From Pseudomonas aeruginosa (GTDB lineage Bacteria > Pseudomonadota > Gammaproteobacteria > Pseudomonadales > Pseudomonadaceae), in assembly GCF_001457615.1 (NCBI RefSeq), contig NZ_LN831024.1:3360001-3392000 (forward strand): a DNA stretch of 32,000 nt. Direction: 5' to 3'. The position numbers and the translations under genes were made by a program. Position 1 is the first letter of the stretch. Every line of letters begins with the position of its first letter. The notes below the pieces were generated by a model. It saw only the letters and a program-made list of their open reading frames with translations. It searched no databases and was not told the DNA's origin. Positions 1 through 32,000 of the stretch are shown in pieces.

Positions 1-97
1 AGGCATACCGCCTCCTCTGATCTTCTGGGATCGCCACCTTACCAGTGGCATGGGTTTCCTGGCGAAACTGCAATCCGCGCTGACAAATTCGCCAGCT

Positions 98-331
98 TCA
101 GTCGCCGCTCAGGCGCTGCAGTTCGCGACGCACCATGGCCGCGTATTCCGGCGGACGCAGGAGGTAGAGCTGGCCCGCGACCCAGTCCAGCCAGCGGCCG
201 CCCTGTTCGGCGCGGGCGTCGAGCAGGCGCCGCGCCTCTTCCTCCGCCCGTTGCCGGTGCTGCCGATGGAATGCCTGGCGCTTCGACAGACCGGAGGCAT
301 CTCCGGTTCGATCGTCGGGAGTGTCGGTCAT
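98..331 (-). CDS. small hypothetical protein (77 aa from the ATG at 331; an in-frame GTG at 355 would give 85 aa)
   Basis: ORF-track frame 98..355. Codons in this frame are overwhelmingly G/C-ending, as in neighbouring genes. The sequence is Arg/Glu-rich and helical (RQRAEEEARRLLDARAEQ). No family recognised. Confidence 0.45.
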   Translation of the reverse strand: MTDTPDDRTGDASGLSKRQAFHRQHRQRAEEEARRLLDARAEQGGRWLDWVAGQLYLLRPPEYAAMVRRELQRLSGD

Positions 332-515
332 GGCTCTCTTCGCAACCTGCTGCACAAGTCGGACATTCTAACCGCGGAACGCCGTTGCCGTTCGCGGCAA
401 GCGCTTGCCTCCGCCCCGCCCTGCGCCATGCGCCGAGCCCTCTGGCGCGGGGTTCGGCGACCTGGCACGGCCCTTGCGACGGAGCGGCGGTCATTCATTT
501 CCATGGAAGCAGGTC

Positions 516-1016
516 ATGAACAGCATAGGTCCCGCCAGCCTTTCCGGCTGGTCTGCGCGTTACCTGAACAACCAGCGGCAAGCCAACACCGAGATCGGCA
601 ACGGCGATCTGCTGAAACCGCGCCCCGCCCTTGGCACGCCATTGCGCAACGAGGCCGTCGATCCCGCCGCGGAGTCCGCCCGCCAGGCCATGGACGAGGG
701 TTTTGCGAAGCTGAACCTGACACTGAAGCAGAACCAGGCGAATGCCCCTGCCGGCGCCAGCGAAGGCAAGTCGGCCTATGACGAGTTCAAGGAGTACATG
801 CAGAAATCGCCTGCCGAGCGGATGCGCGAGCAGGTCCTGAAGAGCCTCGGCCTGACCGAGGAGGAACTGGACGCGATGCCGCCGGAGAAACGCGAACAGG
901 TGGAGAAAGGCATCGGCGAACGCATGCGCGAGATGATCGCCATGCAGAACGGCCAGGCGCCGGGACGGCAAGAGGACCCGACGCAGGCCCGCGCGACGCT
1001 GAACGCCTGGATCTGA
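516..1016 (+). CDS. hypothetical protein, 166 aa, Glu/Lys/Gln-rich, no TM segment
   Basis: The ATG at 516 lies in frame within ORF 405..1016 and is preceded by the purine-rich GGAAGCAGG. The sequence reads like a protein (SAYDEFKEYMQKSPAERMREQVLKSLGLTEEELDAMPPEKREQVEKG). No family recognised. Confidence 0.5.
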   Translation: MNSIGPASLSGWSARYLNNQRQANTEIGNGDLLKPRPALGTPLRNEAVDPAAESARQAMDEGFAKLNLTLKQNQANAPAGASEGKSAYDEFKEYMQKSPAERMREQVLKSLGLTEEELDAMPPEKREQVEKGIGERMREMIAMQNGQAPGRQEDPTQARATLNAWI

Positions 1017-1036
1017 GCCAGGCGCGCGCCAGTCTC

Positions 1037-1408
1037 TCAGCGCTGCCGGGCGACGACGCGCTTGGCGTAGCTGGCGCGCTCCATCTCGCGCACTTCGACG
1101 CTGACCTGCACGCCCTCCTCGCCGCCGCCCGCCACCGCTCCGGCGAGCACCTCGCAGAGCGACTCGCCCAGCGCCTGGCGGGTCGCCGCGTCGCGCCCGT
1201 CGAGGATCGACAGGCAGGCATGCAGGTAGGCGCGCTCGGCCGCCGCGGTTCCCTGCCGGTAGGCCTCCAGGGTGACGAAGCGCGACTTGATGTCCGCCTC
1301 GCCGAATTGCCCGGAAGCGAACAGCGCGGCATTGGCCTGCTCCAGCAGTTCGCCGGGGGACGTTTCGAGGCGGAGGTTGGCAGTGGCTTCGATGACGAGA
1401 TGCGGCAT
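1037..1408 (-). CDS. 5-carboxymethyl-2-hydroxymuconate isomerase-like protein (CHMI / tautomerase superfamily)
   Basis: Begins MPHLVIEATANL. Pro-1 after the initiator Met is the tautomerase hallmark, and the N-terminus resembles HpcD-type CHMI (MPHF...) as I recall it. At 123 aa it is the typical size. Confidence 0.72.
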   Translation of the reverse strand: MPHLVIEATANLRLETSPGELLEQANAALFASGQFGEADIKSRFVTLEAYRQGTAAAERAYLHACLSILDGRDAATRQALGESLCEVLAGAVAGGGEEGVQVSVEVREMERASYAKRVVARQR

Positions 1409-1690
1409 GCTGGCGGGCCTTGCGGGGAATGGGGAGCGGGATTCTAGCGGCTCGACGAGCGATGCGACAGCCGGCCTGCGCCTGCGTGGCTCAGATCAAC
1501 CCGGCGGCCGCGAAAACCCGCGCGTAGATGGCGCGGATCAGCGGCTCCTTGCACCGGTTGTAGTCCGCCACCCGTTGCTCGCCGCGCTTGGCGGCTGGCC
1601 GTCGACCCAGGGATTTTCCAGCGGGTCGCTGTCGTGATGACGGACAATATCGGCGGCACCGGGCATGGGCATTCCCTCCGGCGGGATCGT

Positions 1691-2026
1691 TCAGCGCGTC
1701 TCGCAGGCCTGCCGCTGGCCTTTGGCCGGCGTGTACAGGTAGCCGGGCGTGTCGCCCGCCTGGCGGTACAGGACCGAACCGTCGCTATAGGAAATCGCGC
1801 TCAGCGCCTGGCCATCGGCGAGGCTGCGGACATCGCCGCCCAGCGACTGGACGCTGCTGCCGTCGGGCAGCTTTAGACTGGCGAAACCGTCGATCACCTC
1901 GAGTTTGCCGAAGTCTCCGCAGTGCAACGCCAGCGGCCCGGAAGCGGCCTTTCCGTCCGACGATGAATCCCCGCAACCGCCCAGCAGCGACAGAACCAAC
2001 AACGCGGGGAGAACAGCGGGCTTCAT
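1691..2026 (-). CDS. small lipoprotein, function unknown
   Basis: Signal peptide MKPAVLPALLVLSLLGGC with lipobox L-G-G-C. An AAGGA RBS lies upstream of the ATG at 2026. 111 aa. Confidence 0.7.
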   Translation of the reverse strand: MKPAVLPALLVLSLLGGCGDSSSDGKAASGPLALHCGDFGKLEVIDGFASLKLPDGSSVQSLGGDVRSLADGQALSAISYSDGSVLYRQAGDTPGYLYTPAKGQRQACETR

Positions 2027-2329
2027 CGGGGAGTCCTTTGCGGATGAGCGGAAGACGGGACTCTACCACCTGCCGGGCAGCGGGAAAAACCGCTTCGGCG
2101 TACGCTGTCATGCAACGGCAGGCGCACCTGTGAGACAATTCGCCGAATGCCAGGCATCACACCCCGCCTTCATCGCGCTACAGCCACGTCATGACGCTGG
2201 CTGCGGCACTCCACGAATGCCCGCAGGATCGCCCCATGCTCCAGATGGAGCGCAGCGGAAAGCCGAGACCGGTAGCAGACCGGTATCGCCATGGTCCAGG
2301 CGTGCGTAAGTCCTCTATAGGTAAAGAAG

Positions 2330-3919
<1,590 letters not shown>

Positions 3920-3940
3920 GTCCCCGTCGCGCAACGCAAA

Positions 3941-3964
3941 AGCCCCGCATCCGCGGGGCTTTTT
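3941..3964. terminator. rho-independent terminator between convergent genes (bidirectional)
   Basis: AGCCCCGC-atcc-GCGGGGCT forms an 8-bp stem. It is followed by TTTT on the + strand and preceded by AAA, which gives a U-tract on the - strand. Confidence 0.75.
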
Positions 3965-4004
3965 CATTCCGGCATGGACGCGCAGGGCCTATGGGGAGCG
4001 CGAC

Positions 4005-4271
4005 TCAGTCGACGTAGCCGGCCATCATCGCCGCGCGGGTCGCCAGGCGCTGGCCCTCGGCGATCTTCTCGCGCTGTTCGGCGGTCAGCTCGCGGGGCGG
4101 GTGGTCCTTGATGTAGGCAGCCACGTTCACCCCGATGTAGACGATCAGGGCGGCGGCGATCAGGACGTTCTTCGGATTGATGTCCGAGCGCCGCTTGCAG
4201 GCTTCGCAGATGCCGTTCTCGACGAGACGGGTCGCTCGGGCGCCGCAGTTGCGGCAGTAACACGCGCTCAC
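4005..4271 (-). CDS. small zinc-ribbon plus single-TM protein, function unknown
   Basis: The GTG start at 4271 has an AAGGAA RBS 7 nt upstream. It has two CxxC pairs (CRNC...CEAC) and then the hydrophobic helix VLIAAALIVYIGVNVAAYI. 88 aa. Confidence 0.62.
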   Translation of the reverse strand: MSACYCRNCGARATRLVENGICEACKRRSDINPKNVLIAAALIVYIGVNVAAYIKDHPPRELTAEQREKIAEGQRLATRAAMMAGYVD

Positions 4272-4338
4272 AGGCCGGTTCCTTGTGCTTGTAATTGTCC
4301 GGCCAATCTACACGCAGCGCGCCGCTGCGCACAACGCG

Positions 4339-4362
4339 AAAACCCCGCCGAAGCGGGGTTTT
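4339..4362 (-). terminator. rho-independent terminator downstream of azoR
   Basis: AAAACCCCGC-cgaa-GCGGGGTTTT is a perfect hairpin. The flanking A/T runs give a U-tract on either strand. Confidence 0.7.
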
Positions 4363-4377
4363 CCGATGACGCGGGGA

Positions 4378-4986
4378 TCAGGCCGCGGCGAACTGCCCGG
4401 CGATCTGCCGGCGGGCGGCGGCGATGGCCTGGGCGCGGGGCTCCTCGCCATAGGCCAGGCCTTCGGCGCGAACCACTTCGATATCGGTGATGCCGAAGAA
4501 ACCCAGCACGGTGCGCAGGTAGCCTTCGTGGGCCGCGCCGGTCGGCTGGCCGGCATGCACGCCACCGGCGGTGGAGACGATCACCACTTTCTTGTCGCCG
4601 GCCAGGCCAACCGGGCCGTTCTCGGTGTAGCGGAAGGTCTTGCCGGCGACCGCGATGCGATCGATCCAGGCCTTGAGCTGGCTGGAGATGGTGAAGTTGT
4701 ACATCGGCGCGCCGATTACCACGACGTCGGCGGCGAGGAACTCTTCCAGCACTTCTTCACCCACCGCGACTTCATGCTTCAGCGCGGCATCGCGCAGCTC
4801 CGCCGGGGTGCTGCCGGCGGCCAGGGTCAGGGCGGAGAAATGCGCCACCGCGTCGGCGGCCAGGTCGCGGTAGGTGACGTCAAGCCCGTCTTCGTTCTGC
4901 CGCCAGGCCTGGACCAGCTCGGCGCTCAGTTGGCGGGAAGCGGAGGCGTCGCCGAGGATGCTGGAATCGATATGCAAAAGTTTCAT
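4378..4986 (-). CDS. azoR: FMN-dependent NADH-azoreductase
   Basis: [20 protein letters not shown] and [22 protein letters not shown] match AzoR/AcpD-family motifs. An AGGAG RBS precedes the ATG at 4986. 202 aa. Confidence 0.9.
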
Positions 4987-5063
4987 GTCTCGCTCCTGAA
5001 AGTGGGGGATCGCAGTGTGGCGATCGAGTGGTTTGCATCCTACCGGCAAGGCCAATCGACGAT

Positions 5064-5084
5064 TAGTCGGTAGAAACATGACTA
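5064..5084. promoter_or_regulatory. inverted repeat TAGTC-N11-GACTA in the azoR/LysR divergent intergenic region (candidate regulator site)
   Basis: The dyad is seen directly, and it lies between divergent azoR and the LysR-type gene. The geometry is not a textbook T-N11-A box. Confidence 0.22.
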
Positions 5085-5134
5085 TTCGTCCCACACATAG
5101 GACAATCTGTTTTTCCCCCCAGCGGAGCGCCTGC

Positions 5135-6070
5135 ATGCCCCACGACCTCAACGACCTCTACTACTTCGCCAAGGTGGTGGAATGCGGCGGCTTCGCCGCG
5201 GCCGGACGCGAGACGGGGATTCCCAAGTCGCGCCTGTCGCGGCGCATCGCCGAGCTGGAGGAGCGCCTTCAGGTGCGCCTGCTGCACCGCACGACACGCA
5301 AGCTGGCGCTCACGGAGGTCGGCGAACGCTACCTGCAGCACTGCCGCAACCTGCTGCTGGAAGCGGAGATGGCCGAACAGGTGATCGCCGAGCTGAGCGT
5401 CGAGCCGCGTGGCCGGCTGCGCCTTTCCGCACCGGTGGCCATGGCTTCGAGCAACCTGGCCGACCTGTTGCCGCGGTTTCTCGAACGACACCCGCAGGTC
5501 CAGCTGGAAATCCTCCTGACCAACCGCCGGGTCGACCTGCTCAACGAGGGGGTGGACGTGGCACTGCGCGTGCGCGAACTCGGCGACGAGGACCCTGCGC
5601 TGGTCTGCCGGCGCCTGGCTCCGGCGACCACGCAGATCCTCGCCGCCCCGTCGCTGATCGCCGGGCGTCGCCTGGAACATCCGGAAGACCTCGAAGACCT
5701 GCCCTTCCTCGGCGCTATTCATAACGACCGCAAGGTCCACGCGACCCTGATCGGGCCGGATGGCAGCCGCTACCAGTTGGAACGCGAACCGCGCCTGGGC
5801 GTCGACGACTTCGTCCTGCGCAAGAAAGCCGCCGTGGCCGGCCTCGGCGTCACCCTGCTGCCCGAAGGCTACTGCGACAGGGAACTGGCCGATGGCAGCC
5901 TGGTGCGCATCCTGCCGCAGTGGACCTTGCCGAAAAGCACCATGCAGGCCGCCTACCTGCCGCGCAGCAGCCAGATTCCGGCGATCCGTGCTTTGATCGA
6001 CTTTCTCGTGGAAGCCCTGCAACGCCCCTCGGGCGAGACCGGCCCGGCCTACCGCCGCGCCCGCGAGTGA
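5135..6070 (+). CDS. LysR-family transcriptional regulator
   Basis: The N-terminal wHTH is [54 protein letters not shown]. The C-terminal half resembles a LysR substrate-binding domain. A GGAG RBS precedes the ATG at 5135. The gene is divergent from azoR. Confidence 0.9.
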
Positions 6071-6080
6071 GCCGCGCCGT

Positions 6081-6764
6081 TCAGCCGATCCGCTGCAACA
6101 GCGCGGCGGACAGGCGCCCGCCGAGCAGGCTGTCGAGCCAGAACAGCTGGTGCAGCAGGACGATGCCCCAGAACACCAGTTGGAACGAGAGCTTGCGGGT
6201 CTTGTGGCGGAATACCTGCTGCGCGACCAGCGCGCCAGGCCAGCCGCCGAGCAGCTCGAACAGGTGCAGGCGGACCTCCGGGGTACGCCAGTCGCCGCGT
6301 GCGGCGCTGCGCTTGTCCCGCCAGTAGAGGGCGAATGCGAGCAGGCTGGCCAGCGGATAGGCCAGCAGCGGCCAGAGGGCCTGTCCGTCCAGGTACATCC
6401 GCCAGGCGCCAGCGGCCGGCAGCACGCAGAGGATCAGCAGGACCAGCAGCTTCGCCAACGGGCGCTGCAACGCGCTCGGCGGAGTCGGCGCCGGCCGCGC
6501 CTGGGCCCGCGTCACCGGCGCCTGGGCGCCACGGCGGACAGTCGGCGGATCGATGGTCAGCGCGTCCAGCCGCGCCCTCTCGGCGCGCAGGCGGCCCTGG
6601 GCATCCTGGCTGGCGAGAAACCACACCTGGTCGCCCTGGCGGGGACGGCGGTCGCCGCGGAACGCGGAGATATGCAGGAAGACTTCTTCCCCGCCGGTCT
6701 TCGGCAGGATGAAGCCGAAGCCCTTGTCGTCATACCAGCGGCTGATCATGCCCGGCTTTTCCAT
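6081..6764 (-). CDS. cold-shock-domain protein fused to a DUF1294-type membrane domain
   Basis: The N-terminal CSD is MISRWYDDKGFGFILPKTGGEEVFLHISAF. A Pro/Ala-rich linker follows, then the hydrophobic segments LLVLLILCVLPAAG, LWPLLAYPLASLLAFALYW and LVFWGIVLLHQLFWL. The start is ambiguous (ATG at 6764, 6749 or 6812). Confidence 0.8.
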   Translation of the reverse strand: MEKPGMISRWYDDKGFGFILPKTGGEEVFLHISAFRGDRRPRQGDQVWFLASQDAQGRLRAERARLDALTIDPPTVRRGAQAPVTRAQARPAPTPPSALQRPLAKLLVLLILCVLPAAGAWRMYLDGQALWPLLAYPLASLLAFALYWRDKRSAARGDWRTPEVRLHLFELLGGWPGALVAQQVFRHKTRKLSFQLVFWGIVLLHQLFWLDSLLGGRLSAALLQRIG

Positions 6765-6827
6765 ATCCACATCCACTCGCTCGCTACCCGTTTCGCGCTG
6801 CATTCTAGCCACCCGCGGCGGCCAGAC

Positions 6828-6858
6828 GAAAAAAGGCGCGGCTCGCGCCGCGCCTCTT
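6828..6858 (-). terminator. rho-independent terminator downstream of uppP
   Basis: GGCGCGGC-tcgc-GCCGCGCC forms an 8-bp GC stem (6835..6854). An A6 run on the + strand gives U6 on the - strand immediately 3' of the stem. Confidence 0.75.
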
Positions 6859-6873
6859 GCCTGTTCCCGGGCC

Positions 6874-7707
6874 TCACACCTCGCCGGCGGTGCTCCAGTC
6901 GATCAGGTGGAATTGCCAGGTCGCCAGGATCAGCAGGCCGAAGGCGATCCGATACCAGGCGAAAGCCGCGTAGCTGTGGTTGCCGATGAACTTCAGCAAG
7001 GCACGCACCGCCAGCATGGCGAAGACGAACGAGGTGACGAAGCCGACGGCGAACACCGGCAGGTCCTCGGGGCGGAACAGGTCGCGGTACACGTATCCGG
7101 AATAGACCGCCGCGCCGACCATGGTCGGCATCGCCAGGAAGAACGAGAACTCGGTGGCCGCCTTGCGCGAAAGGCCGAACAGCAGGCCGCCGATGATGGT
7201 CGCGCCGGACCGCGAGGTGCCGGGGATCATCGCCAGGCACTGGGCACAGCCGATCTTCAGGGCGTCCTTCCAGGTCATGTCGTCGACGTGTTCGGCGCGG
7301 ATCACATGCTTCCGGCGCTCGGCCCAGAGCATGACCACCCCACCCACCACCAGCGCCAGGGCAACGGTGATCGGATTGAACAGCCACTCGTGGATCAGGT
7401 CGGCGAACAGGACGCCGAGGACTACCGCCGGGAAGAACGCGATCAGCAGGTTGGCGGTGAAACGCTGGGCCTGGCGCTGGCTCGGCAGGTCACGGACGAC
7501 TTGAAAGATCTTTCCCCGAAATTCCCAGACGACAGCGAGGATCGCCGCCAGCTGGATGATGATGTTGAACGCCTTGGCGCGTTCGCCGCCGAAGCCGATG
7601 AGGTCGGCGACGATGATCTGGTGCCCGGTGCTGGAAATCGGCAGGAACTCGGTCAGCCCCTCCACGACGCCCAGGATGAACGCCTGGAAAGCAGTCCACC
7701 ACTCCAT
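6874..7707 (-). CDS. uppP: undecaprenyl-diphosphate phosphatase
   Basis: [32 protein letters not shown] carries the BacA/UppP signature [10 protein letters not shown], and [10 protein letters not shown] is also present. The protein is polytopic. A GGGGGAG RBS precedes the ATG at 7707. Confidence 0.93.
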
Positions 7708-7990
7708 GTTTCTCCCCCTTCTACTACTGTCCCGAACGAGCTTTCGTTGTTCTCGGCGATACACTCGCCGTCTTTTATGAAGGCCTTACGACTCCGAAGA
7801 ACCCGACCAGTTCCCCCACTGCCGAAGTCGAAACCGGCGGGCATGCTACCAGAGCGGCCGGCCAGGAATCTTGGAATTCTTGCCAGCCGGCGTCTGAACA
7901 AATCTGTCCGCGCCCGTCCCCTCCGCCCTGGTCTTCGCGAAGCGCCGGATACATTCGCTACAATGCGTCCTCGTCGCATGAGGGCCTTCC

Positions 7991-8566
7991 GTGTCACCCC
8001 TTGAACTCTTCGCCGCTTCGCTCGGCGCCATCGCCGTCTACCTGACCGTCCGCCAGAATCCCTGGTGCTGGCCTATCGGCCTGGTGATGGTGGCGCTCTA
8101 CGCCTGGATATTCTTCGAGGTGAAGCTTTATTCGGACATGCTCCTGCAAATGGTCTACGCGGCGCTACAGCTCTATGGCTGGTGGCAGTGGACCCGCGGC
8201 GGGCAGGACCACGACGGCCGCTCGGTGAGCCGCCTGAACGCCGCGCAGCGCCTCTACGGGCTCGGTGCGGGCCTGGTCGGCAGCGTCGCGCTCGGTTACC
8301 TGATGGCCAACCACACCGATGCCGCCAGTCCCTGGTGGGACGCCGGATTGACCGCCTTCAGCCTGGTGGCGCAATGCTGGATGGCGCAGAAGCGCCTGGA
8401 ATGCTGGGCCCTGTGGATCGCCGTAGACGTGCTGTTCGTGGCGCTCTTCGCCAGCAAGGCGCTGTACCTGACCGCCGCCCTCTACGCCCTCTTCACCCTG
8501 CTGGCGATCCACGGCTGGCGGACCTGGCGCCGCGACCCGGCATTGCGCGAGGGCGTCGCCGCATGA
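7991..8566 (+). CDS. pnuC: nicotinamide riboside transporter PnuC
   Basis: GTG start at 7991. It is a multi-TM protein with PnuC-like WxxW motifs (LQLYGWWQWTRGG, PWWDAGLTAFSLVAQCWMAQKRLECW). Its stop overlaps the next start (ATGA at 8563..8566). Confidence 0.85.
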   Translation: MSPLELFAASLGAIAVYLTVRQNPWCWPIGLVMVALYAWIFFEVKLYSDMLLQMVYAALQLYGWWQWTRGGQDHDGRSVSRLNAAQRLYGLGAGLVGSVALGYLMANHTDAASPWWDAGLTAFSLVAQCWMAQKRLECWALWIAVDVLFVALFASKALYLTAALYALFTLLAIHGWRTWRRDPALREGVAA

Positions 8567-9090
8567 AGGTGCTGGTACTCACCGGGCCCGAATCCAGCGG
8601 CAAGAGCTGGCTTGCGGAGCAGCTCCAGGCCCGCTTCGGCGGCCGGGTGGTCGGCGAGTACGTCCGCCACTTCATCGACGAACAGCGCCGCGACACCTGC
8701 TACGCCGACATCCCCGCCATCGCCCGCGGGCAACTGGCCTGGGAGGACGCCGCTCGCGCGGAACGGCCGGCGCTGCTGATCCTCGATACCCACCTGCTGA
8801 GCAACATCCTCTGGAGCCGGATTCTCTTCGGCGACTGTCCGGACTGGCTCGAACCCGCCCTGCTGCGGCGGCGCTACGACCTGCACCTGCTGCTCTCGCC
8901 GGAAGGCGTGGCCTGGAGCGCCGACGGCCAGCGCTGCCAGCCGGAACTGGCGCAGCGCCAGGCCTTCCACCGCGAATGCCAAGCCTGGCTGGAGCGGCAT
9001 CGGCAGCCCTACCGCGCCATCGCCGGCGACTGGGCCGAGCGCCGGCGCCAGGCTTTCGCCGCAGTGCAAGGACTGCTCCAGGACGGCTGA
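8563..9090 (+). CDS. NadR-type ribosylnicotinamide-kinase-like P-loop ATPase (stand-alone kinase domain)
   Basis: MKVLVLTGPESSGKSWLAEQL carries a Walker A motif. It is translationally coupled to pnuC. At 175 aa its size and context fit the C-terminal RNK domain of NadR. Confidence 0.75.
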   Translation: MKVLVLTGPESSGKSWLAEQLQARFGGRVVGEYVRHFIDEQRRDTCYADIPAIARGQLAWEDAARAERPALLILDTHLLSNILWSRILFGDCPDWLEPALLRRRYDLHLLLSPEGVAWSADGQRCQPELAQRQAFHRECQAWLERHRQPYRAIAGDWAERRRQAFAAVQGLLQDG

Positions 9091-9392
9091 AGGGCCGGCC
9101 CTGTCACGCCAGCGATACACCGCCAGCACAGTCCGGCCCTTGGCGCAGAGCGTTTCGCGACGGCGCCGCGGAAAGCTGTCTCGGCGCTGAAACAGCTCCG
9201 GGCGCGTCCCCGGCAGGCTTGACCCCATGGTCGGCGGGCCTGCTGTTGCACGGATGCAACACTGTCCGCCAGGTTCCCCCGGCGCTCACCTCCAAGCCCT
9301 TGATTGACAAGGAAAACGCAAAACCGGCACGCCCCATGCTCGCTCCCTGCCAACGCTGATTAGGGCTCAGCGCCAACGAAGGAAGCGCCATC

Positions 9393-9881
9393 ATGTCGGG
9401 GAGTTCGCTACGCATCGTCGTTCCAGCGCTGCTGGTCATCGTCGGCTCCGTGCCGGTGAGCCTCCCCGCGCATGCGGCGGACGGTACGATCGTCGTCCAG
9501 CGCCAGGTCCAGCCACGGGTCGCCTACCGTCCGAGCATGGTGCCCGACCCACATCCCACCGTCGTCGACACCAACGTCTCCGCCGAGGTCAACGCCCTCG
9601 CCAACGGGGCGGCCAGCGGCAATACCGTGAGCCGCGAACTGGGCGATGCCGACTTCGCCATCGTGACCAGCGGTTCCGGGATTCGCAGCATGATTCTCAC
9701 CGGAAGCGCCCTGCCGGGTTTCGCCAGCCAGCCGGCGAACCCGGCGACGGTCCAGGCCGTCGGCAACCTCGGCACCACCCACGGCGCGGGAGGCGGCGCC
9801 GGCGCAGGCCTCGCCGGGCAGATCAACGGCAGCCTCAAGCAGGGCCTGGCACCGCTGCAGATGCTCGGGGGTGGTCAATGA
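9393..9881 (+). CDS. fapA: functional amyloid accessory protein FapA
   Basis: It is the first gene of a six-gene cluster with the canonical fap order. A signal peptide ends at AHA|AD. An AAGGAAG RBS is present. The stop overlaps the fapB start (ATGA). Confidence 0.82.
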
Positions 9882-10447
9882 AGCGCCTGTCCGCCCTCCT
9901 CCTCGCCTTCGCCTGTATCGCGTCGCTCCAGGCCGACCCGCTGGCCTCACGCAATCGCGCCAGCATCGATGACAGCGGCACCTACCGCGGCAACTTCGCC
10001 CTCAACCAGGCCGCCGGCGACGCCCAGCAACAGAGCAACGTTCGTGTCGTCGCGGTAGGCTCCGCGGCCCTCGTCGGCAGCGACCAGCGCCAGCATCTGC
10101 AACTCGACGCCAGCCAGCCGATCGCAGCCAGCGCCAGCATCTCGGGGGCGGCGCTGCGCGGCAGCGGCATCCTCGGCGTCAACCAGGGCGCCGGCCTCGG
10201 CAACCAACAGATCAACGCCTTCCGGCTGAGTCTCAGCAACGGCCCGGAAAGCCTGGATGACAGCGTTCTCGCGCAAAGCGTGGCGCTGACCAAAGTCTCC
10301 GGTTCGGCCACTCCGGTCCCGGGGGGACGCAGCGTCTCGACGGACGATCGCGCCTTCGCCGGGAGCAGCGGCGTGGTGCAGGTGAACCAGAGCGCTGGGG
10401 TGGGCAATCAGTCGATGAACACCCTCAGCGTCAGGGTCATGGAATGA
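9878..10447 (+). CDS. fapB: functional amyloid nucleator subunit FapB
   Basis: It has a signal peptide plus three imperfect Asn/Gln/Gly repeats ([42 protein letters not shown]) related to the FapC repeats. Confidence 0.87.
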
Positions 10448-10503
10448 CTCTGCCAAGCCAACACAAGCCCAACACTAAGCACAGAAATGCAAGGAGAAAC
10501 GCC

Positions 10504-11526
10504 ATGAAAGCGACTATGGTCCTGACCCCGCTGGCCCTGGCAATGGCTGCAGTGCTGTCGGTATCGGCCTACGCCGGAAACGAAGGTGGCTGGCACCCGC
10601 CGAAACCCAACCCGCAGTCGAACAACAAGGGCGGAGCCACGGCCCTGGTGGTGGATACGCAGCAGAACTACAACAACAAGGTCAGCAACTTCGGCACGCT
10701 GAACAATGCCTCGGTGAGCGGCTCGATCAAGGATGCCTCGGGCAACGTCGGGGTCAACGTCGCCGCCGGCGACAACAACCAGCAGGCCAACGCCGCCGCG
10801 CTGGCCAGCGCCGACGCCAGCTTCGTGTTCGGCACCGCGACCGCCAGCACCAGCGTGCTGCAGAGCGGCTACGGCAATACGCTGAACAACTACTCCAACC
10901 CCAACACCGCATCGCTGAGCAACTCGGCCAACAACGTCTCGGGCAACCTGGGCGTGAACGTCGCCGCCGGCAACTTCAACCAGCAGAAGAACGACCTGGC
11001 CGCCGCCGTCTCCAACGGCCAGTACAGCACTGCCGGTAGCGCCGCGTCGCAGACCTCCACCGGCAACACCACCGTCAACAGCGCCAACTACGCCTATGGC
11101 GGCACCTACGTGTCGCTGAAGCTGAACGCCGACGGCAGCTACAAGGGCACCTCCGACCAGATCGGCGACGTCTACCTCGACACCTGGGAAGGCCAGACCC
11201 ATCCGGGCGGCAGCAATACCGGCCACATCGACGTGGACAGCCAGGCCCAGGGCGCCAAGGACCTGAACCACGACGGCGGCGCGTTCGCCTTCAAGGAAAA
11301 GGGCGACGTCGACCTGAAAGGCACGGTGTCCGGCTTCATCCCGGCGATCGTCGGCTTCAAGACCCCGGTCACCAACAACGCCAGCCTGAGCAACTCGTTG
11401 CAGAACGTCTCGGGCAACGTCGGGGTGAACATCGCCGCCGGTGGCGGCAACCAGCAGAGCAACTCCCTGTCCATCGCCGCCGGTTGCAGCAGCTGCCCGG
11501 CCGGTGGCGAGAGCCTTGGCTTCTGA
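10504..11526 (+). CDS. fapC: major functional amyloid subunit FapC
   Basis: A GGAG RBS precedes the start, and the signal peptide is MKATMVLTPLALAMAAVLSVSAYA. There are three conserved repeats of the type GN[VL]GVN[VI]AAGxxNQQ separated by linkers. The C-terminus has CSSC. 340 aa. Confidence 0.93.
   Translation: MKATMVLTPLALAMAAVLSVSAYAGNEGGWHPPKPNPQSNNKGGATALVVDTQQNYNNKVSNFGTLNNASVSGSIKDASGNVGVNVAAGDNNQQANAAALASADASFVFGTATASTSVLQSGYGNTLNNYSNPNTASLSNSANNVSGNLGVNVAAGNFNQQKNDLAAAVSNGQYSTAGSAASQTSTGNTTVNSANYAYGGTYVSLKLNADGSYKGTSDQIGDVYLDTWEGQTHPGGSNTGHIDVDSQAQGAKDLNHDGGAFAFKEKGDVDLKGTVSGFIPAIVGFKTPVTNNASLSNSLQNVSGNVGVNIAAGGGNQQSNSLSIAAGCSSCPAGGESLGF
10702..10809 (+). repeat. FapC amyloid repeat R1 (coding)
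   Basis: NNASVSGSIKDASGNVGVNVAAGDNNQQANAAALAS. Confidence 0.85.
10903..11013 (+). repeat. FapC amyloid repeat R2 (coding)
   Basis: NTASLSNSANNVSGNLGVNVAAGNFNQQKNDLAAAVS. Confidence 0.85.
11374..11481 (+). repeat. FapC amyloid repeat R3 (coding)
   Basis: NNASLSNSLQNVSGNVGVNIAAGGGNQQSNSLSIAA. It is separated from R2 by a linker of about 120 aa. Confidence 0.85.
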
Positions 11527-11537
11527 TCCTGGCCCAG

Positions 11538-11565
11538 GGGTTCCGGCGCCAGCCGGAACCCTTTT
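11538..11565 (+). terminator. intra-operon rho-independent terminator/attenuator between fapC and fapD
   Basis: GGGTTCCGGC-gcca-GCCGGAACCC is a perfect 10-bp stem followed by TTTTCC. It starts 12 nt after the fapC stop and ends 22 nt before the fapD ATG. Confidence 0.62.
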
Positions 11566-11587
11566 CCATCCGACACAGGAACCGGCC

Positions 11588-12268
11588 ATGCGCACGCTCA
11601 TCCTTTCCCTGCTGCTGCTCGTCGACCTCACCGCCCAGGCGGCGACCCTCGGCTTTCCCGCCCTGCCCGGCGGCGGCCTGGTCTACAAGCAGGTGCAGAG
11701 CATCCGCGAGCGGCGCTTCGCCGACCTGGTCGAGCAGAAGACCGATTTCAGCTGCGGCGCCGCGGCCCTCGCGACCATCCTGGAGAAGGCCTACGGCGCC
11801 CCGCTCGACGAGCAGGCGGTGATCCAGGGCATGCTCGCCCACGCCGACCCGGAGATCGTCCGCACCCAGGGCTTCTCCATGCTCGACATGAAGCGCTACG
11901 TCGAATCCATGGGCATGCGCGCGCGCGGCTACCGGATCGAGGCGGCGCAACTGGAACAACTGAAGATCCCCGCCATCGTGCTGATGGAAATCCGCGGCTA
12001 CAAGCACTTCGTCGTCCTGCAACGCACCCAGGGCGAGTACGTGTACGTGGGTGACCCGGCGCTGGGGCACAAACGTTACGCGCTGACAGAGTTCGCCAAG
12101 GGCTGGAACGGCATCGTCTTCGCCGTGATCGGCCAGGGATACGACCGCGGCAATCCGCTGCTGACGCCGCCCGAGCCGCTGACCGCGCGCAATCGCCTGG
12201 ACCGCTTCAAACCGGTCAGGGACGCCGAACTGATGGAATTCGGCTTCATCCAGAGCGATTTCTTCTGA
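11588..12268 (+). CDS. fapD: FapD, C39-family cysteine peptidase of the Fap system
   Basis: It has a signal peptide. The catalytic Cys context is QKTDFSCGAAALATIL. The His/Asp context is KHFVVLQRTQGEYVYVGDP. Confidence 0.9.
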   Translation: MRTLILSLLLLVDLTAQAATLGFPALPGGGLVYKQVQSIRERRFADLVEQKTDFSCGAAALATILEKAYGAPLDEQAVIQGMLAHADPEIVRTQGFSMLDMKRYVESMGMRARGYRIEAAQLEQLKIPAIVLMEIRGYKHFVVLQRTQGEYVYVGDPALGHKRYALTEFAKGWNGIVFAVIGQGYDRGNPLLTPPEPLTARNRLDRFKPVRDAELMEFGFIQSDFF

Positions 12269-12281
12269 TCGCAGGAGCCGG

Positions 12282-13034
12282 ATGCTCCGGGAGCACGCCA
12301 TGTACACGCACCACTGCTTCGTCCTCGCCTGCTGCCTCGGCGCTGCGCTGCCCGCCCCCGCCAGCGACCTGTTCGCCCCCGCCGAACTGAGCGACCAGGA
12401 GCTTTCCCATCTGCGCGGGCGCTATGTGCTGCCGGGGCGGATCGTCAGCTTCGGAGTGACCATGAGCAGCACCTGGCAGAACGCCAGCGGCCAGGTCCTC
12501 GGCGCGCGCGTCGACCTGCAGGTGCGGCAGAACCTGGCGCGCCCGGTCCTCAACGTCACCCTGGTCGATCGGCCAGGCGACGCCCCACCACCCGCCGCCG
12601 GCAACGGCCAGGTCCTCGGCGGCGCCGGACTGGCACAGACCCAAGGGGTCAGCCAGAGCATCCGCACCGCCGGCGACCACAACAGCGCCAGCAATGGCGT
12701 CAGCATCGAGGTCCGCCACGGCGACGCGCCGCCGCCACTGCCGGGCGGCACGCCGCTGGAAGGTGCGCTCGCCCTCAGCGGCGAGGCCGGCACGGTGAAG
12801 GTCACGCCGAACGGCGGCGCCCTGCAACTGGCGATCCAGGCCAGCGGCCAGGGCGCCAGCCTGCAAAGCCTCGGCGCCGGCGGCCTGGTGCAGAGCGTGG
12901 CGCTCAGCGGAAACCGCAACCTGGTGCAGAACCTGGCGGCGCTCGAGGTGATGCTCAAGGACCGGCCGGGCGCCGATCCGGCACTGAATTGCGCCTGGGA
13001 GCAATTGCGCGCGCTGCGCCCCAGCGGCTACTGA
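12282..13034 (+). CDS. fapE: FapE, minor fibre-associated component
   Basis: Position 5 in the fap cluster. The signal peptide is (MLREHA)MYTHHCFVLACCLGAALPAPA. An alternative ATG at 12300 has the better-spaced GGGAG RBS. Confidence 0.82.
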   Translation: MLREHAMYTHHCFVLACCLGAALPAPASDLFAPAELSDQELSHLRGRYVLPGRIVSFGVTMSSTWQNASGQVLGARVDLQVRQNLARPVLNVTLVDRPGDAPPPAAGNGQVLGGAGLAQTQGVSQSIRTAGDHNSASNGVSIEVRHGDAPPPLPGGTPLEGALALSGEAGTVKVTPNGGALQLAIQASGQGASLQSLGAGGLVQSVALSGNRNLVQNLAALEVMLKDRPGADPALNCAWEQLRALRPSGY

Positions 13035-13094
13035 AAGTTGATCTAGTCTGAAATCACTGTGCTATCGGAAGGCCATAAAAACGGAACGGCAAAC

Positions 13095-14360
13095 ATGACC
13101 CAGACACTCTCGCTGCGAGCTGTCCTCTGCGCCACCACCCTGGTTTCCCCGTTCCTGGCGCAGGCCGCGACGGAGTCCGAGGTCGAGGCGCTGAAGAAGG
13201 AACTCCTGGAGCTGCGCCAACGCTACGAGGCCCAGCAGAACGCCCTGATGGTCCTCGAACAGCGCGTACGCCAGGTCGAGGCGCAACCCCAGGCGCCGCA
13301 GCCGCAACGCCTGGTCAAGTCGATCCAGCCGCCGGCGCAGGCGCGCAACGACGCCAACGCGGTCGCCGGCACCTACGGCGCCAGCCTCAAGGACGATGGC
13401 GCGCCCGCGCCCAGCGTGGAAAACATCTACCAGGACGCCAGCGGCTTCTTCGGCGGCGGCACCTTCAGCCTGGAGACCGGCCTCACCTACAGCCACTACG
13501 ACACCCGCCAGTTGTTCCTCAACGGCTTCCTGGCGCTGGACTCGATCTTCCTCGGCAACATCGGCGTGGACCAGATCGATGCCGACATCTGGACCCTCGA
13601 CCTGACCGGCCGCTACAACTGGAACCAGCGCTGGCAGGTGGATATCAACGCCCCGGTGGTCTATCGCGAATCGACCTACCAGTCCGCCGGCGCCGGCGGC
13701 TCGACCTCGCAGATCACCGAGAAATCGGTGACCGGCGACCCACGCCTGGGCGACGTCAGCTTCGGCGTCGCCTACAAGTTCCTCGACGAAAGCGAGAGCA
13801 CCCCGGACGCGGTGGTCAGCCTGCGGGTCAAGGCGCCCACCGGCAAGGATCCTTACGGCATCAAGCTGAAGCAGGTACCGGGCAACAACAACCTCAACGT
13901 GCCCGACGACCTGCCCACCGGCAACGGCGTCTGGTCGATCACCCCGGGCATCTCGCTGGTGAAGACGGTGGACCCGGCGGTGCTGTTCGGCAGCCTGTCG
14001 TATACCTACAACTTCGAAGAGTCGTTCGACGACATCAACCCGCAGCAAGGCGTGAAGACCGGCGGCAAGGTCAAGCTCGGCAACTGGTTCCAACTCGGCG
14101 TCGGCGTGGCCTTCGCGCTGAACGAGAAGATGAGCCTGTCGTTCTCCTTCTCCGAACTGATCAGCCAGAAGAGCAAGGTCAAGCAGGACGGCCAAAGCTG
14201 GCAGACCGTCAGCGGCAGCGACGCCAACGCCGGCTACTTCGGCCTGGGCATGACCTATGCGGTGAGCAACAGGTTCAGCATCGTGCCCAGCCTGTCCATC
14301 GGCATCACTCCGGACGCGCCGGACTTCACCTTCGGCGTGAAATTCCCCTACTACTTCTGA
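13095..14360 (+). CDS. fapF: FapF, outer-membrane amyloid secretion channel
   Basis: It has a signal peptide, then an N-terminal coiled coil ([36 protein letters not shown]). The C-terminal part has alternating beta-strand patterns and ends in FGVKFPYYF, with the terminal aromatic residue typical of OMPs. Confidence 0.9.
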
Positions 14361-14442
14361 GGGGCCACCGTTCGAGCCTGGGCATGCCTTACCCCTCGAA
14401 GGGATGCGTGAGCCTGGGAGCGGTCCTCGCCTAGCTGCGCAG

Positions 14443-14471
14443 GGCGGATAACGCCGCAGGCGTTATCCGCC
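14443..14471. repeat. REP-like perfect palindrome between convergent fapF and rbsK (likely bidirectional terminator/stabiliser)
   Basis: GGCGGATAACGCC-gca-GGCGTTATCCGCC has 13-bp arms. The arm sequence resembles enterobacterial/pseudomonad REP cores (..GCGTTATCCGCC..). Confidence 0.6.
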
Positions 14472-14493
14472 GGTAGCAACGGCACCGTCCCTC

Positions 14494-15420
14494 TCAAGCC
14501 TCGCCAGCGAGCGCCCGCTCGACTTCCTCGCGCGAGGGGATCGAGGTCTGCGCGCCGAGGCGGGTCACCGAGATCGCCGCGGCGGCCTGGCCGAAGCGGA
14601 TCGCCGCCGCCTCGTCGAGGCCGCGCGCAAGGGCCGCGGCGAAGCCACCGACGAAGGTGTCGCCGGCCGCCGTGGTATCCAGCGCCTTGACCCGCGCCAC
14701 CGGGAAATGCTCGTCCCGCCCCTCGCCCACCAGTAGGGCGCCCTGGGCGCCGAGGGTGACGATCACCCTGCCGGCGCCCATTTCGCGCAGGCGCTCAGCG
14801 GCACGCCCGGCGCTCTCCAGGGAGTCCACCGGCAGACGGCAGAGCAGTTCGCTTTCGGTCTCGTTGGGGACCAGGTAGTCCACCAGCGGCAGCCAGTCCG
14901 CCGGCACGTCGCGGGTGGCCGGCGCCGGGTTGAGGATCACCGTCTTGCCCAGTGCATGGGCCCGGCGCAGCACATGGCCAACCGTCTCCAGCGGGCTTTC
15001 CAGCTGGCAGACCACCACCTGCGCCTGCTCCAGCAAGTGTTCGTGGCGCGCCAGCACGGCCGGCGACAGGTGGCCGTTGCCGCCGGCGACGATGACGATG
15101 GCGTTCTGGCTGCTGTCGTCGACCACGATCAGCGCCACCCCGCTGGACTCCCCGGCCACCCGCTCGACGCCCTGGCAGTCGATGCCCTCGGCCTGTAGCG
15201 CACGGTACAACTGGTCGCCGTAGGCATCGTCGCCAAGGCAGCCGATCATCGCCACCTCCGCGCCGAGACGCGCCGCGGCGACCGCCTGGTTGGCTCCCTT
15301 GCCGCCGGGAACGGTGATGAAGGACTGCCCGGCGAGGGTCTCGCCGCCCCGTGGCAGGCGCGGCGCGCGCACCACCAGGTCCATGTTCAGGCTGCCCACC
15401 ACCAGTACTTTCGCTTGCAT
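14494..15420 (-). CDS. rbsK: ribokinase
   Basis: The internal ATG at 15420 has an AAGGA RBS. MQAKVLVVGSLNMDLVV...ITVPGGKGANQAVAAARLG and DTTAAGDTFVGGFAAAL are PfkB/ribokinase motifs. 308 aa. Confidence 0.93.
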   Translation of the reverse strand: MQAKVLVVGSLNMDLVVRAPRLPRGGETLAGQSFITVPGGKGANQAVAAARLGAEVAMIGCLGDDAYGDQLYRALQAEGIDCQGVERVAGESSGVALIVVDDSSQNAIVIVAGGNGHLSPAVLARHEHLLEQAQVVVCQLESPLETVGHVLRRAHALGKTVILNPAPATRDVPADWLPLVDYLVPNETESELLCRLPVDSLESAGRAAERLREMGAGRVIVTLGAQGALLVGEGRDEHFPVARVKALDTTAAGDTFVGGFAAALARGLDEAAAIRFGQAAAAISVTRLGAQTSIPSREEVERALAGEA

Positions 15421-15473
15421 CGTTGCGTCCTTGTTCCAGCCTCTCTCTAGCGAGGGCGCCCCCGGCGCCCGGT

Positions 15474-16487
15474 TCAGACCCGCACCAGCGGCGGCGCGGT
15501 GGATTCGCGCAGGACCAGCGCCGGCGCCACCACCCGCCGCTGCATCGGCTCCTCGCGCTCGGCGATGCGTTGCAGCAGCAATTGCGCAGCGATCTCGCCA
15601 AGCAGGCGGATCGACTGGCCCACGGTGGTCAAGGCGGGAAACACGAAGCGGCTCAGCTCGATATCGTCGAAGCCGATCACCGACAGTTCGTGCGGCACCC
15701 TGATATTCAGCTCGGCCGCGGCGCGCAGCACGCCGATGCCGATCATGTCGTTGCCGGCGACGATCGCCGTCGGTCGCTCGCCCTCGCCGCCCAGCAGGCC
15801 GAGCGCCGCGTGGTAGCCGCCGGGGCTGCTGAACTCGCTTTCCAGCAGCCACTGCGGGCGCACCTCCAGGCCGGCCTTGGCCATCGCCCGCCGGTAGCCC
15901 TCGACCCGCAGCGTCGAAACCTTGGTCGACAGCGGCCCGCCGATGCAGGCGATGTCGCGATGGCCCAGTTCGAGCAGGTGGCGGGTCGCCAGGTAGGCGC
16001 CCATCTCATGGTCGATCTGCACCCGGTCAGCTTCCACGCCTTCCACCTCGCGGTCGACGATCACGGTCGGCGTGCGCATGTTCGCCAGTCCCTTGGCCAG
16101 CGCGCCGTCGCCGCCGGCGGACGCCAGGACCAGGCCGTCGATACGTTTCTCCTGGAGCACGCGCAGGTAGTTGGCCTGCTTCTGCGGGTTGTCGTCGGAG
16201 TTGCAGAGGATCACGCAGTAACCGTTGCGCTCGCAGCAATCCTCGATGCCGCGCGACAGCTCGGCGAAATACGGGTTGGTACTGTTCGGCACCAGCAGGC
16301 CGATGATCGAGGTGGTGCGCACCTTCAGCGAGCGCGCCACCGCGCTGGGCACGTAGTGCAGCTGCGCGATGGCGTCCTCGACCTTCTTGCGCACCGCGTC
16401 GCTGACCGGCCGCGTCCTGTTCACCACATGCGATACGGTGGTGAAGGAAACCCCCGCCATCGCCGCCACGTCCTTCATTGTCGCCAT
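15474..16487 (-). CDS. rbsR: LacI-family ribose operon repressor
   Basis: The N-terminal HTH is MATMKDVAAMAGVSFTTVSHVVN. The rest resembles a periplasmic-binding-protein-like sugar domain. It sits inside the rbs cluster. Confidence 0.9.
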   Translation of the reverse strand: MATMKDVAAMAGVSFTTVSHVVNRTRPVSDAVRKKVEDAIAQLHYVPSAVARSLKVRTTSIIGLLVPNSTNPYFAELSRGIEDCCERNGYCVILCNSDDNPQKQANYLRVLQEKRIDGLVLASAGGDGALAKGLANMRTPTVIVDREVEGVEADRVQIDHEMGAYLATRHLLELGHRDIACIGGPLSTKVSTLRVEGYRRAMAKAGLEVRPQWLLESEFSSPGGYHAALGLLGGEGERPTAIVAGNDMIGIGVLRAAAELNIRVPHELSVIGFDDIELSRFVFPALTTVGQSIRLLGEIAAQLLLQRIAEREEPMQRRVVAPALVLRESTAPPLVRV

Positions 16488-16490
16488 CGT

Positions 16491-17489
16491 TCAGCCCTGT
16501 CTGCGGGCGCGATGGCTGCGGTAGGTATCCAGCACCACCGCTACCACGATCACCGCCCCGGTAATGATTCGTTTGGTCGGCTCCGACGCACCGATCTGCG
16601 CCAGCCCCGCCGCCAATACGGAAATGATCAGCACGCCGAAGAAGGTGCTGACCACCGAACCTCGCCCGCCCATCAGGCTGGTGCCGCCGATCACCACCGC
16701 GGCGATGACCTGGAGTTCCAGGCCGACCCCGGCGTTGGGATCGGCCGCTTCCAGACGCGAGATCTGGAACAGCGCGGCCAACCCGGCGAGCAGCCCCATC
16801 AGGGCGAATACTGCAATCTTATAGGGTTTCGGGTTCACACCGGCCAATCGCACCGCTTCTTCGTTGGTACCGATGCCGATCAGGTAGCGGCCGAACACCG
16901 TGCGGGTGAGCACCGCCTGGGCGGCGAACATCACCAGCAGGGCGATCACGAAGGCCGGCGAGATGCCGAACGCCAGCGGATTGGACAGCCAGGCATAGGC
17001 GTCGCCGATATAGGCCGTGCGCGAGTCGGTCATCTGGTAGGCCAGCCCACGGGCCATCTCCAGCACCCCGAGGGACACGATGAACGAGGGAATCCGCCAG
17101 GCCACCGTGATCGAACCGGTGACGCAGCCGGCCAGGGTCGCGCAGGCCATCCCGAGCATCGCCGCCGGCAGCACGCCCCAGCCCCAGCCGAGCGTCGCCA
17201 GGCTTACCGCCGAGGCCGCCAGGGCCAGCACCGAACCCACCGAGAGATCGATGCCGCCGACGATCAGGATGAAGGTCATGCCCACCGCCAGCACCACCAG
17301 GTCGGGGATCTGGTTGGCGATGGCGAGGAAGGTGCCATAGCTGAGGAAGTGGCTGCTCAGCGCCGAGAACAGCGCGATCATCGCCAGCAGCGCGCCGGCC
17401 AGGCCGAGGTAGGTGCCCAGGCCGAAATAGTTGCCGCGTCGCAGGGTTGGCGCTGCGGCGGCGGTAGCGGAAGACGTCGGGTCGCTCAT
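16491..17489 (-). CDS. rbsC: ribose ABC transporter permease
   Basis: The protein is polytopic and hydrophobic, of the RbsC/AraH family type. The ATG at 17489 has an AAGGAA RBS. An alternative GTG at 17516 overlaps the rbsA stop (GTGA). Confidence 0.9.
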   Translation of the reverse strand: MSDPTSSATAAAAPTLRRGNYFGLGTYLGLAGALLAMIALFSALSSHFLSYGTFLAIANQIPDLVVLAVGMTFILIVGGIDLSVGSVLALAASAVSLATLGWGWGVLPAAMLGMACATLAGCVTGSITVAWRIPSFIVSLGVLEMARGLAYQMTDSRTAYIGDAYAWLSNPLAFGISPAFVIALLVMFAAQAVLTRTVFGRYLIGIGTNEEAVRLAGVNPKPYKIAVFALMGLLAGLAALFQISRLEAADPNAGVGLELQVIAAVVIGGTSLMGGRGSVVSTFFGVLIISVLAAGLAQIGASEPTKRIITGAVIVVAVVLDTYRSHRARRQG

Positions 17490-17512
17490 TTCTGGTTCCT
17501 TGCGTTGCGTGT

Positions 17513-19045
17513 TCACGACGTCGCCAGCAGCGCGTCGCGTTTCTTGTAACCGGCGAAGGCCGCCGCCAGCAGCGCGTCCTGGGTCCAGGCGTCGCGCTCG
17601 AAGGTGTTCACCATACGTCCCGCCGAGAGCACGCCGATGCGATCGCAGATCAGCATCAGCTCGCGCAGGTCGCTGGACACCACCACCAGCGCCTTGCCCC
17701 GGCGGGTCAGTTCGGCGAGCAAGGCATAGATGTCGAACTTGGCGCCGACGTCGATGCCACGGGTCGGCTCGTCGAACAGCAGCACCTGGCAGTCGCGCTC
17801 CAGCCAGCGGCCGATCACCACCTTCTGCTGGTTGCCGCCGGACAGTTCGCCCACCGCCTGCGCGGTGTCCGCGCAGCGCACCCGCAGCGCCTCCACCTGA
17901 CGCCGCGCCAGGGCTTCCTCGCGGCGCCGGTCGATCACCCCGTGGCGCGCCAGCGCCGGCAGGTTGCCCAGGGCCAGGTTGGCGCTGATCGACTGGTCCA
18001 GCAGCAGGCCCTCGCCCTTGCGGTCCTCGGTGATCAGCGCCACCCCCTGGCGCACCGAGTCGGCCGGCGAACGCAGGCTCAGGCGCTGCGGCGGATCGCC
18101 GAGCAGGACCTGCCCACCGTCGGCGCGGTCGGCGCCGTAGATCAGGCGCAACAATTCGGTGCGCCCGGAGCCGATCAGTCCGGAAATGCCGAAGATCTCC
18201 CCCGCGCGCACCTCGAACGACACCTCATGCACCTTGCCGCGCCGGCTCAACCGCTCCACCCGCAGCAACGGCGCGCCGATCTGCCGTGTACCCAGGTCGA
18301 AGCGCTCGCCCAGCTCGCGGCCGACCATCAGGGTCACCAGTTGGTCGGCGTCGTAGCGCTCGATCGGCTCGACGCAGACCAGGTGGCCATCGCGCAACAC
18401 CGAGATGCGCTGCGAAATCCGCGCCAGTTCCTCCAGTCGATGGGAGATGTAGACGATCGCCACGCCGCGTTCGCGCAGCCGCTCGACCTGCTCGAAGAGC
18501 ATGTCCACTTCGCGCGCGGTAAGCATCGCCGTGGGTTCGTCGAGGATCAGCAAACGGCAGTCGCCGATCAGGTTGCGGGCGATCTCGACCATCTGCTGGT
18601 GGCCGATGCCGAGGTCGCCGACCAGCGTGTCGGGATCGATCGCCTCCAGGCCGACCTGGGCCATCGCCTCGCGGGCCGCCGCGCGCAGGCGCCGACGGTC
18701 GATCCAGCCGGCGCGCCGGGGCAGGTCGTGGAGGAACAGGTTCTCCGCCACCGACAGGGTCGGCAGCAGGTTCAGTTCCTGCATCACCATGCGCACGCCC
18801 AGCGCCTCGGCCTCGCGGCGGCTAGCGGGGGCGTAGGGCCGGCCGAGGAGCTCCAGGCTGCCGGCGCCGGGACGTTCCAGGCCGCCGACGATCTTCGACA
18901 AGGTGCTCTTGCCGGCACCGTTCTCGCCGGTCAGGGCCAGCACCTCGCCGCCGAACAATTGCAGGTCGATCTCCGCCAGCACCGGCTGCGCGTAGGTCTT
19001 GCCGACCCCGCGGATGCTCAGCAGCGGCAATGCGTCGCTAGACAT
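17513..19045 (-). CDS. rbsA: ribose ABC transporter ATP-binding protein (tandem cassettes)
   Basis: Walker A motifs are GENGAGKST and GLIGSGRTE. The signature is LSGGNQQKV. Walker B motifs are LILDEPT and LLFDEPTRGID. 510 aa. Confidence 0.94.
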   Translation of the reverse strand: MSSDALPLLSIRGVGKTYAQPVLAEIDLQLFGGEVLALTGENGAGKSTLSKIVGGLERPGAGSLELLGRPYAPASRREAEALGVRMVMQELNLLPTLSVAENLFLHDLPRRAGWIDRRRLRAAAREAMAQVGLEAIDPDTLVGDLGIGHQQMVEIARNLIGDCRLLILDEPTAMLTAREVDMLFEQVERLRERGVAIVYISHRLEELARISQRISVLRDGHLVCVEPIERYDADQLVTLMVGRELGERFDLGTRQIGAPLLRVERLSRRGKVHEVSFEVRAGEIFGISGLIGSGRTELLRLIYGADRADGGQVLLGDPPQRLSLRSPADSVRQGVALITEDRKGEGLLLDQSISANLALGNLPALARHGVIDRRREEALARRQVEALRVRCADTAQAVGELSGGNQQKVVIGRWLERDCQVLLFDEPTRGIDVGAKFDIYALLAELTRRGKALVVVSSDLRELMLICDRIGVLSAGRMVNTFERDAWTQDALLAAAFAGYKKRDALLATS

Positions 19046-19066
19046 GGGAAGGCTCCATCGGACGGC

Positions 19067-20026
19067 TCAGGGCGCGGTCACCAACTCGACAGGCGTCTCG
19101 ACCACGCCGTCCTTCTCATGTTCCGGGGTTTGCCCGGCGAGCAGCTTGAGCGCGGTCTGGATACCGAACACCGCCTGCTTCGCGGCGAACTGGTCGGCAG
19201 TGGCCAGTACCCGGCCATCCTTGAGCATCGGCTTGATCGCCTGGATATTGTCGTAGCCGACCACCTTCACCTGCCCGGCGCGGCCCGCCGCGCGCACCGC
19301 CGATACCGCGCCGAGGGCCATGCTGTCGTTGCCGGCGAGCAGCGCCTTGAGGTCCGGATGCTCGTTGAGCATCGCCGAAGCCACCGCGTTGCCCTTCTCG
19401 ATTTCCCAGTTGCCCGACTGCAAGGAGACGATCTTCATCCCCGCCGCGTCCATCGCATCCCTGAAGCCGGCGGTGCGCTGCTGGGCATTGGTGGTCGTGG
19501 AGACCCCTTCGATGATGCCGACCTCGTCGCCGGCCTTCAGTCGCTTCGCCAGGTACTCGCCGACCAGCCGCGCGCCCTTGCGGTTGTCGGGCCCGACGAA
19601 GGGCACGCCGATCTTCTTCGCCTGCAGCACCTGCGGGTCGAAGCGGTTGTCGATGTTGACCACCACGATGCCGGCGTCCAGCGCTTTCTTCACCACCGGC
19701 ACCAGCGCCTTGGAATCGGCCGGCGCGATCACCAGTGCGTCGACCCCGGAAACGATCATCTGCTCGACGATGCGGATCTGGCTGGAGGTATCGGTCTCGT
19801 CCTTGATGCCGTTGGAAACCAGTTCGAACCGGTCGGCATGCTCCTTCTGGTAGGCCTTGGCGCCGTCCTCCATGGTCAGGAAGAACTCGTTCGCCAGCGA
19901 CTTCATCACCAGCGCGATCCTGGGCTTCTCGGGAGTTTCCGCGTGGACGGCGGACAGGGGCAGGAACGAGGAACAGGCAGTCAGCACAACGGCAGCCAAC
20001 AGGCGCCGGGAAGCGACCCGCTTCAT
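19067..20026 (-). CDS. rbsB: periplasmic ribose-binding protein
   Basis: The internal ATG at 20026 has a GGAGGA RBS. The signal peptide is MKRVASRRLLAAVVLTACSSFLPLSAVHA. RIALVMKSLANEFFLTMEDGAKAY resembles the RbsB N-lobe. Confidence 0.92.
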   Translation of the reverse strand: MKRVASRRLLAAVVLTACSSFLPLSAVHAETPEKPRIALVMKSLANEFFLTMEDGAKAYQKEHADRFELVSNGIKDETDTSSQIRIVEQMIVSGVDALVIAPADSKALVPVVKKALDAGIVVVNIDNRFDPQVLQAKKIGVPFVGPDNRKGARLVGEYLAKRLKAGDEVGIIEGVSTTTNAQQRTAGFRDAMDAAGMKIVSLQSGNWEIEKGNAVASAMLNEHPDLKALLAGNDSMALGAVSAVRAAGRAGQVKVVGYDNIQAIKPMLKDGRVLATADQFAAKQAVFGIQTALKLLAGQTPEHEKDGVVETPVELVTAP

Positions 20027-20085
20027 GGTGTATCCTCCAGCTTTTCTTATCGTTGTATTGAGGCTTTTCCAGGAGATTATCCAGA

Positions 20086-20099
20086 CGCAAACGTTTGCG
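20086..20099. promoter_or_regulatory. LacI/RbsR-type operator upstream of rbsB
   Basis: CGCAAACGTTTGCG is a perfect 14-bp palindrome, very close to the classical RbsR operator core (..AAACGTTT..). It lies 60-73 nt upstream of the rbsB ATG, just downstream of the candidate -10. Confidence 0.7.
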
Positions 20100-20106
20100 C
20101 TAGGTG

Positions 20107-20136
20107 AATATGCGTCTATCTGACAGATTCTGTCAA
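20107..20136 (-). promoter_or_regulatory. candidate sigma-70 promoter of the rbsBACRK operon
   Basis: On the minus strand: TTGACA (20131..20136), an 18-nt spacer, then CATATT (20107..20112). The -35 is embedded in a second palindrome, TGACAG-att-CTGTCA (20121..20135). Confidence 0.45.
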
Positions 20137-20244
20137 TCGCCACGAGCAACTGTCGCGAACCGGTCGGGATCGGTTGGATTCTAGTTCGCTACGGCTGGGA
20201 AACGCAGGATATTTTGCCTGGCTGGCAGATCTCCCGCCGCCCAC

Positions 20245-21573
<1,329 letters not shown>

Positions 21574-21708
21574 GTGTGCTCCTTTGCGGCGCCAATTCTT
21601 TGAACCGTCATAAAAACGGCATGTTGGCGCTCTGAAAGGAAAATCTAGCAATTTTTTGACGCGCGAAAGTGAATCTTTGTTTATATCGCCAATGCCGAAA
21701 TCGTCTTA

Positions 21709-23196
21709 TCAGTCGTAGCCGCGACGCTTGACTTCCAGGCGCCGGACGAACTCCTCCAGGACCAGCTTGTAGAGGTCGTCGCCGAGGTAGACATCTTCCA
21801 CCCCGCAGTCGATGTTCGGGTTGTCGTTCACCTCGATCACCACCACCTTGTCGCCGGCCTGCTTCAGGTCCACCCCGTAGAGGCCGTCGCCGATCAGATT
21901 GGCGGTCTTCACCGCCAGCTCCACCACCTTGCGCGGCGCCTCGTGCACGGGCATGGTGCGGAAATCGCCGCTGACCTCCTCGGCGTCCGGGCTGTGGTCG
22001 TAGATCTGCCAGTGGCCCTTGGACATGAAGTACTGGCAGGCGAAGATCGGCTTGCGGTTGAGCACGCCGATACGCCAGTCGTACTCGGTATAGAAGAACT
22101 CCTGGGCAAGGATCAGCACCGAGCGCTCGAACAGCTCGGCGCTGGCCGCCAGCAACTGCTCCTGGTCCTCCACCTTGATCACCCCGCGCGAGAAGCTGCC
22201 GTCGGGAATCTTCAGCACTAGCGGGAAGCCCAGGCGCTCGCCGACCTTCTCCAGTTCCTGCGGGTTCTCCTTGTAGAGAATCTCGGTGGCCGGCATGCCC
22301 AGCTTGTGGCTGCGCAGCAGGTCGGCCAGGTACACCTTGTTGGTGCAGCGCAGGATCGACACCGGGTCGTCCATCACCACCAACCCTTCGCTCTCGGCCT
22401 TCTTGGCGAAACGGTAGGTGTGATCGGCGACATTGGTGGTCTCGCGGATGAACAGCGCGTCGTACTCGGCGATCCGCGAATAGTCCTTGCGCTCGATCAG
22501 GTCGACGTCGATGCCGAGGCTGCGGCCGACCCGCACGAAGTTCTTCAGCGCCTTGGCGTCGGAGGGCGGGAACGCCTCGCCGGGGTCGTGGAGGATCGCC
22601 AGGTCGTAGCGGAACGGCTTGCGCGAACGCGGCTTGCGCCAGATCTGCCGACTGAAGCTGTCCAGGGCGTTGGCGAAGAGGTCTTCCTGGTCCTCGCGCA
22701 GCTTGTGGATGGCGCCGGGCTTGATGCCCTCGATGTGCCAGGTGCGGTTGCGCTTGAACTCCACCAGCAGCAACGGGCAGGGAAACGCCTCGAACAGTTG
22801 TCGCGCCAGGTCCTGCAGCGGCTCGATATCGGTACGGCCGAAATACAGGGTCAGGGTGAAACCATCGGTGCTGCCGTAGGGGTGCGCGGCCAGGGCCTTG
22901 TCCAGGGTGCGATCCAGATCTTCCAGGACCAGGCTGTACAGCGACTTCCTGGCCAGCTCGCTGATGGTCCGCACCGAGGGGATCACCTTGTGCCCGCGCG
23001 CCTCGGCGAGCAGCGAGCAGTAGTAGCCATGGCGCAGGTACTTGTAGTGCCGGCACAGGTTGATCACCTGGACCCGCTTGCCAGTGTCGTCGTCGATGGG
23101 CAGTTCCAGGTATTCCTGGGCGGTGACCACATCCTCGCTGGGGTAATAGGACGTCCAGTCTTCCTTGCGTTCCACGATGATGAACAGCTTGCTCAC
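21709..23196 (-). CDS. RimK-like ATP-grasp ligase with an extra N-terminal domain of about 200 aa (RLAN-type architecture as I recall it)
   Basis: The GTG start at 23196 follows GGGAGG. ATP-grasp motifs are GFPLVLKIPDGSFSRGV, EFFYTEYDWRIGVLNRK and GLYGVDLKQAGDKVVVIEVNDNP. The N-terminal part begins SKLFIIVERKEDW...CRHYKYLRHGYYCSLLAEARGHKVIPS. Confidence 0.85.
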   Translation of the reverse strand: MSKLFIIVERKEDWTSYYPSEDVVTAQEYLELPIDDDTGKRVQVINLCRHYKYLRHGYYCSLLAEARGHKVIPSVRTISELARKSLYSLVLEDLDRTLDKALAAHPYGSTDGFTLTLYFGRTDIEPLQDLARQLFEAFPCPLLLVEFKRNRTWHIEGIKPGAIHKLREDQEDLFANALDSFSRQIWRKPRSRKPFRYDLAILHDPGEAFPPSDAKALKNFVRVGRSLGIDVDLIERKDYSRIAEYDALFIRETTNVADHTYRFAKKAESEGLVVMDDPVSILRCTNKVYLADLLRSHKLGMPATEILYKENPQELEKVGERLGFPLVLKIPDGSFSRGVIKVEDQEQLLAASAELFERSVLILAQEFFYTEYDWRIGVLNRKPIFACQYFMSKGHWQIYDHSPDAEEVSGDFRTMPVHEAPRKVVELAVKTANLIGDGLYGVDLKQAGDKVVVIEVNDNPNIDCGVEDVYLGDDLYKLVLEEFVRRLEVKRRGYD

Positions 23197-23386
23197 GACA
23201 CCTCCCGGGGTGACAGCGAAACCACGGCGCATTCGGAACCGGCTTGCCGGCGCACGCATCCCGGCCAATACTCGGCGGGAATCCCTTGCGAAACCGCTCT
23301 ATGGCGCCTGCCAGCAAACCGAAGCGTACAGCACCCATTACAGCACGCCCGCGCGGAAGTTCCCGCCCGCGGCCGTGGAGACCGCT

Positions 23387-24484
23387 ATGAACCTGACCCT
23401 CCGCCCGGCCGGTGTGGACGACCTGTCCGCCCTGGTCGAGCTGGAAAACCGCTGCTTCGACTACGATCGCCTGTCCCGCCGCAACTTCCAGTGGATGCTC
23501 ACCCGCGCCCACGCCAGCCTGACGGTAGCCGAGGGCGACGGCGGCGTGCTCGGCTACGCCCTGGTGCTGTTCCACGAAGGCACCTCGCTGGCCCGCCTCT
23601 ACTCCATCGCCATCGACCCGCGCGCCCGCGGCATCGGCCTCGGCCAGAAGCTGCTGGAAGCCGCCGAGCAGGCCGCGCGGGACAACGACCGCGCCTACAT
23701 GCGCCTGGAAGTGCGCCCGGACAACCGTGGCGCCATCGCCCTCTACGAGCGCAACGGCTACCGTCCCTTCGCCACCGTGCGCGACTACTACGAGGACCAC
23801 AGCGAAGCGCTGCGCTTCGAGAAACGCATCCGCAACCCCGGCCACGACCAGCGCCGCCACGTGCCCTTCTACCGGCAGACCACCGATTTCACCTGCGGCC
23901 CGGCCTGCCTGCTGATGGCCATGGGCGCACTGCAACCGGAACGCCAGTTGACCCGCAGCGAGGAACTGCGCCTGTGGCGCGAGGCGACCACCATCTACAT
24001 GACCGCCGGGCACGGCGGCTGTAGCCCCCAGGGCCTGGCGCTGGCCGCCTGGCGGCGCGGCTTCCGGGTCAAGCTGGTACTGTCCGCCGGCGGCCCGCTG
24101 TTCCTCGACGGCGTACGCAACGAAGACAAGAAGGCAGTGATGCGCCTGGTCCACGAGGACTTCTGCGAGGAACTGGACGCCTCGGGCGTCGAGCAGAAGC
24201 GCTCGGCCAGGCTCGACATCCCGCGTCAGCTGGCCAGGGGCGGCCAGCCGCTGGTGCTGATCAGCAGCTACCGCCTGACCCGCTCCAAGGCCCCGCACTG
24301 GGTGCTGGTCACCCACTACGACGAGGACTTCGTCTACCTCCACGATCCCGACGTCGACCACAGCCAGCACCGCCAGCCGCTGGATTGCCAGCACATCCCG
24401 GTAAGCCACGCCGAGTTCGACAAGATGAGCCGCTTCGGCCGCAGCAAGCTGCGCGCGGCGGTGATCCTGTTCAACCCGGAATGA
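23387..24484 (+). CDS. GNAT acetyltransferase fused to a papain-fold (C39-like) cysteine peptidase domain
   Basis: The GNAT acetyl-CoA motif RARGIGLG lies at 23621..23644. In the peptidase half, Q164 and the catalytic-type C170 sit in RQTTDFTCGPACLLMAMG (Cys codon 23894..23896), followed by H304 in APHWVLVTH (24296..24298) and LHDPD. A GGAG RBS is present. The gene is divergent from the ATP-grasp gene. Confidence 0.85.
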   Translation: MNLTLRPAGVDDLSALVELENRCFDYDRLSRRNFQWMLTRAHASLTVAEGDGGVLGYALVLFHEGTSLARLYSIAIDPRARGIGLGQKLLEAAEQAARDNDRAYMRLEVRPDNRGAIALYERNGYRPFATVRDYYEDHSEALRFEKRIRNPGHDQRRHVPFYRQTTDFTCGPACLLMAMGALQPERQLTRSEELRLWREATTIYMTAGHGGCSPQGLALAAWRRGFRVKLVLSAGGPLFLDGVRNEDKKAVMRLVHEDFCEELDASGVEQKRSARLDIPRQLARGGQPLVLISSYRLTRSKAPHWVLVTHYDEDFVYLHDPDVDHSQHRQPLDCQHIPVSHAEFDKMSRFGRSKLRAAVILFNPE

Positions 24485-24493
24485 TCCGCATCG

Positions 24494-24511
24494 CCCCGCC
24501 CTGCGGCGGGG
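24494..24511 (+). terminator. GC hairpin after the GNAT-peptidase gene (weak terminator, no U-tract)
   Basis: CCCCGCC-ctgc-GGCGGGG starts 10 nt after the stop and is followed by agatgttct. Confidence 0.3.
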
Positions 24512-24588
24512 AGATGTTCTCGCCTATCAATCAATTCCATCGATAGTGGCTAGTGAGACTATCCATTTTTCATTCGCCAACGCCGATG

Positions 24589-24617
24589 TTTACATAGTCG
24601 CCAGATCCCCGAATAAC
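24589..24617 (+). promoter_or_regulatory. candidate sigma-70 promoter for the micro-ORF pair
   Basis: TTTACA (24589..24594), a 17-nt spacer, then AATAAC (24612..24617). It lies about 25 nt upstream of the ATG at 24642. Confidence 0.3.
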
Positions 24618-24641
24618 CAGAACGGAACTGGAGACGACACC

Positions 24642-24776
24642 ATGAGCTACTCCGCCAAATCCTTCTCGGCCCTGATCAATGCCATGCGCGCCGACGGCAT
24701 CACCCGCCTGGAACAACTGGCCCGCCAGCCCTTCCGCAACGCCCAGGGCTTCTGGAGCGCGGAGGCGAAGAAATGA
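24642..24776 (+). CDS. 44-aa hypothetical small protein
   Basis: MSYSAKSFSALINAMRADGITRLEQLARQPFRNAQGFWSAEAKK. A GGAG lies 8 nt upstream. 39 of 44 codons end in G/C (counted by hand). The stop overlaps the next start. Confidence 0.45.
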   Translation: MSYSAKSFSALINAMRADGITRLEQLARQPFRNAQGFWSAEAKK

Positions 24777-24859
24777 AAGCCCTGCTCGACCGCCGTACCG
24801 ATCCCACCTGGATGCTCTACGCCGCAATCATCGCCTGGCTGGCCTTCTCCGGTCTCTGA
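24773..24859 (+). CDS. 28-aa hypothetical membrane micro-protein
   Basis: MKALLDRRTDPTWMLYAAIIAWLAFSGL. A strong GGAGG lies 7 nt upstream, inside the preceding ORF. It overlaps that ORF by ATGA. 23 of 28 codons are G/C-ending. It has one hydrophobic helix. It is below the ORF-track length cutoff. Confidence 0.4.
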   Translation: MKALLDRRTDPTWMLYAAIIAWLAFSGL

Positions 24860-25024
24860 CCGGCAGGCCACCGGCGCCTCGCCCTGCCGTTCCACAACGC
24901 TCCGGCGTCCGCCTTTCTCCGGTGAAATACCGAGCTTTCGTCGCCAACATCGCCAGGCGAGGCCTGCGCAAACGTTTCACCCGTTCGCTGTCAAGAAAAC
25001 CTTGTCAAAAAAGCTGATAGCAGC

Positions 25025-25053
25025 TTGCCAATATGCCAACGCCTTGGCATAAC
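25025..25053 (+). promoter_or_regulatory. candidate promoter with embedded 20-bp palindromic operator upstream of the di-haem gene
   Basis: TTGCCA (25025..25030), a 17-nt spacer, then CATAAC (25048..25053). The spacer is covered by the perfect palindrome TATGCCAA-cgcc-TTGGCATA (25032..25051). Confidence 0.35.
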
Positions 25054-25086
25054 GGTGCCCAAAAAAGGCCTACAAGGACGTTCCTG

Positions 25087-26982
25087 ATGCGCACCGTGAA
25101 AAAGGCTCTGCTGGTTGTCGGCGTGATCGTGCTGGCGGTCGTCGGGGTGGTGGTCTACTACGTCGCCAATCCCAACCTGCCCCACTACCAGGCGCCGAGC
25201 GAGGTACGCTACCTGCCGCAATGGCAGGACGAGGCCCGCCAGCGCTTCTACTACACGCCCCAGGGCACCCTGGTGAAGGGCCTGCACTACGACTGGTTCA
25301 CCGCCCTCGAACTGCCCTTCTCCGAAGAACCCTTCGCCGCCCCCGAATACCTCGCCCGCTTCGGCTTCCTCGTCGATCCGCAGCAGAAGGCCAGCGACCT
25401 CAACCCCGGCAACCTGCCGGTGGGCTTCAGCCAGCACCGCGACGAGAAGACCGGCACCCGCTACCTGGACATCACCTGCGCCGCCTGCCACACCGGCGAA
25501 CTGCGCTACCAGGGCAAGTCGCTGCGCATCGACGGCGGCGCCGCCATGCACTCCATCGCCGCCACCGTGCCGACCCTGCGCGGCGGCGCCTTCGGCCAGG
25601 CGCTCGGCGCGAGCATGGCCGCCACCTACTACAACCCGTTCAAGTTCAACCGCTTCGCCAGGAAAGTCCTCGGCGAACGCTACGAACAGGACAAGTCGCA
25701 ACTGCGCGCCGACTTCAAGGCCGTACTCGACACCCTCCTGCGCACCGCCTGGAACGACACCCGCCGCCACCTCTACCCCACCGAGGAAGGCCCCGGCCGC
25801 ACCGACGCCTTCGGGCGCATCGCCAACAGCGTCTTCGGCGATGCCATCGACCCGGGCAACTACCGCGTCGCCAACGCCCCGGTGAGCTATCCGCAGGTCT
25901 GGGACATCTGGAAATTCGACTGGGTGCAATGGAACGGCTCGGCCATGCAGCCGATGGCGCGCAATATCGGCGAGGCCCTCGGCGTCGGCGCGCGCCTGCA
26001 GATCTTCGACGAGCACGGCCAGCCGCTGCAGGGCGAGCAGCGCTACGCCTCCAGCGTACGCCTGCACGACCTGCACGCCCTGGAAGAAACCCTGCAACAA
26101 CTGAAACCACCGACCTGGCCGGAAGACCTCTTCGGCCGCATCGACCTGCAACGCGCCTCCCAGGGCCGCGCCCTGTTCGAAGCCAACTGCGCCTTCTGCC
26201 ATGCGCCCAAGGTGCAACCGGCGGAATACGCCGCCCCCGGACGCAATCCCGAGTGGCGCATGCACATGGTGCCGACCGAGGTGATCGGCACCGATCCGAC
26301 CACCGCCGACAACATCGCCGACCACCGCTACGACCTGCGCAAGCTCGGCTGGAGCGTCGACGAACTGGCGCGGATGAACGTCCAACTGATCGGCGCCGAT
26401 CCGCAGCAACTCGACCTCTCGCAACTGTCCTCGGCCAAGGGCCTGGCCTACATCACCGCCTTCGTCGAGCAGCGCGCCTACCGGGACGCCGGCATCCCGC
26501 CGGAACAGCAGAAGACCATGAACGGCTTCGACCTGCCGATCGGCGTACAGGAACTGCGCGCCTACAAGGCCCGCCCGCTGGACGGCGTCTGGGCGACCCC
26601 GCCGTTCCTGCACAACGGCTCGGTGCCCAACCTGTTCCAACTGCTCTCCCCGGCCGCCGAACGCTCGCCGCAGTTCTACGTCGGCACCTTCGAATTCGAT
26701 CCGAAATTCGTTGGATTCCGCACCGAGAAATTCCCCGGCGGCTTCCTCCTCGACACCCGTCTCACCGGCAACCGCAACAGCGGCCACGAATTCCGCGACG
26801 GCTGCCGGCAGAACGGCGTGATCGGCCGCGCCCTCAGCCCGGAAGAACGCTGGGCGCTGGTGGAATACCTGAAGGTGCTCGGCAACCCCGAATTCGAGCG
26901 CCGCCTGGTCCCGGCCCAGACCCCACCCTGGCCGCCCGGCCCGAAATGCCCGGCGCCGGAGCAACGGACCGCGCAACGCTGA
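25087..26982 (+). CDS. membrane-anchored di-haem cytochrome c protein (CCP/MauG-superfamily-like, long form)
   Basis: The N-terminal signal-anchor is MRTVKKALLVVGVIVLAVVGVVVYYV. There are two CxxCH motifs: CAACH (25477..25491) and CAFCH (26188..26202), 237 aa apart. 631 aa. Confidence 0.85.
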   Translation: MRTVKKALLVVGVIVLAVVGVVVYYVANPNLPHYQAPSEVRYLPQWQDEARQRFYYTPQGTLVKGLHYDWFTALELPFSEEPFAAPEYLARFGFLVDPQQKASDLNPGNLPVGFSQHRDEKTGTRYLDITCAACHTGELRYQGKSLRIDGGAAMHSIAATVPTLRGGAFGQALGASMAATYYNPFKFNRFARKVLGERYEQDKSQLRADFKAVLDTLLRTAWNDTRRHLYPTEEGPGRTDAFGRIANSVFGDAIDPGNYRVANAPVSYPQVWDIWKFDWVQWNGSAMQPMARNIGEALGVGARLQIFDEHGQPLQGEQRYASSVRLHDLHALEETLQQLKPPTWPEDLFGRIDLQRASQGRALFEANCAFCHAPKVQPAEYAAPGRNPEWRMHMVPTEVIGTDPTTADNIADHRYDLRKLGWSVDELARMNVQLIGADPQQLDLSQLSSAKGLAYITAFVEQRAYRDAGIPPEQQKTMNGFDLPIGVQELRAYKARPLDGVWATPPFLHNGSVPNLFQLLSPAAERSPQFYVGTFEFDPKFVGFRTEKFPGGFLLDTRLTGNRNSGHEFRDGCRQNGVIGRALSPEERWALVEYLKVLGNPEFERRLVPAQTPPWPPGPKCPAPEQRTAQR

Positions 26983-27160
26983 ACCTGGGAAATGGAGAAG
27001 CGCGAGGCATGGCGCCGCCGCCCCTCTCCACCCCGAGCAGCCCCTCTCCCTTCAGGGGGGACGCCTGGCCAGAGGACGGGGAGAAGCAATCGTGGCGCAC
27101 TCCCCGCCCAAGAAGAATAAAAGCCCACAGCCAACGCACACCACCAAGGACACCCACTCC

Positions 27161-28300
27161 ATGCGCGCACTCCTCACCCACGCCTGGCTGTTCCTCGGCA
27201 AATGGCTCGGCCGCCTGCTCCTCCTGCTGCTGGCCGTCGGCCTCGGCGGCTGGGCCATCGGCAGCCTCTACTACGCCTGGAAATTCTCCGGCCCGGTGTC
27301 CGCGGAAGAGCAGATCGCCCCGGACGAAGCCCGCATCACCCAGGCGATCATCCAGGACGCCATCCGCGTGGTCGAACAGCACCGCGACAACACCCGCGTC
27401 CTGCGCGATGCCCACGCCAAGGCCCACGGCTGCGTGAAGGCCGAATTCAAGGTACGCGCCGACCTCGACCCAACCCTGCGTCGCGGCGTGTTCGCCGAAG
27501 CGGGCAAGAGCTGGAACGCCTGGGTGCGCTTCTCCAATGGCAACGCCTACCCGCAGTTCGACAGCAAGAACGACGCGCGCGGCATGGCCATCAAGCTGCT
27601 CGACGTGCCCGGCGAAAAACTCCTGCCCGGCCGCGGCCATGACGGCGAGCAGGACTTCGTCATGTTCAACCAGCCGGTGTTCTTCATCCGCGACATCGCC
27701 GAATACCGGCAGAACTTCGCCGCCCAGGCCGACGGCAAGAAAGCCCTGGCCTTCTTCCCCAACTGGAACCCCGCCAGTTGGGAACTGCGCCACCTGCTGA
27801 TCGCCCTGCGCACCCTCGCCCCCGCCCCGGACAGCCCGCTGCACGCCGGCTACAACGGCATCTCGCCGTACAAGCTGGGCGAACACAACATCAAGTTCCG
27901 CGTCGTCCCCGCCCCGGAGAAGTGCCCGGCCTACCAGCTACCGAAGCAGAACCAGGACCTGCCCAACTTCCTCCGCGCCGCCCTGTACCAGCAACTCTCC
28001 ATCGACCGCACCCCCGCCTGCTACGCCTTCCAGGTGCAGCGCCAGGACCCGGCCAAGTACATGCCCATCGAAGACACCAGCGTCGAATGGAAGGAGTCGG
28101 ACGCGCCCTTCGCTACCATAGCCGACATCATTGTGCCAGCTCAGGATTTCGATAGCCGGGAACAGAACCTGTTCTGTGACAACCTTTCGTTCAACCCCTG
28201 GCACGCGTTGCCGGAGCATCGGCCGATCGGCGGGATCAACCGGTTGCGGAAGGCGGTTTACGAGGCGGTCAGTGGGTATAGGTTGGGGAGGAATGGGTGA
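27161..28300 (+). CDS. membrane-anchored catalase-related haem protein (mini-catalase / catalase-like domain)
   Basis: The N-terminal TM is WLGRLLLLLLAVGLGGWAIGSLYY. The distal-His motif is RDAHAKAHG (His codon 27413..27415). ARGMAIKL is also present. The proximal ligand motif R-K-A-V-Y (Tyr codon 28259..28261) has the same R-x3-Y spacing as catalases. 379 aa. Confidence 0.85.
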   Translation: MRALLTHAWLFLGKWLGRLLLLLLAVGLGGWAIGSLYYAWKFSGPVSAEEQIAPDEARITQAIIQDAIRVVEQHRDNTRVLRDAHAKAHGCVKAEFKVRADLDPTLRRGVFAEAGKSWNAWVRFSNGNAYPQFDSKNDARGMAIKLLDVPGEKLLPGRGHDGEQDFVMFNQPVFFIRDIAEYRQNFAAQADGKKALAFFPNWNPASWELRHLLIALRTLAPAPDSPLHAGYNGISPYKLGEHNIKFRVVPAPEKCPAYQLPKQNQDLPNFLRAALYQQLSIDRTPACYAFQVQRQDPAKYMPIEDTSVEWKESDAPFATIADIIVPAQDFDSREQNLFCDNLSFNPWHALPEHRPIGGINRLRKAVYEAVSGYRLGRNG

Positions 28301-28412
28301 GGGATTGGGTGGAAGGTAGCTGCGTATGGAGGCTCTTATTGGTATGGATTTCGCCAATCTGGACTGGCAGAAAACGGCCAGAAGCGGTCTCTCACCTATT
28401 CACCCAGCAGCT

Positions 28413-28433
28413 AAAAAACCGCAGGTTTGCGGT
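28413..28433 (-). terminator. orphan minus-strand rho-independent terminator in the junction region
   Basis: The minus strand reads ACCGCA-aacc-TGCGGT followed by TTTTT. No convincing minus-strand gene lies upstream of it. Confidence 0.4.
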
Positions 28434-28744
28434 ACTCGCATGTCCACCTCAACGTCTGCGCCAACCTCCAATTGCTTTGCTGTCTGACAGTCGCCATTCA
28501 GATTTCTGCCATTCTGTCTACGATATCAATGGCTTTTTCTTGCCCACTGCTAGCGATCCGGACTAATTTCGGAATGTTCCAAAACGACCAAACAGGGAAA
28601 GGACGCAATGACAGTAGCCTCCCCCCAGTTCTGACTCCAAAAAAACAGGTCTAACGGATCGACACTGGAGATTATGCGACACACCATCGCAATGGAGATT
28701 GTAATATACCGTATCAATGACAATTTAGGTTATGGGCGAGACTT

Positions 28745-29521
28745 ATGCCAAGTTTTGTTTGGGACAGAGACACAGAGGAAGCGTGGAGTGAACCCTATGA
28801 GTATGGTGGGCAGGAGCAGTTCCACCGAGAGGCTTATAAGGTTCTATCGCTAATAAAACTTCACTATGCAGAAAAAGATATGCACTTTGACCGAGATGAA
28901 AAAACTCTCGACAAAGCAATCTGGCTAATACAGATAGATGCTTTAGAAGCGCTAATTGATGCCTTGAAATTAACAGAGGAGAAGAGACACCGAATTGCCT
29001 CGCGCTTATTTCGTGATGCGGTCGAGACAATGGATATTTCGGCCTACTTTTATTTGGCTGGTGATGAAGCAAGGAAAGATCTCGCCAAATGGTACAATAA
29101 CGAAGTGATTCCACATAAGGTTTTTAGAGAATTTATAAAAAAGTATGAATGCCAAGATAAAGCTAAAAATTTAAGCAACCTTTATAGCGATCTCAGCAAG
29201 TATACACATCGGACATATAGCGCGATAACCAAAAGCTACCTGCTCGGCAGGAATAACAAAATTGCCTATGATGGATTTTCTGAGGCCGGCTTCAGGGTGC
29301 TTCCACACGTTATATCCCTTTCGTATGCAATAATCGCAGCATTGATAAAAAGATTTGTCACGATTGCCGAAAACAGCCAGCAAATTGATTCAGCCAAAAT
29401 TTGCGATATTTGGGCGGCATCATTGGAGCGAGAGACAGTACCGAGACGCTTTGGCCCAAGGCCAGGTCAGGTGCTCAGAAGTGCTCCTATAGCGTTTGAC
29501 CTGAGGTTGGATGAAGATTAA
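28745..29521 (+). CDS. hypothetical 258-aa protein, predicted all-helical, no recognised family
   Basis: It is the longest ORF in a very A/T-rich stretch where random ORFs are improbable. Composition is Lys/Glu/Ile/Tyr-rich. It has no TM or signal peptide. The RBS is weak. Confidence 0.7.
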   Translation: MPSFVWDRDTEEAWSEPYEYGGQEQFHREAYKVLSLIKLHYAEKDMHFDRDEKTLDKAIWLIQIDALEALIDALKLTEEKRHRIASRLFRDAVETMDISAYFYLAGDEARKDLAKWYNNEVIPHKVFREFIKKYECQDKAKNLSNLYSDLSKYTHRTYSAITKSYLLGRNNKIAYDGFSEAGFRVLPHVISLSYAIIAALIKRFVTIAENSQQIDSAKICDIWAASLERETVPRRFGPRPGQVLRSAPIAFDLRLDED

Positions 29522-29532
29522 TTGAGTTGTCG

Positions 29533-29763
29533 CTACTTTTGCTGATGGATTGAGTGTCTGCTTTTGTCCGGTTGTTGCCTGTCACAATCGGTGGTTTGGG
29601 TCGATCTCAGCCTGTCATGACGGTTAGAGTTCGAACCGGAGCTGCCCTTCGCATAGGGTAGGCATCCTGCGAGACCGATCAGACAGCACAGTATCACTAC
29701 GCAATCACAAATGTTCCATTTATCTTTGAGTTGGGTCTGCTCACGCCAAGGATTTTGCCGCAT
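29533..29763 (-). CDS. possible small lipoprotein antisense between the two island genes (speculative)
   Basis: ORF-track frame 29533..29787. From Met-9 it reads MRQNPWREQTQLKDKWNICDCVVILCCLIGLAGC, with a perfect lipobox L-A-G-C (Cys codon 29662..29664). The n-region is atypically long, and the start would abut the start of the AAA_13 gene. Confidence 0.2.
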   Translation of the reverse strand: MRQNPWREQTQLKDKWNICDCVVILCCLIGLAGCLPYAKGSSGSNSNRHDRLRSTQTTDCDRQQPDKSRHSIHQQK

Positions 29764-31915
29764 GATCGAAAAAATTCTGCTTCGCAACGTCTCCAGCTAC
29801 TCTCCAGACTCAGCGGTATCCATTGCCCCGCTTAAGCGCGTGAGTTTGTTCTATGGCCATAACGGGACGGGCAAGACCACTATCAGTAACTTCCTTCAGG
29901 CCCCTGATGAGGCCTGCTACAGCGTTTGCGGCGTGGAGCCAGTAAAGGTTGGCCGGGAGATCCTAGTCTACAACCATGCATTCATGGAGAAAAATTTCCA
30001 TGAAGCCGCATCCCAGCCAGGGGTCTTCACCCTCAATGAGGGCAACATTGAGGCGGAAGCTGCCCTCGCAGTGGCCGAGAAAGCAATCGCTGAGCTGACG
30101 ATCGCCCATGATACTGAAATGGAGAAGGGCATTAACTGCAAGAATGCTCAGCAGCAAGCTCATGAGGCGCTACTGGACAGTGTATGGAAGCCTAAGCGTG
30201 GCTTCGATAACACCGCTTTGGCTTACTGCTTCAGGTCGCTCAACACCAAAGAGCGTTTACTTGATGCAGTCCGAAGCGTCCAGCTTGTGGCAACCTCTGA
30301 CACCGCTCAGGGGCTACTCAGCGAGGCGGCAGAACTTAACGAGGCCAGTGATAAAGAGCTGCCCGGAATCGCGCCAATCACCTTCCAGGCGGGTAAGCTA
30401 GAAACCGATCCGATCATGCAGGAAGTCATCACTGGGTCAGGCGATTCCTACCTTTCTGCGTTCATTCAGCAACTGGGAAATTCGGATTGGGTCAAGCAGG
30501 CACTGCGCTATGAGGTCGAGGCAAAAGACCAGTGCCCACTATGCCAGCAGTCCTTGCCGCAGGATTTCTATACTGAAATTCGTAAAGTCTTCGATAAAAC
30601 CTATCAGCAGCGCATTGATTTGCTGCAGCAATTCGAAAGCCAATACCGAGACGCGGTGGATCAATTTCTGCGACGGTACGAGGCTCCGGAATATCAGCTG
30701 CAAGCCATAAAGCTCCGTGTCACCAGACTTCACGCTGTCTTCCAGAAAAACCTGCAATCCCTCGCTACAAAGCTCGCCAGTCCATCCCTTACGATTACGT
30801 TGGAGTCCACTGCAACATTGGTCGCAGAGTTGAACAGTGAGATCGCGGCTGAGCAACTGAAAATCGACGCTATCAATGCGAGGATAAAAAACAGGAAGCA
30901 GCATGAGGAGGACATCAAGCGACGCTTCTGGAGCTGGTACAGAGCTTCGTGCGACGCGGCTTTCGTGGCATTCGAAAAGGTCGATAAGGAGCAGGGGCGC
31001 CAACGCCAGGCCGCCAAGGATGAGGTTCAGTCTCTGCGGGATCGCATTCAGGCACAACGCGATATCATTGCCCAATCCAGGGCGGCCATCAGGAACATCG
31101 ACCAGTCGGTCGAGAGTATCAATAATTGGTTGCGGGTGTTGGGTCTGAAGGGCTTCGCGCTGATTAAAGAAGAGGGCCCGGTGCCACAATATCGTCTTGA
31201 ACGTCCTGGCCAGACTGAAGGGGTGTTCAGAACGCTAAGTGAGGGCGAAAAAACGCTGATCTCGTTCCTCTACTTCCTTGAGGTCTGCAATGGCGAGCTG
31301 GACACAGCTAGTGGGACGCTCAAGCGTGATCGCATCATCGTCATCGATGACCCAATATCGAGCCTCTCCCATAACTATGTCTACGATATTGCGTCGCTGA
31401 TCAGGCGGCAGGTGCTCATCCCGAGAGACCGGTTCAAACAGGTGATCATTCTGACGCACAACCTTTTCTTCTTCCACGAAATGGTCAAGCTCTTGAAGGA
31501 TGACGGAGAAAGATCCTTGGCAATGTTCCGGATCACCAAGTCCGAATACAGCTCGGTCGTGACCATGGAAGAGCGCGAAATCCAGAACGACTACCAAGCC
31601 TTCTGGCAAACCATCAAGGACGCGTTGCAAGGCCGAACTTCCCCTAACGTGATCCCGAACATGATGCGCAATATCTTGGAGTACTACTTCAGCTTCGTGC
31701 ATCAGACGCAAAGCCTGCGCCAGGCGTTGACTGATCTTAGCGAGGAGAATCCAGAGTTCAGAGCGCTTTACCGATACATCAACCGTGAATCACATGCTGA
31801 CTCGGTTAACCTAACTGACTTCGGCGAGATCGATCCGGAGATCTTCGTCGCGCGGTTTAAGGATGTGTTCATCAGAACCAATTTCGAATCTCACTTCGAC
31901 AAGATGATGGCATAG
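29762..31915 (+). CDS. AAA_13-type ABC-like ATPase with long helical insert and C-terminal RloC/PrrC-like putative anticodon-nuclease domain
   Basis: The start MIEKILLRNVSSY is the typical family N-terminus. The ATPase motifs are Walker A GHNGTGKTT (29855..29881), CPLC (30533..30544), signature LSEGEK (31235..31252), Walker B IIVIDDP (31334..31354) and LTHN. The C-terminus has RNILE (Arg 31667, Glu 31679) and NRESH (His 31793). Confidence 0.9.
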   Translation: MIEKILLRNVSSYSPDSAVSIAPLKRVSLFYGHNGTGKTTISNFLQAPDEACYSVCGVEPVKVGREILVYNHAFMEKNFHEAASQPGVFTLNEGNIEAEAALAVAEKAIAELTIAHDTEMEKGINCKNAQQQAHEALLDSVWKPKRGFDNTALAYCFRSLNTKERLLDAVRSVQLVATSDTAQGLLSEAAELNEASDKELPGIAPITFQAGKLETDPIMQEVITGSGDSYLSAFIQQLGNSDWVKQALRYEVEAKDQCPLCQQSLPQDFYTEIRKVFDKTYQQRIDLLQQFESQYRDAVDQFLRRYEAPEYQLQAIKLRVTRLHAVFQKNLQSLATKLASPSLTITLESTATLVAELNSEIAAEQLKIDAINARIKNRKQHEEDIKRRFWSWYRASCDAAFVAFEKVDKEQGRQRQAAKDEVQSLRDRIQAQRDIIAQSRAAIRNIDQSVESINNWLRVLGLKGFALIKEEGPVPQYRLERPGQTEGVFRTLSEGEKTLISFLYFLEVCNGELDTASGTLKRDRIIVIDDPISSLSHNYVYDIASLIRRQVLIPRDRFKQVIILTHNLFFFHEMVKLLKDDGERSLAMFRITKSEYSSVVTMEEREIQNDYQAFWQTIKDALQGRTSPNVIPNMMRNILEYYFSFVHQTQSLRQALTDLSEENPEFRALYRYINRESHADSVNLTDFGEIDPEIFVARFKDVFIRTNFESHFDKMMA

Positions 31916-32000
31916 CTAGCCATGTATTCTGGGATGGCTGCGTCAAGGCGTATGTGTTCGCTCCTTCTACCGGGAACGACCGGATAACCTGGAATTGCAC

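Follow-up and report, generated by a model that had tools for sequence, protein, structure and literature searches.

RloC is a described family of anticodon nucleases, defined by the motifs of an ABC ATPase, a coiled-coil insert carrying CXXC, and an Arg-X3-Glu-X36-52-His triad, the His of which often follows a Ser (PMC2610378). In the Geobacillus kaustophilus protein (GkaRloC), mutations of the triad abolish activity and toxicity, and mutations of the zinc hook activate the enzyme (PMC2610378). The ATPase of RloC is DNA-dependent and serves as a switch (PMC3458546). The only native RloC whose activation was demonstrated is that of Acinetobacter baylyi, which is activated by nalidixic acid, an inducer of double-strand breaks, and cleaves tRNA-Glu and tRNA-Gln (PMC3874168). 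The role of RloC in phage defense is still a proposal. No phage protection by any RloC was demonstrated in the studies consulted (PMC3874168, PMC12447246, PMC12322248), and in P. syringae the carriage of RloC was correlated with phage susceptibility (PMC12447246). The family has also been tabulated in P. aeruginosa: entry 63 of Table S1 of the 2008 RloC paper is a protein of 717 aa from strain PA14 (YP_791302), with a flank given as "Hypothetical" and "-" in the Hsd column (PMC2610378).

Architecture and family assignment of the gene

The window, a stretch of 32,000 nucleotides of P. aeruginosa DNA, carries near its right end a gene (Table 1) that, judging from its sequence and its modeled fold, very probably encodes an RloC-family anticodon nuclease. 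A start at the in-frame ATG at 29711 would lengthen the N-terminus by 17 residues. We place the start at 29762 because the homologs have 712-727 aa and their M1 is nearly invariant.

Table 1. Features of the rloC region, in coordinates of the window.
Feature	Position	Strand	Basis or remark
Low-GC islet, GC 0.50 vs 0.67	28301..32000	.	inserted after catalase-like core gene
258-aa orphan ORF, identical to UniRef A0A0H2Z902_PSEAB	28745..29521	+	same low-GC islet
rloC-family gene, 717 aa	29762..31915	+	ORF with stop; AAA_13; PADLOC PDC-S06 and PrrC models
Walker A / P-loop GHNGTGKT, residues 32-39	29855..29878	+	G32, N34, G35, G37, K38 invariant
Helical coiled-coil insert splitting the ATPase head, ~residues 94-460	30041..31141	+	AF2 model
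CPLC, candidate zinc hook, residues 258-261	30533..30544	+	C258, P259, C261, Q262 invariant
ABC signature LSEGE, residues 492-496	31235..31249	+	motif reading, homolog alignment
Walker B IIVIDD, residues 525-530, then D-loop	31334..31351	+	motif reading, homolog alignment
H-loop ILTH, residues 563-566, linchpin His566	31448..31459	+	motif reading, homolog alignment
All-helical C-domain, ~residues 604-717, PrrC/RloC-type anticodon nuclease (predicted)	31571..31912	+	PADLOC PrrC model through residue 683
R636-N-I-L-E640, triad Arg and Glu	31667..31681	+	invariant in homologs
R671-YINRES-H678, triad His with Ser before	31772..31795	+	NRESH = residues 674-678; invariant residues

Profile searches agree with this assignment. 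The first-pass annotation had predicted matches to AAA_13 and to the defense catalogs, and both were found. Pfam AAA_13 (PF13166) matches the full length of the protein (1.3e-113, profile positions 8-712 of 713), and PADLOC assigns it to PDC-S06, a single-gene phage defense candidate, with 885.6 bits (model PDLC04886; 9.3e-267, residues 1-716 against profile positions 1-722 of 727). The protein also hits the PADLOC PrrC model in two stretches (2.3e-18), the best of which aligns residues 492-683 with profile positions 142-319 of 372 and includes the triad. The protein thus has the homology to PrrC in both ATPase and nuclease regions that is expected of an RloC.

The motifs of the published definition are all present: those of the ABC ATPase, the CXXC insert, and R-X3-E-X37-(S)H. 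The ATPase is indeed split, as had been read from the letters, and the large gap between Walker A and the signature stands, at about 455 aa instead of the 470 first given, a trivial difference. The helical insert with its CPLC is likewise borne out by the AF2 model (pLDDT 80), in which long helices (94-146 and 398-459) enclose a helical middle part. The N-terminal part of the protein is nearest in fold to Rad50, SMC, and LmuB, in keeping with an RloC. Around CPLC the model has short helices and a small hairpin, not a simple long antiparallel coiled coil, and the match to Pfam Rad50_zn_hook falls short of the threshold (E = 0.031). The predicted C-domain has helices at 611-622, 628-645, 649-662, 664-673, and 692-705. 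It contains the Arg-Glu pair and, 38 residues after the Glu, the His that the first-pass annotation had singled out. The spacing from R671 to H678 is also compatible with the HEPN motif Rx4-6H, and the nuclease domain of PrrC and RloC has been placed in the HEPN class (PMC3710099). A Foldseek search of the PDB with the isolated C-domain model returned nothing significant (best E = 0.7), and phmmer and profile searches of PDB sequences detected no relative, the matches being confined to P-loops or the Rad50 N-terminus, with E >= 0.015.

Conservation was assessed in a sample of 31 homologs with 50-94% identity. Walker A, CPLC, LSEGE, Walker B, the H-loop, and R636-x3-E640-x37-S677-H678 are invariant in all 31, as are, residue by residue, C258, P259, C261, R636, N637, I638, L639, E640, R671, N674, R675, E676, S677, and H678. 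The RloC motifs are therefore more than chance resemblances, since their residues do not vary among 31 homologs down to 50% identity. More distant comparators came from a tblastn search of plasmids, which returned only genes annotated "AAA family ATPase". The candidates that we inspected were all RloC-like (737-818 aa, one locus being a split gene) and none was a PrrC. The CxxC, RxxxE, and SH motifs align in such proteins, whose identity is about 25-40% and which stem from plasmids and distant phyla: R-x3-E in 9/9, and SH in all but the Pusillibacter sequence, whose alignment is uncertain at this point.

The gene is thus known in kind, belongs to a described family, and by itself adds little. 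From the equal length and the locus, we take it to be the PA14 gene of YP_791302. One database already calls the exact sequence a "wobble nucleotide-excising tRNase". DefenseFinder includes an RloC category. PADLOC routinely finds two PDC-S06 genes in PA14 (PMC11878078), and screening any P. aeruginosa genome that has this gene with PADLOC brings it up as PDC-S06. The proposal of a defense candidate holds in that the gene is of the RloC type, but not as a novelty, since the PA14 ortholog was tabulated in 2008 and PDC-S06 has been reported by PADLOC.

Alternative readings of the protein

The protein might instead be a DNA-sensing defense ATPase of the Rad50/SMC kind, whose C-terminal RNase attacks mRNA or rRNA, or which triggers another effector, as the LmuB and PtuA ATPases do. 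The best PDB fold matches of the full-length model (Rad50, SMC, Lamassu LmuB, and retron PtuA) fit this possibility, as do weak PADLOC matches to the LmuB and AriA models and the diversity of the substrates of HEPN RNases (PMC3710099). Yet, the triad and its spacing match those of two proven tRNA anticodon nucleases, and no separate effector gene is conserved near the homologs. We consider this reading unlikely.

Even less probable is a PrrC-type anticodon nuclease, silenced by and dependent on a type I restriction-modification (R-M) enzyme encoded elsewhere. The match to the PADLOC PrrC model would be expected of such a protein, and the authors of the RloC studies left room for an R-M protein acting in trans as regulator (PMC3874168, PMC3458546). 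However, PrrC proteins have about 400 aa, with an uninterrupted ABC N-domain, and are invariably linked to type Ic hsd genes, whereas this protein has 717 aa and a coiled-coil/CXXC insert of about 365 aa that PrrC lacks. The first-pass annotation saw no hsd genes nearby, and this extends well beyond the window: in eight P. aeruginosa assemblies that encode the identical protein, the 10 kb to each side of the gene contained no hsd, mod, res, or other R-M Pfam families. The locus is, like those of most RloCs, unlinked to R-M genes. The residue after Walker A is a Thr (the sequence reads GTGKTT-I), in place of the Arg that, with the PrrC box, is a hallmark of PrrC and of its GTP/dTTP specificity (PMC3458546). 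Furthermore, deletions of hsdR, hsdM, and hsdS left the regulation of RloC unaffected in A. baylyi (PMC3874168). We rejected identity as PrrC because the coiled-coil/zinc-hook insert is present and hsd genes are absent within 10 kb, and the earlier preference for RloC over PrrC agrees with the published definition.

Finally, the least credible reading is that the gene is decaying or silent, a passenger that now has no function in P. aeruginosa: RloC genes are predicted to be lowly expressed (PMC2610378), no promoter-like site was found directly upstream, and truncated copies (260-583 aa, many of them from partial assemblies) occur in its 90% cluster, but the frame is intact and the protein identical in at least eight P. 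aeruginosa assemblies and at least 53 contigs, and the catalytic residues are invariant across species.

The islet and the small downstream gene

The gene lies in a low-GC islet, in agreement with the first-pass annotation: GC is 0.50 over 28301-32000 and 0.67 over 1-28300 of the window. GC3 is 0.66 in rloC, 0.42 in the ORF upstream, and 0.89 in the flanking core genes. From identical P. aeruginosa loci, the islet measures about 4.2 kb and ends about 460 nt past the window. PADLOC counts indicate that it is missing from PAO1 (PMC11878078). A 29-nt inverted repeat brackets the islet (8600-8628 and 12609-12637 of locus L001). Its left arm is not kept in other species, and it may be a chance match. 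A scan for promoters and terminators at the rloC locus found nothing above the shuffled expectation.

The gene had been described as sitting alone. This is correct for R-M genes, but the islet also contains the 258-aa ORF upstream, and a conserved small gene lies downstream. The product of the upstream ORF is identical to a PA14 protein and has no match in Pfam, PADLOC, NCBIfam, or PHROGs. It was rejected as a partner of RloC: it adjoins rloC only in P. aeruginosa loci (0/80 homolog loci), belongs to no matched family, and differs in GC (0.43 vs 0.53 for rloC). Among the six neighboring ORFs of at least 80 aa at the RloC homolog loci, we found no conserved protein partner, with the exception of an FRG-domain PDC-S15 protein directly 3' of RloC in eight Pseudomonas loci; this protein is a candidate system in its own right.

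The small downstream gene is the only novel lead at this locus. Beyond the window, about 240 nt downstream of the rloC stop, is a structured mRNA of about 245 nt that carries no annotation and encodes a basic protein of 34 aa belonging to phrog_21154 (PHROG 21154). In locus L001 the small gene is at 12396-12497. Across loci this protein has 30-36 aa, is basic, and follows the consensus M..KVVxVRQYxRFRFGxWExVCxHxRSLPRR. The small gene adjoins 38/80 RloC homologs. It also flanks PARIS, an AbiL-like PDC-M12 pair, an Stk2-like kinase with DUF3800, and pairs of XRE and M78 peptidase, and occurs alone in phage genomes.

What could this gene be? A generic MITE or known RNA was rejected: an Rfam search of the downstream conserved element matched no family, and at the DNA level the element has no match in phage records and a single, partial match in plasmids, beside an RloC-like gene. 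A place in the P2 backbone was likewise rejected, as all 24 P2-like carriers also have RloC and no RloC-less carrier locus is P2-like. A partnership specific to RloC is weakened because other defense modules are flanked as well. One tentative possibility, on which we would not insist, is that in this subfamily an RloC cassette comprises more than one gene and travels with the small gene, which might be a regulator or antidote shared by abortive-infection effectors that target translation, and might for example bind the toxin or the tRNA on which the toxin acts; the copies in phages might then serve in counter-defense. In the literature, rloC is a "single cargo" that suffices by itself and is switched internally, whereas about half of the sampled homologs carry the small gene and a conserved RNA structure. 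Should the small gene act as a modulator of these toxins, the regulation of defense or counter-defense would gain a new participant of very small size.

Probable mode of action and comparison with known systems

By analogy with the RloCs of G. kaustophilus and A. baylyi, we infer that the protein would dimerize through its ATPase heads. At rest, the zinc hooks would join within the dimer and the nuclease would be kept silent. DNA ends, whether produced by double-strand breaks or by phage-induced degradation of DNA, would on binding turn on ATP hydrolysis and free the nuclease, which would cut the anticodon loop first on the 3' side of the wobble base and next on its 5' side. The wobble nucleotide would thus be excised from the tRNA and translation would stop. 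None of these steps should require a linked R-M silencer, and rloC may be mobile as cargo of the small strain-variable islet. There are many phages available for PA14, which has good genetics, and none was known for A. baylyi. PA14 would be a better host than A. baylyi for probing phage protection by RloC and its trigger in vivo.

The closest known system is GkaRloC (Davidov & Kaufmann 2008; Klaiman et al. 2012), which shares the split ABC ATPase, the helical insert with CXXC, the R-x3-E...S-H triad, and the character of single-gene mobile cargo, and is listed with the PA14 ortholog in one published RloC table. It is longer (804 vs 717 aa), and Hsd genes are present in the genome it comes from, with a cryptic fragment of an R subunit next to rloC; the P. 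aeruginosa gene has no R-M genes within 10 kb. The A. baylyi ADP1 RloC (ACIAD0152) is alike in being chromosomal, gammaproteobacterial, and not linked to hsd. EcoPrrC also joins an ABC ATPase N-domain to an anticodon nuclease at the C-terminus, and its triad is R320/E324/H356. In contrast to RloC, PrrC has about 400 aa and lacks the coiled coil and zinc hook; its gene always lies inside type Ic hsd loci, GTP/dTTP and T4 Stp activate it, and it nicks its substrate without excision.

Beyond the anticodon nucleases, Rad50 and SbcC share the head, the coiled coil, and the CxxC hook, and are the best structural matches. The P. aeruginosa protein differs from them by its far shorter insert, by the added C-terminal RNase domain, and by a neighborhood without an Mre11/SbcD gene. 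Lamassu, with LmuB, and PARIS, with the ABC ATPase AriA and the Toprim tRNA nuclease AriB, resemble RloC in that an ATPase of the ABC/SMC type restrains a nuclease until infection, and PARIS also cuts tRNA. In both, however, the nuclease has a different fold and is a separate polypeptide.

Reading frame, family and earlier record of the gene

Among 5.8 billion proteins searched, we found 611 relatives of the 717-aa product of rloC, most of them from Pseudomonas, most 712-727 aa long, and every one (611/611) carrying 'AAA family ATPase' as its sole name. An in-frame ATG at position 29711, upstream of the start used here (table), would lengthen the protein by 17 residues; given the length of the homologues and their nearly invariant Met1, we take 29762 as the real start. 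A motif scan located every element of the split ATPase, the CPLC insert and the C-terminal R-N-I-L-E and NRESH motifs described in the first-pass annotation, and the spacing of 38 residues that it had counted from Glu to His was recovered exactly (Glu640 to His678). In an alignment of 31 homologues with 50-94% identity, all ATPase motifs are invariant, as are C258, P259 and C261, R636-N-I-L-E640, R671 and N674-R-E-S-H678. We widened the comparison to more remote RloC-like proteins (725-818 aa; tblastn identity about 25-40%), whose sources were an E. coli IncX1 plasmid, a P. aeruginosa megaplasmid, Pusillibacter, Fibrobacter, Ureibacillus, Vibrio, Endozoicomonas and a Nitrospinaceae MAG. Each of the nine distant sequences has CxxC and R-x3-E in register with ours, and Ser-His aligns as well except in Pusillibacter, where the alignment is uncertain.

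Both family comparisons suggested in the first-pass annotation returned matches. Pfam AAA_13 (PF13166) covers residues 17-703 over profile positions 8-712 of 713 (1.3e-113). In PADLOC the best-scoring family is PDC-S06, a 'phage defence candidate' made up of one gene (885.6 bits, full length), and the PADLOC PrrC model also matches (2.3e-18), its best stretch being residues 492-683, that is, the ATPase C-lobe and the triad-bearing part of the C-domain. Standard defence-finder tools already flag the gene. We found neither a specific NCBIfam model nor a sequence-related solved structure for the protein. In an AlphaFold2 model computed from the 31-sequence alignment (pLDDT 80), the head is beta-rich, residues 94-146 and 398-459 form long helices, the middle part is helical and makes a small hairpin at CPLC, and the C-terminal domain is entirely helical; searched against the PDB with Foldseek, the model retrieved Rad50 first (E = 2.7e-7), then SMC heads, Lamassu LmuB and retron PtuA.

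RloC was defined as a distant homologue of PrrC with ABC motifs in common, a coiled-coil insert with a CXXC zinc hook at its centre, and a C-proximal Arg-X3-Glu-X36-52-His in which Ser often precedes the His (Davidov and Kaufmann, PMC2610378). In our protein X is 37 between Glu and His and a Ser precedes the His, so that every sequence feature of RloC is present. Judged by its sequence, the gene is an RloC-family anticodon nuclease, not PrrC, and the earlier preference for RloC over PrrC is borne out, insert included. The gene is not novel, since its PA14 orthologue has been recorded as RloC since 2008: Supplementary Table 1 of the defining study lists two orthologues in P. aeruginosa UCBPP-PA14, of which YP_791302 has 717 aa, the flank 'Hypothetical' and '-' in the Hsd column (PMC2610378). 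The exact sequence is on record for P. aeruginosa at NCBI, JGI and ENA, under the name 'wobble nucleotide-excising tRNase' in one source, and, according to a 2025 paper, PADLOC detects PDC-S06 twice in PA14 and not in PAO1 (PMC11878078). On this record it is a catalogued member of a known family.

Coordinates of the features discussed (L numbers, compared loci; L001, P. aeruginosa locus)
Feature	Position	Strand	Remark
RoxA-like di-haem cytochrome c (649 aa) and catalase-related protein (402 aa)	window 25033-28300	+	core genes upstream of islet
258-aa orphan ORF	window 28745-29521	+	GC 0.43, same islet as rloC
rloC ORF	window 29762-31915	+	717 codons plus stop
Walker A GHNGTGKT	residues 32-39		motif scan of 717-aa protein
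CPLC	residues 258-261		motif scan of 717-aa protein
ABC signature LSEGE	residues 492-496		motif scan of 717-aa protein
Walker B IIVIDD	residues 525-530		motif scan of 717-aa protein
H-loop ILTH	residues 563-566		motif scan of 717-aa protein
RNILE	residues 636-640		motif scan of 717-aa protein
NRESH	residues 674-678		motif scan of 717-aa protein
Structured element	L001:12284-12528 (window equivalent 32045-32289)	+	roughly 245 nt, beyond window end
Small ORF	L001:12396-12497	+	within structured element
Inverted repeat, left arm	L001:8600-8628 (window 28361-28389)
Inverted repeat, right arm	L001:12609-12637 (window ~32370-32398)		outside window
PDC-S15 gene, example	L023:10270-11568	same as rloC	Pseudomonas
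Replaced operon	L002:13625-18662		P. aeruginosa GCA_013328625.1
RloC/small-ORF pair in P2-like prophage	L104:2542-8850		IMG/VR

The islet and its neighbours

The low-GC islet noted in the first-pass annotation is real: GC is 0.50 over 28301-32000 against 0.67 in the remaining window, and GC3 is 0.66 in rloC against 0.89 in the adjacent catalase-like and RoxA-like cytochrome c genes, whose very high value marks a sharp left edge. In loci with DNA identical to window 28301-32000, the islet begins just past the catalase-like gene (about 28300) and ends about 460 nt outside the window. In eight P. aeruginosa assemblies encoding the identical 717-aa protein, the upstream genes are rbsB-like, sigma-54 activator, RimK-like, GNAT, RoxA-like cytochrome c and catalase-like, and the downstream ones DUF4354, a xanthine-dehydrogenase-type operon, a PAS sensor and metE; none within 10 kb on either side encodes restriction-modification functions. 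The description of the gene as sitting alone thus holds for such functions, but not for the islet, which it shares with a 258-aa ORF and a conserved small gene.

The 258-aa ORF is identical to PA14 protein A0A0H2Z902, is found on at least 1000 contigs, and has zero matches in Pfam, PADLOC, NCBIfam and PHROGs. Because it lacks a family match and is missing from 80/80 loci of RloC homologues in other species, it is a neighbour, and its candidacy as a partner is ruled out. When neighbouring ORFs of at least 80 aa, three per side, were clustered for 80 homologues, no conserved protein partner emerged, with one exception, a 432-aa FRG-domain protein (PADLOC PDC-S15, 313 bits) directly 3' of rloC in eight Pseudomonas loci that are without the small ORF and whose RloC homologues have ~55% identity. 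It is a candidate second defence gene recurring beside this RloC subclade.

The xanthine-dehydrogenase-type operon 3' of the islet gives way, in one P. aeruginosa lineage (L002), to five other genes: three whose products (125, 700 and 353 aa) match no family, a MerR fragment, and one for a trypsin-like protein of 260 aa that weakly matches LmuA. This shows the site to be variable. The two GC-transition edges of the islet carry the arms of a 29-nt inverted repeat (79% complementary); conservation in two other species (L009, L013) extends to the right arm and not to the left, and the repeat may be a chance match. The islet that carries rloC is strain-variable.

A small gene and a structured RNA beside rloC

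One lead seems worth following, a conserved small gene and RNA that are companions of this and many other RloC genes. Searching with the DNA 3' of the rloC stop by blastn, we found a ~260-nt segment (L001 ~12270-12530, window equivalent 32031-32291) that is 85-96% identical in 17 other loci, seven of them with an RloC just ~57-58% identical, and ~70% identical in several additional ones. The segment always lies at most 500 nt from one end of an RloC gene, nearly always the 3' end, and carries a Shine-Dalgarno sequence and a 34-codon ORF for a basic protein: MTDHGKVVLVRQYNRFRFGQWETVCMHMRSLPRR. By tblastn and HMM, the small ORF (30-36 aa) adjoins 38 of 80 RloC homologues taken at species level, with RloC identity as low as 30%, and no copies away from rloC occur in these 80 genome loci. 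It is co-directional, 150-460 nt 3' of rloC, in Pseudomonas and relatives; convergent, 36-116 nt off the RloC stop, in Aliivibrio, Pseudoalteromonas, Idiomarina, Photobacterium, Enterobacter, Pantoea, Pectobacterium, Xenorhabdus and Endozoicomonas; and divergent, upstream of rloC, in Halopseudomonas.

The small ORF is protein-coding. Among 60 distinct protein versions from 73 distinct coding sequences, differences at codon positions 1/2/3 number 17544/13326/37308, and pN/pS is 0.32 in frame versus at least 1.1 in both other frames. It matches PHROG 21154, a function-unassigned family (1e-6 to 1e-10), has no match in Pfam, NCBIfam, PADLOC or PDB, is absent from the annotation of the P. aeruginosa assemblies and plasmid records inspected, and we found no mention of it in the literature. 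The Pseudomonas-type element around it is a conserved RNA structure, in which a 12-bp stem joins the ends of the element and the 5' leader forms two hairpins. Across 20 diverse sequences 99.2% of cells are paired and eight pairs show compensatory double changes; none of 500 shuffles attains the observed pairing values, and slid controls pair at most 56% of cells. Every one-sided change leaves a G-U pair on the ORF-sense strand, which favours an RNA stem over DNA terminal repeats.

RloC is the commonest neighbour of the small ORF in the sampled loci. Of the 60 IMG/VR loci with the small ORF, 33 have a RloC homologue immediately next to it. P2-like prophages of Enterobacterales account for 24 of these (L104 and 23 similar loci), and in them the pair is cargo between replication gene A and portal gene Q. 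The RloC family is represented by a PHROG of its own (phrog_2801). P2-like prophages are missing among the 27 loci that lack RloC, which rules out the small ORF as P2 backbone and makes it cargo. A relative is encoded on at least 501 metagenomic stretches; of the best 80, RloC is adjacent in 47, absent in 6 although each flank reaches 2.5 kb or more, and possible in the 27 with at least one flank below 2.5 kb. The small ORF has other neighbours, too: where RloC is missing, it adjoins PARIS AriA/AriB (L184), XRE-HTH and Peptidase_M78 pairs (L100, L121, L220, probably L228), an AbiL-like PDC-M12A/B pair on 4-kb ColE1-type E. coli plasmids, a PD-T4-6/Stk2-like kinase with a DUF3800/PDC-M04A gene on Acinetobacter plasmids, and lysis or structural genes in phages of other kinds; in phages it is also seen by itself. 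In our reading it is a real, unannotated gene with a structured mRNA, associated with defence cargo; it may regulate these systems, counteract them when phage-borne, or be a hitch-hiker.

Comparison with characterized anticodon nucleases

In Geobacillus kaustophilus RloC (GkaRloC), Ala at any triad residue abolishes tRNA cleavage and toxicity, and zinc-hook mutants have a hyperactive nuclease independent of ATP and DNA (PMC2610378, PMC3458546). The on-switch of the wild-type nuclease is a DNA-dependent ATPase that prefers DNA ends, and the enzyme removes the wobble nucleotide by two cuts, first 3' and then 5' of its base (PMC3458546). Native Acinetobacter baylyi RloC is activated by nalidixic acid, an inducer of double-strand breaks, does not need hsd genes, and targets tRNA-Glu and tRNA-Gln (PMC3874168). 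By homology, P. aeruginosa RloC would most likely be switched on by a DNA-dependent ATPase, as GkaRloC is, and its nuclease would most likely excise the wobble nucleotide from tRNA. [quoted passage not shown] In the literature we found no demonstration of a direct anti-phage effect of RloC: it is listed as 'not tested' in a study of S. thermophilus (PMC12322248), and its carriage correlated with phage susceptibility in P. syringae (PMC12447246).

PrrC proteins, in contrast, have about 400 aa and no insert, are encoded invariably inside a type Ic hsd locus, and have an Arg at the end of Walker A (PMC3874168, PMC3458546), whereas our protein has the insert, its gene lacks restriction-modification neighbours, and its Walker A ends in GKTT-I.
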